Shown here: positions 1 through 64,000 of the stretch, piece by piece
Layout: each line of letters starts with the position of its first letter
Numbering within the stretch: the first letter of the stretch is position 1
NCBI GenBank assembly: GCA_041663185.1
Contig: JBAZQY010000001.1
Coordinates: 117,298-181,297, forward strand
Source of the DNA: Minisyncoccota bacterium
GTDB lineage: Bacteria; Patescibacteriota; Minisyncoccia; Phycocordibacterales; UBA9973
Reading direction: 5' to 3'
Length of the DNA: 64,000 nt
Notes under the pieces: model-generated
What the model was told of the DNA's origin: nothing
What the model saw: only the letters and a program-made list of their open reading frames with translations
The model's database searches: none
Position numbers and translations under genes: made by a program

Positions 1-338
1 GCTTTCTGAGGCACAAATGAAAGTAATGTCCCTGCCTCACAATCTTTTGGATCAAGATATCCGGTGCCGGGGACTTCGCCCCCACCTTCGACACAGACAT
101 AATTAGTTCCCATGCGAATAGAACGAGTCATGCTTTCCATTGTAAAATTAATATTATCCATGGCGGTTCTCAACCCTCGAGCTTTCCTAGCTGAATCCAT
201 AGTGATAAGTAAGGCCCCCATTGAAGCCAACATAATCGCTGTGAAAATAAAAGTCGCCACCATTAATTCTACTAGCGTGAATCCATTATTTTGCTTTTTA
301 TTTTTAATATTCATTTTAGGTAACACTAATTTGCCCAT
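1..338 (-). CDS. Type IV pilin-like protein with prepilin N-terminus, partial (runs off the left edge of the window)
   Basis: Minus-strand translation from the ATG at 338 gives MGKLVLPKMNIKNKKQNNG|FTLVELMVATFIF, a prepilin leader plus hydrophobic helix. An alternative start (MNIKN) is at 314. The + ORF 112..363 is its antisense. Confidence 0.55.
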   Translation of the reverse strand, partial: MGKLVLPKMNIKNKKQNNGFTLVELMVATFIFTAIMLASMGALLITMDSARKARGLRTAMDNINFTMESMTRSIRMGTNYVCVEGGGEVPGTGYLDPKDCEAGTLLSFVPQK

Positions 339-1059
339 TATTCCAAATAGTTATAATTTTTAATACATTCGGATCACTGATATTTGAGATTTCTATTTTG
401 ATATAATAAATAACATCTTTTTGGTCACATCCTGGTGGAATTGGAGGGAGATCATCGGGTAGAGCAGTAGTATCGTTAGCGGATGATGTATTTTTTTTAT
501 AACAAAAAATTGGCTCCGGATTGGGACGATTAAAAAATATTTCAACCAGATCATTCTTATCAATCGCCTTTTCATTATCTTTACTATAACCTAGATAAAT
601 ATTTGATATTACGTCGGCACTGGTGATCTTGAGAGCTTCTAGGCATTCATTCTCGGCTGTCGGCTTTCCGCATTCATTCGACTTGTCGTAATCATAAGTC
701 ATATTATTATTAATGTTGGCAAAAATAAGAAATAATTTATTTGAGCCAAAATAATTTTTTGTTACCGAATTTAAGCTGAAATGTACACCATAACCAAAAT
801 CAAACGCACTACTTGAGCCACGAACTCCGATCGCATAACTTTGAGCTTTACGGACAGACAAAGCGATATCGTCCGCTAGATTTTGAATAGAAGTGGCTGA
901 ACGAAATTGTCCGTAATTAAAAAGCACAATCAAAGACATGACTAAAAATATGGAGATGACAACAATGAGCTCGATTAGAGTCACCCCGCCTTCGTTTCCT
1001 TGAGACTTCGGTGAGGCAAGCCCAGAATTAGATTTATTTTTGTAAAAATTTTTTAACAT
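316..1059 (-). CDS. Pilin-like / pseudopilin protein with prepilin N-terminus
   Basis: N-terminus ...GNEGG|VTLIELIVVISIFLV is a class III signal-peptide motif followed by a TM helix. It sits immediately downstream of pilD in a pilus operon. Confidence 0.6.
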   Translation of the reverse strand: MLKNFYKNKSNSGLASPKSQGNEGGVTLIELIVVISIFLVMSLIVLFNYGQFRSATSIQNLADDIALSVRKAQSYAIGVRGSSSAFDFGYGVHFSLNSVTKNYFGSNKLFLIFANINNNMTYDYDKSNECGKPTAENECLEALKITSADVISNIYLGYSKDNEKAIDKNDLVEIFFNRPNPEPIFCYKKNTSSANDTTALPDDLPPIPPGCDQKDVIYYIKIEISNISDPNVLKIITIWNNGQISVT

Positions 1060-1068
1060 TTTTTAATA

Positions 1069-1920
1069 TTATTTAATATTAAATATATTCACTAAAGAAA
1101 AAAGATTTAAGTTGAATAAAAAAGTAATGAGAGCACTGATGGCCAAAAATGGACCAAAAGGGATCTCTGTTTTCATATTAATTTTACGCTTAGAGGCTCC
1201 CATCAATAACAAACTCACAATCGTGCCTATCCAAAACGATAAGATAACCGCGCAAAGACCAGCAATTAACCCCAACATCCAGCCAATACCGAGAATTAAC
1301 TTGCCGTCACCAAGCCCCATCAAACGCCCCTTAGAAAAAAACCAGAGAAGGACAAAAGGTAAAGAAAGAAGTGGCCCCGCTAATAAATTAGACAAAGTTG
1401 GTAAAGTGAAAAATGAACCTACTGGAGAGAAATTTATAAAAATGGACAAAAAGGATAGGACGATAAAAATAATGACTAATTTATCGGGAATAATTTTATG
1501 CCGAATATCGTAAACTGAAATGACAATCAGTAATGAGAAAATAAAAACAAAAAACACAACAAAAAAGATATAGGACCAATAAGACATATAAAGAATAGGT
1601 AGGAACTTATAAGCAATAAGCGCAAAAATCAAACCAGTCCCGAATTCGACAAGTGGATATTGATGAGAGATGTGGCTAGCACAACGACGACATTTGCCTG
1701 ATTGAATCAGAAAACTAAGAACGGGAATAAGCTCATACCATCTCAAATTGTTATTACAAGTCATACAAATAGACCTTCCTCTGGTAATCTTCCGCCCTGT
1801 ATTAAATCGAAAAATGACAACATTCAAAAAACTTCCAATAATAGTTCCTAATAAAAAAATGAAGACAAATATAAGTAAACTCATGTTTTTATTATAACAT
1901 CCACCCCAACAAAAAACCAC
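1069..1920 (-). CDS. pilD: Prepilin peptidase (A24 family, PilD-like)
   Basis: Polytopic membrane protein with a CxxC...CxxC region (CMTCNNNL...CRRCASHIS) typical of prepilin peptidases. It is adjacent to the pilin genes. Confidence 0.75.
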   Translation of the reverse strand: MVFCWGGCYNKNMSLLIFVFIFLLGTIIGSFLNVVIFRFNTGRKITRGRSICMTCNNNLRWYELIPVLSFLIQSGKCRRCASHISHQYPLVEFGTGLIFALIAYKFLPILYMSYWSYIFFVVFFVFIFSLLIVISVYDIRHKIIPDKLVIIFIVLSFLSIFINFSPVGSFFTLPTLSNLLAGPLLSLPFVLLWFFSKGRLMGLGDGKLILGIGWMLGLIAGLCAVILSFWIGTIVSLLLMGASKRKINMKTEIPFGPFLAISALITFLFNLNLFSLVNIFNIK

Positions 1921-1930
1921 CTAATCCTAG
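1901..1930. terminator. Intrinsic terminator hairpin downstream of the pilin-1 gene
   Basis: aaaaaaccacc-taatcctag-ggtggtttttt: a GC stem flanked by A/T tracts, usable in both directions. Confidence 0.55.
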
Positions 1931-1988
1931 GTGGTTTTTTAACTACAAAATACTCTTGCTCATTTACATAACCCCTGTAAAATTTTTA

Positions 1989-2498
1989 CTAGTCACAATC
2001 ATACTCAGATGCACTTATTGGAACACTAGTGATGATTGCCTTACCTGTACTGTCAACACAAAACATTTTAGGGATTGCTGAAGTACTATCAGATAATGGT
2101 GCTTCAACAGCATAGGCTGTGGTTGTACCACCAACAGCATGACATGTTACTTTATTATAAGTGCCTGCGGTTATATTCGAAGTAACAGGAGCACCTGCAC
2201 CACCATCAACCCCTGAGGCATCAGCTATTGACTTGAGTAATCCAGGACCAGTGGCTCCCCCTAATCCTTTATTAACAACTGTGGCTGTACATAACCCTGA
2301 ATATATATTAGTCGGACTTTGTGAATAATAATATAATTCAGATTGTTTTTTTATTTGATCCATTTGACCTTTTACAGCTCCATCCTTTCCTTTATTACGA
2401 GCATCTCCTAATGAACTTAAAACGATAGCTGCTAAAATACCAATGATTGCGATAACGACCAACAATTCGATTAACGTAAAACCTTTATTTTTTTGCAT
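1989..2498 (-). CDS. Type IV major pilin, paralogue 1
   Basis: The true start is at MQKNKG|FTLIELLVVIAIIGILA, a canonical prepilin. The C-terminus has two Cys (FCVDSTG...YDCD). The listed ORF 1989..2819 is an upstream extension into the neighbouring gene. Confidence 0.8.
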   Translation of the reverse strand: MQKNKGFTLIELLVVIAIIGILAAIVLSSLGDARNKGKDGAVKGQMDQIKKQSELYYYSQSPTNIYSGLCTATVVNKGLGGATGPGLLKSIADASGVDGGAGAPVTSNITAGTYNKVTCHAVGGTTTAYAVEAPLSDSTSAIPKMFCVDSTGKAIITSVPISASEYDCD

Positions 2499-2560
2499 AA
2501 TATTTTCCGCTTTATGCGGGTCCGCACTTGGCGGAAATTTTAATAATTTTTTAATAAAAA
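2499..2560 (-). promoter_or_regulatory. Conserved pilin 5'UTR, copy 1 (duplicated with 3175..3235)
   Basis: Nearly identical to the region upstream of pilin 2 (cataatattttccgctttatgcgggtccgcac(t/a)tggcggaaatttt). It contains two small hairpins, ccgc-ttta-tgcgg and ccgc-ac(t/a)tg-gcgg. Confidence 0.5.
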
Positions 2561-2656
2561 CGACCTTAGCGAATAATATTTGGAAATTTGGAAATTGATT
2601 CTTATCTCTCTCCATCAAAATTATAACATATAACAAAATATAATCTAACAAGTTAT

Positions 2657-2694
2657 AAACAGAAAAACCACCCAATGGGTGGTTTTTCTGTTTA
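2657..2694. terminator. Intrinsic terminator downstream of the pilin-2 gene
   Basis: aaacagaaaaaccaccca-at-tgggtggtttttctgttt is an 18-bp perfect inverted repeat followed by a T-run. Confidence 0.6.
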
Positions 2695-2727
2695 TAAAAA
2701 GCAATTTTATAAATTTTTTTAAATAAA

Positions 2728-3174
2728 TTAGGCGTTATCACAAACAACATCAGTGGTTGCAGTAATTTCCGTTCCGGGAGCAACAGTAGAAGTCCCAGCA
2801 AATCCAGTACTATCAACACAGAAATTACCTCCTACTGGCAATGTAATAGCCCATCCCCAAGCTGTTGGAGCAGTAAGTGCAGCTGTATTCTGCGCACAAG
2901 TCGATACAGTTCCACCACCATTAGTTGCAGCTGTAACTAAAGTACCTAAACCTCCATCAGCAGTACTAGTGCAAAGACCATCAAGATAAGTTCCTGCAGT
3001 AGTCATACCAAGTTCAGCTTGAACTCTTGCAGAACTAACAGTAGATTGAACAGCTGCTGCCTTACCCTTATTTCTTGCAGTATTCAAACTTGCCAAAACG
3101 ACTGATGCCAAAATACCAATGATTGCGATAACGACCAACAATTCAATTAACGTAAAACCTTTATTTTTTTGCAT
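2728..3174 (-). CDS. Type IV major pilin, paralogue 2
   Basis: MQKNKG|FTLIELLVVIAIIGILAS... The first ~30 residues are identical to paralogue 1, the C-terminal region is divergent, and the FCVDSTG motif and C-terminal Cys are conserved. Confidence 0.8.
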   Translation of the reverse strand: MQKNKGFTLIELLVVIAIIGILASVVLASLNTARNKGKAAAVQSTVSSARVQAELGMTTAGTYLDGLCTSTADGGLGTLVTAATNGGGTVSTCAQNTAALTAPTAWGWAITLPVGGNFCVDSTGFAGTSTVAPGTEITATTDVVCDNA

Positions 3175-3235
3175 AATATTTTCCGCTTTATGCGGGTCCG
3201 CACATGGCGGAAATTTTATTAATAATTTTTTAATA
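3175..3235 (-). promoter_or_regulatory. Conserved pilin 5'UTR, copy 2
   Basis: Duplicate of 2499..2560. A TATAAT-like -10 (gatataatg on the minus strand) lies about 80 nt upstream of the start codon. Confidence 0.45.
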
Positions 3236-3355
3236 AGAAACACGACCTTATTTTTAATAATACCATTATATCATAAAACTAACTTAAAAATACAATGCGA
3301 TGCGACCTGTGGATAAGTTTGAATCAGTAGCAAGTAGTAAGGAGGATTTAGAGAT

Positions 3356-4564
3356 TTATACTCCACCGGCGATATTGTAAATCGGCATTAAGATTGATGA
3401 TAATAAGATACCAACTCCAAGCCCCAAAATAACAATCATAACTGGTTCAATTAATCCGACAAGAGTATCGACGGCTTCGTTAACTTCCCGAGCATAAAAA
3501 CGCCCGAGAGTTTTTAGAATATTCCCCAGGGACCCCGTCTCCTCCCCCACTCTTATCATCCCTGGCATAATTGGAGGAACTTCTTTGTGTTTAGAAAAAG
3601 CATCCGACAAAGAACTACCGCCTTTGACGGCTTCAGAAACATCTTTTAATATTCCTTCAAAAACCCGATTGCCAACCACCGCACTCGTCAACTCAATCGA
3701 TCGAACAATCGGGATACCCGATGAAAGCATAGTGTCCATATTGTCCGAAATTCTTGAAAGATAAAGTTTGGTGTAAATACTTTTGAAAACTGGGGTGTTA
3801 ATTTTTAATCGGTCAAAATATAATCGTCCAGCTGGAGATTTGGAATAGTGAATAATATAAACAACAAAGATAACTACTGCAATTAAAATGAAAACTCCGT
3901 AACGGACAAAAAGGTCACTCAACGACATAATAAGTCGAGTGAAAAATGGTATTTCAGCACTTGATTCTCGAATAATAAGCGCTAGTTTTGGAATAATAAA
4001 GACAAACATCATACACATCACGAGGATGAAAACACCGACAACAAAGGCTGGGTAGATCAGAGCATTTTTAGTTTTCGAAGTAAGTTGATATTGACGATCG
4101 AGATAATCGGCCAAATAAGAAAATGTTTGGGTAAGTTTACCCGTCTCTTCTCCAGCCCGAATCATATTGACATAAAAATCAGAGAAAACTACTTTGTGCT
4201 TCGCTAAAGCTCCGGAAATCGAAACTCCTGATCGAATATCTTCTGCAACTTCATTCAAAACTGCCACCAAAGCTTGATTTTCACTATTCTCAGCGAGCAG
4301 AGTGAAAGCTTTCAGGGCTGAAACTTGTGATTCAAAGAGCGTCGACATTTGTCGTGACATGATGACGATGTCTTTCATTTTTATTTTTGATTGCCCAAAG
4401 AAGGAAATATTAAACATCCCCTTTTTGGCTTTTTCTTCATCAATCGATGAGATGAAAAATCCGCGACGCTGAAGAGCAACAATCGCCAAGTCTTTCGAAC
4501 TTGCATCAATTGTCCCAACTTTATTCTCACCAGTACTGGTGATGGCTTTGTAATTGAATAACAT
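3356..4564 (-). CDS. pilC: Type IV pilus inner-membrane platform protein (PilC/GspF family)
   Basis: 402 aa with a duplicated T2SS-F-like architecture and 3 TM segments. It is adjacent to the pilT/pilB ATPases. Confidence 0.8.
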   Translation of the reverse strand: MLFNYKAITSTGENKVGTIDASSKDLAIVALQRRGFFISSIDEEKAKKGMFNISFFGQSKIKMKDIVIMSRQMSTLFESQVSALKAFTLLAENSENQALVAVLNEVAEDIRSGVSISGALAKHKVVFSDFYVNMIRAGEETGKLTQTFSYLADYLDRQYQLTSKTKNALIYPAFVVGVFILVMCMMFVFIIPKLALIIRESSAEIPFFTRLIMSLSDLFVRYGVFILIAVVIFVVYIIHYSKSPAGRLYFDRLKINTPVFKSIYTKLYLSRISDNMDTMLSSGIPIVRSIELTSAVVGNRVFEGILKDVSEAVKGGSSLSDAFSKHKEVPPIMPGMIRVGEETGSLGNILKTLGRFYAREVNEAVDTLVGLIEPVMIVILGLGVGILLSSILMPIYNIAGGV

Positions 4565-4566
4565 AA

Positions 4567-5649
4567 TTAAAACATTTGCTCTAATGATTTAGGATTAATA
4601 GAAAATTCATAAGCACTCTCGAGACTTATTTCTCCCCTCTGCACAAGATCAATCAGACATCGGTTCATATCAACCATCCCTTCATGGGACGAAGTTTCAA
4701 TGACGACATCGATCTCATGGGTTCTTTTTTCACGAATTAAATTGGCAATCGCTTTGTTATTGATCAAAAGTTCATAAGCGGGAATACGCCCACCGGCAAT
4801 CCGCGGAATTAAACGTTGCGAGAATATTCCAAGCAAACTTGAAGCGAGCTGTAAACGAATCTGGCCTTGTTGTTCGGCGGGGAATGAGTCGATAATACGA
4901 TCAATAGTTTGTGAAGCATTGTTGGTATGCAGAGTTGAAAGGACCAAGTGCCCCGTCTCAGCAGCTGTCACCGCAGCGGCGATGGTTGATGGATCACGCA
5001 TTTCTCCAATTAAAATAACATTGGCATCTTCACGGAAAGTTGACTTCAGAGCTTTCAAAAAATCATCCGTATCAATACCAATTTCACGTTGATTGATGAT
5101 TGATTTGTCGGGCTGATAGATGAATTCAATAGGATCTTCGATCGTCATAATGTGTGCTGCGGTTTGTGTATTGATCATATTAATCATCGTAGAGAGGGTT
5201 GTTGATTTACCTTGTCCGACTGGCCCAACAACAAGAAAGAATCCTTGTTTTTTCATAGTGAAATCTTTAAGGATCATCGGTAAATTTAATTCTTCAAATG
5301 ATTTAGCTTTAGGAATTAGCCGGATAGCGATGCAGACGAGCCCACGCTGAAAGAAAGCATTGCCTCGGAGTTGAACTTGACCATCTTTCAAATTACTCGA
5401 GAAATCAACATCCTTGTTTTCGATAAATTTCTTGACTCTTTCGCTGCCAATCAATTCCTCTAAAAGACCAAGCACATCATCTTCAGTCATAACTTTATGG
5501 TTAACCAAAGAGATAAGTTGGCCATTTACTCGGATGTATGGTTTGCGCCCGATACCAAGATGCAAATCTGAGCCATCTTCATTGATCAGGTTTTCAATTA
5601 ATTCATTGAGTAATTTTTTATATTCCATATTAGTTTTTGTGTGCGTCAC
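4567..5649 (-). CDS. pilT: Twitching-motility retraction ATPase PilT
   Basis: Walker A GPVGQGKST. The PilT-type motifs IEDPIE and ...GGRIPAYELLINN... are present. Confidence 0.8.
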   Translation of the reverse strand: MTHTKTNMEYKKLLNELIENLINEDGSDLHLGIGRKPYIRVNGQLISLVNHKVMTEDDVLGLLEELIGSERVKKFIENKDVDFSSNLKDGQVQLRGNAFFQRGLVCIAIRLIPKAKSFEELNLPMILKDFTMKKQGFFLVVGPVGQGKSTTLSTMINMINTQTAAHIMTIEDPIEFIYQPDKSIINQREIGIDTDDFLKALKSTFREDANVILIGEMRDPSTIAAAVTAAETGHLVLSTLHTNNASQTIDRIIDSFPAEQQGQIRLQLASSLLGIFSQRLIPRIAGGRIPAYELLINNKAIANLIREKRTHEIDVVIETSSHEGMVDMNRCLIDLVQRGEISLESAYEFSINPKSLEQMF

Positions 5650-6025
5650 TTATTATTTTAACAACTTTCTCGACTACTTCACTCGGCGTACTCGAAGCTT
5701 TGACAATATAGCCGGAGGCACCCATCGCTTCGGCGCGAGTAATATCTGTTTGTTGTCCACGATTAGAAAGAAAGACAATAATGGAATTCGGAGCAATTTT
5801 TTCTTTTCTAATTTTCTCAAGTAATTCAAACCCATCCATAACGGGCATCATAATATCTAAAATAATGAGATCCGGAGAAAGTCCTTGCTGAAGTTTCTCG
5901 AGAGCTAACTCCGGGCCTAAAGCAGTCGAAACATTAAAATTTGATTTACTAAATTTCAATGCATACATATCAAGAAGAAAGCTATCATCGTCGACAATCA
6001 GAATCTTTTTAAGTTCTTTATCCAT
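5630..6025 (-). CDS. Standalone response-regulator receiver domain (CheY/PilH-like)
   Basis: KILIVDDD...DIMMPVMDGFELL...K receiver signature, with no output domain. It is embedded in the pilus operon. Confidence 0.75.
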   Translation of the reverse strand: MDKELKKILIVDDDSFLLDMYALKFSKSNFNVSTALGPELALEKLQQGLSPDLIILDIMMPVMDGFELLEKIRKEKIAPNSIIVFLSNRGQQTDITRAEAMGASGYIVKASSTPSEVVEKVVKIISDAHKN

Positions 6026-6056
6026 ACATTTATATTATAATATAATTGTCAATATT

Positions 6057-7793
6057 TTAAAAGTTATAAACTTCTTGAAGTGGTATATCTCCTCGAATAC
6101 TTTTGACGATTGCATCTTCACGAATTGTCAGCATTCCACGTGAGCGAGCGAGCTTATAGATATCTTGCTCAACTGGATGTTTGAGGATTATCGCTTGCAT
6201 CTCCTTATCAATTTTAAACATTTCAAATAGTGATATACGGCCTTTTAGTCCGGAGGCGCATTCGGCCGACGGCACCGCTTCATAAATAGTGTTGCCGATA
6301 TTTAATTTCGATTTAAATTCTTCTGGCAAATCAGCAAATTGTTTATCAAACATTAATTTGGTCGCTTCATCAATCGGAATTTCGTGTTTAGAATTTGGAT
6401 GAATTCTGCGAGCTAGACGTTGAGCCATACAGAGAATCAAAGTTGGAGCAATTAGATATGGGTCTATTCCCATATCAATCAAACGTGGAATTGCCCCGAC
6501 AGAATTATTGGTGTGAAGTGTTGAAAGAACCAAGTGCCCGGTCAGGGCTGCTTGAATAGCAAGCTCGGCAGTTTCTTTATCACGAATTTCTCCGACTAAT
6601 ATAATATTGGGGTCTTGACGTAGAATTGACCTGAGTCCTGAAGCAAAAGTGTATCCAATCTCGGGCATAATCTGAGATTGATTAACTCCATCAATTTTAT
6701 ATTCAACTGGATCTTCTAGGGAAACAATATTCTTATCTTCCTTATCGAGTTCATTCAACATTGAGTAGAGAGTAGTTGTTTTACCACTTCCAGTTGGACC
6801 AGTAATAAGAAGTAATCCATATGGGCGAGACAATGAATCTCGAATAAGGACTAAATTCTCTTTTGACAATCCCAGGTCGTCGAGTTTCTGAATCCCTCTT
6901 TGAGAATCCAAAATACGCATCACAATCTTTTCTCCATAATAAGCCGGCATAGTCGAGACACGGAAATCAATTTTTCGGCCTTCAATTTTGGCTGAGAAGC
7001 CACCATCTTGTGGTTTACGTTTTTCATCGAGTCGTAATCGCGCCAAAATTTTAATACGCGCAACGACGCCATTATAGACAGAAAGTGGTAAAGTCAAAGA
7101 AGTATGTAAAATACCATCAACACGAAAACGCACTTTGACTCTATCCCCTGTATTTTCTATATGGATATCCGAAGCTAAACCTTCGGTGGCATTACGGAGA
7201 ATAACGGCGACAATCTTGACTATCGGCGCTTCTTCAACTATTTTCTCATCACCTGCTTTCTGAGTATCTGGTGATTTAATATTTGTTTCAATAATAACTC
7301 CACTGTCATTATAATCTGCAAACTCAGAATCAAGCTCACTGAGAGCTTGGTCAACTTCGGTACCACTTGTCCCTTCATACATTTCTATTAATTTATTGTA
7401 GACAGAAGTTGCAATCAAAAATAATTTAAATGGTTTATTTAATTTGGAGGTAATGAAAGTCAGCGCATCTATGGCTTGAATATTCTCTGGATCAACAATC
7501 CCAACTTCTAGAAAATTATCTGTTAAATTAATTGGAATAAAATGATAGATTTTAGCTGCATCAACTGGAATTAATCTTAGGATGGTCGGATCAACACTTC
7601 TCGGGTCAACTTTTTTAATTGGCACACCAAAAATATCTCCTTTGACTTCAAGAATTTTTTCTTCATCTAAATCGAAAACAACAAGTGCCTGGTCAATACT
7701 GCCCTCATATTTTTCATTAGCAATTTTGACGATTTCAGGTATTTGGTCTTCTTTTATAATTTCACGTTTTACAAGTTCTTCTAAAAGTATCAT
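6057..7793 (-). CDS. pilB: Type IV pilus assembly ATPase PilB (GspE family)
   Basis: N-terminal GSPII_E_N-like domain. Walker A LLITGPTGSGKTTTLYS and the T2SS-E secretion-ATPase core are present. Confidence 0.85.
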   Translation of the reverse strand: MILLEELVKREIIKEDQIPEIVKIANEKYEGSIDQALVVFDLDEEKILEVKGDIFGVPIKKVDPRSVDPTILRLIPVDAAKIYHFIPINLTDNFLEVGIVDPENIQAIDALTFITSKLNKPFKLFLIATSVYNKLIEMYEGTSGTEVDQALSELDSEFADYNDSGVIIETNIKSPDTQKAGDEKIVEEAPIVKIVAVILRNATEGLASDIHIENTGDRVKVRFRVDGILHTSLTLPLSVYNGVVARIKILARLRLDEKRKPQDGGFSAKIEGRKIDFRVSTMPAYYGEKIVMRILDSQRGIQKLDDLGLSKENLVLIRDSLSRPYGLLLITGPTGSGKTTTLYSMLNELDKEDKNIVSLEDPVEYKIDGVNQSQIMPEIGYTFASGLRSILRQDPNIILVGEIRDKETAELAIQAALTGHLVLSTLHTNNSVGAIPRLIDMGIDPYLIAPTLILCMAQRLARRIHPNSKHEIPIDEATKLMFDKQFADLPEEFKSKLNIGNTIYEAVPSAECASGLKGRISLFEMFKIDKEMQAIILKHPVEQDIYKLARSRGMLTIREDAIVKSIRGDIPLQEVYNF

Positions 7794-7796
7794 GAA

Positions 7797-8441
7797 TTAT
7801 TTAGTCGTAAAAGAAACTATTTCTCCACAAAGCTCAGCATTATTAACTTTGGCGCAGGCTTTAAAGAAATAAGTTGTCCTAGGATTTAGTCCTAAAACAT
7901 TTTTAATAAATGTCCCAACAAGCGATTGTTCTACTTTAGTTGTTACGAGACCCAAATTCTCTGTCGTCCCGTATTTAAAATAAGTATCGGTCACCCCATT
8001 TGTAATATTCATTGTTCCATTTAAAACAGCAGTTTTATCAGTAATCTGAGTCGCTGATTCAGTAATAATACTAGAACCTTGAGGTATACTATTACCATTA
8101 CTATCGACTGGAGCAAAAGGATTCGGACGGCCAGGAACAACTGGCTCTATTTTGACAGTATTGTCTATAAGTAAATTAAAAGATTTATTTGAAAATAAAG
8201 TTGTATCAATACTGATAGTTTTCAAAGCAACTAAAGTTGAAAGAAAAGAAATATCGGAAGTAATATCACTTCCAAGTGGTGAAGTCGCAGATTCCCCTTC
8301 TGTCGAAGATGCCAACGAACTACCAAAAGCAACCGGAATTAGACTTTCTGATTTTAAATCTCGTGAAGAATATAAATAAAAACCACCAATAAGTAGAAAG
8401 AGTGTTGAGACGATTAAAAATTTGTTGTACTTTGTTTTCAT
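7797..8441 (-). CDS. Pilus-associated hypothetical protein (N-terminal TM, PilP-like Pro-rich motif, C-terminal FN3-like domain)
   Basis: N-terminal TM helix, then PGRPNPFAP. The C-terminus has an ...LNPRTTYFFKACAKVN... fibronectin-III-like signature. It lies between pilO and pilB. Confidence 0.4.
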   Translation of the reverse strand: MKTKYNKFLIVSTLFLLIGGFYLYSSRDLKSESLIPVAFGSSLASSTEGESATSPLGSDITSDISFLSTLVALKTISIDTTLFSNKSFNLLIDNTVKIEPVVPGRPNPFAPVDSNGNSIPQGSSIITESATQITDKTAVLNGTMNITNGVTDTYFKYGTTENLGLVTTKVEQSLVGTFIKNVLGLNPRTTYFFKACAKVNNAELCGEIVSFTTK

Positions 8442-8442
8442 A

Positions 8443-9054
8443 TTATTTAAGCCAATAGGTATTGACTTCTAATTTATAACTATAGATATTTGGATTTGTT
8501 GTATCGGTTGGGTTAGCACTTGGTACTGGAACAGTGAAAGAAACTGACTTAATATCGACTAAACGAAGATTATGTTCCAAATCATTCAAAAAAACCAGGA
8601 AGGAGTCGTATTTGCCCTCAATAACAAAATTCATAGTAAAGACTCCATATGGAAGATAATCGGATGGGTCTTCTTCGGCGGCGACGACCATTTCTTCACT
8701 AGCTGCTGAACTCTCACTCTTCTTCTCTGTATTCTTAGTATCGAATGAAATATTTTTTATTGGCAAACCATGTAAATTAGCAATTTTTTCAATTTCGAGA
8801 ATTAATTCAATATTATTAATAGTACTAGGCAAGAAATGACTTAAGCGATCACGATCTTCTTTTTTGATATTTTTATATATTTCAACCAGTGAATCGCGAG
8901 TCTGTTGTAATTCAGTAGAATTACTGAGCGCTGTATTATAAGTCGCCACATCAGTTCTCAACACCTTTACATCACTATAAATCGGATTAACCGCCACGAA
9001 AAACAGAGCTACGGCCACAACAATAAATGTAATTGAAAGAATTAATCTCATCAT
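8443..9054 (-). CDS. pilO: PilO-like pilus biogenesis protein
   Basis: Single N-terminal TM plus a coiled-coil region. It occupies the expected position after pilN. Confidence 0.5.
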   Translation of the reverse strand: MMRLILSITFIVVAVALFFVAVNPIYSDVKVLRTDVATYNTALSNSTELQQTRDSLVEIYKNIKKEDRDRLSHFLPSTINNIELILEIEKIANLHGLPIKNISFDTKNTEKKSESSAASEEMVVAAEEDPSDYLPYGVFTMNFVIEGKYDSFLVFLNDLEHNLRLVDIKSVSFTVPVPSANPTDTTNPNIYSYKLEVNTYWLK

Positions 9055-9058
9055 AAAA

Positions 9059-9718
9059 TTATGGAGTGTTATTTTCTAAACTAGGTGATAATGGCATCGA
9101 GACAGGATCGGGAATTACTGGATTTTGTATTTTTTCAATTAAACTATTTTTCTCATAAGAAAGCAGAGTTGGGTCGACACTGAATTCAACCTTGAAACTA
9201 ATTTTATTACTTTTATCTTTAACAATCTCAGAAAAAATTACATCTTTAAAAACTTGACCCTTTGGTGTATTAAAAGCATCGGCTTGCAGAGCAATTGATC
9301 GATAATCCCGAGCTAGCCCGTCAATCCGAACCACAAAACCTTTATCAGTAGTCATATGACTAAAACTTGTATATTGCACTGAGGGAATTGTAATTTCTCC
9401 GAGTCGGGTAAAAAGTGGAGTTAAAACAATATGATTATTTAAAATTTGCTTAGCGGTTTCTGTGCGTTTATTAAACAAACTTAATTCATCAACTGTTTCC
9501 TTTTCAAAAGTATCTCGGACCACAGCCAAAGATGATGAAAGTGATTCTTTGTGTTTAGTTAAATAATTTTTATAAACAAATAACCCAAGCGACCCGAGAG
9601 CAGAGACAACTAATAAGAAAATAGCAATAATCAATAAAAGACTTCTCGGTGCCTTATCTGACACAGCTGAGGTGATAGGCTTCTTGGGGATAAAAGATGT
9701 TTGAAATGAATTTTCCAT
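9059..9718 (-). CDS. pilN: PilN-like pilus biogenesis protein
   Basis: Bitopic protein with an N-terminal cytoplasmic tail and TM helix, immediately downstream of pilM. Confidence 0.5.
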   Translation of the reverse strand: MENSFQTSFIPKKPITSAVSDKAPRSLLLIIAIFLLVVSALGSLGLFVYKNYLTKHKESLSSSLAVVRDTFEKETVDELSLFNKRTETAKQILNNHIVLTPLFTRLGEITIPSVQYTSFSHMTTDKGFVVRIDGLARDYRSIALQADAFNTPKGQVFKDVIFSEIVKDKSNKISFKVEFSVDPTLLSYEKNSLIEKIQNPVIPDPVSMPLSPSLENNTP

Positions 9719-9727
9719 GTTATATAT

Positions 9728-10864
9728 TTATGACAATTGACGAAGGGCCAATCCTACCGCAACCGTAAACTCAGGGCCACTCGTTTCTAAAATTGGTTCT
9801 AGGAAGGCAGGAGCTTCTGTTTTTGCAAAAGGATTACCGTAAACAACTTCTGTATGAAAATTTTCCTTTGCCCGATCTAGTAAACCTTTTAATAAAGAAC
9901 CTCCTCCAACTAAAACAACTTTACTTATATTCTTATTATACTTCTTCTCATAAGCAAGCACAACACTATTCACATCAGAAAAAATATAGTCGATTGATAA
10001 ACGAGCAATATTCTCGACTCGTGCATCAATTTTGGCATCCAGCCCAACGGCGCGTTTTAATTTCTCAGCTTCTTCAAAAGTAACACTCAATGATTGAGAG
10101 ATGTTTCGACTGATATCTTGTGAACCTCGATTAATAACGTGGAAAACTCGGACAACTCCAGCTTCAACGATTGAAGCTTTGGTTTTCGAAGCTCCAAAAT
10201 CAAGGAGTAGGACTGGAGCCAAATCGCGATTAAATGATGAACGAATATTGCTGAAAATTTCCATTTCAAAAGAATCGGACTGTAATCCGGTCTTTTTTAA
10301 AATATCTTGATACTTTGATAATGTATCATTATGAATTGCAACGACCAAAATTTCTATCTTGGTTTGAACATTATTCTGATTAGTTTCATCGCTTTCAACT
10401 GATTCGACTTCTTGAGGAATTAAGAACCAATCGAGAGTAACTTCAGAAATTGGCACAGGAATATATTTACGCGCCTCAATCGGTACAATTTTTGATAATT
10501 GACTTTCTTCAACTTTACTAGGAAGCGAGATAGTAAAAATTAAACTCGAAAGTGATGGAATCGAGATGACTGCTTGCTTGGTGGTAACATTGGCTTCTTT
10601 GATGACATCAAGTAAAGCTTTAGAGATATCTTCGGTTGGTAAATTTGTGACTGTCCCTACATCAGTTTTCCCATAAGGACCCAAGGAAAGAATGCCATAC
10701 GTCTCAAGCACCGCTTTACCGTTTTTCTTTTTTAGTTGCACAACTTTTATGGCTGAGGATCCAATGTCTATACCAAGTATTTCTTTGTTGGATTTATCAG
10801 AATTAAAAACATTCGATAAACTAGCAAACCCTTCAGAAATTATTTTTTTTAGTGAATTATCCAT
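9728..10864 (-). CDS. pilM: PilM, actin-like ATPase of the type IV pilus
   Basis: ILGIDIGSSAIKVVQL... and an FtsA/actin fold signature. It is the first gene of the operon. Confidence 0.8.
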   Translation of the reverse strand: MDNSLKKIISEGFASLSNVFNSDKSNKEILGIDIGSSAIKVVQLKKKNGKAVLETYGILSLGPYGKTDVGTVTNLPTEDISKALLDVIKEANVTTKQAVISIPSLSSLIFTISLPSKVEESQLSKIVPIEARKYIPVPISEVTLDWFLIPQEVESVESDETNQNNVQTKIEILVVAIHNDTLSKYQDILKKTGLQSDSFEMEIFSNIRSSFNRDLAPVLLLDFGASKTKASIVEAGVVRVFHVINRGSQDISRNISQSLSVTFEEAEKLKRAVGLDAKIDARVENIARLSIDYIFSDVNSVVLAYEKKYNKNISKVVLVGGGSLLKGLLDRAKENFHTEVVYGNPFAKTEAPAFLEPILETSGPEFTVAVGLALRQLS

Positions 10865-10918
10865 ATTAAATCCTTTTAATCAGTATTCATTATAACATAT
10901 ATATTGTAAAATAAAGAA

Positions 10919-11590
10919 ATGAAATCATTCCCATACCTCAAATCAATTAAAAAATTTCTATTGGATATTTTATTTCCAGCAAAATGTACAGGTTGCCGGA
11001 CAAAAAATGAAATTCTGTGTGATAATTGCATATTAAAAATACGCCCAGCCGAGAGAGAAACAGAAAGAGATATCATCGCTGTCTTTGATTATAGAGACCC
11101 AGTGATCAAAAAGGCTATCTGGGAATTAAAATACTATCATAAGCGTTATTTGGGAGAAAAAATGGGGCAATTATTGTATGAATCTTTAATTGAAGAGATT
11201 GCCGATTTAAAAACTGAAGTCGCGGGCCGATCTATCTATGTTGTCCCTGTACCTATTTCAAAAAAGAAAACACATGCTCGAGGATATAATCAAGCCCTTA
11301 TCATTGCCCGGGGATTTTGTCATTTCGGAGAACCTGGAGTTTTAGAATTAAAAAATAATCTGGTTATTAAAAAAATCGAAACCACCCCGCAAGCAAAAAT
11401 TACAAATAGGAAAAGACGCTTGCAGAATGTTCGAGGAGTTTTTGAAACGATAAATCCTGATTTAATTCGTGGCCGAACTATCATCATTATTGATGATGTC
11501 ACAACCACCGGAGGAACAATATCTGAGATTATAAAAATTCTTAAAAAGGCTGGAGCCAAAAAAGTTATCGGCTTCACTGTGGCGCATTAG
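10919..11590 (+). CDS. comFC: ComF family phosphoribosyltransferase (competence protein ComFC-like)
   Basis: N-terminal Cys4 region (CTGCRTKNEILCDNC) and a PRTase motif IIIIDDVTTTGGT. It is divergent from the pilus operon. Confidence 0.75.
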   Translation: MKSFPYLKSIKKFLLDILFPAKCTGCRTKNEILCDNCILKIRPAERETERDIIAVFDYRDPVIKKAIWELKYYHKRYLGEKMGQLLYESLIEEIADLKTEVAGRSIYVVPVPISKKKTHARGYNQALIIARGFCHFGEPGVLELKNNLVIKKIETTPQAKITNRKRRLQNVRGVFETINPDLIRGRTIIIIDDVTTTGGTISEIIKILKKAGAKKVIGFTVAH

Positions 11591-11597
11591 GGTCAGG

Positions 11598-11629
11598 GCA
11601 TGAAAATTTTTAATTAAAAATTTTCATGC
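11598..11629. promoter_or_regulatory. 32-nt perfect AT-rich palindrome (candidate operator or terminator)
   Basis: gcatgaaaatttttaa|ttaaaaattttcatgc lies between the comFC stop and the ATP-grasp gene start. tattatac follows it. Confidence 0.4.
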
Positions 11630-11641
11630 TATTATACATAT

Positions 11642-12832
11642 ATGAAAAAAAATAAAAACTATTGTCCAGATTGCGGGGGAGCTCAAACTATTCATTTTGT
11701 CGCTTATGTCTCTGTGTTGCTAGGTGCATTATTCGAACCTTGGACAAATTGGATAGGTAAAGTTATTCCTGAATCATCTTTCGATTGGTTGGGACCAACT
11801 TTGACAAAAATTTTAACTTTTTTAAAACTCGGTAAAATAACTTATGAACCAAAAGAAGATGATAGTGGCCGAACTCGAGTTCTTTGGGAAGAAGCCATTA
11901 AAAGAGGTATCAAAATGTATGAGTTTCGTTTATTTGGAATTGGCCACGATATTTTTGTTTCAGAATACAAAGGACATAAAAGATTTTTTGATGTTTTACC
12001 CCGTCCAGATAAATACAATCCCAAGGGTTTGGAATGGATGGATGATAAAGGTAAGATGAAAAAACATTTCAAAAAAGCAGGAATTAAAGTTGCAAATGGT
12101 AGAGTTGTCCACTCTGTCCGAAAGGCTTTAAAAGTTTTTAACTCTCTAGAAAAACCAGTCATTACTAAGCCAAATTTGGGTTCAAGGAGTCGCCATACTA
12201 CAACTCACATAAGTGATAAAAAAGAATTTATTATTGCTTTCAAGAAAGCTCGCCAACTTTCCCCTTGGGTGATGATTGAAGAGGAACTTTCTGGGTATGT
12301 TTTCAGGGGGACATTAATTGGTGGGAAATTAATCGCCGTTCTGCGTCGTGAGCCAGCTTATGTGATCGGTGATGGAATTCATAATGTAAAAGAATTAATT
12401 GAAATTGAAAATAAAAATCCCCTACGCACTGGTCCAATTTTCCATCAATTAAAATTAGACAGTGAAGCAATCAAAGAATTAACTCACTTTGGTCACACGG
12501 AAAATACAATCCCTAAAAAAGATGAAATCATAACTCTCGGACAAAAGACCAGCCGATCTGTCGGCGGAGGAATTACTGACATGACCGATATCGTCCACCC
12601 CGATAATAAAATATTATTGGAAAAAGTCGCAAAAGTTCTCGATGACCCACTGATCGGTGTAGATTTTATCATGGATGATGTCGCTATCTCTTGGCGTGAC
12701 CAACCAAAATGTGGAGTTATCGAATGCAACAGCGCTCCGTTCATTGACCTACACAGCTTCCCTCTTGTCGGCCGTCCTCACAACGTCGCAAGCGCCCTTT
12801 GGGATATTGTTTACCCAGATTCAAAAACGTAA
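11642..12832 (+). CDS. ATP-grasp domain ligase (RimK / cyanophycin-synthetase-like) with an N-terminal Cys motif
   Basis: CPDCGG at the N-terminus. The central and C-terminal regions resemble an ATP-grasp fold (…GKLIAVLRREPAYVIGDG…, …VGGGITDMTDI…). Confidence 0.5.
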   Translation: MKKNKNYCPDCGGAQTIHFVAYVSVLLGALFEPWTNWIGKVIPESSFDWLGPTLTKILTFLKLGKITYEPKEDDSGRTRVLWEEAIKRGIKMYEFRLFGIGHDIFVSEYKGHKRFFDVLPRPDKYNPKGLEWMDDKGKMKKHFKKAGIKVANGRVVHSVRKALKVFNSLEKPVITKPNLGSRSRHTTTHISDKKEFIIAFKKARQLSPWVMIEEELSGYVFRGTLIGGKLIAVLRREPAYVIGDGIHNVKELIEIENKNPLRTGPIFHQLKLDSEAIKELTHFGHTENTIPKKDEIITLGQKTSRSVGGGITDMTDIVHPDNKILLEKVAKVLDDPLIGVDFIMDDVAISWRDQPKCGVIECNSAPFIDLHSFPLVGRPHNVASALWDIVYPDSKT

Positions 12833-12838
12833 AAATAA

Positions 12839-12929
12839 CCAGCATATATAAAAATTTATGAGTAGGTGTGGGCGCGCCGGAGCCCGAAGGGCGTAGAGGG
12901 ATAAGCGAATAAATTTTTATATATACTGG
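12839..12929. repeat. Palindromic repeat element with conserved GC-rich core, copy 1 of 3
   Basis: ccagc-atatataaaaatttat-GAGTAGGTGTGGGCGCGCC...GGGATAAGCGAAT-ataaatttttatatat-actgg. Related copies are at 21805..21905 and 31511..31608. Confidence 0.8.
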
Positions 12930-12960
12930 CTATTTTTTGATTACCAAGAATTATTTTTAT

Positions 12961-13494
12961 TTATTTTTTACTCTGGTCAATAGTAATTTCCGAATCGGGA
13001 GCGATGTTCACGTCTGGTCTCAAATGTGAAATATGTTTACGTTGGACGATATAATCACCTAAAAATTTCTTAAAATCATCTATCCGAGCCTGTTCATCCA
13101 TTTCAGTAAAATGAGCAAGCGGTTTACTCTCAGGAGTATATTCATAATGCCCCCTTATTTCTCCATCTCGAAAAACTCGAATGTGGTATTGGTAATCAAA
13201 ATTTTCTAATTTACGCCAAGAGAGAACTTGTGATTTATCTGTCCAAGCCACGAAGTGGTTTCCAAAATTCCATTCATTATGTAAATGCTTTTCTAAATCT
13301 TTTAAATTTTTTCCAGGAGCAAGCCAGCCAATATGATAAGGCTGACGGCCCTTTTCATGCCAAGCTAAGTGCCATTTTAAAAAATGTTTTTGCAACCATG
13401 GAAACACTGGGTAAATATGCCGCCAGATACTTTTCTTAATTCTTTGGTTGAGTGTTAGTTTGATTATTTTATTCATAATAAATACTTTTTTCAA
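12961..13494 (-). CDS. Hypothetical protein
   Basis: 177-aa ORF with no recognisable motif. The likely start is the internal ATG (MNKIIKL). Confidence 0.4.
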   Translation of the reverse strand: MKKVFIMNKIIKLTLNQRIKKSIWRHIYPVFPWLQKHFLKWHLAWHEKGRQPYHIGWLAPGKNLKDLEKHLHNEWNFGNHFVAWTDKSQVLSWRKLENFDYQYHIRVFRDGEIRGHYEYTPESKPLAHFTEMDEQARIDDFKKFLGDYIVQRKHISHLRPDVNIAPDSEITIDQSKK

Positions 13495-13656
13495 TAATAC
13501 TTTTCGCTACGTAGCTTTCTAATTTATTCGACATTACCGTAAAAATTAATATATTGACGACAATACATACTGCGACAAACATCCAATATTTATTAAAAGT
13601 AAACTTCATGCTCTATATAATAACATTAAAAAAGAAAATTATTAAATAAAAAAATG

Positions 13657-13684
13657 TCGCCTCCTGGTGGGCGACATTAAATCT
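13657..13684. terminator. Terminator hairpin downstream of the DksA/TraR-like gene
   Basis: atgtcgcc-tcctggtg-ggcgacat is an 8-bp stem in an A/T context. Confidence 0.5.
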
Positions 13685-13707
13685 TAAAATCTTATTAACA
13701 TCCAGTT

Positions 13708-14130
13708 TCACTTCTGGTTAAGCTTGGCTTCAACGCTAAGCGTGGCATGCGGTACACTCTTCAGCCTTTCCTTGCAGATCAGCTTCCCGGTTACCCTGCA
13801 AATGCCATAGGTTTTATTCTCTATGCGCAATAAAGCGTTCCCGAGATTGTTGATGAACTTCTGCTGGCGTCCAGCCAGACGGCTGTTCTCTTCTTTGGAC
13901 ATGACCTGGTATCCCTCTTCAAGGATCTTGAATGTTGGCGAAGTGTCATTGGTTCCATGCTCTCCGCCGGGATCTTGGTATGCCTCCATCAGCAATTTCA
14001 GATCTTCATTGGCTGTTTCAAGTTTGCTCATAATAAGCTCCTTGAATTCCTCGAGTTCCTCGTCTGAGTACCTTGTTTTTGTTCTTGGCTCCTCTGCTGT
14101 GGCCACGCTGTGACCATTTAATTTTCCCAT
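13708..14130 (-). CDS. DksA/TraR-family C4-type zinc-finger protein (degenerate finger)
   Basis: Coiled-coil N-terminus and ...GICRVTGKLICKERLKSVPHATLS..., which resembles the DksA/TraR C-terminus. The gene sits in a ~50% GC island that contrasts with its ~30% GC surroundings. Confidence 0.55.
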   Translation of the reverse strand: MGKLNGHSVATAEEPRTKTRYSDEELEEFKELIMSKLETANEDLKLLMEAYQDPGGEHGTNDTSPTFKILEEGYQVMSKEENSRLAGRQQKFINNLGNALLRIENKTYGICRVTGKLICKERLKSVPHATLSVEAKLNQK

Positions 14131-14381
14131 TCTGTCTTGTGTTTTAAAGGTTAGTTATTTCAGTTCGTTTCTGGGGGGAAATTAAAAAAAAATATAATTA
14201 ATAATGAACTTTGGGCTTTTACTTTTGTGGTTATTATACACAAGAGATGATAATTGTCAATGCGGAGGCACTTGTGTTAGGACTTATCACCGACAAGCCC
14301 TGTGATGTTTTTTTTAATAATTCCATATTATCATAACGACGTATCTCGTGCGAATTTCAAAATTGTAAGAAAACAAAAAAT

Positions 14382-15239
14382 ATGTATAATTCAAGTATGA
14401 TAATATTGTCCTATATATTTTATTTTCTTGTAGCAACAATCGCTCCAATTCAACGTCGTTGGCTTTCAGTAAAAAATGAAGGTGGAAATAAAATCGATCT
14501 TTCTTTTAAGGTTACTCTCGTTTCTTCTTTATTAATTCTAATTCTTCCTTTATTTTCTCCTTTCGAATTACATGGTTCATGGTTAAAAATAACATTACTT
14601 TTAATTGCTTCCAGCGTTGGTGGAATGGGTTACTATATAAGCTATTTTACAGCACAAAGACACGTTGAAGCTGGAGTAACTTCTGTTCTTGGTAATACTT
14701 ATGTCCCTATTACTATTTTATTAAGTACTGTGTTTCTTGGAGAAGGACTTAAGGGATTGCAAATAATTGGGGTATTGCTTCTAATTACTGCAATGGTTAT
14801 TGTTTCAAAAAAACACAAGATAGGAAAAATGAAATATGATAAATATTTTTGGTTAATGATATTTAGCGGAATTTCACTATCAATACTTTTGGTCGCCAGT
14901 CGTGAATTAATGAAAATTACAGGATTTACAGCATCTCTTATACTAAGTTGGTGGGCTATATGTATAGGGCTTGGAATTCTTGCTTTCTTTTCAAAAGGAA
15001 AAACTACTTATACTAAAAAAGATCTGGTTATTACTGGATTTTTAAAATTTATTCAAGATCTTTCTTGGGGGATGCTTACTTTTTTCGTAGCCAATTTAAG
15101 TTTAGTCTCATCAATAACAACATTTAAAGTAGTTATCATGTTTATAGTTGCTGCAATTTTCTTAAAAGAGAAAGATGGAATTTGGAGAAAAATTTTTGGA
15201 AGTTTAATAGCCGTAATTGGTTTACTTTTGATGAGATAA
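14382..15239 (+). CDS. DMT-superfamily (EamA-like) permease
   Basis: 285 aa with ~10 predicted TM helices in a duplicated EamA-like arrangement. Confidence 0.6.
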   Translation: MYNSSMIILSYIFYFLVATIAPIQRRWLSVKNEGGNKIDLSFKVTLVSSLLILILPLFSPFELHGSWLKITLLLIASSVGGMGYYISYFTAQRHVEAGVTSVLGNTYVPITILLSTVFLGEGLKGLQIIGVLLLITAMVIVSKKHKIGKMKYDKYFWLMIFSGISLSILLVASRELMKITGFTASLILSWWAICIGLGILAFFSKGKTTYTKKDLVITGFLKFIQDLSWGMLTFFVANLSLVSSITTFKVVIMFIVAAIFLKEKDGIWRKIFGSLIAVIGLLLMR

Positions 15240-15258
15240 TTTAAATTTTTATTAATTG

Positions 15259-15345
15259 CGGATGGGGTGAGATTCGAACTCACGGAACCGGTTAGGGTTC
15301 GGCGGTTTAGTAAACCGCTGCCTTAAGCCTCTCGGCCACCCATCC
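15259..15345 (-). tRNA. Class II tRNA (Ser-like, long variable arm) with an apparent anticodon ACU (non-canonical)
   Basis: Cloverleaf on the minus strand: acceptor GGATGGG/CCCATCC, T-arm GTGAG-TTCGAAT-CTCAC, a ~19-nt variable arm, and anticodon arm GCGGT-TTACTAA-ACCGC. Confidence 0.6.
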
Positions 15346-15364
15346 CTAACTAGCTCATGTTACT

Positions 15365-16384
15365 TTAAATTTTAAATTTTTCCAAGTGTTTTGGGTTATT
15401 TGTTCCAACAATACTTAAATATCTTTTTACCTGCGTTTTAGAATTTATTCTAACATCCACCCCCTTAGTCAAAACACATTTTATATTAAGATCTTTTAAA
15501 GTATCCAAAACAAATTGCAGGAGAGGTATTGATCTATTGGTAAACGCAATTTTTTTATAAAAATATTTTTTTTTATTTACAGAATAAATATTTTTATAAA
15601 AACAACCATCTGTATCAATGAGTCCTCTTAAACAGGCAATTCTATATTTCTTATTATTGAGAATCCATTGTGGCACTTCAATTTGATTTTTAACTTTATT
15701 TCCAACTATCAAGCCGAGAGCCTTTAAATAATCAACTAGTTCTACCCTAGATACTTGGATTACTGCAACTGATTTTCTTATTGGGTCATTCAAATATGTA
15801 TAAATTGATGGTTTAATTTTAAATAATTGACATATTAAATCTGAAACAAATTTAATATATTTTTTATCTGTATTTCTATTTAAAGTTATTTTAACCATAT
15901 ACTTTGACAATCCACCATCTCCAAGCATTATTCCGATGAATTCCGCAAGATTCTTCGATTTCTTTATTTTGTATATAGACTTTCGAACATTTATAATTGG
16001 ATGACTACCAAAACGCCCTTTTGAATTCCACCACTTCTCCCAAGCAATTTTCCTTTTTTCTAAATTACCTCCTACAGTAGAGTTTTTTAAGACATTATTT
16101 CTTCCACCCTTACTACTAATAATTTTTAAATGTTCATTAAAAGATACAATTTTTTCTATTTCGGGAATTCTAACTTTGTATTGATGACTCAATCCCTTAA
16201 CTGTTTCAAAGGGTAATCGTGTTACTCCGCTTCTCCAATCACGCAAAGTTCTAGATGAAACACTTAATAATTTTGCAAAATCATCAAATTCTTTTTTAGA
16301 TTTATATATTAAATTTTGAACAAATTCAGTCTGTTCTTTTTTATTTTTAAAAACTATTCTTTTATATATAAACCTCTTATCCAT
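15365..16384 (-). mobile_element. Free-standing LAGLIDADG-family homing endonuclease-like ORF with an N-terminal HTH
   Basis: Two LAGLIDADG-like motifs are present (LAEFIGIMLGDGGL and LRGLIDTDGCF). The N-terminus ...LLSVSSRTLRDWRSG... is HTH-like. The ORF sits between two divergent tRNA genes. Confidence 0.65.
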
Positions 16385-16444
16385 TCTTCCATTATATACT
16401 TATGCTAGAAAAATCTCAATAATAATGATAGATTACAGATATAG

Positions 16445-16531
16445 GGAGCCGTGTCAGAGTGGTCTAACGTACCTCTTTGCTAAAGAGGCAGGGTGTAAAA
16501 GCCCTCACAGGTTCGAATCCTGTCGGCTCCG
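16445..16531 (+). tRNA. tRNA-Ser (anticodon GCU)
   Basis: Acceptor GGAGCCG/CGGCTCC, anticodon arm CCTCT-TTGCTAA-AGAGG, a long variable arm, and T-loop TTCGAAT. Confidence 0.8.
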
Positions 16532-16557
16532 CAATTGTTTATGCTATAATACACTAC

Positions 16558-17298
16558 ATGGATGAAATAGAAAAATTAAAAAAGGAAGTTGAGCGAGTAA
16601 AAAAAATCAGTGAAACAAAATCGGATATTATATCTATTACTGCTCATCAACTCCGCACATCACTATCGGCTCTTAAATGGATTTTAAAAATGTTTATCGA
16701 TGAAGATGTCGGTAAACTCAATAATGAACAAAATGAATTAATAAAAAAAGCATATAACAGTAACGAAAGAATGCTTCTGCTTGTGAATGATTTACTAACT
16801 CTCAATCATAGTGAAGATGCTTCCATTCCTTATAAATTTAAAAAGATAGATATCATTTATCTTATAGAGCAAACTCTATTTGAATTCTCCGGTGAAACAA
16901 ATAAGAAAGAAATTGAATTAATCTTTCTTAAGCCAGATATGCAAATACCACTCATTAACTGTGATGAGCAAATGATTCGTGTTGTTTTCCAAAATTTAAT
17001 TGAAAATGCTATTAAGTATAGTAATAAAGATGGGAAAATTTTCATCTCCGTCGGGCAAAAGGACAACAATGTTCAAATTTCTGTTCATGACACAGGTATT
17101 GGAATTAAAAATGAAGATAAGGAAAATATTTTCAAAAAATTCTTTAGATCACCAAATGCTATTGAGAAAGATGCAATCGGTTCAGGATTGGGATTATTCA
17201 CAACCAAAAATATTATTGAGAAGCATAATGGTAAAATCTGGTTTGAAAACGGCGAAGGAGGAGGAACAACATTTTTTGTTGTATTGCCTATTACTTAA
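16558..17298 (+). CDS. Sensor histidine kinase, cytoplasmic (HisKA + HATPase_c, no TM)
   Basis: H-box ITAHQLRTSLSAL. N, G1 and G2 boxes are present (NLIENAIKYS, HDTGIGI, GSGLGL). The listed ORF start at 16477 overlaps the tRNA, so the start was moved to MDEIEKL. Confidence 0.75.
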   Translation: MDEIEKLKKEVERVKKISETKSDIISITAHQLRTSLSALKWILKMFIDEDVGKLNNEQNELIKKAYNSNERMLLLVNDLLTLNHSEDASIPYKFKKIDIIYLIEQTLFEFSGETNKKEIELIFLKPDMQIPLINCDEQMIRVVFQNLIENAIKYSNKDGKIFISVGQKDNNVQISVHDTGIGIKNEDKENIFKKFFRSPNAIEKDAIGSGLGLFTTKNIIEKHNGKIWFENGEGGGTTFFVVLPIT

Positions 17299-17321
17299 CT
17301 AATATAGTATAATATCCTCGT

Positions 17322-17687
17322 ATGAAAAAAGTACTTATAATCGAAGACGACAGTTTCCTGCAAGGACTTGAGGCTGGCAAATTAAAAAAGGAAGGCTATG
17401 AGATAGTGACAGCTTCGACCGGTGAAGAAGCCATGAAGAAAATTACCGACCCTGAGATAAATATAATTCTCTTGGATTTAATTCTTCCGGGAATTGATGG
17501 CTTTGAAGTCCTTCAGAAAATCAGATCGACTGAGGCGTCAAAAAATATTCCAGTCATTGTCTTTTCAAACTTGTCTGAAGAAAAAGATATCAAAAAATCC
17601 AAAGAACTCGGAGCAACTGATTTTATGGTCAAATCAAATTTCACTCTAGATGAGCTCGTCGAACACGTCAAAAAAACTCTAAAATAA
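17322..17687 (+). CDS. Standalone response-regulator receiver domain
   Basis: KVLIIEDD...DLILPGIDGFEVL...K receiver signature, directly downstream of the kinase. Confidence 0.75.
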   Translation: MKKVLIIEDDSFLQGLEAGKLKKEGYEIVTASTGEEAMKKITDPEINIILLDLILPGIDGFEVLQKIRSTEASKNIPVIVFSNLSEEKDIKKSKELGATDFMVKSNFTLDELVEHVKKTLK

Positions 17688-17688
17688 A

Positions 17689-17712
17689 ATCCGCCTGATG
17701 GCGGTTTTTTAT
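17689..17712 (+). terminator. Intrinsic terminator
   Basis: ccgcc-tgat-ggcgg followed by tttttt. Confidence 0.6.
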
Positions 17713-17851
17713 TATATGTTATAATTTAAGAGTATGAAAAAAGAACTCAGCAAAAAACATGCGATAATTCTTCTTATTATTTTTATTGCTATTGGTGGAC
17801 TTATTTTATACAAAGAAGATCCCAGTCATAATAATTTTTCTCCCTTAGATT

Positions 17852-20035
17852 ATGTATTTAAACGATAATATCGAATCTCATTTTCGAATTGATATAAATC
17901 AAAAAAAAGCCCTCGCCAGACTTAGAATAATTACAATCCGCGATTTATTATATTATTTCCCTTCTCGTTATACAGATATTAGTGAATTTCGTCATATCAA
18001 TACACTCAAGGATGGTGAACTGGCCACAGTCATTGGACAAATTTCAAATTTAAAAACAAAAAAAGGATTCAAAAGCAAAATCCCAATGGGCCAAGCAGTG
18101 ATAACTGATCTAACAGGAAAAATAAATATTATTTGGTTCCATCAGCCATACCTGGCAAAAATGTTACGTGAAGGGACAACTGTCCGAGTAACTGGTAAAA
18201 TATCTGAGAGTAAAAATTATGGATTAACTTTAACTAATCCAGAAATCAGCAAAGAAGATATCTTGCCGATTGATTTACACGATTCTCTTTTTCAAAAAAA
18301 GGAATCCGGGGAACAATATGGGTTTCCTGTTTATCCTGAGTCAAAAGGAATTACTTCTAAGTGGATGTATCACGCAATTGGGAAAATATTAAAAAATGAT
18401 TGCGTTAAAAATATTCCCGATTACCTTGATAAGAAAACTTTAGAAAAATATAAATTGCCTAGCTTACACACTGCCCTTGTTTGGATACATACACCACAGA
18501 AAAAAGAGCACGCCGAGATTGCCAGAAAAAGATTTGCTTTTGAAGAAGTATTTTTTATTCAACTGGCCCGCCAACAAGAGCGAAAAAGATACGAAGAATT
18601 ATTTTCATATAAAATGGTGGTTCATGATAAAGATATAAAAGATTTTATTTCCAGATTTCCGTTTAAACCAACTCATTCACAAGAAAATGCAATCAAAATT
18701 ATTTTAGATGATTTAAAGAAAGATAAACCGATGTCGCGACTCATCGAAGGTGATGTCGGTAGTGGGAAAACATTCGTCGCCGCAACCGTCGCTTATGCAG
18801 TTATAAAAAATAGACCGGTTGGGGTTGATTTTGGAAATTTACAGGTTGCATACATGGCTCCAACGGAAGTACTGGCCGTCCAACTTTTTGAGAATTTTAT
18901 CAAATATTTTGAACACACTGGTATCTCTATTGCTCTTATGACCTCTTCTGGATGTCGTAAATTCCCTAGTAAATCGGCTAGTTGGGAAAATGGTAAGCAA
19001 ATAAAAACTTGGACATCTATTGCTAGGAATCAACTTCTTAAATGGATTAAAAATGGTGAAATCCCGATAGTTATCGGAACCCATTCCCTAATCTCGACAA
19101 AAGTTGAGTTTGAGGACTTAGGTCTTGTGATTATTGACGAACAACATCGTTTTGGAACAAACCAGAGAATGAAGTTAGCCAAAAAAGAAGGTCACTCGCC
19201 TCATTATCTTTCAATGACCGCGACACCTATACCTCGAACTTTAGCACTGACAATATACGGCGATTTGGATCTTTCAATAATTGATGAAATGCCAGCCGGA
19301 CGCAAGCAAGTAATAACCGAAATTGTGACTGAAAATAAAAGAGCTGTTGCCTATGAAAAAATTAAAAAAGAATTAGAGAGTGGCAGGCAAGTTTATGTTA
19401 TTTGTCCAAAGATTGATGAGAGCGACGATGAAGAAAAAATAAAATTAGATGTGAAAAATGTCACGGGCGAAGCCAAGCGACTCAAAAAAGAAATTTTTCA
19501 AGATTATCGGATTGAAATAATGCACAGCAAAATGACAAAAATCAAAAAAGAGAAAGTTATGAGTGATTTTTCTAAACACTTGATTGATATTCTTGTTTCA
19601 ACTTCAGTGATCGAGGTTGGAGTTAATATCCCAAATGCAACTGTCATTGTCATTGAGGGAGCTGAACGTTTTGGCCTGGCTCAACTCCACCAACTTCGCG
19701 GACGAGTTATTCGTTCAACATATCAATCTTATTGCTATCTTTTTGCTGACGCTAAAACAGAAAAAACAATAGAAAGGTTAAAGGCTCTAACAAAAGCCTC
19801 AAACGGCTTTGAGCTAGCTGAACTTGATTTGTCCCTCCGAGGCGCCGGACTTTTATCGGGAGATAAGCAATGGGGTATTACTGACCTTGGAATGGAGGCT
19901 ATGAAAAATATTAAAATGGTGGAAGCCGCCAGAACCGAAGCAATTAGTTTGATTGAAAAAGATATCGATTTGAAATCCTATCCCCTCCTTGCTGAAACTC
20001 TAAAACAAAAAAACATTAAATTGCATTTTGAATAA
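17852..20035 (+). CDS. recG: ATP-dependent DNA helicase RecG
   Basis: N-terminal wedge/OB region. SF2 helicase motifs are present (GDVGSGKT, DEQHRFG, ...QLHQLRGRV...). Confidence 0.8.
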   Translation: MYLNDNIESHFRIDINQKKALARLRIITIRDLLYYFPSRYTDISEFRHINTLKDGELATVIGQISNLKTKKGFKSKIPMGQAVITDLTGKINIIWFHQPYLAKMLREGTTVRVTGKISESKNYGLTLTNPEISKEDILPIDLHDSLFQKKESGEQYGFPVYPESKGITSKWMYHAIGKILKNDCVKNIPDYLDKKTLEKYKLPSLHTALVWIHTPQKKEHAEIARKRFAFEEVFFIQLARQQERKRYEELFSYKMVVHDKDIKDFISRFPFKPTHSQENAIKIILDDLKKDKPMSRLIEGDVGSGKTFVAATVAYAVIKNRPVGVDFGNLQVAYMAPTEVLAVQLFENFIKYFEHTGISIALMTSSGCRKFPSKSASWENGKQIKTWTSIARNQLLKWIKNGEIPIVIGTHSLISTKVEFEDLGLVIIDEQHRFGTNQRMKLAKKEGHSPHYLSMTATPIPRTLALTIYGDLDLSIIDEMPAGRKQVITEIVTENKRAVAYEKIKKELESGRQVYVICPKIDESDDEEKIKLDVKNVTGEAKRLKKEIFQDYRIEIMHSKMTKIKKEKVMSDFSKHLIDILVSTSVIEVGVNIPNATVIVIEGAERFGLAQLHQLRGRVIRSTYQSYCYLFADAKTEKTIERLKALTKASNGFELAELDLSLRGAGLLSGDKQWGITDLGMEAMKNIKMVEAARTEAISLIEKDIDLKSYPLLAETLKQKNIKLHFE

Positions 20036-20064
20036 AAAAACACCTTAATGTAAGGTGTTTTTTT
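20034..20064. terminator. Bidirectional intrinsic terminator
   Basis: aaaaaaa-cacctta-atg-taaggtg-ttttttt. Confidence 0.6.
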
Positions 20065-20079
20065 ATTATTTCAAAACAA

Positions 20080-20640
20080 TTAAGCCGTTTGCGTTTTTTG
20101 TCCCATTAATTTTTTTACTTTTTTAACTTCATTTATTCCTTCTCTCACTAGATGAATAGTACCAGCTATCCCTACTGCAACTACCCCCTCAAGAACAATT
20201 TTACAGATAGCATCTAGTTGTTGAACTTTAGCAGGTATTTCTTCTACATGTGTTATAGGGGCCAAAGCTTCTAGAGCTGTTAGATTACTATTTTGCATAA
20301 TATTACGAAGATTATCAGCATAATTCAAATCGTGAAGCGTGACACCCTCAAAAAGATAGCGACTAGCAAGAGCAGAAAGAAAAGCTACAGTTAATAATAC
20401 ACCTCCAGCTATTAGGTTTTCTTTTCGAGTTTTTTTAGCTTCCTCCTGCATCTTATCTAATTCATATTGAGACATTCCCCTAACAGCAGTTTGTATTCCT
20501 TTTTCTTGTCCAACCTCATTATATAATTTTTCAACTTCATTAAGTTTATTTTCAATTCCTTCAATCCTTATCTCTGGAGATTTTGATTTTAATTCTTGGG
20601 ATTCTGGAATATTTTGTTTTATATTTTTTTGTTTTTCCAT
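20080..20640 (-). CDS. Hypothetical membrane protein with coiled-coil N-terminus
   Basis: One TM helix (LIAGGVLLTVAFLSALASRYLF). A sigma70-like promoter (TTGACA-16-TAGAAT) lies at ~20846-20878 on the minus strand. Confidence 0.4.
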   Translation of the reverse strand: MEKQKNIKQNIPESQELKSKSPEIRIEGIENKLNEVEKLYNEVGQEKGIQTAVRGMSQYELDKMQEEAKKTRKENLIAGGVLLTVAFLSALASRYLFEGVTLHDLNYADNLRNIMQNSNLTALEALAPITHVEEIPAKVQQLDAICKIVLEGVVAVGIAGTIHLVREGINEVKKVKKLMGQKTQTA

Positions 20641-20990
20641 ATTAAAATACTAGACTTTTAATTTTGTTTCGACTGTTTTTCTTTTACGGCTTCTAATAGA
20701 ATTTTCATAGCATCTAAGGAAGCATCGAGGGCTATAAGCAAAGAATTTTTTTCTTCTTCTGTCGCTTCGCCTCTTTTTATTTTATCCAAAAGCTCTTTAT
20801 ATTCATCCATAATTTTAATGAATTAGTTTTATAATATCCATATTCTACACCCCCAACGGGGATTGTCAAACTTTGATTGAAAATCCTAACATAGAAATTG
20901 ACACCAAAAATAAATTCCTGTCATTGCTCAAAATTTTAGTGGTCCTGTCTTTTTTATCAAAAAACTTCAAACCGTATTTTGAATAAAAAA

Positions 20991-21653
20991 TTAAATTTCC
21001 TTATATATTTCAAGTTTTTGTTTTATTGATTTTATAACTTGATTAAGAAACTCCCACCGCTTAGGATCAACATCTTCTCCTGGTGCATTCTTTAATTCAT
21101 ATCCTAAAATTTTTGCCATGTATTCCGCAGCTTCGTTTACATTTATTATAAATTGTTTATTCGAAGGTAATTGCTTAACTTGTTCATTTGTTCCAACCTG
21201 TGATTTCCATATATCATCATTAAATAATTTCTGTTGTTCTTCATTAAGCAAATTGTCATAAAGATATTCCGGTAATACTTGATTCAGATATTCCATCATT
21301 TTTTTTATTTCAGGAATATCATAACCCCTTTTGGAATCTTCCGTCTTTCCTTTTATTAACCAAGATCCTCTGTTACCAAAAAATGGGTACCATTCTCCCC
21401 CAACCTTACCACTTGTTCCTCTACTACTTTGATAAAAAGGCACTTTTATACTATTTATATCTGCAATAACAGCTATTCTTGTGCCGGGTTGAACAATATA
21501 TCTCTTTCCTTCTGCGTTTTCATATAAAACTTTGTTTTTAAATAATTCATCTATCCTTTCCTTAAAAGGTAATCTCTTTTCTATTTGCGATAAATCGAGT
21601 TTCTTTTCTTTGTCAAAAAAATCGTCTTCAATTTTAGGTTGGTTAAAATTCAT
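20991..21653 (-). CDS. Hypothetical protein
   Basis: 220-aa ORF co-oriented with, and immediately downstream of, tRNA-Ile. No recognised motif. Confidence 0.4.
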   Translation of the reverse strand: MNFNQPKIEDDFFDKEKKLDLSQIEKRLPFKERIDELFKNKVLYENAEGKRYIVQPGTRIAVIADINSIKVPFYQSSRGTSGKVGGEWYPFFGNRGSWLIKGKTEDSKRGYDIPEIKKMMEYLNQVLPEYLYDNLLNEEQQKLFNDDIWKSQVGTNEQVKQLPSNKQFIINVNEAAEYMAKILGYELKNAPGEDVDPKRWEFLNQVIKSIKQKLEIYKEI

Positions 21654-21657
21654 ATTG

Positions 21658-21731
21658 TCCGCCTGCTACGATTCGAACGTAGGACCCTCGAGGTATAAGC
21701 TCGATGCTCTAACCAACTGAGCTACAGGCGG
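21658..21731 (-). tRNA. tRNA-Ile with anticodon UAU (AUA decoder)
   Basis: Acceptor CCGCCTG/CAGGCGG, D-arm GCTCAGTTGGTTAGAGC, anticodon arm TCGAG-CTTATAC-CTCGA, and T-arm CTACG-TTCGAAT-CGTAG. Confidence 0.75.
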
Positions 21732-21779
21732 ATTGGTTATAGAAATATATTACAGAAAAAACACTATATTTGCAAACTG

Positions 21780-21796
21780 CCCCGCCGAAGGCGGGG
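21780..21796. terminator. GC hairpin (terminator-like)
   Basis: ccccgcc-gaag-gcgggg followed by cagtttt. Confidence 0.5.
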
Positions 21797-21804
21797 CAGT
21801 TTTA

Positions 21805-21905
21805 GAAAACCGAGAATATTGAAAAATAAATGAGTGGGTGTGGGCGCGCGCCGAGCGAAGCGAGGTAGGGATAAGCGAGTTTATTTTTTAATATTCTCGG
21901 TTTTC
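21805..21905. repeat. Palindromic repeat element with conserved GC-rich core, copy 2 of 3
   Basis: gaaaaccgagaat-attgaaaaataaa-TGAGTGGGTGTGGGCGCGCGCCGAGCGAAGCGAGGTAGGGATAAGCGAGT-ttattttttaat-attctcggttttc. It is immediately 3' of ftsH. Confidence 0.8.
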
Positions 21906-21906
21906 T

Positions 21907-23823
21907 TTATATTGTGTCTTTAACTTTCGGAACTATCCCATTTGCAATGATAAGATCGTTGTATTCTTTTTGCTCCAGAGTTTCTACTTCAATTAATTTC
22001 TTTGCAATTACATCGAGAATATTTTTCTTCTCTAAGAGAATTCTTTTTGCTTCGGCAAGTGAATTATTCATTATTTTTGCAACTTCAGCATCAATGACTG
22101 AACTCATCTTCTCAGAATACTCTTTGTCGTCTACTCCTTGACCAAACATAACTCGTCCACCATCCCCTTCAAGAGCAATCGGGCCAATTTCATCACTCAT
22201 TCCCCAGCGAGTAACCATTGCACGAGCAAGATTTGTCGCCACCTGTAAATCATTCGATGGGCCTGTTGTAATATCTCCGAAAATCATCTCTTCGGCCACG
22301 TATCCGCCGAGCGACATGGTAATGTCATCAATAAATTCTTTTTTACTTTGTAATCGTCGCTCTTCAAGTGGAAGTTTGAGGGTATACCCGCCAGCCCTTC
22401 CGCGAGAAACAATTGAGACCTTGTGTACTGGATCTGCATATGGAAGCATCGAGGCAAGCAATGCATGCCCTGCTTCATGATAAGCTGTAATTTCTTTTTC
22501 TTTTTTGGAAAGTAAATGACTTTTTCGCTCTGGGCCCATCATCACTTTTTCAATCGAACGAATAAGGTCAAATTGAGCAACTTTTTTTCTATCTTCACGA
22601 GCGGCAAGTATTGCTCCTTCATTCATCAGTGAATACAAATCCGCACCCGAAAATCCTGGTGTGCGCTCAGCGATAACTTTCAAATCCACATCCTCAGCAA
22701 ACGGCTTTTTTCTAGAATGAATTCCGAGTATCTCTTCGCGATCTTTTCTATCTGGTAATTCAAGGACTACCCGGCGATCAAATCGTCCCGGGCGAAGAAG
22801 TGCTGGGTCAAGAACGTCTGACCTATTTGTTGCCGCCATAACAATAACTTTCTCATTCGGTTCAAAACCATCCATTTCAACTAGAATTTGGTTTAATGTT
22901 TGTTCACGCTCATCATTACCTCCTCCGACTCCAGTTCCTCGCACTCGACCGACAGCATCTATCTCATCAATAAAGACGATAGACGGCGCGGCTTTTTTAG
23001 CCATTTTGAATAAATCGCGGACGCGTGATGCCCCAACTCCGACAAACATTTCGACGAATTCACTTCCGGACAAATGGAAAAATGGCACACTGGCTTCCCC
23101 AGCAACAGCCCTGGCTAGTAATGTCTTCCCTGTCCCTGGCGCGCCAGTGAGTAACACTCCTTTGGGAATTCGTGCTCCGATATCCAAAAACTTTTTAGGG
23201 TTACGAAGGAAATCTACAATTTCTTTTAATTCTTCTTTGGCTTCTTTACTTCCGGCTACATCTTTGAAAGTAACTTTGTTATTTTTATCGTTAGGGTCAG
23301 TAATACGTGCTTTTGATTGACCAAAAGTAAATGCTTGCATGCCCTGACCTTTGACTTGGCGAGTTAGCATCCAGATAAAGAAAACAATTAACAAGACGGG
23401 AATTAGAAATGGCAAAATATTTAGTAACCAATATCCAAAACCAGATTCCGTTTTGATTTCAATCGGAGTTGCTGAGAGTTCCTCGGGGGTTACTCCATAA
23501 TTAAAAAGTGTTTCCGAAAGAGAACTCTCTACTTCCTTCTTGGCTTTACCTTTTGTCTCATCTTTGAAAATTACATTAACATCACTACCAGAGACTTCTA
23601 TGCTTGTAAGCGTCTCAGTTTTGATAGCATTGGCAACATCAGAAATAGTTATACTTTTGATATCTTCTGGTGATTTAGTTAGGAAGGTGTACAGCAAAGT
23701 AATCCCCATAAAGATAAATATCGCGATAGTGATCTGATTTATAATGTTTGGCTTCTTGGGCATTTGGGGTAAGCCTGATTTATTTTTCATTTTTGGATTT
23801 ATTTGGTTCATTGGATTTTTCAT
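21907..23823 (-). CDS. ftsH: ATP-dependent zinc metalloprotease FtsH
   Basis: N-terminal TM helices. AAA Walker A GAPGTGKT, the second region of homology, and the zinc motif HEAGHAL are present. Confidence 0.9.
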
Positions 23824-23907
23824 AGTGCATTAGATTATACACGTAAAATGGATAAAAATAAAGGTCGTATTTTTGATATTATTGCTATTTGCTGATAACA
23901 TATAAGG

Positions 23908-24354
23908 ATGGCCGTATATATAGACAACAGAAAAGCTCACTTTAATTACAGCATCGAGGATACTTACGAGGCTGGTATTGAATTACTCGGGCATGAAGTC
24001 AAATCAATCAAGAGTGGAAGCGGGAATATTAACTCGGCTTTTTGTATCGTCCGTGGTGGTGAAGCGTATATCATAAATATGAAAATTCCTCCTTACCAAC
24101 CACACAATATGGATCTTGGATACGACCCTGAAAGGACCCGTCGCTTATTATTATCAAAAAAAGAAATAAAGAAGTTAGCGGATCAAGATGATAAAAAAGG
24201 ATTGACTCTCATCCCTATTTCATTATATAGTAAGGGTCCTTATATAAAAGTCTCTATCGCTGTGGCTCGCGGGAAAAAAGAATTCGACAAAAGAGAAACA
24301 ATCAAAAAACGCGAAACAGATAGAGAGATAAGGAGAACTTTGAAAACAGGGTAG
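23908..24354 (+). CDS. smpB: SsrA-binding protein SmpB
   Basis: 148 aa with a conserved SmpB core (…NRKAHFNY…GIELLGHEVKSIK…) and a basic C-terminal tail. It lies immediately upstream of tmRNA. Confidence 0.85.
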   Translation: MAVYIDNRKAHFNYSIEDTYEAGIELLGHEVKSIKSGSGNINSAFCIVRGGEAYIINMKIPPYQPHNMDLGYDPERTRRLLLSKKEIKKLADQDDKKGLTLIPISLYSKGPYIKVSIAVARGKKEFDKRETIKKRETDREIRRTLKTG

Positions 24355-24422
24355 GAAGTAGCAAGTAGTATGTAGTAAGGAATTAATTTCCCTTTCTACT
24401 TTCTACTTACTACCTACTACTT
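24355..24422. repeat. GTAG-heptad imperfect hairpin (REP-like repeat family member)
   Basis: Left arm gaaGTAGcaaGTAGtatGTAGtaagg and right arm cctttCTACtttCTACttaCTACctaCTACtt, built from 7-nt units GTAGNAA/TTNCTAC. Confidence 0.6.
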
Positions 24423-24428
24423 AATACT

Positions 24429-24819
24429 GGGGATGATCGGCTTCGACAAAATGAATCCTCTTATATATGCATGTAAAGTACCCAGGAATCTTTTAAAACT
24501 TCTTGGAAAAGACTAAGTGCAAACAAAGTCGCTTCAGTTCTTTCACCTTACTCTTTTGGGTTAGGTCAAAGAGCTCTTGCTTACGCCTAAACGGCTCCGG
24601 CAAGTGTTCATTCTTTTGACATCCGATATAAAGAGTGGGCATAATTTATCGGGTTACGATTTTACAAATGTCCGATGTAGAATTCGACAATTTAGGACTC
24701 GGTGTTTATCTTTCCTGTATGTCCTCTAGGATAAACATTTAAACCCAAGTGGACATAACAAACATGTAGAATTATCTAAGAGTTCCTTTTGCACGCGGGT
24801 TCGATTCCCGCCATCTCCA
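24429..24819 (+). ncRNA. ssrA: tmRNA (ssrA)
   Basis: 5' end GGGGATGATCGGCTTCGAC. The 3' T-arm GCGGGTTCGATTCCCGC plus acceptor CATCTCC pairs with the 5' end. An internal reading frame gca aac aaa ... gct ctt gct tac gcc taa encodes a tag ending ...RALAYA. Confidence 0.8.
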
Positions 24820-24865
24820 CAATTAAAAAACGTCCAGCAATGGGCGTTTTTTAATTGTGGAGATG
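24812..24865. terminator. 21-nt perfect inverted repeat incorporating the tmRNA 3' terminus
   Basis: catctccacaattaaaaaacg-tccagcaatggg-cgttttttaattgtggagatg. Confidence 0.55.
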
Positions 24866-25227
24866 AGAAAGCCAACTGCTTGGCTTTCGGCGGGAAGCGA
24901 AAGACTTTTCGTTATTTGCGAAGCAAATCGAAAAGTACCTGGCGATGTAATCGCCGATAAGTGTACTCACGGTCCCGCTATTTCTTGCGTGGAAATCAAA
25001 AGGTATACTGTCCTCGTAGAGGAAGATACTCAGACATCTCCACAACATTTTAAACCTTATTTTGTAAGGGTTATTTTACTTGACTTTTTTGTCAATCTAT
25101 GCTATCATTCTACTGGGTCAGTTCTTTGATATTTGGTTTTAAATTAAATTTGTTGGATTGTCTTTGCTCCCCTTTCTATGGAATAAAGACAATTCAATAA
25201 ATTTTTAAACACAAAAAACCAGAAAAA

Positions 25228-25725
25228 ATGAAAAAAATAATATTAACTTCAGAAACGGGATTAGAAATAATCAATGCCCTAAATAAAATTACTCAAAATC
25301 ATTATTTCACGATTGAGAAATGGTATTCAAATGAAAATCTTCCTTTATCTGATGATGATGTTAGTAATATTAAATGGGGGGAACAAAAAGATACTCTCAA
25401 AAATATCACCGTGAAAGCAGGATACACATCCGGAAAAGGTTACAATAGTGATTATGGTTGTATCGTTATGTCGCTATCACCCCTAGCTTTTGCGACACAT
25501 TTCGAAACAGGTTCTATTTTTTATATTTTTGATGATGAAATAGTTGTTGGAATATTAAATGGAAAAAATCAATTCCTATACAGGCGATATTCCATTGAAA
25601 AAGATAGCCCCGAAACTAAGAATCGCGAATACTGCAATCAGTCCGAAGCTGACAACTACAGGATGCATTTGGGTGAAAAGTGGGAAAATGACAACATGTT
25701 TGGAGTATCGGAAGAAGAGGATTAG
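25228..25725 (+). CDS. Hypothetical protein
   Basis: 165-aa ORF followed by a hairpin and T-tract at ~25726-25790. Confidence 0.4.
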   Translation: MKKIILTSETGLEIINALNKITQNHYFTIEKWYSNENLPLSDDDVSNIKWGEQKDTLKNITVKAGYTSGKGYNSDYGCIVMSLSPLAFATHFETGSIFYIFDDEIVVGILNGKNQFLYRRYSIEKDSPETKNREYCNQSEADNYRMHLGEKWENDNMFGVSEEED

Positions 25726-26116
25726 GCAATCCGCTTTTGCAGAAAAGGAAAATCCCTTTTCATTATGCAGAGCGGATTTTTCTTTTTATTCAATTCTCGT
25801 TGTAATACTAATAAGAAATTAACAAGAAATCACCTTTTTTGCTCTATTTTAGGAGTTTATTTAGATTAATGGTAAAATTACAAAAAATACTAAAACTATG
25901 AAAATACTAAAATATCTTTATTATTTTTGTGAACTTGGAAAAGATCCGTCGATATTGCGCACCAAATGACTGTCCTCATTTATTATGTCGAAAACGAAAA
26001 AATATTCATAAAAATGAAGAATGGTAAATACTTATAAAAAAGGGAGTTGGCATTAGTCAATCTCCCTTTTAAATTTTCTCATAAATTATTTATATCTTTA
26101 ACTTTTTCGTTTTTAT

Positions 26117-26416
26117 ATGCTACTCTTAAAGAAACTTAAAAAAATGGGAACACTGGAACCACTTAGTAGACGCACTCGCCTACTCTGGATGTATAATACT
26201 CTTATTCATCCACACCGTATCAAAATAATAATCGTATGTTTTGATTCTCGTGATAAAGCACTATATCCCTGTCATTTATCTCGTGACCAGGATGTTGAGA
26301 AAAAAATAAACAATATTTCAATCGAAACTCCAAATGTAATCATCATTGAGGTTATTGATTTGGATAAAGAACCGTTTGATGTATTCGATATGTTCGAGCT
26401 TGAAAATTTTTACTAG
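26117..26416 (+). CDS. Hypothetical protein
   Basis: 99-aa ORF followed by a bidirectional hairpin at ~26443-26480. Confidence 0.35.
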   Translation: MLLLKKLKKMGTLEPLSRRTRLLWMYNTLIHPHRIKIIIVCFDSRDKALYPCHLSRDQDVEKKINNISIETPNVIIIEVIDLDKEPFDVFDMFELENFY

Positions 26417-26510
26417 TAAAAATTTTCAAGCTCTTTTTTTATTACCAAAATTAAAAATTCCCACACCGAGTGTAGGAATTTTTAATTAAATAAATCTTTG
26501 TATTAAACAA

Positions 26511-26756
26511 TTACATAGGATTACTTGTTGGGGCACTTGTAGGCATTGCTTTAGCTTCACAGTGCTTACAATCTTTGCAGTGAGTAGCAACCAAAAAGAT
26601 TGCGGACAAACCAACTAGAATGTAAATGATTTTAGAGATTAGAGCATCTTGTCCTCCAAAAATCATTCCTACATCCCAACCAAAGAGACCCACAAGAAGC
26701 CAATTAAGACCTCCGATGATAACTAGAACAAATGCGATACCATGTATAACTTTCAT
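26511..26756 (-). CDS. DUF378-family small membrane protein
   Basis: GGLNWLLVGLFGWD motif and two TM helices, typical of DUF378. Confidence 0.55.
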   Translation of the reverse strand: MKVIHGIAFVLVIIGGLNWLLVGLFGWDVGMIFGGQDALISKIIYILVGLSAIFLVATHCKDCKHCEAKAMPTSAPTSNPM

Positions 26757-26864
26757 TTTTTTATTGTTAATTAAAAATTAATAATTCGACTCTTAGAACT
26801 TATATGCAGATATTATACCAAATATAAAAATCTTGGATAGCAATTTTTATGCTAAAATGGCATT

Positions 26865-28310
26865 ATGACACCACAACCAAAACTTACAGTTTCAGGATAT
26901 CGCGGGATTTGGGGAGAGAGTTTAACTCCTTTGATTATAGAGAATTATGTTTCTGCTTTTATTCAATTTGTGAAAGAAGATATAAATGATAAGCCGACAA
27001 TTCTTCTCGGGCGTGATGGTCGCGAAAGTGGCCCAGATATTAAAAAAATAGTGACAAGAACACTCCAGAAACTCGGTGTGAATTTCATTGATGGGGATAT
27101 TCTCCCAACTCCGACCGTTCTTTTCGCCGTCCGAAAACACAAATACGATAGCGCAATAATCATTACCGCTAGTCACAATCCGAGAGAATATAATGGACTA
27201 AAATTTGTAACCAACAAAGCACTTTTCACGGACGAAAAAGAAGTGGCAAAAATAAAAGAAAATTATGAAAAAATCACCAATAAAAATAAACTCCAACAGA
27301 ATATTCTTTCTGAAAGCACACATAAAACCCTACTGGGTTTTTGCTCTGCTCGGCCCGTCGGCCTGCGCAAGTCTTTCATAAAGAACATTCTGTCTTCGTT
27401 TATTAAAAAAATCAATTTCCCCAAAGAACACGCGGACCAAATTTTAAAACATATCAACGTAGAAAAAATTCGAGCTCATAAATTCAAAGTGGCTGTCGAT
27501 ATGATAAACGCTTCGGCTTGTGTCCTTGATCCATATTTATTTGAGCAACTTGGAGTCGAACTTATTCCTCTTAATAATATTCCTGATGGTAAATTTGCCC
27601 ATAAGCCAGAACCACTCCGAGAGAATTTAGGAGATATCGCGCAACTTGTAAAAGAAAAAAATTGCAACCTTGGCTTTGCTCACGACCCCGATGCTGACCG
27701 TCTGATTGTTATAAATGAAAAAGGTGAGGCCATTTCAGAAGAATATACTCTTGCCCTCGGGGTTGAAGCAATTCTTTCTAAAAACCATAACAATATCGCT
27801 GTTGTAAATATGTCCACCTCTCAAATGAATAGAGATATTGCCGAAAAATATGGTGGCAAATGTATCCGGACAAAAGTCGGTGAAGCAAACGTCGTTGCTG
27901 GTATTTTAGAGAACAATGCAATAATTGGTGGTGAAGGTGGTGGAGGAATTATTTACCCCACTATTAATATGGCTCGCGATAGTTTTGTTAGTTTGGCTTT
28001 AATTTTGGAATTATTGGCAGAAAGAGATCAAACTGTCACCGAATGTTTAGAAACACTTCCAAAATATGAAATGTGCAAAGACAAAGTGTCTGTTGTGGGT
28101 AGTTTAGAAGAAATGTATCTGAAGATGAAAAATCATTTCAAAAACGGAACTATAAATGAGCTTGATGGCCTTCGCCTCGACTTCCCTGATAACTCTTGGA
28201 TTCACTTACGACCCTCAAATACTGAGCCAATAGTTCGTCTTTATGGCGAAGCCCAGACAAAAGAAAGAATTACCGAATTATTCAAAGAAGCCCATGCTGT
28301 ACTTGCCTAA
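26865..28310 (+). CDS. Phosphoglucomutase/phosphomannomutase-family enzyme (GlmM/ManB-like)
   Basis: Active-site loop ITASHNP. The metal-binding loop FAHDPDADR is present. An unusual GC-rich in-frame segment lies at ~27316-27400. Confidence 0.75.
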   Translation: MTPQPKLTVSGYRGIWGESLTPLIIENYVSAFIQFVKEDINDKPTILLGRDGRESGPDIKKIVTRTLQKLGVNFIDGDILPTPTVLFAVRKHKYDSAIIITASHNPREYNGLKFVTNKALFTDEKEVAKIKENYEKITNKNKLQQNILSESTHKTLLGFCSARPVGLRKSFIKNILSSFIKKINFPKEHADQILKHINVEKIRAHKFKVAVDMINASACVLDPYLFEQLGVELIPLNNIPDGKFAHKPEPLRENLGDIAQLVKEKNCNLGFAHDPDADRLIVINEKGEAISEEYTLALGVEAILSKNHNNIAVVNMSTSQMNRDIAEKYGGKCIRTKVGEANVVAGILENNAIIGGEGGGGIIYPTINMARDSFVSLALILELLAERDQTVTECLETLPKYEMCKDKVSVVGSLEEMYLKMKNHFKNGTINELDGLRLDFPDNSWIHLRPSNTEPIVRLYGEAQTKERITELFKEAHAVLA

Positions 28311-28373
28311 AGATAGTCTTTATGCTAATATTCCCATTAGGTAGGTAATCTATTTTTCTATCGGACAATAAAA

Positions 28374-28877
28374 TTGAGAGAAAGAATAAACAATCAAATA
28401 CGAGCTTCTGAGGTTCGAGTAATCTCAAACGAAGGAGTTAATCTTGGTGTTTTAAGTATAAAAGAGGCCCAAGCACAAGCTGATTCGCAAGGACTTGATT
28501 TGATTGAAATTTCTCCCAATACTAATCCACCGATAGTCAAAATAGCAAATTTTGGTAAGTATCAATACGAACAAAATAAGAAACAGAAAAAAGCTAAAGC
28601 TGGAGCAAAAACAACCGAAACCAAAGCTGTTCAAATAAAAATCGGCACCGGCGACAATGACCTGGCTCTCAAGGCTAGAAAAGCATCAGAATGGCTCAAA
28701 GAAGGACATCGTATAAAAGTGGAATTATTTTTGTCAGGACGTTCCAAATATATGCCAGATGCATTCTTAAAAGAGCGGTTAGATCGTATTCTTCATCTTA
28801 TTACCGAAAATTATAAAATTGCCGAAAATTATAAAAAAGGTCCAAAAGGTCCAACAATTACAATTGAGAAGCAGTAG
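28374..28877 (+). CDS. infC: Translation initiation factor IF-3
   Basis: Conserved IF3 N- and C-domains (…INNQIRASEVRVI…, …LFLSGRSKYM…). The track uses a TTG start; an in-frame ATA at 28368 is an alternative, since IF3 genes typically use atypical start codons. Confidence 0.8.
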   Translation: MRERINNQIRASEVRVISNEGVNLGVLSIKEAQAQADSQGLDLIEISPNTNPPIVKIANFGKYQYEQNKKQKKAKAGAKTTETKAVQIKIGTGDNDLALKARKASEWLKEGHRIKVELFLSGRSKYMPDAFLKERLDRILHLITENYKIAENYKKGPKGPTITIEKQ

Positions 28878-28953
28878 AAAATAGCAAGCAGTAAGTAGAA
28901 AGGAAATTAAAAAAATAAATACCTTACTACATACTACCTACTACATACTACTT
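28871..28953. repeat. GTAG-heptad imperfect hairpin (REP-like family) between infC and rpmI
   Basis: Left arm gcaGTAGaaaaTAGcaagcaGTAAGTAGaaagg and right arm ccttaCTACataCTACctaCTACataCTACtt. Confidence 0.6.
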
Positions 28954-28960
28954 ATTATAT

Positions 28961-29158
28961 ATGTCTATTAAAACAAATAAATCTTTAACAAAGCGTTTAA
29001 AAATTACTAAAAATGGTAAGATATTGTCTCGTGCACCAGGATTCAATCATTTTAATGCGAAACAATCTAGAAAAAAACAATTAGGCGGTAAAAAAACAGC
29101 AAATTTTGCTATTTCAAATAGAAACCGACGTACATATCTGGCTACGTCAAAAATATAA
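28961..29158 (+). CDS. rpmI: 50S ribosomal protein L35
   Basis: 65 aa, basic, in the infC-rpmI-rplT arrangement. Confidence 0.8.
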   Translation: MSIKTNKSLTKRLKITKNGKILSRAPGFNHFNAKQSRKKQLGGKKTANFAISNRNRRTYLATSKI

Positions 29159-29185
29159 AAATTAATAATTTAATAATTAATCAAC

Positions 29186-29530
29186 ATGACAAGAGTTAAA
29201 AGAGGAACAATGAAAAATAAGCGCCGAAAGAATATCCTTGCCCAAACAAAAGGATTCCGTTTCGGACGCAGTACAAAAAAGATACAAGCTAAAGATGCAT
29301 TATTACACGCAGGGAATTATTCTTTTGCCCATCGCAAAGACAAAAAAGCAGATGCGAGAAGTTTGTGGACTACTAGAATTAACGCCGCAATCAGACCATT
29401 TGGAATGTCATACAGTAAATTCATTGATGGTTTAAAAAAGAAAAATATTATGGTTGACCGTAAAATTTTATCTGATATTGCTCAAAATAACCCAGAAGTG
29501 TTCGAAAGAATTGTAAAAAATATCGCATAA
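29186..29530 (+). CDS. rplT: 50S ribosomal protein L20
   Basis: MTRVKRG...KRRKNILAQTKGFRFGRS... conserved L20 N-terminus. Confidence 0.85.
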   Translation: MTRVKRGTMKNKRRKNILAQTKGFRFGRSTKKIQAKDALLHAGNYSFAHRKDKKADARSLWTTRINAAIRPFGMSYSKFIDGLKKKNIMVDRKILSDIAQNNPEVFERIVKNIA

Positions 29531-29558
29531 AAAAACCCTCCTCTCGGAGGGTTTTTTT
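29529..29558. terminator. Bidirectional intrinsic terminator
   Basis: aaaaaaa-ccctcc-tctc-ggaggg-ttttttt. Confidence 0.65.
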
Positions 29559-29561
29559 ATT

Positions 29562-30938
29562 TTAGCATTTTAGGATAACTGTCTCATTGTTTGTTGGGGT
29601 ATAAGCATCAACCCCAAGATTATCTTTCAACTTCTGAGCCAGAAACATTGCCGATTTCGGTTCTCCCATTACAACAAAAACTTTTTTTAAGGTATGAGCT
29701 GTATTTTCTACAAATTCAACTAAATGATCAGAGTCTTTGTGCCCCGAGTAGCCACTAATCATCTCTACGTGGGCGCGAACGATAGTCTCTTCACCAAAAA
29801 TGTGGACTTTTTTAGCTCCATCATAAATAAGTCGCCCGAGTGTCCCAATCGACTGATAACCAATCAATAGGATAGTATTATTCTTATCAGGTAGATAATT
29901 CTTTTCATGGTGCATTATACGACCACCTTTTGACATACCACTACCAGCAATAATTATTTTAGGTGGGGGTACTTTTAAAATTGCTTTCGATTCTTCTGTC
30001 TCCATTGTTTCTATTAAGCCTGGAAAATCAAAAAGTTTATCACCTGTTGCAATTATATCGCGGGCTGTTTTATTAAAATACTTATCATATTTCAAATAAA
30101 TATCTGTGAGTTTTATTGAAAGTGGTGAATCAAGAAATATCGGCAATTTAGACATTTCATCATTCTCATTAATAAAAGAATTCATTTCATAAAGTAATTC
30201 TTGTGTTCGCTCAAGGGAAAAAGTCGGTATCATAAGTACTCCCTTGCGAGTGTAATTTTCTCTTATTATTTCTTCAAGCTTCTTTTTACGCAAATCACGA
30301 TGTTCGTGATTGCGGTCTCCATAACATGATTCCATTATTAAATAATCCACGTTCTCAATTGGTTCATTATCCGGTAATAATGGCGATGGAGAATTACCAA
30401 GGTCCCCTGTGAAAACTATTTTCTTACCATTATAAATTATTTCCAGCATTCCAGAGCCAAGAATATGCCCAGAATTTTTGAAAGAAAATTGGAAGCCGTG
30501 GTCAATATTTATCTTCTGCCCATACTCAAATGTCTCCCATAGGTCCATAGCTTTCTTAATATTCTCTGGTGAATAAATTTTTGCCAAATCATATTCTGTA
30601 TCTTTCGATAAAATGTGGGCCGTGTCGGCCAACATCACTTCCGTAATTTCTTTTGTTGGAACAACTGAAATTATTCGCCCATTAAAACCTTCACTGATAA
30701 GCTTTGGAATACGCCCAATATGATCGACATGTCCATGGGTTATAAAAAGAATATCAATAGTCGAAGCATCATATGGAAACTTGTCCCAGTTTAGGTCGTC
30801 GGCGATTTTTTCTCCCTGAATTAATCCACAATCAATCAAAAATTTCTTGTCATTTCCCTCCAATAAAAAATTTGCTCCGGTAACAGTCCCTGCTCCAGAA
30901 CAAAAAGTCACTTTTAGATTTGTCTCATTTGTCATCAA
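29562..30938 (-). CDS. MBL-fold beta-CASP family ribonuclease-like hydrolase
   Basis: HxHxDH metallo-beta-lactamase motif (THGHVDHIG) plus a C-terminal beta-CASP-like region with conserved His. Confidence 0.65.
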   Translation of the reverse strand: MMTNETNLKVTFCSGAGTVTGANFLLEGNDKKFLIDCGLIQGEKIADDLNWDKFPYDASTIDILFITHGHVDHIGRIPKLISEGFNGRIISVVPTKEITEVMLADTAHILSKDTEYDLAKIYSPENIKKAMDLWETFEYGQKINIDHGFQFSFKNSGHILGSGMLEIIYNGKKIVFTGDLGNSPSPLLPDNEPIENVDYLIMESCYGDRNHEHRDLRKKKLEEIIRENYTRKGVLMIPTFSLERTQELLYEMNSFINENDEMSKLPIFLDSPLSIKLTDIYLKYDKYFNKTARDIIATGDKLFDFPGLIETMETEESKAILKVPPPKIIIAGSGMSKGGRIMHHEKNYLPDKNNTILLIGYQSIGTLGRLIYDGAKKVHIFGEETIVRAHVEMISGYSGHKDSDHLVEFVENTAHTLKKVFVVMGEPKSAMFLAQKLKDNLGVDAYTPTNNETVILKC

Positions 30939-30960
30939 ATCAATTATACCTTATATAGTT

Positions 30961-31075
30961 GAAAAATGGAATTTAAATAGCTCTTCTCGAAATACGCACA
31001 TAAAATTCTGCTGAATTTTTGCTATGCTCGGGCCGTCGCCCTGCGCAATGTATTTCTCAAAGACTATTTTAATTC
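30961..31075 (+). other. Diverged copy (about 80% nt identity) of an internal phosphomutase-gene segment (27301-27400); pseudogene fragment or mobile in-frame element
   Basis: Nucleotide alignment includes a GC-rich hairpin with a compensatory change (gggc...gccc versus ggcc...ggcc). The same-frame translation LNFCYARAVALRNVF resembles LGFCSARPVGLRKSF and is preceded by a stop. Confidence 0.5.
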
Positions 31076-31084
31076 CATTTTTCA

Positions 31085-31206
31085 ATAATCTTATAAAAAG
31101 ATAAACAAAATAGTCTTATCAGAGGGGCTTTTGAGCGCGACGGCGTGAAAACTGATCAAATTTCTAGTAAGAAATTTGATGTACCCTCTGGGAAGAGCTA
31201 TTTTGT
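31085..31206. repeat. ~120-nt nested imperfect palindrome
   Basis: Outer perfect 19-bp arms aaaaagataaacaaaatag/ctattttgtttatcttttt. Inner stems are cagaggg/ccctctg and atcaaatttc-tagtaa-gaaatttgat, with an asymmetric GC-rich bulge. Confidence 0.55.
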
Positions 31207-31510
31207 TTATCTTTTTTGTTTTCCTAATAAAAAATCCTCCCAAAAATGGAAGAATTTCTTATTAGGACTATCGAAGTTGTATTACCGTAGCACTAAGACT
31301 AGGTGGGATTACGGATAATAGGGATTTGTTAACGTAAAATTGTTTACAGTTCCTTATTAAAACTCTATATCCCCTAAAAAATTGTTCTAGGTAACACATT
31401 TCAAATAATCCTATCTTGAGTATACCCTCCGAAAATAATTACACAAGCGTTTTTACAAAAATAACACACTTTTGACAGCCCTTCAAATTGAGTTTTGAAT
31501 AAAGATATCG

Positions 31511-31608
31511 AAAAAACCCAATATAAAAATTTTATGAGTAGGTGTGGGCGCGCGCCGAGCGAAGCGAGGTAGGGATAAGCGAATAAAATTTTTATATTGG
31601 GCTTTTTT
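31511..31608. repeat. Palindromic repeat element with conserved GC-rich core, copy 3 of 3
   Basis: aaaaaaccca-atataaaaattttat-GAGTAGGTGTGGGCGCGCGCCGAGCGAAGCGAGGTAGGGATAAGCGAAT-aaaatttttatat-tgggctttttt. It is 3' of the CYTH gene. Confidence 0.8.
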
Positions 31609-31622
31609 ATAAGAAAAACTAT

Positions 31623-32180
31623 CTAAAAATCTTCCATTCCGTATTTTTCAAAAAGCATAATGTCATATTTACTACCAGCCAGATGATCCTCTTTTGAAAC
31701 TCCTAAATCCGAGAGGAAATTAAGCAATTCTTCTTGAATTTTTTGTCTAGATTCTGCATTTTCTTCAGAAACAATCCTTTCAACTTCAATAAATTCACCC
31801 AAATTCTCAACAACATCAATAACTATTTCCATCCCCTGTAGTTTTGTCTTAATTCTTTTCTTGTTTACAACTGGAACTTTTTTATAGTTAATAAGATGCA
31901 TAATTTCTAGCATTTTTTCTCCATCTGATATCTCGAGTTCGTGCTCAATGCAGTCCTGTCTATTGGATTGGGAAATTTTCATAGTGAAAATATTTTTATC
32001 GTTTTGCTTCCTGACTCTTAAAACAGGAACATTATAGGGTGGAGGAAAAACCATCTCTTTTGGAATAAAAATGTGGTCAATCTGGTGTAATTCTTCACCA
32101 AAAGAACAGCCCATATCCTCGAGTTTTTTAATTATTTCATCTTTATTTTTTAACCTTGCTTTTACTTCAACTTCGTACAT
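31623..32180 (-). CDS. CYTH-domain protein (class IV adenylate cyclase / triphosphate tunnel metalloenzyme family)
   Basis: N-terminus MYEVEVKARL and alternating charged beta-strand motifs typical of CYTH. About 185 aa. Confidence 0.5.
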   Translation of the reverse strand: MYEVEVKARLKNKDEIIKKLEDMGCSFGEELHQIDHIFIPKEMVFPPPYNVPVLRVRKQNDKNIFTMKISQSNRQDCIEHELEISDGEKMLEIMHLINYKKVPVVNKKRIKTKLQGMEIVIDVVENLGEFIEVERIVSEENAESRQKIQEELLNFLSDLGVSKEDHLAGSKYDIMLFEKYGMEDF

Positions 32181-32191
32181 ATTTGTATCAT

Positions 32192-32222
32192 ATCACAAAA
32201 TCCCCTTACGGGGATTTTGTGA
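32192..32222. terminator. Bidirectional terminator between ndk and the CYTH gene
   Basis: aaaatcccc-ttac-ggggatttt. Confidence 0.6.
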
Positions 32223-32226
32223 TTTA

Positions 32227-32742
32227 TTATTTCTTTTTTGCTTGTGTAAACTTTTCATGAACTGTTTCATAAGAGAACAGCTCTGCTTCAGAAAACCAGT
32301 GCGCTATCTCCTGCTCTGCATCAGAAGCATCGCCTGAGGCATGTATTATATTTGGAATACCTAAATCATTAGCATCGGCATGTCCAAAACTCATGTGTGA
32401 ATAATCCCCTCTAATAGTTCCAGGAAGAGCTGCTTTGGGTTCTGTTGCCCCAACCATTTTACGGATAAGAGATATTGCCTCAACACCCTCCATAACAAAA
32501 GCAATAACAGGGCCCTCGTTCATCATAGATAATGTGACATCAAAAGCTTTTTGCCCACGACGAGAAATCATTTTTCCAATATTTTCATAGTGATGAAAAT
32601 AATGATCATAACCTGGTTGAATCATTTTTGCTCCAACAATTTTTAATCCAATTTTCTCAAAACGGGCCAAAATTTCTCCAACAATTCCACGTTGAACTGC
32701 GTCTGGTTTAAAAATAATTAATGAACGTTCTATAGTTACCAT
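32227..32742 (-). CDS. ndk: Nucleoside diphosphate kinase
   Basis: MVTIERSLIIFKPD...NIIHASGDASDAEQEI signature. The listed ORF start at 32793 is an upstream extension. Confidence 0.85.
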   Translation of the reverse strand: MVTIERSLIIFKPDAVQRGIVGEILARFEKIGLKIVGAKMIQPGYDHYFHHYENIGKMISRRGQKAFDVTLSMMNEGPVIAFVMEGVEAISLIRKMVGATEPKAALPGTIRGDYSHMSFGHADANDLGIPNIIHASGDASDAEQEIAHWFSEAELFSYETVHEKFTQAKKK

Positions 32743-32815
32743 AATATAAATTCTATTAATAAATAATAATGTGATTCTAGCACAAAAAAACACTAAATCA
32801 AAATCATTTTTATTA

Positions 32816-35554
32816 TTACTCGCGACGATACTTGGCCATTATTTCCTCTTCAATTTCTTCGCGAGGACGACCATACTTAAGATATGATAATTCTTTTATT
32901 TTTTCAACTATTTCGGTATTGCCTTTTGGTGTTAAGCTCCAATGTGAAGTCATACTGAAAGGTTTTGTTGGTGTCCCATTCACAAGCATACTGACATAAG
33001 AATTAAAGTTATCTAGTTTCATAATATCTGAAGCGGTAAATGTCGGCTTGAATTTCTGCTCAACAAAATTTGCATCTTCGGTACTGATACGATAGACCGC
33101 CATAGATCCAACGTTTCCAAAAACTGCATTCTTAATATTTTCTTCAAGTTGTGAGATGTACTGGTGAGCAATAGTCAAAGACAAGCGATATTTGCGGGCT
33201 TCTGAAAGAATTGAGGCGATAGAATCGGTTGTGACATTTTGGAATTCATCGATGTAAAGATAAAAATCATTCATTTTCTGGCCATACATATCAACACGAG
33301 AAAGGGCGGCCATTTGAATTTTACCAACTAACAACAAACCAATAAGGTTAGCGTTAACTTCTCCAAGTCTTCCTTTTGAAAGATTAACTAGTAAAATCTT
33401 TTTATTGTCCATTATTTCACGGAAATTAAATACTGATTTTTCTTGTAGGACAACTGGGCGCATGATATCGTTCGAAATAAAGTTATCGAACTTGGAAGTA
33501 ATATAGGGGACAAAGTTTGCAATAGATTGATCACCGGTAGTTTTTTCGGCATTTTTCCAAAACTCCACAACGATTGGATTTTTACATTTTGCCATCAGCG
33601 CATGACGATATTCATCATTACCCAAAATACGACTAATTTCAAGAAGAGTCGCCGGATGATCAGGATCATCCATCGCAAGGAAAGCACTATTTTTGAAATA
33701 CTGATCAAACATAGGGCCTCCAGTGGCTTTCATGTCAAAAAGTTTATTGAAAATCGCCATCAGTTCGTTGACCACAAATGTCTTCTGCTCAGGATATTTT
33801 GGATCATATTCAAGCATGTTGAGGCCCATTGGGCGTGCAGTATATGCTGGGTCAAAATAAATAACATCATCAATACGTTCTCTTGGAATATAACTTAAAA
33901 TATCTTGAATATCACTGCCGTGTGGATCAATAAAACAACAACCGTCACCATTTTTAATATCTTGGGCAATCATGTTCTTCAAAATTGTCGTCTTACCAGT
34001 TCCTGTCTGTCCGATGACGTACATGTGGCGCAACCTATCTTCACGAGTCATACGAACTTCAGTGTCTTTGCCATGATAACTATTTATACCAAGCAAAATA
34101 CCCTGGTCTCCCATTTCCATTGGAGCTGGAGCAATACCCGCCTTTGCTTGTTTAAGTTGTGGAGAAACAATCCCATATGGAAAATGGAAAATTGTCGCTA
34201 ATTCTTTAAGGTTAAGGGGCATTCCATATTCATTTGAGAATGTTCGATAAGAAAAATCATGGACTAGTTGTGTTAACTCCTTTCCTTCGGGATGTCTAAA
34301 ATTAAATCCATTGCGATCTGCTTCTGTGAATTGGTTAAATGTCGATTCGACGTCTGCAAGAATTTGTTTTGCCCGCGACTCACTTTCAGCTGAAGCAACG
34401 ATACGGATATTTACCGCCATGATAGTGCTTTTCATCTTTTCGGTAATATTTTCTACCGCCTTATCATTCACCTTTTTTTCTTCTTTCTTTTTTGATGAAC
34501 CTAAAAATAAATCTCCAGCCAATGATTTAAATTCTTTGGTTATCTGGCGAGTTAAACTTCCAGCTGTTCGAACCGACATTCCTTCTTTGACATCAGCTAG
34601 CATAATATGAAACTTCTTCATTATTTCATCATCTTCAGGGCAAATTGTAAACTGAATAGATGCTCCTTCTCCACTTTTTTTAAGTTTGGTAAAAAGATTT
34701 AAAATAATATTTAGTGGATCATGATCAATCGCATCGTATAATTTTATTGGGTAAACATCATGGTGGGCAAGCTTGGCATATGAACCAACAACAGATGCAT
34801 TTTCAGAAAAAATATTATAATCATCTGGAATCTCAACAATTTTAGCATTAGAATGAACTCCAAATAACTGTTTTTCAAATAAATCTGCTTTGTTACTTGG
34901 GACAGAAGCATAAAAAACAAAATTATCACTACCTTCAGCAAGAGCAATCTCTAAAGTAAAATGATTTCGACTATAATTCTGCCGTCCCTCGCCGACTGAG
35001 TGCATACCTGCGTAAAATTGCTCCATTGCACTCAATAATTCTTTCAATCCTTTTTTATTACCTGTCTCATCATCAATATCAGGAAGAGTTATTTCAAAAA
35101 GTCGCATATCAAGTGATTTGAAAAGTGGCGTTCCTTCTTTCAGTCCTGGAACTTTGTGGGTACTGTATAAATATTGAACAAGAAAACGGTGGAAGTCATC
35201 ATCAATGTGTGGATTATTCATTTTTTCGACAACAGAAAGTGCATTTGAAATCCCCTTATCAAGTAAAATGCCGAGTAATTCTTCCATTTTGTTATCGTGA
35301 GTTTCTGGTTTTAATCTTAAAACTAATTCTTCGATAACATTCTGTTTGACAACAGCACTTTTGTGCATGACTTCTTCCGGCTCATATTTTTTATATTCAT
35401 TTATCACATTGTGAGCAAGTTGCTCTTTGTTCACTTCTTGACCTTGTCCACTAATGGCTTTCTCTCGTTCAGCAATATGTGCCCGCAAAAATTCCAATTC
35501 TTCTTGTGGAGTTTTGAATTTGGGTGCGTTGTTTAAGTTTAATCCTTCCAACAT
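32816..35554 (-). CDS. Large P-loop ATPase with a TraD/VirD4/TraG-like (DUF87/AAA_10) C-terminal domain and a ~480-aa N-terminal domain of unknown function
   Basis: Walker A VIGQTGTGKTT followed by CCFIDPHGS. Walker B/DExx-like LYIDEFQN and a C-terminal ...TIAHQYISQL... are present. No TM helices were found. Confidence 0.5.
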   Translation of the reverse strand: MLEGLNLNNAPKFKTPQEELEFLRAHIAEREKAISGQGQEVNKEQLAHNVINEYKKYEPEEVMHKSAVVKQNVIEELVLRLKPETHDNKMEELLGILLDKGISNALSVVEKMNNPHIDDDFHRFLVQYLYSTHKVPGLKEGTPLFKSLDMRLFEITLPDIDDETGNKKGLKELLSAMEQFYAGMHSVGEGRQNYSRNHFTLEIALAEGSDNFVFYASVPSNKADLFEKQLFGVHSNAKIVEIPDDYNIFSENASVVGSYAKLAHHDVYPIKLYDAIDHDPLNIILNLFTKLKKSGEGASIQFTICPEDDEIMKKFHIMLADVKEGMSVRTAGSLTRQITKEFKSLAGDLFLGSSKKKEEKKVNDKAVENITEKMKSTIMAVNIRIVASAESESRAKQILADVESTFNQFTEADRNGFNFRHPEGKELTQLVHDFSYRTFSNEYGMPLNLKELATIFHFPYGIVSPQLKQAKAGIAPAPMEMGDQGILLGINSYHGKDTEVRMTREDRLRHMYVIGQTGTGKTTILKNMIAQDIKNGDGCCFIDPHGSDIQDILSYIPRERIDDVIYFDPAYTARPMGLNMLEYDPKYPEQKTFVVNELMAIFNKLFDMKATGGPMFDQYFKNSAFLAMDDPDHPATLLEISRILGNDEYRHALMAKCKNPIVVEFWKNAEKTTGDQSIANFVPYITSKFDNFISNDIMRPVVLQEKSVFNFREIMDNKKILLVNLSKGRLGEVNANLIGLLLVGKIQMAALSRVDMYGQKMNDFYLYIDEFQNVTTDSIASILSEARKYRLSLTIAHQYISQLEENIKNAVFGNVGSMAVYRISTEDANFVEQKFKPTFTASDIMKLDNFNSYVSMLVNGTPTKPFSMTSHWSLTPKGNTEIVEKIKELSYLKYGRPREEIEEEIMAKYRRE

Positions 35555-35690
35555 ATGAGATTATTATAGCACAATCGATACACAATGAGGATAATTTTAG
35601 TCGATTTTTGTCTTTGACTTATCTTAGAAAGTTTAATATAATACCAAAAGTCGGTAATTATATTAAATTTAATCAAAAAAAGAAAAATAT

Positions 35691-36275
35691 ATGTACGGAA
35701 AAGAAAAGCCATTATTAGTGAACAAATATGAAGAAAAGCCATCATCCACTACAGTAGAAAAAAAAGAAGGTGTATCTCAGCAAAGTCAAGATTTTGCAAA
35801 CAAAACTGCACAACAAATCGAAGGTGAAATGGGCACAATCCCTGACGCTTCTGTAGAATTAGCTCGAGAAGGTGCAAAAGTAGGAGATACACTAGGAACC
35901 AAAGAAGACGCCTTCAGTAAAAATGAGATGTTGCAACAACAGATGTTAGATTTTATTGATAAACAAGAAAAACATGCCAAAGAATTAATGAGTGTTCGAC
36001 AAAAAATAGCAGATTCTTTGGGACAAGTTTTTTTGGGGAAATCTTCTGTGGGAAATTTTTTCGCAACAGCCAAAGAAAAGATCCCCGTTTGGGCAATAAA
36101 GCCAGATTTTGAAGTTACTATGAAGGATTTGGAAAATATTATGGCTGAAGCTTCAAAAGATAATTATCTGGGTTCGTTATCTGGGAAAAAAGATGAAAAG
36201 GGAATGTACCACGCATTTTATCAACCAGAAAAAAATACCAATTGGAATGTTGAAAAAACTGGGCTTACAAACTAA
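35691..36275 (+). CDS. Hypothetical protein
   Basis: 194-aa hydrophilic ORF followed by the terminator at 36289..36316. Confidence 0.4.
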   Translation: MYGKEKPLLVNKYEEKPSSTTVEKKEGVSQQSQDFANKTAQQIEGEMGTIPDASVELAREGAKVGDTLGTKEDAFSKNEMLQQQMLDFIDKQEKHAKELMSVRQKIADSLGQVFLGKSSVGNFFATAKEKIPVWAIKPDFEVTMKDLENIMAEASKDNYLGSLSGKKDEKGMYHAFYQPEKNTNWNVEKTGLTN

Positions 36276-36288
36276 ATTGCAACATAAT

Positions 36289-36316
36289 AAAAAATCCCCC
36301 GCTCGGGGGATTTTTT
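36289..36316. terminator. Bidirectional intrinsic terminator
   Basis: aaaaaatccccc-gctc-gggggattttttg. Confidence 0.65.
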
Positions 36317-36319
36317 GTT

Positions 36320-37087
36320 TTAAAGTTGAGTTAAAATTTCCGCCTCTCCTTCAGTTATTAAAATTGTATGTTCAAAGTGTGCTGATCGCGAACCGTCAGC
36401 TGTTTTTATTGTATATCCATCAGAACCATTTACAATATTATCCTTGCCGATATTTAGCATTGGTTCAATCGCGACAACCATCCCTGGAATTAATTTTTGC
36501 CCCTTTCCTGCCTTTCCATAATTCGGAATATAAGGATCCTCGTGGACTGCTTTCCCGACTCCATGCCCTGCAAGCTCTCTTACTATCCCATAACGCCCAT
36601 GGACGAATGATTCTATTGCATGCCCTATATCACCCACGGTCGCTCCACCACGAGCCGCCCAGATACCGATTTCAAGCGCCTTTTTTGTGTCATCGATAAG
36701 AGCTTGGTCTTTTTTTGAAATTTTCCCAACAGGCACCGTGACAGCATGGTCAGTGAAAAGACCTTTGTGATTTATCCCAAGGTCTAAAGAAACAATATCT
36801 CCCTCTTTTAAGATTTTATTTTTACCCGGAACACAATGAACTATCTCATTGTTGACTGAAGTGCAAAGAGTTGCCGGATAGCCACTTACTGCTCCCTCTG
36901 GTTTATAATCCAAAAAAGCTGGAACATCTCCTCCGTCTTTTATAAGTTTATAAGCAAATTGATCAAGCTCGTAAGTAGAAATACCAGGCTTAACTTGTTT
37001 AACAGTTTCTGCCAAAACAAAAGCCAACCTCTTCCCTCCTTCACGAATTATCTCTATTTCTTCTAGTGTTTTGATAATGACTGACAT
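36320..37087 (-). CDS. map: Methionine aminopeptidase, type I
   Basis: Pita-bread fold metal ligands in conserved context (…DIVSLD…, …HGVG…, …EPM…). Confidence 0.85.
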   Translation of the reverse strand: MSVIIKTLEEIEIIREGGKRLAFVLAETVKQVKPGISTYELDQFAYKLIKDGGDVPAFLDYKPEGAVSGYPATLCTSVNNEIVHCVPGKNKILKEGDIVSLDLGINHKGLFTDHAVTVPVGKISKKDQALIDDTKKALEIGIWAARGGATVGDIGHAIESFVHGRYGIVRELAGHGVGKAVHEDPYIPNYGKAGKGQKLIPGMVVAIEPMLNIGKDNIVNGSDGYTIKTADGSRSAHFEHTILITEGEAEILTQL

Positions 37088-37125
37088 ATAAATTCTATAC
37101 TAGATGAATTTTGCTAAATAAGCAA

Positions 37126-38831
37126 TTAAAAATATTCCTTTTTATAACATTCTTTACAGTAAATAATAGGGGCTTCTTTTTGATGATAATTAGTTTTAAA
37201 AACATTTCTACATTTATTACATTTTCTTTCTATTAAAGACATCTGTTGCGCCCATCTTTTTATCTTATTTTCAATTCTACAAAAAGGACAACGACGTGGA
37301 AGTGGAAGATTGTGTTGTCTTAAAAATTGAAGTTCTTGATTTGTTATTTTGTATCCTCGAGGACAAGTTGCACATTTAATTGATTCATTTAATATATCAT
37401 CTTTTATGTCTCTGATATTATCAGGTAAATCAATAAAATTCATTGTTATTAAATGTTCGCTGATAGGAATGTCTGCCCAAGATAGTTCTTTTAATATAAC
37501 TTCTTTTTTGGATAAAGGATTAAATAAATAGGCAAAGGTATCGTTATAATCATGTGGAGAAAACTCCATTGGAAAAAATCACCGTATTTATATATTATCC
37601 CATTTTTATTTTCATATGGATTTCTTTCCATATCGAATATAATTTTTTTTCTAAGCTCATCAAAAGTTTTTGGGTCGTATTTTTTATTTAAAATATAATA
37701 TTCTTTATTTCGTATCCCTGAACAACCAAATAGAAACGCTCCCCCCATACAACTTTTTGAATATTCTATATGGTGACCATTGTGTATATCCTGACTAAAT
37801 CGTACATCAGAAACTTTGTTTCCAACTGTAATACATTCATATATTCTTTCTGCCCCTTCTCCCCAATCAATATAATCATAACTATCTTTAACACTCGGTG
37901 TTTTAATAAGCATCATATATTTACAATCTTCACAATACCCTGAGTCGTAACATTCTTTACAATTTTTAGAATAAAACACATAGTTGCCAGTACAATCTTT
38001 ATTAAACATATAGTCATAACATGGATTTGGAATCGAGTTCTTCCAAATTTCTTCTGCTTTAATTTTTATTTCTTGATATGTTTTGTAAGAGCCAAGGTCT
38101 ATACTTTTTATTTGTTCTTTATAATTTTCTTTGGTAAGTTGTTCATTAAAGAAAACATATTTCTTATTATATAAATTAGAAGATCCAAAACAATATTGTG
38201 AATTTTTTGCATCACGAATAAAAAAACAATCAAGTGATGTATGGACATTGCCCCTAGATCCGTGGACTCTGTTATTTCGAAATCCATTTAATCCATCATA
38301 GCATTGCTCACATTCCCAATAGACACTACAATCAAGAACTGATTTGTCTCGAGTTAGATAAAAACCGTGTTGACAATCTTCATCATAATCGGAATAGAAA
38401 ATTAAGTAACAATTCTTAGAATGATCACAATGATTAGTATATGGCGATAATTCTGATGTACTTTTAGTAACAGCAATTCCCCTAATAGGGACACGATGTA
38501 GATGCTCATTTAATTGTTCAAAAAATGAACGAGAGGGATTATAATCCATGGCATATTTTTCAGGATTCCATTTATCACTCCACCAACAATCAGAACAATA
38601 AATCGTATAAGGTGAATCGGGTGGATACATTGATATTTTTTCTTCTCCACACAAATCACATTTTCTCTTATATAAACGAAATCCTTTTAACCAAATTAAA
38701 CGTCTCTGTTTCCTACACTCCGGACAAAAAGTCGGCGGAGGAACTTTAATTTTCTCATAAAAAGAAAAATCATCAGGCTCGATTATAAAGTCATTTTTGC
38801 AGTTCTGACAAACCCTAGTTTCTTCTTTCAT
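37126..38831 (-). CDS. Cysteine-rich protein with N- and C-terminal CxxC...CPxCR zinc-ribbon-like modules, interrupted by a frameshift at an A6/T6 run (37573-37578)
   Basis: Track ORFs 37491..38831 and 37126..37569 overlap in different frames. Adding one T (T6 to T7) on the coding strand gives a continuous ~568-aa product (...KYGDFFPMEFSPHDY...). Both termini carry CxxC-(14-17)-CPxCR modules. Confidence 0.5.
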
Positions 38832-38873
38832 AATCTTAATTATACTAAATAATACTAAAATATATAATATCCT

Positions 38874-38912
38874 TTATAACCTGTTGTGACGATCGTCTGA
38901 ATAGGTTATAAT
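38874..38912. promoter_or_regulatory. 39-nt palindromic operator-like element, copy 1
   Basis: ttataacct-gttgt-GACGATCGTC-tgaat-aggttataat. The TATAAT at its 3' end lies 9 nt before the regulator ATG. It sits in the divergent intergenic region shared with the Cys-rich gene. Confidence 0.5.
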
Positions 38913-38921
38913 AAGCAGATT

Positions 38922-39404
38922 ATGAATATGATAAAAGAAACATTACACGCAATAAGCAATTACCCTGGTGGATATGGGGCAATATATGATTTAATCTATC
39001 CAAATGAAAGCAACCCAAAAGATAACAGCCAGGTGCTTAGGAACAGATTATCAAAATTGAAGAAAGGGGGGTTACTCTCTAACGAAAAAGGAATTTGGAA
39101 AATTACCCCAGAAGGAAAAATATTTTTGAAAAAAGAAAAATCAACATTAATTAAATTTACTAGTTTTAAAAATATAAAACTAAATCCACAAAAAACAATG
39201 CTGGTAATTTTTGATATCCCGGAGAAAAAAAGATTATATAGAAATTGGCTTCGTAATGAACTCGTTGGTTTTGGGTTTACTCTTATTCAGAAAAGCGTCT
39301 GGTTCGGTCCAACTCTTCCTAAGGAATTTATAACATATTTATCAGACCGTAAAATTCTTGAATATATAAAATTTTTCAAAGCCACTGAAAAAGATTTAAT
39401 ATAA
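38922..39404 (+). CDS. PaaX-like transcriptional regulator (winged helix N-terminus, Cas2-like PaaX_C C-terminus)
   Basis: N-terminus ...YPGGYGAIYDLIYP...LRNRLSKLKKGGLL...W.ITPEG... is wHTH-like. C-terminus LVIFDIPEKKRLYRNWLRNELVGFGFTLIQKSVWFGP matches the PaaX_C/Cas2-like motif (…GFG.L..SVW..P). Confidence 0.45.
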   Translation: MNMIKETLHAISNYPGGYGAIYDLIYPNESNPKDNSQVLRNRLSKLKKGGLLSNEKGIWKITPEGKIFLKKEKSTLIKFTSFKNIKLNPQKTMLVIFDIPEKKRLYRNWLRNELVGFGFTLIQKSVWFGPTLPKEFITYLSDRKILEYIKFFKATEKDLI

Positions 39405-39417
39405 TTCTTAAAAAACA

Positions 39418-39456
39418 TTATAACCTATTTAGACGATCGTCTAGTTTGGTTATAAT
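39418..39456. promoter_or_regulatory. 39-nt palindromic operator-like element, copy 2
   Basis: ttataacct-attta-GACGATCGTC-tagtt-tggttataat, with a perfect 14-bp core tagacgatcgtcta. It is a direct repeat of copy 1 at the convergent 3' ends of the regulator gene and pyrH. Confidence 0.5.
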
Positions 39457-39478
39457 GTATTTTATATTTAAATATTAA

Positions 39479-40165
39479 TTATTTAATTACTGTCCCAATA
39501 AAAGATTCTCCGTCGAGATAGGCCCTTAGATTGTCTATTTTTTTACCATTTAGGATTATAACTTCATAACCAAGTTTTTCGGCTTCATAGGCGGCAATTG
39601 GATCAAATGGGGCATTAATTCCTGGTTTCCAATCTTTTGGAAAAAGTAATCGGAAATCTACCCATGATATTTTATCGATTGATTTAGCATCGGGATTAAA
39701 TTTGGGGTCTTTGTCATAAACGAAATCAATATTGGAAAGATTTATAATTTTTGTTGCTCCGACACTTGTCGCCGAGCGAACTGCAGCCAAGTCACTACTA
39801 TTCCCTGGTCTCCACCCCCCTCCAACAATAATTGGTTTGTCAGTTGTAGGAATATTTTCTGGATCGAGTACAACTTTTTCGTAAGCTAAATCTTCAAAAC
39901 AAATTCTAACAAGTTCAGCATTAACTCTTGTGATCGAGATCCCAAGCCAATCAAGATCCTCAATTGAAGGGTCTGTGATTTTTTTTAATGAATCATTATA
40001 TTTACGACAAAGTTTTCCGCCTCCGGTGATAATTAAAAAGGTAAACCCACGAGAAACGTATTCTTTAATTGTTGTTACAAATAATTTCAAAAAGTCTGCA
40101 TCAACTTCATCTTGAACGATAAGCGAACCACCAAGAGAAATTATAATTTGTTTCTTTTTATCCAT
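39479..40165 (-). CDS. pyrH: Amino-acid-kinase-family UMP kinase (archaeal-type PyrH-like)
   Basis: IIISLGGS...IITGGG... and ...IIVGGGW.PG.SSD.AA... carbamate-kinase-fold motifs. 228 aa. Confidence 0.55.
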   Translation of the reverse strand: MDKKKQIIISLGGSLIVQDEVDADFLKLFVTTIKEYVSRGFTFLIITGGGKLCRKYNDSLKKITDPSIEDLDWLGISITRVNAELVRICFEDLAYEKVVLDPENIPTTDKPIIVGGGWRPGNSSDLAAVRSATSVGATKIINLSNIDFVYDKDPKFNPDAKSIDKISWVDFRLLFPKDWKPGINAPFDPIAAYEAEKLGYEVIILNGKKIDNLRAYLDGESFIGTVIK

Positions 40166-40170
40166 ATATT

Positions 40171-40773
40171 TTATAATCCAAGGGAATTAATAATTTCTTT
40201 ATGAACATCTTCCTTGCTTTGATCGCCATTTATGGTGTAAATTGTATAATTTTCTTTTCCTTTAAAATAATTCATCGATGGAATCACATTATTAACATAT
40301 TCGTCGAAACGCTTGCTAATCCCATCATCCGTATCATCTGCTCTTCCTCGCAGTTTCATTCTTTTCACCGCTTCTTCTTTGCTTAATTCAATATACACAA
40401 TTTTTATATCTTCACGATTATAAAATTCCATCATATGAGCAAAAGATTCCGATTGCTCAATTGTACGAGGAAAACCATCCGCGATAAGACACGTTTCTTC
40501 TTTCATGTTCGTCGTTAAAATATTTGTGAATAAACTGATTGTTAAAAAATCAGGCTGAAGAAAACCTTTTTCTAAACTTGTTTTTACTTTTGATCCCGTA
40601 TAACTTCCACTTTCAATTAATTTTCTATATTCTACTCCTGTCGAAGTGTATAAAATATCATTAGCAATATTTTTTTCTTTTAAGTATTGTTGTAAAAATT
40701 CTACTTGAGTCCCTTTCCCTGACCCAACTATTCCAAAAAACATAAATGTACACGGTTTTTTTTGCATATTCAT
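40171..40773 (-). CDS. adk: Adenylate kinase
   Basis: P-loop GIVGSGKGTQ, ...DGFPRT.EQ... and the RxDD LID motifs (RGRADDTDD). It is downstream of secY. Confidence 0.75.
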   Translation of the reverse strand: MNMQKKPCTFMFFGIVGSGKGTQVEFLQQYLKEKNIANDILYTSTGVEYRKLIESGSYTGSKVKTSLEKGFLQPDFLTISLFTNILTTNMKEETCLIADGFPRTIEQSESFAHMMEFYNREDIKIVYIELSKEEAVKRMKLRGRADDTDDGISKRFDEYVNNVIPSMNYFKGKENYTIYTINGDQSKEDVHKEIINSLGL

Positions 40774-40826
40774 GTATTATACTAAAAACTTGACCATTAA
40801 AAAAGACCCATGATTGTGGGTCTTTT

Positions 40827-42098
40827 TTAATATTCTCTCATTGATAATTGCGCCTCTGTTTTCTTAATTAAATCAAGAACAACTGAAACAACAATCAAGA
40901 GAGCTGTTCCGCCAATAGCAAAAGCACTTATGCCAGTGACTGCTCGAATAATAAGTGGAAGCACAGCAATGACACCAAGAAAGACTGCTCCCATTGTGGT
41001 TGTGCGAATTAGAATTTTAGAAATATATTCTTTGGTAGCTTGACCTGGACGAATACCTGGAACAAAAGCTCCATTCTTCTGCAGGTTTGTAGATAATTGT
41101 TCTGGATCAAAAGTAACAGCTGTATAAAAGTAGGTAAATAGGAAAACAAATATGAAATAGAAAATGGCATACAACCAAGTATTCTGCACAAACCAAAGCA
41201 TTGCTCGAGAAATTGCCAAAAGTGTTGGGCTTTCCATTCCCGCAAAGAAATTTCCTATCAACTGAGGGAAAAGCAAAATAGACAGAGCAAAAATTATTGG
41301 AATAACTCCCGCTTGATTGATACGAATTGGTAGATATGTCTGTGTTCCTCCGGCCACATGATCACCCCTGACTTGTTTAGCATAAGTCACTGGCACTGGA
41401 CGCTCAGCTTCTGAAACAACCACAACTCCTGCCACGATTAATAAGCCAACAGCTAAGAATAGGATGTAAACTGGCAAATTGGACATATCAAAAGTAAAGA
41501 AAAATCTGGAAATCTCGGTCGGAATACTGGCGACAATCCCAGCAAAAATTATGAGTGAGACACCATTACCAATTCCAAACTCAGAAACAAGTTCACCAAT
41601 CCACATAATGAGCATTGAGCCCGCCACGATAACTGAAAGGTTAGTGAATGTTCCAAATAGTGATGCATCAATCATGATTCCTTGTTTGCGTAGTAAAACT
41701 AATAACGCCAAACCTTGAACAATCGCAAGTGGAATAGTAAGCATTCTACTAAATTGAGTAAATTTCTTGCGTCCAATCTCACCATCTTCTTGATACATAG
41801 CCTTCAAACGAGGAGACATGATAGTCAAAAGTTGCATGATAATCGAAGATGTAATGTATGGACCAACACCAAGCATGATAATTGATAAAGTCGAAAGTCC
41901 ACCACCAGAGAAAATATTTAAAACCCCAACAAATTGATTATTGGTTATAAAATTTTGAAGTTTGATAGCATCAACTCCTGGAATTGGAATAGCGGAAAGA
42001 AGTCGGAAAACAACAAGAGCTCCGAGCACAAATAAAACACGATTTCTCAATGTTTTATCTGTAAATATTGCTTTTATTTTATTGAAAACAATTTCCAT
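40827..42098 (-). CDS. secY: Preprotein translocase subunit SecY
   Basis: 423 aa, 10 TM helices, and the conserved SecY plug/TM2-TM7 regions. Confidence 0.9.
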   Translation of the reverse strand: MEIVFNKIKAIFTDKTLRNRVLFVLGALVVFRLLSAIPIPGVDAIKLQNFITNNQFVGVLNIFSGGGLSTLSIIMLGVGPYITSSIIMQLLTIMSPRLKAMYQEDGEIGRKKFTQFSRMLTIPLAIVQGLALLVLLRKQGIMIDASLFGTFTNLSVIVAGSMLIMWIGELVSEFGIGNGVSLIIFAGIVASIPTEISRFFFTFDMSNLPVYILFLAVGLLIVAGVVVVSEAERPVPVTYAKQVRGDHVAGGTQTYLPIRINQAGVIPIIFALSILLFPQLIGNFFAGMESPTLLAISRAMLWFVQNTWLYAIFYFIFVFLFTYFYTAVTFDPEQLSTNLQKNGAFVPGIRPGQATKEYISKILIRTTTMGAVFLGVIAVLPLIIRAVTGISAFAIGGTALLIVVSVVLDLIKKTEAQLSMREY

Positions 42099-42100
42099 AA

Positions 42101-42529
42101 TTATTTTATAGTTCCTCCAGCTTTTTCAATCTTGAGGCGAGCACTAGTTGAAACTTTGCAACCTGTAATTGTGAGTTTCTTACTAATTTCTCCCGTTCCA
42201 AGAATTTTAACATTTGGAAGTGACCCCCTGACACGACGAACAAGATTTTTGGTAAATAGTATTTCTGGATTAATGACTGTCTCCGCGTCAAAAACATTCA
42301 AAGCTCCAACATTGACTGGTGAAAACTTAACGGCAAAAGATTTAAAGCGATACCCTCTTTGTTTAGGTAACTTTTTAATTATATCACGCATTTGTGGACG
42401 ACGCTTATTTCCGGCACGAGCAGTCTGCCCCTTTCCTCCACGACCAGATGTTTTACCTCGAGTTCCTCCACGACCAACTTGTCTGGATTTTTTATTTGGA
42501 TGTTCTCTTTTTAGTGTGTGTAATTGCAT
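42101..42529 (-). CDS. rplO: 50S ribosomal protein L15
   Basis: GRGGTRGKTSGRGGKG Gly/Arg-rich L15 N-terminus. It directly follows rpsE with no rpmD (L30) between them. Confidence 0.85.
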   Translation of the reverse strand: MQLHTLKREHPNKKSRQVGRGGTRGKTSGRGGKGQTARAGNKRRPQMRDIIKKLPKQRGYRFKSFAVKFSPVNVGALNVFDAETVINPEILFTKNLVRRVRGSLPNVKILGTGEISKKLTITGCKVSTSARLKIEKAGGTIK

Positions 42530-42534
42530 AAAAT

Positions 42535-43152
42535 TTATTTAACTTCTTCTTTAACTTGTTCATCAATAAAAGCAGGGGCTACTTTAGCAACTCCTCCAGT
42601 TTTATCGCGAAGTTGATAAAGTGTCTTATAAGCAACTCGAGCATTGTTCAATTTATTTTTACTTCCAGAATGTAATTTGGCAGTAACATTTTTAATACCA
42701 GCTAAAGTGAGCATATCGCGAACAGTACTTCCTGAAACTAACCCTTTCCCTCGGTTTGGCATTATAGTTAATTTGGAGCTTGCAAACTTTCCTGAAACTT
42801 CATGAGGAATAGACATTTCTTTGGTTGTTTTAATCTTAAACATATTTTTCTTTGCCTGACGAAGAGCTTTGGCAATCGCCACAGCTGTATCTCCCCCCTT
42901 ACCAGTTCCTAGACCTACTGAGCCTTTTTTATCGCCAATCGCTATAGCCACAGCAAATGTCATTCGGCGACCACCAGCAACCACACGAGTAACTCGACGA
43001 ATCGAAACCATTTTTTGATCAAATTCTGGCTTTGGTCTCTCAAAAGATGGTCGTGAACGACGATTATCTCCTTCTCCTTTCTTATTTGAAAAGACTGGTT
43101 TATTTGAACCGCGGTTATTGTTTGTATTTTGTTTTGGCTTTGTTGTATCCAT
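42535..43152 (-). CDS. rpsE: 30S ribosomal protein S5 (with basic N-terminal extension)
   Basis: ...IRRVTRVVAGGRRMTFAVAIAIGDKKGSVGLGTGKG... S5 dsRBD-like core. Confidence 0.85.
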   Translation of the reverse strand: MDTTKPKQNTNNNRGSNKPVFSNKKGEGDNRRSRPSFERPKPEFDQKMVSIRRVTRVVAGGRRMTFAVAIAIGDKKGSVGLGTGKGGDTAVAIAKALRQAKKNMFKIKTTKEMSIPHEVSGKFASSKLTIMPNRGKGLVSGSTVRDMLTLAGIKNVTAKLHSGSKNKLNNARVAYKTLYQLRDKTGGVAKVAPAFIDEQVKEEVK

Positions 43153-43178
43153 ATGTTTATTATATCAATTATGAAAAA

Positions 43179-43523
43179 TTAAAACTTGAGACCTCCAGTT
43201 CGAGCTCCATCAGCTAGAGCTTTTATTCGGCCAGTATATTTAAATCCATTGCGATCAAAAACACATGTCTTAATTCCTTTTTCAATCGCTTTTTTGGCAA
43301 CTTCTTCTCCAATATTTTTTGCTCGTTCAGTCTTTGTTCCTTTTTTTAAATTCATATCCGAAGAAGCAATAAGTGTATTGTGATTCAAGTCATCAATGAC
43401 TTGCGCGTAAATATAATTATTGGAACGAAAAACAGAAAGACGTGGACATTTTGTTGTACCAAAAATTTTAGTCCTTATTTTCTTCTTCAATCTTATTCTT
43501 TTTTCTATTTTCTTGTTTTTCAT
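43179..43523 (-). CDS. rplR: 50S ribosomal protein L18
   Basis: Assigned by size, basic N-terminus, position in the spc-cluster order and the ...RLSVFRSN.YIYAQVIDD... motif. Confidence 0.85.
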   Translation of the reverse strand: MKNKKIEKRIRLKKKIRTKIFGTTKCPRLSVFRSNNYIYAQVIDDLNHNTLIASSDMNLKKGTKTERAKNIGEEVAKKAIEKGIKTCVFDRNGFKYTGRIKALADGARTGGLKF

Positions 43524-43552
43524 TGCATTTTTTTGAATTTATAATTCGTATT

Positions 43553-43587
43553 TTAATTCTTAATTCGTAATTATTAATTCTTAATTA
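43553..43587. repeat. 35-nt conserved AT-rich intergenic motif, copy A (rplF/rplR junction)
   Basis: ttaattcttaattcgtaattattaattcttaatta is identical to the copy at 44143..44177 and related to 47541..47573. Confidence 0.7.
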
Positions 43588-43588
43588 T

Positions 43589-44125
43589 CTACGCTGCTTT
43601 CTTACCTTGCTTACGACGAATAACTTCATCAGAATAACGGAATCCTTTCCCTTTATAAGGTTCTGGTTTTTTCATGGCACGAACCGAGGCCGTAAATAAA
43701 CCAACTAACTCTTTATCAATACCCGAAACAGTAATATTATTCTTTTCAGCAGTTACAGTAATGCCAGCGGGAATTGTAACTTTAACTGGATGAGAAAAAC
43801 CTAAAGCTAGATTAAGAGTTTGCCCGGCAACTTCAGATTTGAAACCAACTCCTTCTAAAATAAGTTTCTTGGTGTAACCTTCATTGACTCCATCTACCAT
43901 ATTCTTAACATGCGAAGCATATGCACCCCATAGAGCATTAATACTTCGATCTCCTTCTTTATTAGGAGTAAAAGTTATTTCATTACCATTGATATGGATA
44001 GTTACTTCGCCAGGGAAATCACGAACAAGAGTCCCTTTTGGGCCCTTCACAGAAAAAGTAGTTCCAGAGAGTTTAACTTCTGTACCGGCGGGAACTATAA
44101 CTGTTTGTTTTCCGATTCTACTCAT
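43589..44125 (-). CDS. rplF: 50S ribosomal protein L6
   Basis: MSRIGKQTV.VP.GV.V conserved L6 N-terminus and two-domain length. Confidence 0.85.
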   Translation of the reverse strand: MSRIGKQTVIVPAGTEVKLSGTTFSVKGPKGTLVRDFPGEVTIHINGNEITFTPNKEGDRSINALWGAYASHVKNMVDGVNEGYTKKLILEGVGFKSEVAGQTLNLALGFSHPVKVTIPAGITVTAEKNNITVSGIDKELVGLFTASVRAMKKPEPYKGKGFRYSDEVIRRKQGKKAA

Positions 44126-44142
44126 AAATTTTAATATCTCGT

Positions 44143-44177
44143 TTAATTCTTAATTCGTAATTATTAATTCTTAATTA
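44143..44177. repeat. 35-nt conserved AT-rich intergenic motif, copy B (rpsH/rplF junction)
   Basis: Identical 35-mer to copy A. Confidence 0.7.
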
Positions 44178-44184
44178 ATAATGA

Positions 44185-44565
44185 TTACCATAGTCTAAAT
44201 AATACTTCTCCTCCGACCATTTCTTTTCTAGCTTCTTTATCAGTCAAAATACCCTTGGGGGTAGAAAGAACTGTTAATCCATGACTTCTCTTTATATCTT
44301 TTACTCCTTTATAAACACGACAAGATGATTTGGAAATGCGATCAACGTCGGTTACTCTTGGGGCTCCATCTTCTACATAAGCCAATTCCAATTCGATAGT
44401 CGGAAACCCTTTTTTAGTTTTCTTGGTAACTCCCTTCAAATAACCTTCTTTAACTAGGCATTCAGCAATAGAAAATTTGAGTTTTGAATGAGGAACAACA
44501 ACAAACTCGTGGTGAGCTCGCCCTGCATTTTTTATCATATTCATCATGTTTGCTATTTGATCCAT
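44185..44565 (-). CDS. rpsH: 30S ribosomal protein S8
   Basis: MDQIANMMNMIKNA... conserved S8 N-terminus. Confidence 0.85.
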   Translation of the reverse strand: MDQIANMMNMIKNAGRAHHEFVVVPHSKLKFSIAECLVKEGYLKGVTKKTKKGFPTIELELAYVEDGAPRVTDVDRISKSSCRVYKGVKDIKRSHGLTVLSTPKGILTDKEARKEMVGGEVLFRLW

Positions 44566-44635
44566 AATTTTAATTTTGAGTGTTAGGTTTTGCCTTTATT
44601 GAGCCCAAGGCAATTCCTAGCGCACTTTATTTATA

Positions 44636-44821
44636 TTACCAACTTGATTTTCTTACTCCTGGAAGCATGCCTTCGTTAGCAAGTTCACGGAAACAAATAC
44701 GGCATAGTCCGAAATCTCTCATATAAGCATGTCCACGGCCACAACGAAAACAACGATTTGTTTCTCGTGTGCTAAATTTTGATTTCTTTATGTGTCTTGC
44801 AATAACTGATTTTTTTGCCAT
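44636..44821 (-). CDS. rpsZ: 30S ribosomal protein S14, zinc-binding type Z
   Basis: 61 aa with CxxC...CxxC (CFRCGR...CRIC). Confidence 0.85.
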
Positions 44822-45078
44822 CCCAGTACTAAAATTTTAATATTAATATATATTTTATTTAACCTTTAACCCTTGTACTATGTTTTTTGACGATATCAAA
44901 TAATCAAAAATTTAGTACGGGACAAGTAAAAAAATATTTCGGGCACTACCCCTCATAAGTGTGATATCTCGTTTATTTTCTTAATGGTATTGATTTCTCA
45001 AGGCCATCAAGGAGACAAACGGATCCAAAACCTATGTGCTCCTATACTAGCAAATAGAGGAGAGAGTGTCAAATAAAA

Positions 45079-45110
45079 AAAACCCCGCGATTGTGCGGGG
45101 TCTTTAAGTA
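45079..45110. terminator. Intrinsic terminator downstream of the inserted gene 45129..45749
   Basis: aaaaaaaa-ccccgc-gattgt-gcgggg-tcttt. A minus-strand extended -10 (TGcTAGTAT) for the rpsZ operon follows at ~45040-45060. Confidence 0.6.
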
Positions 45111-45128
45111 TTGGCAAGACAAGAAGGG

Positions 45129-45749
45129 TTACTCTTTGTATTTATAACCCTCTTCATAATCCTTGAAACCAAGATTCATATTTCTCCAGTTAAACGCTGG
45201 ATAGTAGTCGAGGAGGTTAGGATCTTCCGTACTGGCCAGGTTTTCAAGTCGGTAATCAATCAACCGGCCGGCTTTTTCAGTAAAATCATCAGCATTCCGG
45301 AATTCACGGTACTTGGGAAGATGTGCGCCGGAGGCCCCTTCATAATCAGCAAATACAAACTGGTGCATTATTATCTTAGTTGAATCATTGCTAAGATAGA
45401 AAAAAATGTTTTGGGTTAATTCACCATCGGAATAATAATCATTATCTACATCATACTCATAAGCGAGTCCACTTGTTGTTTGATGACCTCCAAGTTCAAG
45501 CTCGAGTAAATTCCATTCAGTGAATCGGCGATGGATATCGCGAACGTTTATTACTTCTGTCGAGTCCGCAACATAATAATTACTATCATAAAGGACCTGT
45601 GCCCTGGAGATGATTTCTTCCATGGCATTAGCCAACTCTTTTTTACTGGATTGTGGGTTGTTTCCGAACATAATCCACCAGAACAATAATCCGGCTACAA
45701 TACAGGCTACAATACAAGCAATTAATCCTACAAATGTTGTTGTTTTCAT
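45129..45749 (-). CDS. Hypothetical membrane-anchored protein inserted within the ribosomal-protein cluster
   Basis: N-terminal TM (TTFVGLIACIVACIVAGLLFWWIMF). It has its own promoter and leader at 45750..45915 and its own terminator. Confidence 0.5.
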   Translation of the reverse strand: MKTTTFVGLIACIVACIVAGLLFWWIMFGNNPQSSKKELANAMEEIISRAQVLYDSNYYVADSTEVINVRDIHRRFTEWNLLELELGGHQTTSGLAYEYDVDNDYYSDGELTQNIFFYLSNDSTKIIMHQFVFADYEGASGAHLPKYREFRNADDFTEKAGRLIDYRLENLASTEDPNLLDYYPAFNWRNMNLGFKDYEEGYKYKE

Positions 45750-45915
45750 AGTGTTTTGTTTTTTAAAATGAGTGAATAGTGAATTACCTTAAGCTACTAA
45801 ATGTCTAATAATTCAAGGCAATTCACTATTTCTCCTCAAAACAAAAATTATGAAAATTTTCAAAGAACTAAACACTCCTTATAGTATAGCATAATTGGGT
45901 AAAAAAGTCAAGAGA
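45750..45915 (-). promoter_or_regulatory. Conserved promoter + ~130-nt structured 5' leader, copy 1
   Basis: Minus strand: TTGACT-N17-TATACT, then a leader with hairpin gaaatagtgaattgcc...ggtaattcactattc. It is 85-90% identical to 46529..46700. Confidence 0.6.
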
Positions 45916-46003
45916 TTTAACCTGACAAAATAAGGACTTTTTGCAATAAAAAAGACCTGCCAGAAATTCTGACAGGCCTTGAAGTTTGGGATTATTTGCA
46001 ATA

Positions 46004-46528
46004 TTATTTATCCCACCATGGCAAATATTCGAAAAAAATCGTTTGATATCCTCTTCTTCCTTCGACTTTTACGATAATGTCACCAACCGACCATTGATTA
46101 TTTTTAAAACAAATATACGGTGTTGTTTTTTCGCCAGAGTCATAGTCGATACCCAAAAATTGGTCATAATTATAACCGATAATCCGGTTGTAATCGAGGA
46201 AAAGCGACCTATGTTTCATGGCTATAAGTGATTTCAGATCGCTTTTCTTGGGCAAGGTGTAGTTCATATACTCAGCAAATTTTAATACCAACCTTTGGCT
46301 GGTATGCTTTTTGAATGAGTATATTATACAGGTCCTGAACGTTCCACCTTGACCAATATTTGGTGTAATCTCCGATATACTATCTCCGGAAAGGAAAACG
46401 GGTTTTTCCCAGTAAAAATGTCGGTTGAATTTACGTTCAATCCGTGTCTGCTGAGCGCTGGCTGATGATGTGGCAACAATCATCATGATGATGATTGCAA
46501 AGAATGAGAATAATCTAACATTTTTCAT
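46004..46528 (-). CDS. Hypothetical secreted protein inserted within the ribosomal-protein cluster
   Basis: Start at MKNVRLFSFFAIIIMMIVATSSASA (signal peptide). The listed ORF start at 46642 extends into the conserved leader. No similarity to the neighbouring inserted protein. Confidence 0.5.
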   Translation of the reverse strand: MKNVRLFSFFAIIIMMIVATSSASAQQTRIERKFNRHFYWEKPVFLSGDSISEITPNIGQGGTFRTCIIYSFKKHTSQRLVLKFAEYMNYTLPKKSDLKSLIAMKHRSLFLDYNRIIGYNYDQFLGIDYDSGEKTTPYICFKNNQWSVGDIIVKVEGRRGYQTIFFEYLPWWDK

Positions 46529-46700
46529 AATAATATTTGTTTTTAAATTGTGAGTGAATAGTGAATTACCTTGAGCTATTAAATGTCTAATAATCCAGGG
46601 CAATTCACTATTCTTTAAAACAAATATTATGAAAATTTTCAAAGAACTACATACTACTTATAGTATAGCATGATTAGGTGTAAAAGTCAATAGATAAAAC
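46529..46700 (-). promoter_or_regulatory. Conserved promoter + structured 5' leader, copy 2
   Basis: Minus strand: TTGACT-N17-TATACT with a near-identical leader hairpin to 45750..45915. Confidence 0.6.
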
Positions 46701-46727
46701 CCTTTAATTGCAAGCTTATTAATGAAA

Positions 46728-46765
46728 TAGCCCCGCCGACAGCTGTCGGCGGGGCTATTTCATTT
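46728..46765. terminator. Strong intrinsic terminator downstream of rplE
   Basis: aaatagccccgccgacagc|tgtcggcggggctattt is a 17-bp GC-rich stem followed by T-runs. Confidence 0.7.
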
Positions 46766-47305
46766 TTATTTTTTAAATGGAACACCTATCATTTGGAAAA
46801 AATCAGTCGCTTCGTCTTTTGTTTTGGCAGTTGTAACAATTGTCACCGCAAGACCAAAGACATCTTTCAGTTCTTCATCTCCTGTTTCAGGGAAAATTGT
46901 GTGCTCTTTAATACTCATTGTTAAGTTTCCGATATTATCAACAATTTTTTTATCAATTCCACGAAAATCTTTCGTACGAGGAATAGCAACATTGATTAGT
47001 TTATCTAAAAATCCATACATCCGAGCTCCACGAAGAGTAACCATTACTCCAACCGGGTCTCCAAGACGAATCTTAAAACTAGCAATCGATTTCTTGGCAC
47101 TCTTGGTTGCGGGCTTTTGTCCAGTAATCTTTGTAAGGCGATCAATAACAAGATTATTATAATCTTTATTGCGCTTAATTCCCGAACCTGTTCCACTCGA
47201 AATCACCACCTTCACAAGTCGAGGTGAAGCCATAACATTTTTGTATCCATATTTGGCTTTAAGCGAACTATATGATTTTTTTTCTTTTTGTCTAATTGTT
47301 TCCAT
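46766..47305 (-). CDS. rplE: 50S ribosomal protein L5
   Basis: ...ASPRLVKVVISSGTGSG... conserved L5 core. Confidence 0.85.
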   Translation of the reverse strand: METIRQKEKKSYSSLKAKYGYKNVMASPRLVKVVISSGTGSGIKRNKDYNNLVIDRLTKITGQKPATKSAKKSIASFKIRLGDPVGVMVTLRGARMYGFLDKLINVAIPRTKDFRGIDKKIVDNIGNLTMSIKEHTIFPETGDEELKDVFGLAVTIVTTAKTKDEATDFFQMIGVPFKK

Positions 47306-47313
47306 AAATAATT

Positions 47314-47532
47314 TTAATCAACTTTTTTAACATTTGATACGTGAATAGGCATCGCTATCTCAAGAATCTGACTTGGGTCACCTTTCTTTTTTGAACGATG
47401 AGCCTTTTTTCGAACATTGACTCCTTCAACAACAACTTTATTCATAGTCGGAATTGATTTTAAAACCTTTCCCTTCTTTCCCTTGTTGCTTCCAGATATA
47501 ACTATTACATTGTCTCCTTTCTTAATCTTCAT
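47314..47532 (-). CDS. rplX: 50S ribosomal protein L24
   Basis: MKIKKGDNVIVISG..KGK.GKV KOW motif. Confidence 0.85.
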   Translation of the reverse strand: MKIKKGDNVIVISGSNKGKKGKVLKSIPTMNKVVVEGVNVRKKAHRSKKKGDPSQILEIAMPIHVSNVKKVD

Positions 47533-47540
47533 TGTATTTA

Positions 47541-47573
47541 AATTCGTAATTGTTAATTATTAATTCTTAATTA
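47541..47573. repeat. Conserved AT-rich intergenic motif, copy C (rplN/rplX junction)
   Basis: aattcgtaattgttaattattaattcttaatta is a related variant of the 35-mer. Confidence 0.6.
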
Positions 47574-47574
47574 T

Positions 47575-47946
47575 TTATATAACTTCTTGGGCTAATGAAA
47601 TAATCTTTTGGTAACCGCGCTCAGCTAATTCTCTTGGAATTGGTCCGAAGACACGTCCACCCTTTGGATCAAGTTTATCCTTTTCTAAAATCACGACAGC
47701 ATTGTCATCAAAGCTAATATAAGAACCGTCTTTTCTTCTGAAGGTTTTTACTGTTCGAACAACAACGGCTTGGCAGACATCTTTTTTCTTGATTATTTTT
47801 CTTGGTTCAGCAATTTTTACTGAAATAATTACCTTGTCACCAATCGAAGCATAGCGACGCTTCGAAGAACCAAGTATTTTGAAAACCTTGCCAACCTTAC
47901 CGCCGGCATTGTCTGTGATATTTACTATTGTTCCGTCTTGAATCAT
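47575..47946 (-). CDS. rplN: 50S ribosomal protein L14
   Basis: MIQDGTIVNI.DN.G.K conserved L14 N-terminus. Confidence 0.9.
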   Translation of the reverse strand: MIQDGTIVNITDNAGGKVGKVFKILGSSKRRYASIGDKVIISVKIAEPRKIIKKKDVCQAVVVRTVKTFRRKDGSYISFDDNAVVILEKDKLDPKGGRVFGPIPRELAERGYQKIISLAQEVI

Positions 47947-47950
47947 ATAT

Positions 47951-48208
47951 TTAAATTACTTTAAAATGCTTATCTTTCGATATTGGCTTTGTTTCTTCTA
48001 TTTCGACGACATCTCCAATTTTTTTAATATTACCTTCATCATGAGCCTTGTATTTCTTTGTCTTTTTTATGCGTTTACCATATTTCTTGTGCTCAACAAA
48101 GCGGGAAACTTTAACAACCACAGTTTTATCCATTTTGTCTGAGACAACTACTCCTTTTAGAACTTTATTTGTTTTTTTGTTTTGTTTTTCCATAATTTTA
48201 TCGAGCAA
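47951..48208 (-). CDS. rpsQ: 30S ribosomal protein S17
   Basis: ...[21 protein letters not shown]... S17 OB-fold. It directly follows rplP with no rpmC (L29) between. Confidence 0.85.
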
Positions 48209-48614
48209 CCACCCGAGTAGTAACTGGTAATTTTGTTCCGGCTTTTCTTAGTGCTTCTTTGGCTGTTACTTCTGGAACTCCATCGACTTCAAATATTATC
48301 CTCCCTGGTCGAATATCTAAACAATATCCTTGTGGGTCTCCTTTACCTTTTCCCATTCCAACCTCAGCTGGTTTTGCAGTAAAAGGTCTATCAGGGAAAA
48401 TTCGAATCCACATCCTGCCAGTCTTACCAAGAGTTCGGGAAGTAACTTTACGGGCTGATTCTATCTGATTTGAACGAATTCGTCCACCAGAAGTTGCTTT
48501 CAATCCAAATGCCCCAAATGAAATTGTTGTTCCACGTGTATCAGGAGTCACCTTTGTCATATCGGTGCGTCCTGTTTGCCATTTTCTAAATTTTACTTTT
48601 TTGGGTACTAACAT
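48198..48614 (-). CDS. rplP: 50S ribosomal protein L16
   Basis: [14 protein letters not shown]... conserved L16 N-terminus. Confidence 0.9.
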
Positions 48615-48619
48615 AAAAA

Positions 48620-49315
48620 TTATTTATTAAACTTTTCATTTCTGCCCGAAGCAGATCCGACTTGATCAGAAAAAATTTCTCCACGATATATCCAAACTTT
48701 AATTCCAATATCTCCATAACTCATGTGAGCTTTCTCACGAGCAAAATCAACATCAGCACGGAATGTTTGAAGTGGAATTGAGCCACGCTTTATCTGCTCA
48801 CTGCGGGCAATCTCAGCCCCAGCCAAACGTCCACCCAAATATATACGAGCTCCTTTGACTCCACGAGCTGACATTACTTTCTCTATTGCTTGCTTCATAA
48901 CTCGGCGAAATGGAAGACGCTTCTCTAGTCCTTCAGCAATAGAACAAGCAACGATTGTGGCATCAGCATCTGGATTTGTAACTTCGACAATATCAAGCTT
49001 GAAATCTTCAGGAATAGCGACATCTTTTTTATTAAGAGCTTTCACTAATTCACTCTTTAATTTGTTTACCCCATCTCCTCCTCGGCCAATAATCATACCT
49101 GGACGTGAAGTGTGAATCATAATTTTTGTAGCTTTGGCATTACGCTCAATCTCAACTCGAGAAATATAAAAACCGCGAAGCTTCCTTGTTAGAAATTCAC
49201 GAATAACTACATCACTTTTTAAAAGAGTTTTGTATTTTTTATCAGCAAACCAACGTGATTTCCAATCGCGGAGAGTTACTAATCTATGAGCATATGGGTG
49301 AACAACTTTTGACAT
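48620..49315 (-). CDS. rpsC: 30S ribosomal protein S3
   Basis: KH domain plus S3-C domain (...GIKVWIYRGE...). Confidence 0.9.
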   Translation of the reverse strand: MSKVVHPYAHRLVTLRDWKSRWFADKKYKTLLKSDVVIREFLTRKLRGFYISRVEIERNAKATKIMIHTSRPGMIIGRGGDGVNKLKSELVKALNKKDVAIPEDFKLDIVEVTNPDADATIVACSIAEGLEKRLPFRRVMKQAIEKVMSARGVKGARIYLGGRLAGAEIARSEQIKRGSIPLQTFRADVDFAREKAHMSYGDIGIKVWIYRGEIFSDQVGSASGRNEKFNK

Positions 49316-49324
49316 ATATAAATA

Positions 49325-49735
49325 TTAATCTTTAGATTCTAATTTTTTAACTGGCTTTGTTTTCTTTCCTCGACCCGCCGTAACCTTGGCGGAGGTAGCC
49401 TTCTTGGCTAATACTTTTTCGATCAAAGTTAGCATAACATGACTGGTGCGTTTATTAATACGGGAAGCACTTCCACGAGCTCGTGGCATTGAACGCTTTA
49501 GAACAATCCCTTTATTAACTGTAACATTTTCAACAAAAAGGTCATCCTCTTTGATTCCAGCTTGTTTGGCATTTGAAATAGCTGAAGCAAGTAACTTCAT
49601 AACAGGTAGAGATGCTCTTTTAGGCAAAGTATCCAATATTAAAATTGCCTCAGCAACCCTTTTGCTTTTGATGAGTTCCGCTACAAGGCGAACCTTGCGG
49701 GGGGACTGTCTGTAATTTTTTAAAAATGCTTTCAT
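49325..49735 (-). CDS. rplV: 50S ribosomal protein L22
   Basis: MKAFLKNYRQSPRKVRLVA... conserved L22 N-terminus. Confidence 0.9.
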   Translation of the reverse strand: MKAFLKNYRQSPRKVRLVAELIKSKRVAEAILILDTLPKRASLPVMKLLASAISNAKQAGIKEDDLFVENVTVNKGIVLKRSMPRARGSASRINKRTSHVMLTLIEKVLAKKATSAKVTAGRGKKTKPVKKLESKD

Positions 49736-50018
49736 TGTTGTGTATTTAACTATTTTTCTTCTATCTTGCTCGTTGAGACTATAACTAATTTTTTAAAAAT
49801 GCTTTCATGGCTGATTTTTAAGGAGTGAAGCGACTTTATAAATCGTCACCCCGTGAAATAACATTTGCAAACTATTTTATAATTATTCTACCTTTTTAAT
49901 ATGCTTACCTCCATAATATTCCCTACCCTTGTGCCACCTTTTTGCAAATGTTCTTTTGTAAACAAAAGATTTCACAGGGGTAAGGAAAATCATATTCGCT
50001 CTGCTCATTGATTTTCAC
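49736..50018 (-). promoter_or_regulatory. Atypical 283-nt spacer between rpsS and rplV with a long-range hairpin and a duplicated rplV start region (7-codon uORF)
   Basis: A 23-nt direct repeat taattttttaaaaatgctttcat occurs at 49713..49735 and 49786..49808. A long-range pairing joins ccccgtgaaat...aacatttgcaaa (49847-49870) with tttgcaaatgtt...atttcacagggg (49937-49979). Confidence 0.5.
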
Positions 50019-50360
50019 TTATTTCTTCGATTCGGTAGCAGCTTTGGCTGACTTGGCTGCGGATACTTCGGCTTCTTTTTTCTTCATCTCAAGTTCTTTC
50101 TGCATTTTACCTCCGTGTCTGACGAACTTGCGGGTTAGTGAGAATTCTCCCAATCTGTGCCCAACCATATCTTCACTTATTAAAACTTCAACATGGGTTT
50201 TACCATTATGAACACCAAAAACAAATCCTACCATTTCTGGAGAAATCTGACATGCTCGTGACCAGGTTTTAATCATCCCTGTTTCTAGGGGCTTTTTCCC
50301 AGCTATCTTTTTCAAAAGACGAGCATCGACGTATGGACCTTTTTTGAGTGATCTTGTCAT
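50019..50360 (-). CDS. rpsS: 30S ribosomal protein S19 (with Lys/Ala-rich C-terminal extension)
   Basis: [14 protein letters not shown].....G... conserved S19 core. Confidence 0.9.
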
Positions 50361-50548
50361 CCCGTTAGAGATAGGAAGTCCTTAGACTTCCGTGTATTGT
50401 TAAGTATGGTTGATAATATAAAACTTATATTTGATTATTAACTCCGTGAGAATATAACATGCATATCTCTAACGGGATCATAACAATATAAATAAGCTCA
50501 ACTGAGCTCGTTCGTCCATACTATCAAATATAAATATAAAGTCAATGT

Positions 50549-50941
50549 TTATAAAAATCCAATTATTTTGGGTAAAAAAATTATAAGCCCTATAAAAGCA
50601 GCTGTAGCGGCAGAAATTAAAACCGCTCCTGACGCAACATCTTTTGTATCGCGAGCATACGGATGATAATTGGGGCTTGTTAGATCAATATCAATTTCAA
50701 TAGCGGTATTAAGCGCTTCGGTTATTAATACAAGCCCAATAGCTAAAATGAGAAAAAGCCATTCTATAAGTGACACTTTTAATATAAAACCAAATAAGAT
50801 AACAAATATGGTAATGATGAGATGGACCCACAAGTTATGAGTACTTTTTACCAATATACCAATTCCACGAAATGCATGATTAAAACTTTTAGCACGAGCC
50901 ACAATTGAAAATCTTTTTTTCTCTGATAGTTTTTGTTCCAT
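50549..50941 (-). CDS. dgkA: Diacylglycerol kinase / undecaprenol kinase family (DgkA-like) membrane protein, inserted between rpsS and rplB
   Basis: Start at MEQKLSEKKRFSIVARAKSFNHAFRGI.... There are three TM helices and a conserved EALNTAIE motif. Confidence 0.6.
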   Translation of the reverse strand: MEQKLSEKKRFSIVARAKSFNHAFRGIGILVKSTHNLWVHLIITIFVILFGFILKVSLIEWLFLILAIGLVLITEALNTAIEIDIDLTSPNYHPYARDTKDVASGAVLISAATAAFIGLIIFLPKIIGFL

Positions 50942-50976
50942 TTTCTTATTATACATCAAAAAATGGTTCCCTGTAT

Positions 50977-51018
50977 ATGTGTAACACTTGCAGACGGCCG
51001 TCTGCAAGTGTTACACAT
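50977..51018. promoter_or_regulatory. 42-nt perfect GC-containing palindrome upstream of dgkA
   Basis: atgtgtaacacttgcagacgg|ccgtctgcaagtgttacacat (symmetric about 50997/50998), 36 nt upstream of the dgkA ATG. Confidence 0.6.
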
Positions 51019-51039
51019 TAGATTTTATCTATATTAATA

Positions 51040-51075
51040 AAAAACAAAACCACCCAAATATCGGGTGGTTTTGTT
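51040..51075. terminator. Bidirectional intrinsic terminator downstream of rplB
   Basis: aaaacaaaaccaccc-aaatatc-gggtggttttgtttttt. Confidence 0.65.
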
Positions 51076-51077
51076 TT

Positions 51078-51929
51078 TTATTTTGCGTTTTTGTTTTTAC
51101 CTACTTTTCTACGAGTGACAATCCACATATTTGAATATTTCTTTGGTGTTCGTGTCTTCTGTCCTTTACCAGTTGGTTTACCCCACATACTTTTCGCTCG
51201 TCTGATTCCACGGCCTTGTCGTCCTTCACCTCCACCGTGTGGATGATCAACTGGGTTCATGGCAGTTCCACGGACAGTTGGTCTTATTCCCTTCCAGCGA
51301 CTTCGTCCTGCTTTACCAAAATTTTGAAGTTTATATTCACTATTTGAAACTTCACCAATACAAGCATAACAATTTTCAGAAACTTTTCGTATTTCAGTAG
51401 AAGGCATTTTAATGTTTGTATATCCAAGGTCGTTTGCCACTACCTGCCCAAAAACTCCAGCAGAACGTGCGAGCTTGGCCCCATTGCCTGGTTTAATTTC
51501 TATATTATAAACAAATGTTCCGATTGGAATGATTTTAAGAGGTAATCTGTTTCCAACTGAAAGTGAAGCTTTATCTCCTATTATAAAACTATCTCCGACT
51601 TTCATTGATTTAGGAACTACAACATATCTCTTTTCTCCGTCAGCGTAACAAACCAAACTTATGAACGCATTGCGATTTGGGTCGTATTCAATTGAGGTTA
51701 TCTTGGCAGGAATATCACGCTTGTTGTACATAAAATCAATCTCGCGATAGAGACGTTTATGTCCACCTCCTTTATGGCGAGTTGTGATGCGTCCTTGATT
51801 ATTTCTTCCAACCGAACGTTTGAAGCCACGAGTTAAAGATTTTTCAGGGCTTCCCTTGGTTAACACACCACGGTATGAAACTGTAGTGTGGTGACGTTTT
51901 GATGGAGTTGTAGGTCTATATGTTTTCAT
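51078..51929 (-). CDS. rplB: 50S ribosomal protein L2
   Basis: 283 aa with ...HPHGGGEG... L2 signature. Confidence 0.9.
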   Translation of the reverse strand: MKTYRPTTPSKRHHTTVSYRGVLTKGSPEKSLTRGFKRSVGRNNQGRITTRHKGGGHKRLYREIDFMYNKRDIPAKITSIEYDPNRNAFISLVCYADGEKRYVVVPKSMKVGDSFIIGDKASLSVGNRLPLKIIPIGTFVYNIEIKPGNGAKLARSAGVFGQVVANDLGYTNIKMPSTEIRKVSENCYACIGEVSNSEYKLQNFGKAGRSRWKGIRPTVRGTAMNPVDHPHGGGEGRQGRGIRRAKSMWGKPTGKGQKTRTPKKYSNMWIVTRRKVGKNKNAK

Positions 51930-51931
51930 AA

Positions 51932-52264
51932 CTATGTAAATATTATTTTATCTCCCTTTTTCAAATGAACGACCGCTTTTTTCCCTCCTTGTTTTACACT
52001 TACAATTCCACGGCGAGTAACCGTCTTTTTTGCAATCTGAGTCATTGAAACTCTTACTGGCATCACGTTGTAAACTAATTTAATAGCTTTTTTAATTTCA
52101 TTTTTATTAGCATTCGAAGAGACATTGAAAGTATAAACGCCGCGCTCAGCTAGAATTGCTGACTTTTCTGTTACTCGAGCTCCTTTTAGAAGTGGGTGAG
52201 TTTTCTCTTTTTTATTATCCACGACTTCGTCTTTTTTATTCTTTTTTGTTTTTTTTGTGTCCAT
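51932..52264 (-). CDS. rplW: 50S ribosomal protein L23
   Basis: 110 aa. Assigned by position between rplD and rplB and the L23 core (...EKS...FNVS..ANK.EIK.A....V.V..V...). Confidence 0.8.
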   Translation of the reverse strand: MDTKKTKKNKKDEVVDNKKEKTHPLLKGARVTEKSAILAERGVYTFNVSSNANKNEIKKAIKLVYNVMPVRVSMTQIAKKTVTRRGIVSVKQGGKKAVVHLKKGDKIIFT

Positions 52265-52276
52265 ATTTTTTTCTTA

Positions 52277-53062
52277 CTACTTACTACTTACTACTTTTTC
52301 AATCTTCCCACCCAAAAAAGCAATGCTTTCCTTGGGTTGTGAAATTATAATGTATCGGAATGCGAGTAAATCAACAGGATTAATATTGCGAATTTCATCT
52401 ATCTCAACTGTTTTTATATTTGCAAAACTTTTCTTAATAGTATCTGTTTTTGCAGGAATTGTGATGTAGGTATTTGGATTTTTCCCTCCAACCATCCTCT
52501 CAAAACCCTTGATGGTACTCAATTCCTTGATAACATTTACAGCATCTTTTGTTTTGATATTTTTCAAAGTTAGTTCTTCTAAGAAAAGAACTTGCCCTTT
52601 TCGAAACTTTTCTGACAAAACACTAAAGAGCGCTCCGACTTTCATTTTTTTGTTTATTTTTTGTTCATAGCTCTTCTCATTTCGTGGACCATGAGTTACA
52701 CCTCCACCTTTCCAGATAGGAGAACGTGTCGACCCATGACGAGCACGTCCAGTTCCTTTTTGACGCCATGGTTTTTTACCTCCCCCACGAACCTCTCCGC
52801 GTGTTCTTGTGTGTGCAACTGGAGTTCGAGCATTTGCTTGCATCGCAGTCACAACTTGGTGAACCAAGTCACCATTCCATTTAAGTCCAAAAATTGATTC
52901 AGGAAGAGAAAGCTTCCCGACAGATTTTCCTTTTTGGTTGTAAACTTCTGTCTCTATCCCGGCAGGAATTGCTTTTGGGGCTTTTTCTTTGGGTGTTGCT
53001 GTGGTCTTTTTTGTCGCCGTCACTGTAGTTTTATTCTTTTTTTGTGTGTTATCTTTTTCCAT
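52277..53062 (-). CDS. rplD: 50S ribosomal protein L4 (Lys/Thr-rich N-terminal extension)
   Basis: ...RGEVRGGGKKPWRQKGTGRAR.GS.RSP.W.GGG... conserved L4 loop. The last 5 codons (VVSSK) are encoded by a (CTTACTA)3 heptad array at 52273..52293. Confidence 0.85.
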   Translation of the reverse strand: MEKDNTQKKNKTTVTATKKTTATPKEKAPKAIPAGIETEVYNQKGKSVGKLSLPESIFGLKWNGDLVHQVVTAMQANARTPVAHTRTRGEVRGGGKKPWRQKGTGRARHGSTRSPIWKGGGVTHGPRNEKSYEQKINKKMKVGALFSVLSEKFRKGQVLFLEELTLKNIKTKDAVNVIKELSTIKGFERMVGGKNPNTYITIPAKTDTIKKSFANIKTVEIDEIRNINPVDLLAFRYIIISQPKESIAFLGGKIEKVVSSK

Positions 53063-53104
53063 AAAATTTAGCCCTATACGTAGTCGGGCGATCAATATAT
53101 TGAT

Positions 53105-53725
53105 TTAGCCGATAATTTCTACAAGCGTTCCGCGACGACCTGGAATCGCACCTTTAATAATTAATTCATTATTTTCTGTATCAACACCAATAACTTCTAA
53201 ATTTTTGATTGTAATACGATCACCACCCATACGGCCGGCCATGCGCATTCCCTTTGGAACTTTATTACGAAGACCTCCTCCAATCGAACCTGGTTCACGT
53301 TCAGAATGTTTTTGGCCGTGACTTCGTGGCCCTCCATGGAATCCGTGACGTTTAACAACACCCTGAAAACCTTTACTTTTTGAAATACCTGAAACGGTTA
53401 TCACATCTCCTGTATTGAAAACTGAAACTGTTATTTTGTCTCCCTCTTTTATATCTTCAATATCACGGAATTCACGAAGATGTTTATAAGCTCCCCCCTC
53501 CTTTTCAGTTTGTGATGCTAAAACGTGGCCAAGGTGTGCCTTTGTTGCTCGGTTTGTTTTTTGTTCATCATACGCAACTTGAACTGCTGTATATCCATCT
53601 ACGTCAGGACTTTTTACTTGTGTCACAACAAGAGGACCAGCGGAAATTACTGTTGCGGGAACTGCGGTACCATCTTCTAGAAAGCACTGCATCATATGCT
53701 GTTTTTTACCAAGAATGAATTTCAT
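53105..53725 (-). CDS. rplC: 50S ribosomal protein L3
   Basis: MKFILGKK..M.Q.F...G...P.TVI conserved L3 N-terminus. Confidence 0.9.
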   Translation of the reverse strand: MKFILGKKQHMMQCFLEDGTAVPATVISAGPLVVTQVKSPDVDGYTAVQVAYDEQKTNRATKAHLGHVLASQTEKEGGAYKHLREFRDIEDIKEGDKITVSVFNTGDVITVSGISKSKGFQGVVKRHGFHGGPRSHGQKHSEREPGSIGGGLRNKVPKGMRMAGRMGGDRITIKNLEVIGVDTENNELIIKGAIPGRRGTLVEIIG

Positions 53726-53729
53726 AAAT

Positions 53730-54083
53730 TTACATCATTTTCACATCAATATCGACACCGGATGGCAGAGATAGATTTGTGAGTGCTTCGATAGTTTTTG
53801 GATTTGGATTCAAAATATCGATAACACGTTTATGGATTCTTATTTCAAATTGTTCTCGAGCATTTTTAAACACAAACGATGCTCGGTTTACTGTATACTT
53901 TTTTATTTCTGTTGGAAGTGGAATTGGCCCAACGATTTTTGCATCATAGCGAAGAGCGGTATCAATAATCTGCTTGACGGATGCGTCAAGAATCTTATTC
54001 TCGTAAGCTCTTACTCGAATACGAAGTTGGACAACGACATCCTCCTTTCCTTTTTTTGATTTAACCACTTTCTTTGTTGTCAT
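53730..54083 (-). CDS. rpsJ: 30S ribosomal protein S10
   Basis: ...LRIRVRAYENKILD.S...I.....GPIPLPT... conserved S10 core. Confidence 0.9.
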   Translation of the reverse strand: MTTKKVVKSKKGKEDVVVQLRIRVRAYENKILDASVKQIIDTALRYDAKIVGPIPLPTEIKKYTVNRASFVFKNAREQFEIRIHKRVIDILNPNPKTIEALTNLSLPSGVDIDVKMM

Positions 54084-54116
54084 AGTTTGTAATTAAAAGA
54101 ACGGAATAAATTTACC

Positions 54117-55316
54117 TTACTTGATGATTTTTGTTACAACTCCTGCACCGACGGTCTTTCCTCCTTCACGGATTGCAAAGTGCATTTGATCTTCAAGAGC
54201 AACTGGAGTAACAAGTTTAACAGTAAGTTTGACTGTGTCTCCTGGCATAACCATTTCTACTCCAGCAGGTAGTGCAGCTTCTCCGGTCACATCTGTCGTA
54301 CGAATGTAGAATTGAGGTTTGTATCCAGTAAAGAATGGAGTATGACGTCCACCTTCTTCTTTTTTCAAAATGTAAACTTCACACTCAAACTCTGAGTGAG
54401 GAGTCACAGTTCCTGGCTTTACAAGAACTTGTCCACGAGTGACATCTTCTTTCTTAATACCACGGATAAGGATTCCAGCGTTGTCGCCGGCCATACCTTC
54501 TTTCAAGTTTTTATTAAACATTTCAATGCCAGTGACTGTTGTTTTTGCTGTGTCCTTAATACCAACAATTTCTACGTCTTCACCAACTTTCACAATTCCA
54601 CGTTCGATCTTACCAGTCACGACTGTTCCACGACCTTCAATAGAGAAGATGTCTTCAATCGGCATTAAGAATGGCTTTGTAATATCGCGTTCTGGAACTG
54701 GAATATAAGTATCAAGAGCATTCACTAGGTCAAGAATTCCTTTTGCATATGGGTCATCATTACTTGTAGATTCAAGTGCCTTGAGAGCTGATCCACGAAT
54801 AACTGGAGCATTTGCACCATCGAAACCTTGCTTAGTAAGAAGTTCACGAACTTCTTCTTCCACCAAATCAAGCATGTCGGCATCATCTACCATGTCACAC
54901 TTGTTTAGGAAAACAATAATTTTAGGAACGTTCACTTGCTTTGCAAGCAAGATGTGCTCACGTGTTTGTGGCATCACTCCATCTGTCGCTGCAACAACGA
55001 TAACTGCACCGTCCATTTGGGCAGCACCAGTAATCATGTTCTTAATATAGTCAGCGTGTCCTGGAGCATCGATGTGCGCATAGTGACGTGTTGGTGTCCA
55101 GTATTCATTGTGAGAAAGAGCGATCGTGATACCACGAGCTTTTTCTTCTGGAGCTGAGTCGATTTGATCAACTCCCTTAATCTTAGCTCCATATTCACCT
55201 CCTTGACGAGCCAAAATACTTAAAATAGCCGCGGTCAATGTAGTTTTCCCGTGGTCAACGTGACCAATAGTTCCCACATTTACGTGTGGCTTGTCTCTGT
55301 TAAATTCTTCTGCCAT
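54117..55316 (-). CDS. tuf: Elongation factor Tu
   Basis: [29 protein letters not shown]-motifs. 399 aa. Confidence 0.95.
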
Positions 55317-55513
55317 ATATTTTTTTATTGGTTGATAAAAAGAATAAAATATACGAGAACCTTACTTTATTCAAACTATCAACATAAATTATTAATAATA
55401 TTTACCTCGCCTCAAAGCGAGGTTACCGCCTCTAGGCGATAATTGATGACTCTCATACTAGCAAATCTAAAAATAAAGTCAACACTGCAAAAATTTAGAT
55501 TGACAATGGGCAC

Positions 55514-55541
55514 AAAAAATCCCCTCGCGAGGGGATTTTTT
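55514..55541. terminator. Bidirectional intrinsic terminator downstream of the giant surface-protein gene
   Basis: aaaaaatcccctc-gcga-ggggattttttg. Confidence 0.65.
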
Positions 55542-55553
55542 GTGCTACTTATT

Positions 55554-58500
55554 TTAGTTCTCAATTATTATTGGATTAATAACTGTGATTTTTTGAGTAT
55601 CCTGAGCCTGAGCTAATGATCCTCCATCTGTACAAGTAATCGTATAAGTCGTCGTTGTTAATGGGAAAACTGTCGTACTTCCAGAAGTTGCTCCACCGGT
55701 TTCAAATACATCACCAGTACAAGATGTTGCTCCGGTTGAAGTCCAGACAAGATCTGATGATTTACCTTTGAAGATAATTGGCTTAGTTGCCGAAAGATCG
55801 ACAGTCACCGCTCCTCCACCACCAGAACATGCTTGTGTATTACATATTTGAGTCATTTCAGCTGGAGGAGGACAATCTGCTCCTCCATTTTGAGGTACTG
55901 GATTTGTACATGTTCTTATACATGTTTGAGTGCCTCCACCACAAGGAACACTACAAGCACTCCAATCTCCTGCACCACAAATACTCCAACCACCATCAAT
56001 TGGTATCACTGCACATTTTGCTCCATCCCAATCTGTCCCCAAAACACACGCTGTAGTTACATTCGTTTGTGCTAATAGAATCTCACTATTATAAAGGAAG
56101 AAATTAACACCCAAATCATTATGAGGTACAGTAAATGATTGAGAACCATTATTTCCATTGACTGGACTTGGAATACCTGTAGGACTAGTAACGGCAGATG
56201 TCCCAATAGGGTTTATCGTTGTCCAGGTTAGAGTTTGAGTACAGCTAGTACCATTCAAAGGAATAAAACAAGTAGGGTTAAAAGGCAGAAGTGTTCCAGA
56301 CATATCATTACTTACTGTTATTGTCGTCCACTCACCACTACAATTGTTTAATTCATTTGATTCTGGAATATCTCCAGTATCTATTTGTGAACTCTTGTCA
56401 GCACACACTCGCATATAATATGTCCCCACATTAAATGTAAATGCTCGCGAAGTAGTAGCTGATGCTCCTTGAGCAAGAGCATTCATTTCGGGAATAACTG
56501 GATAATCTGTCACTATTCCATTGCCATTAGGTAATGTTGATAATTGAAATAGATTAGTAAATTTATTCACAGTTGAAGCATTACCTTGATTAGTAATAGT
56601 TGAAGAAAATAATGTAGATACCCCAGGAGATACTGTTGTAGGAGTAGGAGAAGAGGCGATCAGGTCTGGTCCTGACATAGTTCCAGGGACTGTAATCATT
56701 GTCCATTCTCCACAGTTATTACTTTCGCTTGATTCCCCTACAACCCCATAATTAGATGCTGAGTCTTTATCGGCACATACACGCATATAATATATTCCTG
56801 CTTGAGTGAATTTATAATTTTTAGTCAAGACACGTGTCTCTCCACTTGCAAGTGCAATTGTCGCAATTACCCCTACGTCATCAGGGGCATTAAATCCACT
56901 TGGACTATTAGTCATTTGAACTAAGTTTTTAAAACCTATAACTGTTCCTGCTGTTCCAATATTTGATATCGTCACACTAAATGGAGTGTCAACTCCAACT
57001 AGCGCTGTTGTTGGTGTAATAGACGAAGTAATAAGATCAGGTAATGAACCCCCTACCGTGATAGATGTCCAGCCACTACAATTATTTCCTTCATTTGATT
57101 CAATTGTAATAGTTCCAGGATTATTAGGAGGCATGTCTGCACAAGCCTGGATGTCATAGGTTCCTGCTAGAGAGAAAGTAATAGCACGTGATGTAACAGC
57201 TGTTGCTCCTGGACCAAGAGGTGACATTGGAGCACCTAAAACTGGGTAATCAACTACTACTCCAATACTATTTCTTGTCTGAAATTTATTTGCAAAACTT
57301 CCTCCAGTTGAAGCAATACCCCGATTTGTAATAGTTGAATAAAACGTTGTGGAAACTCCTGTTTGGGCGACAGTTGGAATAGGCGTAGAGGCAATAAGAT
57401 CTGGTTGTCCTCCAAATAACGCAACGGTAATGGCAGTCCAAGGACTACAATTATTATTTTCATTATATTCGTTAGTAATAGTTCCAGGATTATCTGGTGG
57501 AAGGTCAGCACATACTCGCATATAATATGTACCAGCAGTATTAAATGTAATTGATTTTGAAGTAGGAGTTGAAGATCCCGGACCAAGAGCAGACATTAGG
57601 GGACTTACATTCACCGGATAATTAATCAAACCAAGAGGATTATTGTCACCATCAAATCCCGTTGCTGTCTGGAACAAATTACTAAATCCCGAACCAGTAG
57701 ATCCACCACCTTGATTAGTAATAGTTGATGAATAAGTTTTTGCTATATTAGGAAGCGCCATTGTTGGAGAGGGAGCAGAAGCAACAAGATCTGGAGGACC
57801 AACTGGAGAAGTTACTGTGATCATTATCCATGGACTACTACAATTATTTCCTTCATTTGATTCTGGCTCTGAGCCATTCATTGACATATTTTTATCAGCA
57901 CAAACACGCATATAATATGCCCCGGCTGAAAAGTTAATAGATCTTTGGGTAGTTGTTGATGCTCCTGAAGCAAGAATTGATGTTGAAGAAGTCACATAAT
58001 TTACTACTCCTTCAGGACCATTATCACCAATACTTGTAGCTGTTTGAAATACATTTGTAAAAGTTGACAAAGTAGAAGCATTCCCTTGATTAGTGATGGT
58101 TGAATAAAACGTCGTGGTTCCTGGGCTTGCAGTTGTAGGAGTGGGAGTTGAAGCAATCAAATCTGGTAATGAACCAGATGCGACTGTGATTGTTGTCCAA
58201 CTACTACAATTATTTCCTTCGTCTGATTCATTATCAATAGTTCCAGGACTAACAGGAGGGAGATCGGCACAGACTCGCATACCATATTCTCCTGCTGTAT
58301 TAAATTTTATTGATTTTGAGGTTGCATTCGATTCTCCTCCAAGCAAGATATCCATATTAGGAGAAACGGCATAATCTGTTATAGTTCCTTCTCCGTTTGG
58401 TAATGTTGAAGTCTGGAATTTATTTGCAAATGATCTCTCAGTTGAGCCTTGTCCCTGGTTAGTAATCACAGCTGAGAAAGTTTTATACACTCCCGGAACA

Positions 58501-59717
58501 GCCGTTGTTGGATTTGGGGCAGAAGCGATAAGATCAGCGACGGTTGCAGTACATTTTGCTCCATCCCAACTACTCCCCGTAGCACAATTCAAAGTAATCG
58601 TCTGACTTGCAAGATCATTCGAGGCATAAGTTGGATTGTTTAGTGTATTATTTTGTCCATCAACTCTATTTTTAGAAATTAAAGTTCCTGTTCCGCTAGT
58701 TGCTCCTAGTGGAATTACACCAATTCCAGAAAGAGTTACGAGACTAGAGTTTCCTGAGGTTCCAACAGTACTATTATTACCGTTCCAAACAAAAGTATTG
58801 TAATTATCTTTCGGACTAGTTGTTGTCCAATTCATAGAAATCTGACAACTATTGCCATTAGCTGGAATTATACAAGAAGATGATCCAGCCGGAACCAGAG
58901 TTCCAGATTGTCCTTGAACATTTTCTGTGGAACTTGAAAAAATAGGATTTGATATATCAGGACCACATTTTAATTGGAAAAGGTTTGTATCGTTCTGGTT
59001 TAGAACATCTATATTTTGATTAAAAACAAAAGACGAAAAAGGAAGAAGGGCTTCCGTTGCACCTGAAGGAAGCACTTTAAATGCTGTAGTTCCACTATTT
59101 TTCAATACACAACTATCTCCTGTAGGGAAATCCCATGCAGTAACAGTCAAATATGCTGTCCCTATACCAGAGGTGTTAGAATCATTCTTCTTTACTATAT
59201 TTTTAATTCGAGTTTGATCTTTTGAAAGAGAAACTGCTGCTACCAAAACCGTAGCTTCTCCAGAAATTGAGCCGTTGGAGCCAGTACAAACTATAGGGTA
59301 AGAAGTGTGTTCTGTAGGGCTCACAGAAATACTTCCTCCTGTCGCAGTAGAACCGAGTACTCCCGTATCACAACTATCAGCACCAACTGATGACCAAGTA
59401 ATAGTTGAATTTTGTCCAGGATATATATATGCCGGGTTTGCAGTAACATTAATATCCATTCCTTCACCCCCGCCACCATTATTATCACCTATCCATTGGC
59501 ACCATGTTGCTTTGTTTAAATGGTAATATGGGTCTTGGTCACATTCAATGTCTGTATGGCGATTTGTGCAATGTTCATTTTCCTGATGAAATGGTTCCGT
59601 GTCTGGAACAGTATAATCAACAGTACAATATCCTTCTGCATTAACAATCGAACTTGAACTCAAAAAAATAGTAAAAATAAAGACAAACAATAAAAGAGAA
59701 TATTTAAATAGTTTCAT
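55554..59717 (-). CDS. Giant (1387 aa) secreted/surface protein with ~6 tandem CARDB-like repeats and a thrombospondin-type-1-like (TSP1) Cys module
   Basis: Signal peptide MKLFKYSLLLFVFIFTIFLSSSSIVNA. The ~110-aa repeats each have PDLIAS.P.PT...G....F...ITN.G.A and MRVCAD....E.NE.NNCS.WT.ITV. The segment WSICGAGDWSACSVPCGGGTQTCIRTC matches the TSP1 pattern. Confidence 0.6.
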   Translation of the reverse strand: MKLFKYSLLLFVFIFTIFLSSSSIVNAEGYCTVDYTVPDTEPFHQENEHCTNRHTDIECDQDPYYHLNKATWCQWIGDNNGGGGEGMDINVTANPAYIYPGQNSTITWSSVGADSCDTGVLGSTATGGSISVSPTEHTSYPIVCTGSNGSISGEATVLVAAVSLSKDQTRIKNIVKKNDSNTSGIGTAYLTVTAWDFPTGDSCVLKNSGTTAFKVLPSGATEALLPFSSFVFNQNIDVLNQNDTNLFQLKCGPDISNPIFSSSTENVQGQSGTLVPAGSSSCIIPANGNSCQISMNWTTTSPKDNYNTFVWNGNNSTVGTSGNSSLVTLSGIGVIPLGATSGTGTLISKNRVDGQNNTLNNPTYASNDLASQTITLNCATGSSWDGAKCTATVADLIASAPNPTTAVPGVYKTFSAVITNQGQGSTERSFANKFQTSTLPNGEGTITDYAVSPNMDILLGGESNATSKSIKFNTAGEYGMRVCADLPPVSPGTIDNESDEGNNCSSWTTITVASGSLPDLIASTPTPTTASPGTTTFYSTITNQGNASTLSTFTNVFQTATSIGDNGPEGVVNYVTSSTSILASGASTTTQRSINFSAGAYYMRVCADKNMSMNGSEPESNEGNNCSSPWIMITVTSPVGPPDLVASAPSPTMALPNIAKTYSSTITNQGGGSTGSGFSNLFQTATGFDGDNNPLGLINYPVNVSPLMSALGPGSSTPTSKSITFNTAGTYYMRVCADLPPDNPGTITNEYNENNNCSPWTAITVALFGGQPDLIASTPIPTVAQTGVSTTFYSTITNRGIASTGGSFANKFQTRNSIGVVVDYPVLGAPMSPLGPGATAVTSRAITFSLAGTYDIQACADMPPNNPGTITIESNEGNNCSGWTSITVGGSLPDLITSSITPTTALVGVDTPFSVTISNIGTAGTVIGFKNLVQMTNSPSGFNAPDDVGVIATIALASGETRVLTKNYKFTQAGIYYMRVCADKDSASNYGVVGESSESNNCGEWTMITVPGTMSGPDLIASSPTPTTVSPGVSTLFSSTITNQGNASTVNKFTNLFQLSTLPNGNGIVTDYPVIPEMNALAQGASATTSRAFTFNVGTYYMRVCADKSSQIDTGDIPESNELNNCSGEWTTITVSNDMSGTLLPFNPTCFIPLNGTSCTQTLTWTTINPIGTSAVTSPTGIPSPVNGNNGSQSFTVPHNDLGVNFFLYNSEILLAQTNVTTACVLGTDWDGAKCAVIPIDGGWSICGAGDWSACSVPCGGGTQTCIRTCTNPVPQNGGADCPPPAEMTQICNTQACSGGGGAVTVDLSATKPIIFKGKSSDLVWTSTGATSCTGDVFETGGATSGSTTVFPLTTTTYTITCTDGGSLAQAQDTQKITVINPIIIEN

Positions 59718-59900
59718 ACTTATCTAGCCATAGCTATTTGCGTAGGCGAATTAATTTAATAATGATGTCAAAAACTAAATTTATTTAGTTATGTAAATTA
59801 TACCATAAAATGTAATACAAAAATATAAAGAGTAGTTATCCACAAATAAAAAAGAGGCTACTTTATAAAAGCAGCCTCAAAGTTACTAACAAAAATCTAT

Positions 59901-60863
59901 CTAATTATGGATACGTATAAATGTTTCCCTTGTCATCAGTTGAGCCCCCAGCGGATGATATTGCCAGACCAAAGTATCTGAAGAAAGAGAAACAATTTCA
60001 CGAGTATCAATGTTACCATTGTTACTAAGAATCAATGTGTTTCCTTCTAAAGACCAATTGAATTCGGCCATTGTGGGTTCAGTACCACATTTAATTTCTC
60101 CAAAATTCGCTATCATTCTTGAATCCGGACAATATGTAGTTGTGTCATCAGAAAAACAAAGTCTCGGTTCTCCAGGCACCCATTCGTTCCCAGGAGGAAC
60201 CTCGAAATATATTGCCGATATTCCTCCCCATGAGCCCATTTTGGAAGAGATAGTATCAGCTCTTGTTGGAGCATTAACTGTGATGGAAACACTACATCTC
60301 CCTTCTTCAACACCATTATTATAACCAATGGCATCATAGGTTTTGGAAGCATCCAAAAGTGGTGTCTCAATGGTATCACTGGAAGAACTGTTCCAGTTCC
60401 AACCCTCTATGTTGGTCCAAATGGAGTCACAACCATAACTTTCGATTGTGATTGAAGTAGCTGTCCGCCAGGGAATCTGAGTACTTGAAGCACTCATCTT
60501 AAGTGGCAGGTGGCCAAACACGTAGCATATTTTTTCTACACTTATCGGGATACGTTCGTCCCAATAAAATGTAATCGTGACGGAGCTCATACCCTCTTCT
60601 GCCATAATGACAGTGGTGGTATCTTGTAACGGGTCTTTGTCGAATATTGTATCTCCGGTGGGGAATACAACGCTCACCCTGTCAGCACCGTTTGATGAGA
60701 ATGGGATACTAATCACTTTTCCTACCATTCCATGCACCTGGCTGGGAACGTTAGTGATTTTATATTTTTGTGTATCTTCATTCGGAGGACTTTCTTTCTC
60801 GCATCCTGTTAAAAACCACAGGGAAAGAGAAAAGACGATTATCAGAAAAGTCTTGGTCTTCAT
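59901..60863 (-). CDS. Hypothetical lipoprotein
   Basis: Lipobox ...LWFLTGC at residues 17-21. GC appears higher (low-to-mid 40s %) than the surroundings. Confidence 0.5.
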   Translation of the reverse strand: MKTKTFLIIVFSLSLWFLTGCEKESPPNEDTQKYKITNVPSQVHGMVGKVISIPFSSNGADRVSVVFPTGDTIFDKDPLQDTTTVIMAEEGMSSVTITFYWDERIPISVEKICYVFGHLPLKMSASSTQIPWRTATSITIESYGCDSIWTNIEGWNWNSSSSDTIETPLLDASKTYDAIGYNNGVEEGRCSVSITVNAPTRADTISSKMGSWGGISAIYFEVPPGNEWVPGEPRLCFSDDTTTYCPDSRMIANFGEIKCGTEPTMAEFNWSLEGNTLILSNNGNIDTREIVSLSSDTLVWQYHPLGAQLMTRETFIRIHN

Positions 60864-61031
60864 ATTGTTCAGTTTTTTGTTTTTTTGTGAATAGGTTAAT
60901 TTATATTTATCCCGACAAACCCTTATTTCTCAAGATAAATATAAATTAACCCGAACAAAGTACTTACCCATATTATCCTACTTTACTAGAGGTTTTGTCA
61001 AGGAGTTATCCCCATTTTATCCCCACCCACA

Positions 61032-61058
61032 ATATAGCGAAGTCCGACTTCACTATAT
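61032..61058. repeat. REP-like palindrome immediately 3' of the RAYT-like gene
   Basis: atatagcGAAGTC-c-GACTTCactatat. Confidence 0.6.
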
Positions 61059-61790
61059 CTATTCCATATCTAAAATAACCTCTTGTGGTAAATTTTCATT
61101 ATTTTTTAAATTAAATGATTCAATCCAATTTAAAATTTCCTTTTTCTGTTTTTCTTCACCCCCTAATCTATGTAATAAAAAATCTTTTTTAATTATCGAT
61201 GGAAAATTTTTTTGACCAACATAGTCCAAATAACTGCTCCATCTGTATTTATTCAAAAAATCAATAGCTTTTTCGAGATCATTAATTTTTCCCTCTCTCC
61301 ACTCTTTAAATTTATAATCAAGCGGATTTAAGTGGATATATATCGGTAAATACATCAAATGTGAATCTTTTTTTAGATTGACTGATTTAAATTTCCCCTG
61401 AAAAAGTGCCCCAGTTCTTTCATATTTTTTATTAAAATAATTTGTATATCCAGTTCCTAATTTCCGCATGAATTCTGTAATTCCATTTTCTGTCTTTTGT
61501 CTAACCATCAAATGAAAATGATTATCCATCAAACAATAAGCCAAAATCTCCACCAATACTTCCCTAGGTTTTCTCGTAATATTAGGAAGTCCGACTTCCT
61601 TAAGTTTATTATTTTTTGACTTGAGGTATAAAGCTAAGTTAATTGTTGGGTTCTTATCATTAAACTCAAATAAATCGTGAACGAAGCGAAATCTATCATC
61701 GTCATCCATGAAAATATTGCGTTTATCTACACCTCTATTATAAATATGATAGATTTCTCCAAAAACTAAATGTGTTTTTCTTAATGACAT
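61059..61790 (-). mobile_element. RAYT-like Y1/HUH transposase-like protein (REP-associated tyrosine transposase family)
   Basis: YHIYNRG, DDDDRFRF, HUH motif YCLMDNHFHLMV, then ...GTGYTNYFNKKYERTGALFQGKFKS...IYIHLNP, matching the family signature. An internal REP-like palindrome lies at 61582..61603. Confidence 0.6.
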
Positions 61791-61816
61791 AATTGTATTA
61801 TATCACCAAAAACAAA

Positions 61817-61841
61817 CTATAGGAAGTCGGACTTCCTATAG
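61817..61841. repeat. REP-like perfect palindrome immediately 5' of the RAYT-like gene
   Basis: ctataGGAAGTC-g-GACTTCCtatag. Confidence 0.65.
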
Positions 61842-61887
61842 TTTTAAATTTGACCGCGAAGACACTTTATAGTAGTATTTATTTTGT

Positions 61888-61910
61888 AAGTCCGTTCTCG
61901 AACCGGACTT
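61888..61910. repeat. REP-like hairpin followed by a T-tract
   Basis: AAGTCCG-ttctcgaac-CGGACTT followed by ttatttttat. agtagtat lies just upstream. Confidence 0.5.
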
Positions 61911-62026
61911 TTATTTTTATCAGCCCTCGCACAGAGCCACGGCTAGATGAAAGGAAAATTATAATTTAATAAAAAGGTATTCGGATTTTAGCTAGCACCT
62001 AGAAACTGGAACCTAGAAACTAATCT

Positions 62027-63211
62027 ATGTTAGATTTAAAAACAATGAAGTCGGCCCTCGAGCAACTCGAGCAGGAAAGAAAAATTCCTCGCGAAAAAAT
62101 AATCGACGCTATCGAACAAGCTCTGGCTGCCGCCTATAAAAAAGATTACGGGAAAAAAGGTCAAATCATTCGCGCCAAGATAGATATTGAAACTGGCGTG
62201 ATGGAATTTTATCAAATCAAAATTGTTGTCGACGATACACTAGTTCGGATGACTGAAGAAGACGAGGAAGAAGAAATCGCTGAAGACGATGAGAGAGTTC
62301 GTTTCAACGAGGAACATCATATCCTGATCGAAGATGCAAAAAAAATAAAAAAGAATGTTGTACCTGGAGAAGAATTAGTCTTCCCTCTTGAAAATAAAGA
62401 TGATTACGGCCGTATCGCTGCTCAAACCGCCAAACAAGTTATTATTCAAAAAATTCGCGAAGCAGAACGTGGAGCGATTATTGATGAATATGGAAATAAA
62501 GAAGGAGAAATAATAAATGGCTTCGTTTCAAAAGTAGAAAGGGGAATTGTTTATATTGATTTCAATCGGGCAACAGGAATTATTTTACCTGAAGAACAAA
62601 TCCCTGGCGAATTCTATCGCCGTGGCGATAGAATTCGCGCCTATTTATATTCCGTCGAAGAAACTCCCCGTGGCGTAAATCTTAAACTTTCACGAACTCA
62701 TCCTGAACTTATTGATGGATTATTCGCCATGGAAGCCCCAGAAATTGCTTCGGGTGTTGTCGAAATAAAATCAATCGCCCGTGAAGCTGGAAGTCGTTCA
62801 AAGATCGCAGTTTTCTCAAATGATGAGCATGTTGACCCTGTCGGTTCATGTGTCGGACAAAAAGGTGTTCGCGTCACAACTGTCATGAGTGAATTAAATG
62901 GTGAAAAAATAGATATTATTCCTTGGTCCGCCGACCCAGAAAGTTATATTGCAAGTGCTATTTCTCCAGCCAATGTTCTTTCTATTGATGTAAATGAAAA
63001 TGAACACAAGGCCGTAATTGAAGTTGCAAATGATCAACTCTCTCTTGCCATCGGAAAGGGTGGACAAAATGTCCGCCTAGCTGCCAAACTTACTGGTTGG
63101 AGAATAGATATAAAAAGTACAGAAGGAAAAATTGAAACCTCTGGAGAAATTGCCGATAGTGATGTTATACTAGATGATGGTATTGTTGATGATGGTACTG
63201 ATGATAAGTAA
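62027..63211 (+). CDS. nusA: Transcription termination/antitermination factor NusA
   Basis: N-terminal RNAP-binding domain, an S1 domain, tandem KH domains (...IGKGGQNVRLA...) and an acidic C-terminus. Confidence 0.9.
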   Translation: MLDLKTMKSALEQLEQERKIPREKIIDAIEQALAAAYKKDYGKKGQIIRAKIDIETGVMEFYQIKIVVDDTLVRMTEEDEEEEIAEDDERVRFNEEHHILIEDAKKIKKNVVPGEELVFPLENKDDYGRIAAQTAKQVIIQKIREAERGAIIDEYGNKEGEIINGFVSKVERGIVYIDFNRATGIILPEEQIPGEFYRRGDRIRAYLYSVEETPRGVNLKLSRTHPELIDGLFAMEAPEIASGVVEIKSIAREAGSRSKIAVFSNDEHVDPVGSCVGQKGVRVTTVMSELNGEKIDIIPWSADPESYIASAISPANVLSIDVNENEHKAVIEVANDQLSLAIGKGGQNVRLAAKLTGWRIDIKSTEGKIETSGEIADSDVILDDGIVDDGTDDK

Positions 63212-63295
63212 TTAGTAGTAGGTAGAAAGTAGCAGGTAGTAAGAAAAAGAATTTGGAATTTCCCTTACTACTTACTACATATTACTTGCTACATT
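63212..63295. repeat. GTAG-heptad imperfect hairpin (REP-like family) downstream of nusA
   Basis: Left arm ttaGTAGtagGTAGaaaGTAGcagGTAGtaag and right arm cccttaCTACttaCTACatattaCTtgCTACatt. Confidence 0.6.
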
Positions 63296-63365
63296 ATTAA
63301 AAAGGTCAAATTATTATAAATAAAAAATTCTAGTAGCTAATATTTAGTTACTAAAAGCTAATCAG

Positions 63366-64000
63366 ATGAATCCTTTCATTATATTCGCATTAGTTTCCTC
63401 AGTTATCGCAATTGTTTACGGTTTGTTTTTAATTAGAGTCGTCATGAAAAAGGGCACAGGTGATGCCAAAATGCAAAGTATTGCTCTTGCAATTCAGCAA
63501 GGAGCCAAAGCATATTTGAATCGCCAATACAAAACAATCGGCATCATTGCTGTTGTTTTATTCTTAATTATCGGTTTCGTCCCAATGCTTGGCTGGATGA
63601 TGGCCATTAGCTTCTTGGTTGGAGCAATACTCTCTGCACTGGCTGGATACATCGGTATGAATGTTTCCGTCCGTGCAAATGTTCGTACAACTGAAGAAGC
63701 AAAGAAGGGATTAAAAGAAGCTCTTGGTCTTGCCTTCAAAGGTGGAACTGTCACTGGACTTCTCGTTGTTGGACTTGCACTTCTCGGAGTTACTTTATTT
63801 TATATAATCGCTGACAAATTTGTCGGAGCTGGAGCTGTCCGCTCTCTTATCGGACTTTCATTCGGTGCCAGTTTGATTTCGGTTTTCGCTCGACTTGGTG
63901 GAGGAATATTTACCAAGGCCGCTGATGTCGGAGCTGACCTTGTCGGAAAAGTTGAAGCTGGAATTCCTGAAGATGATCCTCGTAATCCTGCTGTCATTGC
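63366..64000 (+). CDS. hppA: Membrane-bound proton/sodium-translocating pyrophosphatase (HppA), N-terminal part; continues past the window end
   Basis: [20 protein letters not shown]..., multiple TM helices, and ...[35 protein letters not shown], a conserved M-PPase motif. No stop before 64000. Confidence 0.75.

Follow-up and report, generated by a model that had tools for sequence, protein, structure and literature searches.

A 42-nt perfect palindrome between rplB and dgkA in the S10-type ribosomal protein cluster of a Candidatus Paceibacterota bacterium

Organization of the cluster and the embedded dgkA gene

The stretch of DNA analysed here (64 kb, hereafter the window; about 10% of the genome) carries on its minus strand an S10-type ribosomal protein cluster in the order tuf, rpsJ, rplC, rplD, rplW, rplB, dgkA, rpsS, rplV, rpsC, rplP, rpsQ, rplN, rplX, rplE (Table 1). 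The record of an identical dgkA protein places the host in Candidatus Paceibacterota (CPR/Patescibacteria). The S10 cluster is otherwise near-universal, and the window shares both the ribosomal genes and their order with the E. coli-type operon (rpsJ-rplCDWB-rpsS-rplV-rpsC-rplP-rpmC-rpsQ). Unlike that operon, it is split after rplB by a terminator, embeds a non-ribosomal membrane kinase gene with its own predicted promoter, has a second strong promoter and a leader before rpsS, and lacks rpmC between rplP and rpsQ; these differences are conserved in a clade of Paceibacteria. Instead of rplB leading directly into rpsS within one unit, a terminator, dgkA and two predicted promoters lie between them, in the window and in 25-29 related species, and the arrangement of these signals suggests that in this clade the cluster comprises at least two, and functionally three, transcription units. 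A conserved S10 split with an embedded dgkA was not found in the searchable literature; it is a variant of the gene insertions and internal promoters known from ribosomal protein clusters. At 47951-48614 rplP is followed directly by rpsQ with no room for rpmC (L29), as in the gene calls of three relatives (L002, L005 and L008), and L29 in this clade is either encoded elsewhere or lost.

Table 1. Features of the rplB-rpsS region and the RAYT-like gene, with positions in the window.
Feature	Position	Strand	Evidence
rplB (ribosomal protein L2), which closes the upstream transcription unit	51078-51929	-	PF00181 E 5e-35, PF03947 E 6e-51, ORF list
Bidirectional intrinsic terminator of rplB	51036-51082	.	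Hairpin, pattern and fold analysis
42-nt perfect palindrome	50977-51018	.	Sequence read, pattern search, repeat finder
Predicted dgkA promoter, -10 box TATAAT preceded by TTTTTTGATG	50948-50953	-	Promoter scan
dgkA-family gene (130 aa, prokaryotic diacylglycerol/undecaprenol kinase)	50549-50941	-	PF01219 (DAGK_prokar) E 2.9e-33
Predicted rpsS promoter: TTGACT, 16-17 nt spacer, TG-extended TAGTAT (TGnTAGTAT)	50518-50545	-	Promoter scan
rpsS leader hairpin GAGCUC-N4-GAGCUU, then U-rich AUUUAUAUUGU	50484-50509	-	Flagged terminator-like
MITE-like inverted-repeat element T-CCCGTTAGAGAT ... ATCTCTAACGGG-A, 118 nt	50360-50477	-	Empty-site comparison, repeat finder
rpsS (ribosomal protein S19), with which the ribosomal genes of the downstream unit begin	50019-50360	-	PF00203 E 2.9e-32
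rplV	49325-49735	-	ORF list and profile search
RAYT-like Y1 transposase gene	61059-61790	-	PF01797 E 1.7e-8; NCBIfam REP_Tyr_transpos below cutoff

The gene between rplB and rpsS had been described as dgkA-like in a preliminary description of this DNA made from the sequence alone, and the profile search bears this out: its product scores 114 bits against PF01219 (cutoff 22.3) and covers positions 2-102 of the 102 in the profile. Alignment with E. coli DgkA structures shows that the ExxNxAIE...D...KD catalytic residues are preserved [for 3ZE4, tEaLNtAIEidiD...rdtKD against vEiLNsAIEavvD...grAKD]; the catalytic and Mg-ATP residues of the E. coli enzyme we take to be E69, N72, E76, D80, K94 and D95. 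With E ≤ 1e-5 the protein has 3358 homologues, and those named among the best 120 of them come mostly from Paceibacterota/Nomurabacteria. An NCBIfam equivalog search with the dgkA product gave no match. DgkA homologues of Gram-positive bacteria are undecaprenol kinases, including that of the Firmicute ybeY-dgkA-era arrangement. The window resembles the latter in having a DgkA-family gene beside ribosome-related genes in a cell-wall-bearing, non-proteobacterial lineage, but differs in that the neighbours are genes of structural ribosomal proteins and in the gene's own, apparently leaderless-type promoter. By analogy, it is plausible that the product is an undecaprenol kinase.

The probable start of dgkA is the ATG at 50941, which gives the 130-aa protein of the public records. 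A 152-aa reading frame that opens at a TTG inside the palindrome (position 51007) was rejected; its N-terminal extension is unconserved and the public call is 130 aa. The -10 box ends 6 nt upstream of the ATG and there is no Shine-Dalgarno sequence. The same arrangement, TTTTTG(T/A)TGTATAAT/TATACT, then ~6 nt and the ATG, again with no Shine-Dalgarno sequence, recurs in most syntenic and several non-syntenic relatives, and in most of the syntenic ones it is preceded by the T-run of the rplB terminator or of the terminator of an inserted upstream gene. Over-extended public gene calls display this promoter string as a pseudo-peptide, 'FLLYN', and spacers of 7-8 nt between -10 box and ATG in some relatives speak against a coding role for this string. 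Since a conserved -10 box stands ~6 nt from an ATG without a Shine-Dalgarno sequence, we infer that the dgkA mRNA is leaderless, starting at or beside the ATG. The locus is useful for CPR gene calling, as the true dgkA start is easily mis-set inside the palindrome.

In a synteny scan of one genome per GTDB species (69 loci), rplB upstream and rpsS downstream of dgkA were found within 5 kb in 25 loci; four more are cut by contig ends, so that the rplB-dgkA-rpsS order holds in 25-29 of the 69. Six metagenome homologue clusters (71-78% DgkA identity) all place dgkA beside rplB and/or rpsS. DgkA identity among the syntenic relatives ranges from 52 to 78%, and in a rough neighbour-joining tree of DgkA the loci with synteny group in a single region, a few nested exceptions aside. 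The neighbourhood of more distant homologues consists of a cupredoxin-like gene, dgkA, and then thioredoxin-like and DsbB-like genes. This distribution indicates that dgkA moved into the ribosomal cluster long ago and has been retained since. The preliminary description, which regarded the S10 operon as almost always contiguous, was correct that dgkA interrupts it, but the gene is a conserved resident and none of its other hosts examined has the palindrome. A large Paceibacteria clade would thus have stably re-wired the S10 cluster into separate units, with an embedded lipid-carrier kinase gene of the leaderless type, and the locus should be useful for studies of operon evolution and as a synteny marker.

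The rpsS promoter begins 4 nt past the dgkA stop codon. As no terminator lies between dgkA and this promoter, dgkA transcripts probably read on into rpsS. Promoter and leader of rpsS are kept almost base for base in ~30 related loci, and the leader hairpin shows G·U and compensatory variants in distant members of the clade. The leader has no Shine-Dalgarno sequence and resembles an attenuator or terminator; it might serve the autoregulation of a ribosomal protein.

The rplB-dgkA spacer and the palindrome

The rplB terminator has a 20-bp perfect stem and a 7-nt loop with an A-run and a T-run on both sides, and it overlaps the rplB stop codon. The strong bidirectional terminator of the preliminary description is real, although it extends over 51036-51082 and not 51040-51075. 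All relatives examined have an equivalent hairpin after rplB. From rplB to dgkA the spacer measures 136 nt in the window, compared with 43-67 nt in seven relatives (L002, L010, L013, L015, L035, L057 and L060), where it consists of terminator and promoter and the T-run passes straight into TTTTTGTTGTATAAT-N6-ATG. The window has the T-run twice, bracketing a segment of ~76 nt that holds the palindrome. This segment has no clean inverted ends beyond the palindrome itself, the relatives show an 'empty' spacer, and it looks like an insertion into the spacer between terminator and promoter.

Relatives with longer gaps have other, unrelated GC-rich hairpins at the palindrome's place: several GC-rich stems in L011, one long stem in L038, and in L042 a 21-nt palindrome present twice plus another hairpin. 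In relatives, variable genes also fill 0-4.4 kb of the gaps flanking dgkA; they include genes for an LRR/PG-binding protein, GTP cyclohydrolase II with OMP decarboxylase and a DUF559 endonuclease, as well as unknown ORFs. Because relatives carry unrelated hairpins or whole genes there, the gap between terminator and promoter is permissive and recurrently colonised. Small GC-rich palindromic repeats were also seen around dgkA (L042 ~4740-4990, L011 ~4760-4990, L008 4415-4568) and upstream of rpsS (L008, L023 and L033), examples being GCCACAGGTCSGACCTGTGGC, in two copies, and hairpins of the GGGGAGGGG/CCCCTCCCC type; the gaps flanking dgkA seem to be general landing sites for small palindromic elements. 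A ACGGCCGT centre shared with a palindrome upstream of dgkA in L041/L042 was dismissed as coincidence, the arms being unrelated.

The palindrome consists of ATGTGTAACACTTGCAGACGG followed directly by CCGTCTGCAAGTGTTACACAT; it is 100% self-complementary and has no spacer, on which a reading of the sequence, a pattern search and a repeat finder agree. Dinucleotide shuffles (n = 100) gave no palindrome match, even with 3 mismatches allowed. Both its existence and its uniqueness in the window, as first described, are confirmed: the half-site with up to 3 mismatches matches only the palindrome's own two arms. Exact scans for the 21-mer half-site in GTDB representative genomes (one per species) and in JGI metagenome contigs gave no match, as did blastn against plasmids and phages; in 772 kb of related loci a search with up to 5 mismatches returned only two sites with 4-5 mismatches (L023 and L057), which are taken as chance. 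The palindrome is absent from all orthologous rplB-dgkA gaps of relatives. At the gathering threshold Rfam finds only tmRNA and tRNAs in the window and no family for the palindrome, and a permissive scan of 49700-51100 yields only generic hairpin look-alikes (miRNA precursors, attenuator leaders) far below threshold. Two further candidates were set aside. An informal comparison with known operator consensus sequences (CRP, LexA, cre, parS, BirA, DnaA box) gave no convincing match, and for a pair of abutted IS or MITE terminal repeats there is no full-length partner and no clear target duplication.

As RNA the palindrome folds (about -31 kcal/mol) into a stem of 19 bp capped by a GGCC loop; 8 of the 19 pairs are G-C, as expected of the GC-rich stem-loop of an intrinsic terminator. 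On the minus (sense) strand it is trailed by AUAUACAGGG and the sequence continues as AUAUACAGGGAACC, so that the U-tract of such a terminator is missing; on the plus strand it is followed by TAGATTTTAT, and only this orientation passes the terminator pattern. The whole rplB-dgkA spacer folds into three strong hairpins (z = -12), and in read-through RNA the dgkA AUG is paired within the last one; dgkA should therefore depend on its own promoter. Perfect-stem hairpins of at least 12 bp number 16 in the window, of which six have stems of 18-22 bp, and hence the perfect 42-mer is not exceptional among them. Most of the 16 have the A-run/GC-core/T-run form of bidirectional terminators. The palindrome stem (19-21 bp) is without the A-run and T-run shoulders seen on most of the others, and it is distinguished by having no U-tract on the sense strand.

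A start-codon element and a RAYT-like gene

The gaps between dgkA and rpsS (190 nt) and between rpsS and rplV (283 nt) both exceed those of relatives because of further small insertions. In the first, a MITE-like element has entered exactly where the conserved leader meets the rpsS ATG; ~30 relatives have the site without it. The old ATG (50481-50479) now opens an 18-codon upstream reading frame, whereas the present rpsS ATG (50360-50358) uses the terminal A of the element. A copy of the element occupies the dgkA ATG in another species (L005, 3880-4001), and loci L079-L197 carry it as well.

A metagenome scan for both element ends 80-110 nt apart returned at least 120 stretches, and 124 unique copies, taken from the matches listed, were analysed as a family. 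Members measure 105-131 nt and have a 13-bp inverted repeat, Y-CCCGTTAGAGAT...ATCTCTAACGGG-R, and a 4-bp TNNA target duplication. Complementary bases flank the 12-mer, extending it to the 13-bp repeat, in 119 of the 124 copies, and the target duplication is exact in 69/124 (commonest TGAA, TGGA and TTGA). An ATG or GTG abuts the 3' end of the element in 78 of the 124 copies and the opposite end in 16, a preference for start codons in one fixed orientation. Copies abutted by ATG number 70, and most of these open long reading frames. The ATG is rebuilt from the terminal A of the element and the duplicated TG, and the duplicated upstream ATG begins a short reading frame, MNPVRD.... Of the 123 copies with a length of 100 nt or more, 81 have beside the 3' repeat a perfect hairpin of variable sequence, which in the rpsS element (50375-50390) is GAAGTC-N4-GACTTC. 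The element has no Rfam family (scan of 49700-51100) and its sequence was not found in the literature searched, which also had nothing relevant on MITEs in CPR. If confirmed, it would be an unusual mobile element in that the gene it enters stays expressed.

Palindromes that contain a matching hairpin, GAAGTC-S-GACTTC, occur at the RAYT-like gene upstream (61814-61844), internally (61586-61598) and downstream (61039-61051). Beyond this gene, the only GAAGTC/GACTTC hairpin of the window is the subterminal one of the rpsS element, 11 kb away.

A second inverted-repeat element, CCCCTGTGAAAT...AACATTTGCAAA // TTTGCAAATGTTATTTCACGGGG (49849-49980, minus strand), fills much of the rpsS-rplV gap; it has no second copy in the 1.58 Mb of loci retrieved. 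The first 23 nt of rplV (ATGAAAGCATTTTTAAAAAATTA) are present twice, 73 nt apart, on the minus strand (49786-49808 and 49713-49735), the upstream copy reaching a stop after 7 codons. In nucleotides this 23-mer is almost invariant even among relatives with a DgkA identity of only 52-78%, suggesting a constraint at the RNA level at the start of rplV.

Interpretation of the palindrome and further palindromic features

The preliminary description proposed two explanations for the palindrome. The first is an operator for a dimeric transcription factor; in the form considered here the factor would be dimeric or tetrameric and would control the dgkA promoter, for which the palindrome would be well placed, spanning about -36 to -77 relative to the predicted dgkA start with perfect dyad symmetry directly upstream of the promoter, and it is GC-richer than its surroundings. 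Some known operators are equally long, such as the BirA bioO site, a 40-bp palindromic operator, which the palindrome resembles in length, dyad symmetry and position just upstream of a promoter. However, the orthologous dgkA promoters of more than 25 species have the same -10/ATG geometry without it, the searches above gave no other half-site in the window, only two poor matches in related loci and no exact copy in GTDB or JGI data, and there is no candidate regulator. Usual operators are shorter and imperfect, and the long ones are also only approximately symmetric; perfect hairpins of the same length at other places in the window are clearly terminators, and a promoter of the extended -10 type needs no activator. 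An operator is thus improbable, the proposal having gained no positive evidence from the ~10% of the genome covered or from the relatives, although a regulon or a small repeat family elsewhere in this genome is conceivable. The other proposal, that the palindrome is left over as a relic from the recombination or insertion by which dgkA entered the cluster, would account for the palindrome's position at the rplB-side border of the dgkA segment, but the position of dgkA is ancient and common to many species, none of which has the palindrome, and a perfect 42-nt palindrome would not survive the divergence seen among these lineages (DgkA identity down to 52%). An artefact of assembly or amplification was also considered, since inverted junctions can arise in metagenome assemblies; against it, the palindrome lies mid-contig within an intact, collinear gene cluster, and an independent public ENA assembly (L001, a 212-kb contig and so of another length) is identical base for base over 12.3 kb, palindrome included, so that an error of a single assembly is unlikely. 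Relic and artefact are both effectively ruled out.

The main rival to the reading we prefer, with which it overlaps, is that small palindromic mobile DNA of the REP/REPIN or MITE kind left the palindrome behind as an orphan copy or scar that has no function and is tolerated because the gap is neutral. In its favour, a RAYT-like Y1 transposase gene with hairpins of its own on either side is present in the genome, two or more further small inverted-repeat elements are located no more than 1.2 kb from the palindrome, REP-like palindromes occur in the equivalent gap of relatives, and a copy of the terminator T-run stands on each side of the inserted segment. Yet a second copy of the 21-mer was found nowhere searched, the palindrome has no similarity to the RAYT-associated hairpin GAAGTC-S-GACTTC, and there is no clear target-site duplication, the flanking AT being indistinguishable from the palindrome itself. 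We regard a purely neutral orphan as possible, though rather unlikely.

Our preferred reading, to which we give a probability of about one half, is a lineage-specific hairpin insertion in the gap between terminator and promoter, any function of which would most likely be structural, at the RNA level. The rpsJ-rplB unit would end at its bidirectional intrinsic terminator; dgkA would follow under its own -10-only promoter, with transcription starting at or beside the ATG to give a leaderless mRNA, and rpsS and the later genes would be transcribed from their own consensus promoter through the conserved leader. The ~76-nt segment with the palindrome would have entered the short spacer between terminator and promoter, a spot that tolerates extra DNA. 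If functional, the palindrome would form a very stable hairpin in RNA that reads through from rplB, or alternatively in antisense RNA leaving the symmetric -10 region of dgkA, stopping that RNA before rplB; as an auxiliary terminator or a structure protecting 3' ends, it could help to insulate the two units. Across the clade, it has no part in placing or controlling dgkA.

Among known systems, the palindrome resembles intrinsic (Rho-independent) terminators in being a stable, GC-containing stem-loop after a highly expressed gene, and tandem terminators in adjoining a canonical bidirectional one, but it differs from intrinsic terminators in its longer stem and in the absence of shoulders and of a sense U-tract. 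This last point speaks against an insulator, in that the palindrome is not a canonical intrinsic terminator. That it is only the second hairpin of a tandem terminator, which the preliminary description had named as the outcome that would overturn its proposals, is closer to the data apart from the same missing tract. REPs stabilise upstream mRNA and attenuate read-through, and the palindrome is, like REP/REPIN sequences, an extragenic palindrome of the 35-45-nt class after a gene end in a genome that encodes a RAYT-like protein; REPs are repeated by definition, whereas the palindrome is single-copy wherever searched and unrelated in sequence to the hairpins flanking the RAYT-like gene. It would work most like an accessory terminator or a REP-type hairpin, yet it falls outside both families because it has no sense-strand U-tract and is not repeated. 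The perfect 21+21 symmetry exceeds what an RNA hairpin needs and could reflect a very recent origin or a function at the DNA level. On its own the palindrome matters little, being one more stable hairpin with nothing that ties it to regulation.

More tentatively, the breaks in the cluster may be landing pads for palindromic mobile DNA, including the apparently undescribed family of start-codon MITE-like elements, with the 42-nt palindrome as an orphan of the same traffic; the gaps that arose from the re-wiring of the S10 cluster would then collect small mobile hairpin elements.

Further palindromes occur downstream in the cluster. Between rplE and rpsN (45700-46765, minus strand) lie two paralogous genes with no Pfam match, both with a near-identical consensus promoter (TTGACT...TGCTATACT) and a structured 5' leader of ~130 nt that contains inverted repeats (46556-46613 and 45775-45830). 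Ahead of both paralogues, directly after the rplE stop codon, is a palindrome of 44 nt (46721-46764), perfect and without a spacer, which is one of the 16 perfect-stem hairpins. AT-rich perfect palindromes that share TGAAAATTTTTA occur at 11598-11629, 26396-26433, ~46640 and ~45860, and a 12-nt palindrome, TGAAAATTTTCA, is found in both cassette leaders of the rplE-rpsN paralogues; these sequences are a possible recurring protein-binding motif. Elsewhere in the window, a tRNA-Ile with anticodon TAT (21657-21731, minus strand) is uncommon for bacteria, in which AUA is usually read by a modified CAT anticodon.

What the first reader, a model, noticed from the sequence alone, without database searches (positions are those of the whole stretch)
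55554..59717. 1387-aa surface protein combining CARDB-like tandem repeats with a eukaryote-like thrombospondin type-1 module
Six ~110-aa repeats match the CARDB pattern (PDLIAS.P.P....G....F...ITN.G.A ... CAD....E.NE.NNCS.WT.ITV). Near the C-terminus, WSICGAGDWSACSVPCGGGTQTCIRTCTNP fits the TSP1 WxxWxxCSxxCGxGxQxRxRxC pattern. It has a signal peptide, its own promoter and terminator, and is wedged between tuf and a lipoprotein gene. It is a candidate adhesin for host-cell attachment.
Basis: partly seen in the sequence, partly recalled or inferred. Interest (0 to 1): 0.5.

Follow-up and report, generated by a model that had tools for sequence, protein, structure and literature searches.

The report
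CPR surface protein with thrombospondin repeat
A tiny uncultured bacterium (Candidatus Paceibacterota) encodes a long, secreted, bead-on-a-string surface protein with six CARDB domains and one genuine thrombospondin type-1 repeat, but such repeats turn out to be fairly common in ultra-small symbiotic and other bacteria and archaea, so this is a typical member of that group and not a unique eukaryotic import.

Summary
ORF 55554-59717 (-) encodes 1387 aa with Pfam CARDB (E 1.5e-41, six units) and TSP_1 (41.4 bits against a cutoff of 21.6). The TSR matches human thrombospondin-1 TSR3 at about 50% identity, models at pLDDT 83-96, and retrieves TSP-1, UNC5 and properdin TSRs by fold. The full layout is signal peptide, 4-Cys module, A, mid, X, CARDBx6, X, TSR, A. 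All modules are beta-rich, every one has an even Cys count, and no known anchor motif is present. NCBI already lists it as a "CARDB domain-containing protein" of a Candidatus Paceibacterota MAG.

The "eukaryote-like" reading needs revising. A narrow scan found TSRs at 70 loci in prokaryotic species-representative genomes. Half are CPR or DPANN, and two are cultured isolates. The same module set recurs in a Nomurabacteria protein. Codon usage in the TSR is native and the basic ligand groove is missing.

The TSR is a rare 8-Cys variant, with Cys at the W2 and R2 layer positions, probably forming a fourth disulfide.

The adhesin role is plausible by analogy but untested. This is a new member of a known kind, of moderate interest.

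The parts
55554..59717 (-). Complete CDS, 1387 aa plus stop. Identical to NCBI MFA6251204.1 / MFA6385157.1, 'MAG: CARDB domain-containing protein [Candidatus Paceibacterota bacterium]'.
59637..59717 (-). Sec-type signal peptide, aa 1-27 (MKLFKYSLLLFVFIFTIFLSSSSIVNA|EG)
   Evidence: Sequence features. It is the only hydrophobic stretch. Homologues share the same cleavage context.
59469..59636 (-). N-terminal 4-Cys module, aa 28-83, with the conserved motif DPYYHLNKATWCQW. No Pfam family.
   Evidence: Conserved in P0187, P0253, P0284, P0223 and P0229. Low model confidence.
59229..59468 (-). Domain A copy 1, aa 84-163: Ig-like, 'TWSSxGAxSC' type, 2 Cys
   Evidence: Internal repeat with aa 1299-1381. 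2233 proteins match the 395-aa N-terminal query at E<=1e-3, and most listed best stretches fall in aa ~89-161. pLDDT is about 88.
58917..59228 (-). 'Mid' domain, aa 164-267: beta-sandwich, 2 Cys
58542..58916 (-). Domain X copy 1, aa 268-392: 4 Cys, ends ...CATGSSWDGAKC
   Evidence: Internal repeat with aa 1137-1238. Also found in L010, L058, P0005, P0014, P0015, P0183 and P0229.
56310..58541 (-). Six tandem CARDB domains, aa 393-1136 (units start at aa 393, 517, 641, 771, 892 and 1016). Each has PDL(I/V)(A/T)S...ITNxG...RVCAD...ESNExNNC and one Cys pair.
   Evidence: Pfam PF07705 E=1.5e-41, 6 stretches
56004..56309 (-). Domain X copy 2, aa 1137-1238
55824..56003 (-). Thrombospondin type-1 repeat, aa 1239-1298. 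Group-1 Cys pattern plus two extra Cys: C1247 at the W2 position and C1266 at the R2 position.
   Evidence: Pfam TSP_1 41.4 bits. PDB phmmer to TSP-1 TSR3, E about 1e-10. AF2 pLDDT 83-96. Foldseek top hits 3r6b, 7yyk and 1lsl. Layer mapping from PMC2173040.
55557..55823 (-). GGGG linker, domain A copy 2 and the conserved C-terminal tail ...VINPIIIEN-COOH, aa 1299-1387
55509..55546 (-). Intrinsic-terminator-like hairpin (17-bp palindromic stem, GGGGATTTTTTGTG on the coding strand), starting 8 nt after the stop codon
59854..59878 (-). Terminator-like hairpin plus T-run after the upstream lipoprotein gene, which insulates the CDS
59797..59805 (-). Candidate extended -10 promoter element TGgTATAAT, about 80 nt upstream of the ATG (read by eye, not listed by the scan)
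   Evidence: Sequence. The scan does not list it.

Best explanation
The gene encodes a Sec-exported, disulfide-stabilised, rod-like modular surface protein of a Candidatus Paceibacterota (CPR/Patescibacteria) bacterium. Shown: the layout is signal peptide, 4-Cys module, three Ig-like domains (A, mid, X), six CARDB domains, X, one TSR, A, and a short conserved C-terminal tail. Also shown: it belongs to a family with a conserved N-terminal head and a conserved tail but a variable middle. The middle is assembled by shuffling a common pool of modules (CARDB, X, A, fn3, PKD, TSR). The TSR is a genuine group-1 thrombospondin type-1 repeat and one of many prokaryotic TSRs. Inferred: the TSR was placed between X and the terminal A domain by module shuffling within prokaryotes, not by a recent import from a eukaryote. 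In this copy the W2/R2 cation-pi layer is replaced by a fourth disulfide (C1247-C1266). The protein extends as a fibre of roughly 13 modules from the cell and mediates contact with other cells or surfaces (host recognition or attachment), with the conserved end or ends docking it to the envelope. Because the TSR has one Arg, no Lys and a net charge of about -3, it most likely serves as a rigid spacer or protein-contact module and not as a glycosaminoglycan binder as in animals.
For: Domain calls come from Pfam CARDB and TSP_1, both above cutoff. Internal repeats define A, X and CARDBx6. The TSR is about 50% identical to human TSP-1 TSR3, models at pLDDT 83-96 and retrieves TSP-1, UNC5, properdin and ADAMTS13 TSRs by fold. 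The head models as three Ig-like sandwiches whose best matches are stalks of giant bacterial adhesins (5irb, 6xi1, 2yn5), phage Hoc, titin and NCAM. Export is supported by a single N-terminal hydrophobic segment, 38 Cys with an even number in every module, and a mature pI of 4.26. Family membership: P0229 (HEAD-CARDB-X-CARDBx4-X-A), P0183 and P0233 share head and/or tail, and 376-504-aa proteins carry the head alone. Prokaryotic TSRs: 70 loci, 29 labelled CPR and 6 DPANN by my tally of the record titles. Pfam confirms them in Nomurabacteria (with CARDB), Paceibacterota, Woesearchaeota, Saccharibacteria, Microgenomates, Myxococcota, Bdellovibrio, Desulfatibacillum alkenivorans DSM 16219 and Falsochrobactrum ovis DSM 26720. 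L010 has X-X-CARDB-X-TSR-CARDB-TSR-CARDB, and L022/L034 have TSR-A-A. Native codon usage: TSR GC3 is 0.067 against 0.195 for the whole gene. Fourth disulfide: C1247 and C1266 map to the adjacent W2 and R2 layers, and extra Cys on strands A and B co-occur (2 both, 1 single, 152 neither; Fisher p=2.5e-4). An adhesion-type use of prokaryotic TSRs is hinted at by a Bdellovibrio protein that joins a type IV pilin N-methylation motif to four TSRs. Giant surface proteins with adhesion domains are proposed to mediate host attachment in CPR bacteria (PMC8080830).
Against: There is no binding, localisation or expression data. No recognised anchor is present: no LPXTG, lipobox, C-terminal TM helix or SLH, so retention on the cell is an assumption. 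'CARDB' is a name, not a demonstrated adhesion function. The CPR/DPANN enrichment among TSR loci is biased, because the scan patterns were derived from CPR-like TSRs. The window TSR is as similar to exon-like fragments that are probably from animals (60-65%) as to prokaryotic TSRs (62-65%). Sequence similarity alone therefore does not settle the direction or age of any inter-domain transfer.
Confidence: 0.6

Rival explanations
1. It is a structural surface-coat or S-layer-like protein. It forms or decorates the envelope as an abundant structural fibre and has no specific host-binding role.
For: It is large, acidic (pI 4.26), rich in Thr, Ser, Gly and Asn, and has a signal peptide. The transcription unit is insulated by strong terminators next to the highly expressed tuf/S10 region. 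The Deinococcus HPI S-layer protein is among the fold hits of the head (8cka). Conserved head and tail could be lattice or anchoring contacts.
Against: There are no SLH or other S-layer-associated Pfam or NCBIfam hits. Only one close copy exists, with no orthologue above about 35% identity among billions of proteins. That fits a fast-evolving, interaction-type protein better than a core envelope component. GC3 is lower than that of tuf (0.195 against 0.302), so there is no codon-usage sign of very high expression (weak evidence).
Confidence: 0.2
2. It is a secreted, non-attached binding protein, for example one that captures polysaccharide or particles, or an exoprotein that coats prey or host. 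It is released from the cell and not displayed on it.
For: No known covalent or membrane anchor is present. Other TSR proteins in these lineages carry carbohydrate-related partner domains, including F5/8 type C, DUF642 and Rha78A-like Ig.
Against: This protein has no recognisable carbohydrate-binding or catalytic domain. The conserved head and the C-terminal tail suggest specific docking.
Confidence: 0.12
3. The TSR was recently acquired from a eukaryote and mimics host matrix proteins. In that case the bacterium would attach to a eukaryotic host, as apicomplexan TRAP and CSP do.
For: The TSR is about 50% identical to human TSP-1 TSR3. It is 60-65% identical to exon-like TSR fragments on megabase contigs, and named hits from the same search include Nematostella and Owenia.
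Against: Prokaryotic TSRs are equally similar (62-65%) and numerous, and they share flanking prokaryotic modules. The TSR's third-position GC (0.067) is fully adapted to the AT-rich genome. The basic Trp-Arg groove used for GAG and CD36 binding is missing: there is one Arg, no Lys and a net charge of about -3. The O-fucosylation consensus CSx(S/T)CG reads CSVPCG here.
Confidence: 0.06
4. It is an assembly or binning artefact: a chimeric ORF joining bacterial CARDB repeats to a contaminating eukaryotic TSR exon.
For: MAG-derived sequence; repeats can mis-assemble.
Against: The identical 1387-aa protein is called on independent assemblies (two Logan runs, plus NCBI, JGI and ENA records) with the same neighbours. 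The CARDB units are only 49-66% identical at the DNA level, too divergent to collapse. GC is uniform across modules. The reading frame is continuous and flanked by tuf and the ribosomal protein genes.
Confidence: 0.01

Closest known systems
Thrombospondin type-1 repeat (TSR; Pfam TSP_1 PF00090), prototype human thrombospondin-1 TSR2/TSR3 (PDB 1LSL, 3R6B, 7YYK)
   Same: All six canonical Cys are present with group-1 spacing. W1 and W3, the R1 arginine and Gln at R3 (as in TSR3) are kept, as are the CSVxCGGG, NPxPQxGG and QICNxQxC motifs. Identity is about 49-53%. The three-stranded fold is predicted with high confidence and retrieves TSRs first.
   Different: W2 is replaced by Cys with a 2-residue insertion, and R2 is replaced by Cys, giving a probable fourth disulfide. 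There is a single Arg, no Lys and a net negative charge, so no basic recognition groove. There is no O-fucosylation consensus. The host is a bacterium and the flanking modules are prokaryotic.
Other prokaryotic TSR-bearing surface proteins, e.g. the Candidatus Nomurabacteria RIFCSPLOWO2_01_FULL_39_17 protein (L010) and P0016
   Same: They draw on the same module pool. L010 is X-X-CARDB-X-TSR-CARDB-TSR-CARDB, with Pfam TSP_1 at 43 bits and CARDB at 36 bits. P0016 is TSRx3 + CARDB + a terminal A-like domain and ends ...YQEF.
   Different: Order and copy number differ. Their TSRs are the common short 6-Cys form (WSxxWS...TQTRTC) or group-2-like. None has the window's head plus six-CARDB stalk plus 8-Cys TSR.
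Head/tail family of CARDB multidomain proteins (P0229, P0183, P0233; also P0002-P0007)
   Same: They share the signal peptide, the 4-Cys (D/E)PY(Y/F)HL module and/or the A-mid-X head, CARDB arrays, a terminal A domain and a C-terminal ...I(I/K/F)E(N/Q) tail. Identity over the head is 30-35%.
   Different: My domain HMMs detected no TSR in them. Other inserts (fn3-like or Cys-rich segments) occupy the X-to-A junction.
Giant repetitive bacterial adhesins with Ig-like stalks (MpIBP, SiiE, RTX adhesins) and giant surface proteins of CPR bacteria (Vampirococcus lugosii, PMC8080830)
   Same: The build is a bead-on-a-string of beta-sandwiches, and fold matches of the head fall on these stalks. The proposed role is in host contact.
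   Different: There is no T1SS/RTX signal, no Ca-binding BIg repeats identified, no demonstrated ligand-binding tip and no known anchor.
Apicomplexan TSR adhesins (TRAP, CSP)
   Same: They are microbial surface proteins that use a TSR for contact with another cell. Fold hits are weak (4hqo, 3vdj; E about 0.05-0.09).
   Different: Those are group-2 or alpha-TSRs with basic GAG-binding faces, TM anchors and motor-coupled tails. None of these features is present here.

Membership tests
Thrombospondin type-1 repeat (TSP_1, PF00090) | Profile-HMM score above Pfam's gathering threshold | tested here: met
   41.4 bits against a cutoff of 21.6, E=1.6e-10, aa 1250-1297. The sub-family models TSP1_spondin (25 against 41) and TSP1_ADAMTS (17.7 against 23.8) fall below their cutoffs.
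Thrombospondin type-1 repeat (TSP_1, PF00090) | Six conserved cysteines in the group-1 arrangement (C1 layer from the end of strand B and the start of strand C, C2 layer, and a bottom disulfide) | tested here: met
   C1255, C1259, C1270, C1282, C1292 and C1297 align column for column with TSP-1 TSR3. The pattern is defined in PMC2173040. The actual bonding was not measured.
Thrombospondin type-1 repeat (TSP_1, PF00090) | WxxWxxW tryptophan ladder on strand A | tested here: not met
   W1 (W1244) and W3 (W1252) are present. W2 is Cys1247, followed by a 2-residue insertion. Accepted TSRs also vary here: prokaryotic short forms have WxxW, and PMC2173040 notes W substitutions.
Thrombospondin type-1 repeat (TSP_1, PF00090) | RxRxR arginine layers on strand B that stack with the Trp residues | tested here: inconclusive
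   R1 is Arg1268, R2 is Cys1266, and R3 is Gln1264, the same residue as in TSP-1 TSR3. One cation-pi layer is retained and one is replaced.
Thrombospondin type-1 repeat (TSP_1, PF00090) | Elongated three-stranded antiparallel fold | tested here: met
   The AF2 segment has pLDDT 83-96. The Foldseek top hits are 3r6b, 7yyk and 1lsl at E 3e-6 to 1e-5, followed by UNC5, properdin, ADAMTS13 and BAI1.
Thrombospondin type-1 repeat (TSP_1, PF00090) | Positively charged front-face groove (a functional feature of GAG/CD36-binding TSRs, not required for membership) | tested here: not met
   K+R = 1 and D+E = 4, pI 4.05.
CARDB (PF07705) | Profile-HMM score above the gathering threshold, in repeated units | tested here: met
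   141 bits against a cutoff of 22.7, 6 stretches. The six units are also defined by self-comparison.
CARDB (PF07705) | Beta-sandwich fold as in solved CARDB-type cell-surface proteins | not tested
   There is only a weak sequence match to 2l0d 'cell surface protein' (E=0.064). No CARDB unit was modelled.
CARDB (PF07705) | Cell-adhesion function implied by the name | not testable with these tools
   No experimental data. The name reflects a predicted relationship only.
Sortase-anchored Gram-positive adhesins (MSCRAMM type) | C-terminal LPXTG-like motif, hydrophobic helix and basic tail | tested here: not met
   There is no LPxT[GAS] or NPxTG, and no hydrophobic segment outside aa 1-27. The protein ends ...NPIIIEN.
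Bacterial lipoproteins / S-layer (SLH) proteins | Lipobox Cys after the signal peptide, or SLH domains | tested here: not met
   No lipobox. No SLH or other S-layer family in Pfam or NCBIfam.
Head/tail CARDB surface-protein family of CPR-type organisms (unnamed) | Signal peptide followed by the 4-Cys (D/E)PY(Y/F)HL module and the A-mid-X head, and a terminal A domain with a [IFY]xE[NFQ]-COOH tail | tested here: met
   Alignments to P0187, P0253, P0284, P0223, P0229, P0183 and P0233. The tail pattern occurs in 19 of 166 retrieved proteins against 0.95% at internal positions.

The most novel reading that the evidence does not exclude
The TSR is not an animal invention lent to microbes. It would instead be a native and widespread prokaryotic cell-contact module, concentrated in organisms that live attached to other cells (CPR bacteria, DPANN archaea, Bdellovibrio-like and myxobacterial predators). 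It has diversified there into group-1, group-2, ADAMTS-like and disulfide-substituted forms. On this reading eukaryotic TSRs derive from, or still exchange with, this prokaryotic pool. The window protein's 8-Cys TSR would be an example of a glycosylation-independent way to stabilise the fold, using a disulfide in place of a C-mannosylated Trp/Arg layer.
Probability: 0.15. Interest if true: 0.7.

Novelty: new member of a known kind. Interest (0 to 1): 0.4.

Why it matters
Large modular surface proteins are the main candidates for how ultra-small CPR bacteria recognise and hold on to their hosts, yet almost none has been characterised. This one gives a clear, confidently annotated example. It also puts a defined family on the map, with a conserved head, a conserved C-terminal tail and a shuffled middle.

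The wider by-product may matter more. TSRs are treated in the literature I could search as animal and apicomplexan adhesion modules (PMC3417536). Here they appear at dozens of loci in bacterial and archaeal genomes, at 60-65% identity to TSRs on exon-like fragments that are probably animal. That bears on the origin of a major extracellular-matrix domain.

The W2/R2-to-disulfide substitution is a natural experiment on how the TSR fold can be stabilised without eukaryotic C-mannosylation.

Tried and rejected
1. NCBIfam scan of the whole protein returned nothing meaningful.
2. A whole-protein BLAST self-comparison returned only the identity hit. I replaced it with tiled comparisons.
3. A word-indexed search with TSR plus A2 gave only 4 hits. 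The profile search was swamped by short exon-like fragments without taxonomy, so it could not give a prokaryote/eukaryote census.
I repeated it with 3 sequences. The resulting patterns are narrow and CPR-biased, so enrichment cannot be quantified.
5. The AF2 model of X2-TSR-A2 was confident only for the TSR. Coordinates are not exposed, so the C1247-C1266 distance could not be measured.
6. PDB sequence searches gave no hits for domain A and only a marginal 2l0d hit for CARDB.
7. Literature searches on TSRs in bacteria, CPR, DPANN and archaea, on CARDB in CPR, and on the two SRA run ids found nothing relevant. Absence from this open-access library does not prove the point is undescribed.
8. A viral-contig scan found one TSR hit among 2.9 million contigs, so I dropped phage-mediated spread as an explanation.
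9. I searched for further copies of the head motif in the window and in all fetched loci. Only the gene itself carries it.
10. Recent tandem duplication of the CARDB units is rejected, because nucleotide identity between units is 49-66%.

Full report
**1. The observation**

The ORF is real. It lies at 55554..59717 on the minus strand, starts with ATG and encodes 1387 aa, making it the longest ORF in the window. Pfam gives CARDB (PF07705) at E=1.5e-41 and 141 bits in six stretches. It gives TSP_1 (PF00090) at E=1.6e-10 and 41.4 bits against a curated cutoff of 21.6, at aa 1250-1297. NCBIfam adds nothing.

The six CARDB units begin at aa 393, 517, 641, 771, 892 and 1016 and are 121-130 aa long. 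Each carries PDL(I/V)(A/T)S…ITNxG…RVCAD…ESNExNNC. They are 37-70% identical as protein and 49-66% identical as DNA. The array is therefore old and diverged, and it poses no assembly risk.

Further upstream are an IS200-like Y1 transposase gene and a divergently oriented gene that looks like nusA.

Terminator-like hairpins sit on both sides of the gene, and such hairpins are enriched in the region (11 found against 3.9 expected). The promoter is only a by-eye extended -10, TGgTATAAT at 59805-59797. The scan does not list it, and promoter-like sites are not enriched.

**2. Whole architecture**

Tiled self-comparison shows two more repeated module types. Domain A occurs at aa 84-163 and 1299-1381. 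Domain X occurs at aa 268-392 and 1137-1238. The layout is: signal peptide (1-27), 4-Cys module (28-83), A, 'mid' (164-267), X, CARDBx6, X, TSR (1239-1298), GGGG linker, A.

The only hydrophobic segment is the signal peptide. There is no LPXTG, lipobox or C-terminal helix. The mature protein has pI 4.26 and 38 cysteines, with an even number in every module. This is what an exported, disulfide-bonded protein would look like.

An AF2 model of aa 28-395 (mean pLDDT 70, about 88 for domain A) shows three Ig-like beta-sandwiches. Its Foldseek matches are tandem-Ig stalks of giant bacterial adhesins (5irb, 6xi1, 2yn5), phage Hoc, titin, NCAM and the D. radiodurans HPI S-layer protein. No enzyme or known ligand-binding fold appears.

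**3. The TSR**

The 60-residue module aligns to human thrombospondin-1 TSR3 with a per-domain E of about 1e-10. Identity is about 53% by my count of that alignment, and Foldseek reports 49% over 61 columns.

In an AF2 model of aa 1137-1387, the TSR part has pLDDT 83-96 while the poorly sampled X2 and A2 parts are unreliable. The top structural matches are TSP-1 TSR2-3 (3r6b, 7yyk, 1lsl; E 3e-6 to 1e-5), followed by UNC5, properdin, ADAMTS13 and BAI1.

I mapped the layers using Tan et al. 2002 (PMC2173040), where the order is C1-W1-R1-W2-R2-W3-R3-C2:
- The six canonical Cys follow the group-1 pattern.
- W1244 is W1 and W1252 is W3.
- R1268 is R1, and Q1264 is R3, as in TSR3.
- Two additional Cys occupy W2 (C1247, followed by a 2-residue insertion) and R2 (C1266).

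W2 and R2 are adjacent layers on neighbouring strands, so a fourth disulfide replacing one cation-pi layer is the natural reading. I could not measure it because coordinates are not exposed.

Indirect support comes from 155 group-1 TSR copies that I could parse. Extra Cys on strand A and strand B occur together in two (the window and an Oligoflexia protein, L007), alone in one, and in neither in 152 (Fisher p=2.5e-4). The numbers are small.

The module has one Arg, no Lys and four acidic residues. It therefore lacks the basic groove that Tan et al. link to GAG and CD36 binding. The O-fucosylation site CSx(S/T)CG reads CSVPCG.

**4. Where it comes from and who else has it**

The identical protein is on record as NCBI MFA6251204.1 / MFA6385157.1, 'MAG: CARDB domain-containing protein [Candidatus Paceibacterota bacterium]'. 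It is also on independent Logan, JGI and ENA assemblies with the same upstream genes.

There is no close orthologue. The best full-length hit is 32% identical over 45% of the query. An exhaustive HMMER search with aa 1-395 gave three results:
- 2233 proteins match at E<=1e-3. Nearly all of the listed matches fall on domain A (aa ~89-161), which has no match in any Pfam scan I ran, and single proteins have up to 45 matched stretches.
- The whole head is conserved as a unit in stand-alone proteins of 376-504 aa (P0187, P0253, P0284, P0223). It consists of the signal peptide, a 4-Cys module with (D/E)PY(Y/F)HL(N/S)(K/R)xxxCxW, then A, mid and X.
- Full-length relatives P0229, P0183 and P0233 combine this head (in whole or in part) with CARDB arrays, X, a terminal A domain and a C-terminal tail like the window's.

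The protein is therefore one member of a head/tail family with a shuffled middle.

**5. TSRs in prokaryotes**

I scanned the 185,579 GTDB species-representative genomes with only two narrow peptide patterns. This returned 70 confirmed loci at 38-67% identity to the window TSR.

By record title, 29 loci are CPR lineages: Saccharibacteria, Gracilibacteria, Nomurabacteria, Paceibacteria, Microgenomates, Minisyncoccia, Shapiro-, Komeili-, Wolfe- and Peribacteria, and Absconditabacterales. Six are DPANN archaea. Four are Bdellovibrionales or Oligoflexia and three are Myxococcota. The rest are scattered and include the cultured isolates Desulfatibacillum alkenivorans DSM 16219 and Falsochrobactrum ovis DSM 26720 (my tally).

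My HMMs find 144 TSR copies in 64 of these proteins. Four forms appear:
- short forms (WxxW…TQTRTC)
- long forms (WxxWxxW…RxRxC)
- group-2-like forms (NCxGxWS…)
- ADAMTS-like forms with long B-C spacing

Pfam's own models confirm them well above cutoff. Examples are Desulfatibacillum (TSP1_ADAMTS, 304 bits), Myxococcota (368 bits), a complete Woesearchaeota genome (77 bits), Paceibacterota (TSP_1, 56 bits) and Nomurabacteria (TSP_1 43 bits plus CARDB 36 bits).

The Nomurabacteria protein L010 reads X-X-CARDB-X-TSR-CARDB-TSR-CARDB. L058 reads X-TSR-X-A, and Saccharibacteria L022 and L034 read TSR-A-A. P0016 combines TSRs with CARDB. So CARDB plus TSR is a recurrent combination drawn from a shared module pool.

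Only one TSR hit turned up in 2.9 million viral contigs.

The scan patterns came from CPR-like sequences, so the apparent CPR/DPANN enrichment is a lead and not a measurement.

**6. Is it a eukaryotic import?**

The window TSR is 60-65% identical to short exon-like fragments on megabase contigs. These end in …CPG and are flanked by junk, which is typical of animal exons. Named hits from the same search are Nematostella and Owenia. The window TSR is equally similar (62-65%) to prokaryotic TSRs. Similarity therefore does not give a direction of transfer.

Three things argue against a recent import into this genome:
- The TSR's third-position GC is 0.067, against 0.195 for the gene and 0.358 overall GC for the window.
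- Its flanks are prokaryotic modules.
- The TSR-A pairing recurs in other CPR proteins.

Aravind et al. 2012 (PMC3417536) treat TSP1 as an animal domain passed to apicomplexans. I found no paper in the searchable library that discusses TSRs in CPR, DPANN or other prokaryotes. That does not prove none exists.

**7. Function**

Shown:
- It is exported, modular, all-beta and disulfide-rich.
- It has no catalytic domain.
- It belongs to a family with conserved ends.

Inferred:
- It forms an extended fibre of about 13 modules displayed on the cell and used for contact with other cells or surfaces.

This fits what is proposed for giant surface proteins of CPR bacteria (PMC8080830). It also fits a Bdellovibrio protein that joins a type IV pilin N-methylation motif to four TSRs.

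Nothing here shows binding, and no known anchor is present. A structural coat protein or a released binding protein remain live alternatives. A host-mimicry role towards a eukaryote is unlikely. An assembly artefact is effectively excluded.

**8. Verdict**

The protein is a new member of a known kind, the modular CARDB/Ig-like surface proteins of CPR bacteria. NCBI already carries an automatic annotation for it. Two modest novelties emerge: a rare 8-Cys TSR variant, and membership of a head/tail family with an unrecognised C-terminal tail motif.

The broader lead is the abundance and diversity of TSRs in prokaryotes, especially episymbionts. It is more interesting than the single gene, and it needs an unbiased census and a phylogeny. 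Interest 0.4.

Noticed in passing
window 55557-55590 (-), aa 1377-1387; also P0229, P0183, P0233, P0005, P0015, P0014, P0010, P0016, P0003, P0007, P0017, P0018, P0248, P0006: There is a conserved extreme C-terminal tail right after a terminal A domain...P-I-[IFY]-x-E-N-COOH or ...[PT]-x-F-x-E-F-COOH. The window ends VINPIIIEN. The pattern occurs in 19 of 166 retrieved proteins (12 of the 20 CARDB-type hits) against 0.95% at internal positions. No TM helix follows it, so it is unlike the LPXTG, PEP-CTERM or PGF-CTERM signals. It may be an unrecognised sorting or attachment signal.
   Followed up: partly
window 58542-59636 (-), aa 28-392: The N-terminal 'head' is conserved as a unit. It consists of a 4-Cys module with (D/E)PY(Y/F)HL(N/S)(K/R)xxxCxW, then A, mid and X. 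It also exists as stand-alone proteins of 376-504 aa (P0187, P0253, P0284, P0223). No part of it matched any Pfam family.
   Followed up: partly
L053:4993-6924 (uncultured Bdellovibrio sp.): This protein has a prokaryotic N-terminal methylation (type IV pilin) motif followed by four spondin-type TSRs (TSP1_spondin 87 bits). It looks like a pilin-like TSR protein in a predatory bacterium.
   Followed up: no
L029:4783-9267 (uncultured Saccharibacteria); L014:3748-6876 (Woesearchaeota): The Saccharibacteria protein combines thrombospondin type-3 repeats (128 bits) with a type-1 repeat and DUF642. The Woesearchaeota protein combines TSP1_ADAMTS, TSP_1, MopE metal-binding motifs and Big_9.
   Followed up: no
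L043, L046, L049: Nearly identical TSR proteins (…VYTWNYGSYGSCSVSCGGGTQTRTATCKNSS…) sit in MAGs labelled Clostridiaceae, Patescibacteria group and Gammaproteobacteria, all at GC 0.30-0.37. This suggests mis-binning or a shared mobile element.
   Followed up: no
L059:4264-6162 (Desulfatibacillum alkenivorans DSM 16219): A cultured sulfate reducer encodes a protein with a Lamin Tail Domain followed by a tandem array of ADAMTS-type TSRs (TSP1_ADAMTS 304 bits, 7 Pfam stretches). This is a clean, contamination-free example of a bacterial TSR array.
   Followed up: no
window 61059-61790 (-): An IS200-like Y1 transposase gene (Y1_Tnp, 35 bits) lies two genes upstream, between the divergent nusA-like gene and the lipoprotein gene. 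The two Logan contigs carrying the gene (L001, L002) end within about 40 nt after it, on the tuf side. This hints that nusA to tuf is a strain-variable insertion site.
   Followed up: no
window 6057-7793 (-) and 32816-35554 (-): The window also encodes a PilB-type type II/IV secretion ATPase (T2SSE, 393 bits) and a 912-aa VirD4/TraG-like coupling protein (TrwB_AAD_bind, TraG-D_C). Both are other cell-contact machinery in the same window.
   Followed up: no
L007:4699-6351 (Oligoflexia MAG): This is the only other TSR found with an extra Cys pair on strands A and B (GGWTGWSCAACSKTCGGGTQSCTRSC). Pfam reports no family for this protein at E<=1e-4, so Cys-substituted TSRs may be under-detected by the standard model.
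   Followed up: partly

Follow-up and report, generated by a model that had tools for sequence, protein, structure and literature searches.

The closest described systems are REPtrons, in which RAYT (TnpA-REP) genes are accompanied by flanking REP or BIME repeats (Messing 2012, PMC3479197; Corneloup 2021, PMC8266576; Bertels 2017, PMC5581495; Nunvar 2010; Ton-Hoang 2012). What REP and RAYT do for the cell, and how they co-evolve, has been an open question since about 2010. For the one characterised RAYT, both a bulge and a GTAG-like guide are needed for recognition (PMC3479197). In the IS200/IS605 insertion sequences (IS608, ISDra2, IS200), subterminal hairpins border the gene and are recognised by the enzyme when the DNA is single-stranded, and the hairpins of IS200 restrain the element's own expression (cited in PMC3733652). 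REPs are also known in frame inside unrelated genes, where they are translated as an extra, tolerated peptide segment; the host genes are unrelated to the presumed transposase of the repeat and the insertions are sporadic (Di Nocera 2013, PMC3733652, where Rickettsia palindromic elements are also cited).

The locus described here lies next to nusA in a 64-kb stretch of DNA, the whole of which was analysed and is called the window below. It comprises the following features.

61059..61790, minus strand: RAYT-like Y1/HUH nuclease gene, 243 aa, containing NHFHLM and YFNKKYERTGALFQGKFKS
61814..61844, no strand assigned: 5' palindrome copy, AAACTATAGGAAGTC-S-GACTTCCTATAGTTT, 31 nt, perfect, centre 39 nt 5' of the ATG
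61797..61805, minus strand: extended -10 box TGATATAAT of the inferred promoter, ending 6 nt before the ATG
61582..61602, no strand assigned: intragenic palindrome copy, 21 nt with one mismatch, of which the perfect 17 nt at 61584-61600 are AGGAAGTC-S-GACTTCCT
61032..61058, no strand assigned: 3' palindrome copy, 27 nt directly behind the stop codon, reading ATATAGTGAAGTC-S-GACTTCGCTATAT on the gene strand, with a single T.G mismatch
61850..61920, plus strand: promoter-like TTGACC-17-TAGTAT with a hairpin and a T-run directly behind it, outside the palindrome unit; the nusA ATG lies about 110 nt downstream

All four sequence features named in the initial annotation are present where it had placed them. 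The palindrome core GAAGTCNGACTTC (GAAGTC-N-GACTTC) has exactly three matches in the window, at 61039, 61586 and 61823, against 0.07 expected, and none of 100 dinucleotide-preserving shuffles reached three. All three belong to the single 243-aa gene, one lying over the promoter, one in frame inside the ORF and one abutting the stop codon, which bears out the earlier description of three palindromes bracketing and within the gene and confirms their coordinates. As DNA hairpins, the 5' copy folds with -12.1 kcal/mol (z = -8.6) and the 3' copy with -7.6 kcal/mol (z = -6.2). In most relatives the 3' copy overlaps the stop codon or begins within about 20 nt past it, and a few lie further downstream. 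We rejected the 3' copy as a canonical intrinsic terminator, as no T-run follows the hairpin. The consensus of 170 oriented copies is symmetric, AAAtyTnnGGAAGTC-S-GACTTCCnnArATTT, with perfect stems; neither an asymmetric guide motif of the GTAG type beside the palindromes nor a bulge was found in these copies. The loops in relatives measure 1-3 nt, sometimes 7 nt. Rfam gave no match at the locus at gathering or E<=1, except a chance miRNA match on a neighbouring inverted repeat.

Profile searches, fold comparison and residue alignment place the encoded protein in the superfamily that the initial annotation had proposed. The Pfam profile PF01797 (Y1_Tnp) scored 35 bits against a cut-off of 23 (E = 1.7e-8), with residues 77-153 on profile positions 38-119 of 121, and the best NCBIfam family was the REP-associated tyrosine transposase (NF047646). 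The score of 35.7 bits for the latter is under the curated equivalog cut-off of 80; the NCBIfam IS200 TnpA model NF033573 gave 13.2 bits against a cut-off of 55. Searches of PDB sequences with the protein and with a 22-sequence profile returned nothing relevant, and it took a fold search to connect the protein to solved structures. A first AF2 model from 22 sequences was discarded as too poor (pLDDT 54), and the model used was built on a 99-sequence alignment (pLDDT 69, falling below 50 at loop residues 52-70 and of low confidence also at residues 143-153). Its top 30 Foldseek matches in the PDB were all Y1 transposases (IS608, ISDra2, IS200 and TnpA-REP chains, including E. coli TnpA-REP 4er8), with E down to 3e-5. 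As judged from sequence and model, the protein is a Y1/HUH nuclease closest to RAYT.

Close inspection of the alignment revealed that the predicted HUH/Tyr/Asn active site is intact. The HUH motif, H91-F-H93, is invariant in 61 and in 99 relatives and aligns with H59-M-H61 of E. coli RayT; Y151 (in PIYIHLNP), invariant in 99 relatives, aligns ungapped with the catalytic Y115; and N155, also invariant in relatives and the presumed metal ligand, aligns with the metal ligand N119 (residue roles in RayT from PMC3479197). The suggestion that Phe had replaced the catalytic Tyr is wrong because the residue in question, F134, aligns with F98 of RayT, an active enzyme that also has Phe at this position. 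The idea of an inactive variant, which followed from the apparent replacement, is not borne out, given the invariance of Y151. Identity to E. coli RayT is 17% over 92 residues, and two parts of the protein are additional to RayT, an insertion loop of ~30 aa (residues ~45-78) and a C-terminal extension of ~85 aa.

The locus shares with REPtrons the Y1/HUH fold, the HUH motif, the catalytic Tyr with Asn four residues on, a usual number of one copy per type per genome at a fixed locus, a gene bracketed by its own palindromes with paralogs carrying different ones, and solo and doublet copies in intergenic DNA. It differs from them in the sub-threshold RAYT score, the low identity to RayT and the additional loop and extension; in palindromes that are perfect, unbulged and free of a GTAG-like tag; in very few dispersed copies in the DNA examined; in a 5' copy built into the promoter; and in a co-varying in-frame copy inside the ORF, which E. 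coli rayT does not have. No mention of an intragenic copy in a RAYT gene was found in the RAYT literature searched. The description of the locus as a classic RAYT-plus-cognate-REP arrangement is right as regards a RAYT-like gene with cognate repeats, but "classic" does not fit perfect palindromes that are few, have no GTAG-like guide and include an intragenic copy.

The intragenic copy co-varies with those on either side of the gene. Exact matches of 13 nt or more between the DNA of the ORF loop and the flanks of the same locus occur in 71 of 82 related loci (median 21 nt), against 0/82 and 1/80 for control ORF segments and 3% when internal regions are set against the flanks of other loci. The 5' and 3' copies likewise share long exact matches in most loci. 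The palindrome sequence differs among lineages while all three copies match within each locus, and within one MAG it also differs from paralog to paralog (L018/L049, L024/L061, L048/L060, L019/L071). This covariation, seen over 82 loci and also between paralogs, identifies the palindromes as cognate repeats specific to each gene. This claim rests on the internal-versus-flank comparison with its controls and not on the stem-pair count (93.7% paired cells, double changes in 14/14 pairs), which is partly circular because the sequences had been chosen as perfect palindromes. Protein similarity predicts palindrome class weakly, with the nearest neighbour in the same class in 28 of 77 cases versus 17 +/- 4 after shuffling; the labelling is crude and we do not rely on this result.

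The intragenic copy is translated in frame as K-E-V-G-L-P (E65-P69) in the low-confidence loop of the model, and E65, V66, G67 and L68 are invariant among close relatives. Codons within it are frozen as well (GAA 37/37, GTC 33/37, GGA 32/32, CTT 37/37), with a joint background probability of 0.008 for the set, and one and the same core is read in two frames, as EVGL/EVRL or, in the other frame, as KSDF. These patterns indicate that the constraint on the copy acts on its nucleotides and not on the peptide. It is kept at the same loop in ~87% of loci, across protein identities of 48-100% and even in the shortest loops (L011, L033, L069), and in many loci the same 237 bp separate it from the promoter copy. 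In a second CPR subfamily, intragenic copies occur in two different loops. The internal match is lost in 11/82 loci (~13%), where the flanking copies and the active-site residues are kept, so the intragenic copy is dispensable in some lineages. Flanking arrays without an internal copy are found in L098 and L100, two distant relatives.

The 5' copy overlaps what we take to be the promoter of the gene. The TATAAT of the -10 box and the ATG are invariant columns in an alignment of seven nusA-syntenic orthologs, and a TAnA[AT]T box begins at -12 in 21 of 60 loci. A generic promoter scan did not call the box at 61797..61805, since there is no good -35. Because the box ends 6 nt before the ATG, the mRNA of the Y1 gene would be leaderless or nearly so. 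The gene-proximal arm of the 5' palindrome covers the -35 position of this promoter. The palindrome centre lies at -39 +/- 1 in 16 loci, the distance of the 5' copy varies among loci (edge -6 to -122), and in the second CPR subfamily the palindrome spans -38 to -14 and includes a -35-like TTGGCG.

A fourth hairpin, AAGTCCG-N9-CGGACTT, is present at 61888-61910, where it had been reported, and is weak (-5.6 kcal/mol). We rejected its grouping with the REP-like palindromes in favour of a nusA-leader element. It follows a promoter-like site found by the promoter scan at 61850-61878, and this site, the hairpin and the T-run, directed at nusA, form the most conserved non-coding block among seven orthologs, a separately conserved unit that points at nusA. 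The hairpin, which shares only a 7-nt arm with the palindrome core, more likely belongs to a conserved nusA leader, as a candidate attenuator.

The Y1 gene adjoins nusA at the same place in eight genomes, in which NusA is 90-94% identical and the Y1 protein has diverged to 65-83%. This shared position indicates that the gene has been inherited vertically at a fixed site and was not recently acquired, contrary to the view that the block had been acquired. That view had drawn on an elevated GC content of the neighbouring lipoprotein gene, which at 41.6% is merely ~1.9 SD over the window mean (35.8%, SD 3.1 in 1-kb windows) and close to nusA (39.5%); it is the Y1 gene, at 28.0% the lowest in the window, that stands out in composition. 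The clade of RAYT-like Y1/HUH nucleases is very large in Patescibacteria (CPR), with >8,000 clusters at 90% identity and >1,000 at 50% identity. Paralogs in one MAG are roughly half identical to each other (~50%), as judged from their 47-61% identity each to the window protein. Two paralogs in one MAG show mosaic identical blocks on contigs that break inside the gene. Recombination at the palindrome was considered here and set aside, as the mosaic identity does not break at the palindrome and may reflect a strain mixture; we draw no conclusion from it.

Dispersed copies of the palindrome are few in the DNA examined. The window has one copy of the gene and, beyond the gene's own palindromes, no dispersed copy in 62.8 kb, so that mobilisation of the palindrome is rare at best. 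The flanking DNA of relatives contains 35 extra copies in 923 kb (~0.04 per kb), with up to 5 in 12.7 kb (L011). In 8 of 10 metagenome contigs with the exact 23-mer, the gene is absent and the 23-mer is intergenic. Solo copies often lie between convergent genes, one of them (L089) with an A-run before and a T-run after it; another lies inside an indel, which the syntenic part of the window lacks, and doublet (REPIN-like) copies occur in L035, L071 and L081. The family is virtually absent from the 2.9 million viral contigs of IMG/VR, where only three distant matches were found, and we rejected carriage of the gene by phages.

Based on these results, we favour, with a probability of roughly 55%, a REPtron-like unit in which the nuclease recognises the hairpins and the promoter copy, possibly with the internal copy, takes part in autoregulation. 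Binding, cleavage and autoregulation by this protein are what we infer from the sequences. In such a unit, the protein would recognise the palindromes as hairpins, either in extruded cruciforms or exposed in single-stranded DNA, and binding at the promoter copy would feed back on the gene's own leaderless transcription. Cleavage and strand transfer, together with hairpin-templated repair or gene conversion, would copy and homogenise the palindromes, and the same activity could occasionally seed solo copies; the loop peptide (KEVGLP) would arise as a side effect of harbouring the site and be tolerated.

The coding sequences of lac and gal contain auxiliary operators (O2 in lacZ, OI in galE). 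By functional analogy with these, not homology, an auxiliary site or a roadblock is a possible role of the intragenic copy, which lies 237 bp downstream: as in lac and gal, a promoter site is joined by a second identical site a few hundred bp downstream in an ORF, and the coding sequence is constrained by a DNA-binding site, putative in our case. The likeness ends with the regulated gene, which here would be the binder's own, with the binder, an HUH-class nuclease, and with the sites, which are long perfect palindromes that evolve fast and in a compensatory manner; looping and binding remain putative here.

Any function of the intragenic palindrome itself is put forward with caution. That this palindrome is a functional cis-site acted on by the nuclease, either as an operator looping to the promoter copy or as a substrate for self-directed cleavage or conversion, is a tentative proposal that we hold to be possible. 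A functionless copy is rather unlikely: here a REP-like hairpin would have hopped locally into a tolerant surface loop and been kept identical by gene conversion, template switching or repeated enzyme replacement, with the RAYT-like nuclease and its cognate palindromes unchanged. The copies in one locus are identical for up to 34 nt, and this identity extends to arm positions outside the core, which change fast between orthologs; it looks like copying and not like selection for binding. Identity over 25-34 nt exceeds what binding specificity by itself would preserve, which suggests that the covariation could be due to copying or conversion, with no function for the internal site. The two loops of the second subfamily and the two reading frames suggest repeated insertion, the loop has low model confidence, the 11 loci without an internal match keep their catalytic residues, and in-frame REP insertions are known from unrelated genes (PMC3733652). 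In those genes the host has no relation to the repeat's presumed transposase and the insertions are sporadic, whereas here the host is the cognate nuclease gene and the copy co-varies. Retention at the same loop in ~87% of loci, even in the shortest loops, the near-absence of such copies from control segments (0/82, 1/80) and the 237-bp spacing that is constant in many loci speak against a functionless copy, and E. coli rayT, L098 and L100, which have flanking arrays and no internal copy, show that proximity alone is insufficient.

Two further explanations compete with the REPtron-like unit. An autonomous IS200/IS605-type insertion sequence, with the 5' and 3' palindromes forming its left-end and right-end hairpins and the whole gene moving as a single strand by "peel and paste", would agree with the fold shared with the TnpA of IS608, ISDra2 and IS200 (the top Foldseek matches), with palindromes at both ends of the coding sequence, with the hairpin-limited expression of IS200 (cited in PMC3733652), with the mosaic paralogs on contigs breaking inside the gene, and with the lowest GC of the window, 28%. 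Such an element is nevertheless very unlikely given the IS200 model score (13 bits against 55), a single copy in 64 kb at an orthologous nusA-adjacent place in eight genomes with the Y1 protein at 65-83%, paralogs that are ~50% identical with different palindromes and not near-identical, the virtual absence from viral contigs, and solo palindromes that exist without the gene. Unlike IS200/IS605 elements, the gene is not multicopy, is not on phage contigs, is syntenic and has no tnpB partner, and its palindromes, which include an intragenic copy, are perfect where theirs are imperfect. We regard as least probable of all, and very improbable in itself, that the palindromes serve only as structural elements of RNA or DNA, with host factors, if anything, binding them in place of the Y1 protein; the roles considered are mRNA stabiliser, RNase III site, translation brake, terminator and insulator. 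A generic scan flags the 5' copy (T-rich tail, gene strand) and the internal copy (antisense strand) as terminator-like, solo copies often sit between convergent genes with the A-run and T-run of L089 as an example, and effects of REPs on mRNA stability and on termination have been described (PMC3733652). Yet the 5' copy would not be transcribed with the gene if the inferred -10 box is right, the 3' copy has no T-run, and a one-nucleotide loop cannot close, so the hairpin must open to a triloop. The window's other palindromes are mostly hairpins of A-run, stem and T-run with unrelated stems, which indicates that the GGAAGTC palindrome is not this genome's general terminator, and a single host factor cannot explain paralogs in one genome that each have their own palindrome.

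What is new at this locus is a co-varying in-frame putative recognition palindrome inside a RAYT-like gene, a twist on the known REP/RAYT system. The clade is retained in some of the smallest and most streamlined bacterial genomes, and the scarcity of dispersed repeats in the DNA examined argues for a role beyond repeat spreading. The internal copy is a natural experiment in which nucleotide-level selection or copying overrides codon choice and even amino-acid sequence. The 80-odd lineage-specific pairs of protein and palindrome also form a data set for the recognition code of Y1 nucleases, enzymes that serve as tools for ssDNA tagging. If the intragenic palindrome is indeed a functional cis-site, the RAYT-like gene would belong to its own repeat population, with the DNA specificity of the product shaping its coding sequence; such a design would be general in CPR bacteria and would have gone unnoticed so far, and it would offer a tractable handle on the host role of RAYT-type domesticated transposases.

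The 243-aa Y1 protein matched Pfam Y1_Tnp at 35 bits (cut-off 23), supporting the Y1/RAYT (REP-associated tyrosine transposase) assignment of the initial annotation; the best NCBIfam model was 'REP-associated tyrosine transposase' at 35.7 bits, far under its cut-off of 80, and the IS200 model scored 13 bits. PDB sequence searches returned no match. In a Foldseek search with an AlphaFold model built on a 99-sequence alignment (pLDDT 69), the top 30 hits were exclusively Y1 transposase chains (IS608, ISDra2, IS200 and E. coli TnpA-REP 4er8). H91, H93, Y151 and N155 did not vary among the aligned relatives (sets of 61 and 99, 48-85% identity). BLASTP against E. coli RayT (sequence from NC_000913) paired these residues with H59/H61, Y115 and N119; in the RayT crystal structure (PMC3479197), the two histidines form the HUH motif, Y115 is the catalytic tyrosine and N119 a metal ligand. 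The catalytic Tyr had earlier been read as replaced by Phe in LFQGKF. Because this residue, F134, aligns with F98 (IWQPRF) of the active E. coli enzyme, that idea is refuted, and the alignments show a predicted Y1/HUH nuclease active site that is intact.

The gene and the three palindromes associated with it are as follows.

61059-61790, minus strand: Y1 ORF, 243 aa, containing NHFHLM and YFNKKYERTGALFQGKFKS
61814-61844: 5' copy, a perfect 31-nt palindrome
61584-61600: internal copy, perfect across 17 nt
61032-61058: 3' copy, 27 nt with one T.G mismatch, beginning directly after the stop codon

As the initial annotation had noted, copies of the core lie 5' of, inside and 3' of the ORF, and we found no further copies in the 64-kb window. 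There are exactly three occurrences of the core GAAGTCNGACTTC (at 61039, 61586 and 61823), against 0.07 expected, and three copies were reached in 0 of 100 shuffles. The 5' copy folds as a DNA hairpin of -12.1 kcal/mol (z = -8.6), and the 3' copy has no T-run. Other strong palindromes in the window are mostly hairpins with an A-run, a GC stem and a T-run, and their stem sequences are unrelated. Two perfect palindromes at 11598-11629 (32 nt) and 26396-26433 (38 nt) have the common arms TGAAAATTTTTA / TAAAAATTTTCA and may be a repeated operator for some regulator. A 42-nt perfect palindrome, ATGTGTAACACTTGCAGACGG joined to CCGTCTGCAAGTGTTACACAT, lies at 50977-51018 close to the start of a diacylglycerol-kinase gene and overlaps the 5' end of the longest ORF listed. 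Elsewhere in the window, a tRNA-Ile gene with anticodon TAT is encoded at 21657-21731 on the minus strand (ARAGORN; Rfam 69 bits); AUA is decoded in most bacteria by a modified CAT-anticodon tRNA instead.

Clustered at 90% identity, the Y1 family gives over 8,000 clusters that pass E<=1e-5, and at 50% identity 1,140 with E<=1e-30; nearly all members are about 235 aa long and come from Patescibacteria (CPR) MAGs. We compared 82 loci: 80 from GTDB species representatives, the window and one close relative (related loci are denoted by L numbers). Most of them carry strong palindromes 5' of the ATG, in an ORF loop about 25 codons ahead of the HUH motif, and at or just past the stop codon. The palindrome sequence varies by lineage while the copies agree within a locus, as in the following examples.

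L027: TATTGAAGGTAACCTTCAATA
L031: AATATTCGGACTTGCGAAGTCCGAATATT
L045: TATTGCAACCCGGTTGCAATA
L047: TTACGAGGCTAAGCCTCGTAA
L052: AATGAGAGACGTCCGACGTCTCTCATT
L079: TTGGGACTTCGTAAGTCCCAA

The 108-nt loop region was compared with the 200-nt flanks of its own locus: the longest exact match had a median of 21 nt and reached 13 nt or more in 71 of 82 loci, against 0/82 and 1/80 for two control ORF segments. Of 2,162 comparisons of internal regions with the flanks of other loci, made for the 47 loci that lack the GAAGTC core, 65 gave a match of this length. Palindromes differ between paralogs of a single MAG (L018/L049, L024/L061, L048/L060 and L019/L071). In the nusA-syntenic orthologs, the outer arms vary between genomes and match within each locus; in L014 and L015, ATTGTTGGAAGTC... 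is common to all three copies and the loop peptide becomes KLLEVGLPTI. At the level of sequence, these comparisons show a family of cognate palindromes in which the promoter copy, the copy within the ORF and the one past the stop codon co-vary. Two paralogs of MAG JBAYVZ01 (L036 and L077) are mosaic, with 85-110-nt blocks of 100% identity between stretches of 76-87% identity, and both contigs end at the same point within the Y1 gene; either gene conversion between the two paralogs or a mixture of strains could account for this. At L075 (4612-5580, minus strand), a distant 323-aa paralog adjoins the main gene. This paralog has lost the first HUH His (MPAFIHL), gained a long C-terminal extension with a hydrophobic stretch resembling a membrane helix and is without an associated palindrome; it is a candidate inactivated derivative.

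The loop that holds the internal copy is predicted with low confidence (residues 52-70, pLDDT < 50). Codon use in the 37 loci with the loop EV(G/R)L is GAA (37/37), GTC (33/37; background 0.146), GGA (32/32; background 0.378) and CTT (37/37; background 0.21), with a joint background probability of 0.008. The single GTG exception, L019, has the identical change in its flanking copies. L037, L051 and L081 use a different frame, in which the core yields KSDF, and the loop peptides of other lineages (EAKPRK, DIGRPYI, VIARPYI and SDLRSPN) are unrelated and track their own palindromes. Codon choice shows the internal copy to be under constraint at the nucleotide level.

In the nusA-syntenic alignment, TATAAT ending 6 nt 5' of the ATG is invariant. 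In 21 of 60 loci a TAnA(A/T)T box begins at -12, and in 16 loci the centre of the palindrome lies at -39 +/- 1, an arrangement that places the gene-proximal arm over the -35 of a predicted leaderless promoter. In other loci, the distance is not fixed, the palindrome edge lying between -6 and -122. The 5' and internal copies are 237 bp apart, centre to centre, in the window and many relatives.

The divergent nusA lies upstream of the Y1 gene, as in seven further genomes in which NusA is 90-94% identical to that of the window and the Y1 protein only 65-83%; the nusA-adjacent position is orthologous and vertically inherited. The block between the two genes is as follows.

61850-61920, plus strand: TTGACC-17-TAGTAT, then an AAGTCCG-N9-CGGACTT hairpin (61888-61910) and a T-run, about 110 nt 5' of nusA

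This hairpin, which has a 7-nt arm in common with the palindrome core, had been listed together with the palindromes. It belongs to a block with a promoter-like site on the nusA strand that shows the highest non-coding conservation, loop sequence included, among the seven aligned orthologs, and we interpret it as an element of the nusA leader rather than a REP. The block may be a leader attenuator of nusA; in other bacteria, NusA is known to regulate its own expression through leader terminators. The raised GC of the lipoprotein gene (59901-60863), previously taken as a sign of acquisition, is no outlier (41.6% against a window mean of 35.8%, SD 3.1), and the GC minimum of the window falls in the Y1 gene (28.0%). 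Three features at 60894-60951 and 60972-61030 (minus strand) precede the lipoprotein gene: a near-consensus promoter, TTGACA-18-GATAAT, an inverted repeat in the 5' UTR (26-nt arms, 88% complementary, 6-nt gap) and a direct repeat GGGGATAAAATGGGGATAAC 5' of the -35. All of them are kept in the relative L001. Adjoining this lipocalin-like gene, 55554-59717 (minus strand) encodes a secreted protein of 1,387 aa with repeats; its Pfam matches, to CARDB and thrombospondin type-1 (TSP_1), are weak, and it is probably a cell-surface adhesin of this episymbiont-type bacterium.

Solo copies in relatives are rare. Beyond the gene +/- 250 nt, we counted 35 extra copies (core 17-mer or longer, <=1 mismatch) in 923 kb. 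The window had 0 in 62.8 kb and L011 up to five in 12.7 kb; where checked, they are mostly intergenic, with a few within listed ORFs. Back-to-back doublets occur in L035, L071 and L081. The exact 23-mer TATAGGAAGTCNGACTTCCTATA was found on 10 contigs in JGI metagenomes, two with the gene and eight with a solo copy, the latter nearly all intergenic and frequently between convergent genes. One solo-copy contig, L093, is syntenic with 47.8-55.5 kb of the window (aligned blocks 71-92% identical), and its GGAAGTC palindrome lies inside a segment of about 700 nt that is absent from the window and also holds an unannotated 136-aa ORF. At 5750-5800, L093 carries arms GTGTAACA...TGTTACAC related to the 50977-51018 palindrome of the window. 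Essentially no members of the Y1 family occur in IMG/VR.

The two flanks of E. coli rayT share 37-nt REP matches, and the ORF between them contains no REP copy; the distant relatives L098 and L100 have hairpin arrays in the flanks only. An analogous arrangement with a different palindrome, CACTTGGCGG-N-CCGCCAAGTG, is seen in a second subfamily from CPR bacteria, with >1,300 members of about 210 aa that are 37% identical. Its 5' copy spans -38 to -14 and includes a -35-like TTGGCG; a TAGAAT-type box and then the ATG come next, and another copy lies past the stop codon. Intragenic copies occupy two loops, at +171 (LGGSTAK) and +447 (LGGLTAK), the latter directly past the catalytic YxNLN helix, and the copies co-vary here too (L103, TTGGAGGCTCAGCCTCCAA; L104, ACTTGGCGACnnGGTCGCCAAGT).

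The three-copy arrangement is real. We infer that the Y1 protein would recognise the palindromes as hairpins and that the promoter copy would mediate autoregulation, with the internal copy possibly helping; the enzyme or hairpin-templated conversion would homogenise the copies and occasionally disperse them. The main rival explanation holds that the internal copy is a tolerated insertion without function, maintained by conversion. Its loss from about 13% of loci, together with its two insertion sites and two reading frames, speaks for repeated, tolerated insertion; that about 87% of loci have kept it at one loop speaks for a function. The 13-bit IS200 score, the nusA synteny, the palindrome census of the window, the near-absence from IMG/VR and the differing palindromes of same-MAG paralogs make it unlikely that the unit is an autonomous IS or that the palindromes are purely structural or host-factor elements.

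The unit works like a REPtron, a RAYT gene with its own flanking REP sequences, and RAYTs are the closest known system. It differs from them in that the protein is under the equivalog threshold, the GTAG-tagged imperfect hairpin is missing, dispersed repeats are few, and a promoter-embedded copy and in-frame intragenic copies are added. In-frame intragenic REPs are already known in unrelated genes (PMC3733652). In full-text searches and the main RAYT/REPtron papers, which cover the literature incompletely, we found neither a report of a RAYT-type gene with its own cognate palindrome nor a description of this Y1 CPR clade. The Y1/palindrome unit is of clear interest for specialists in mobile DNA and domesticated transposases.
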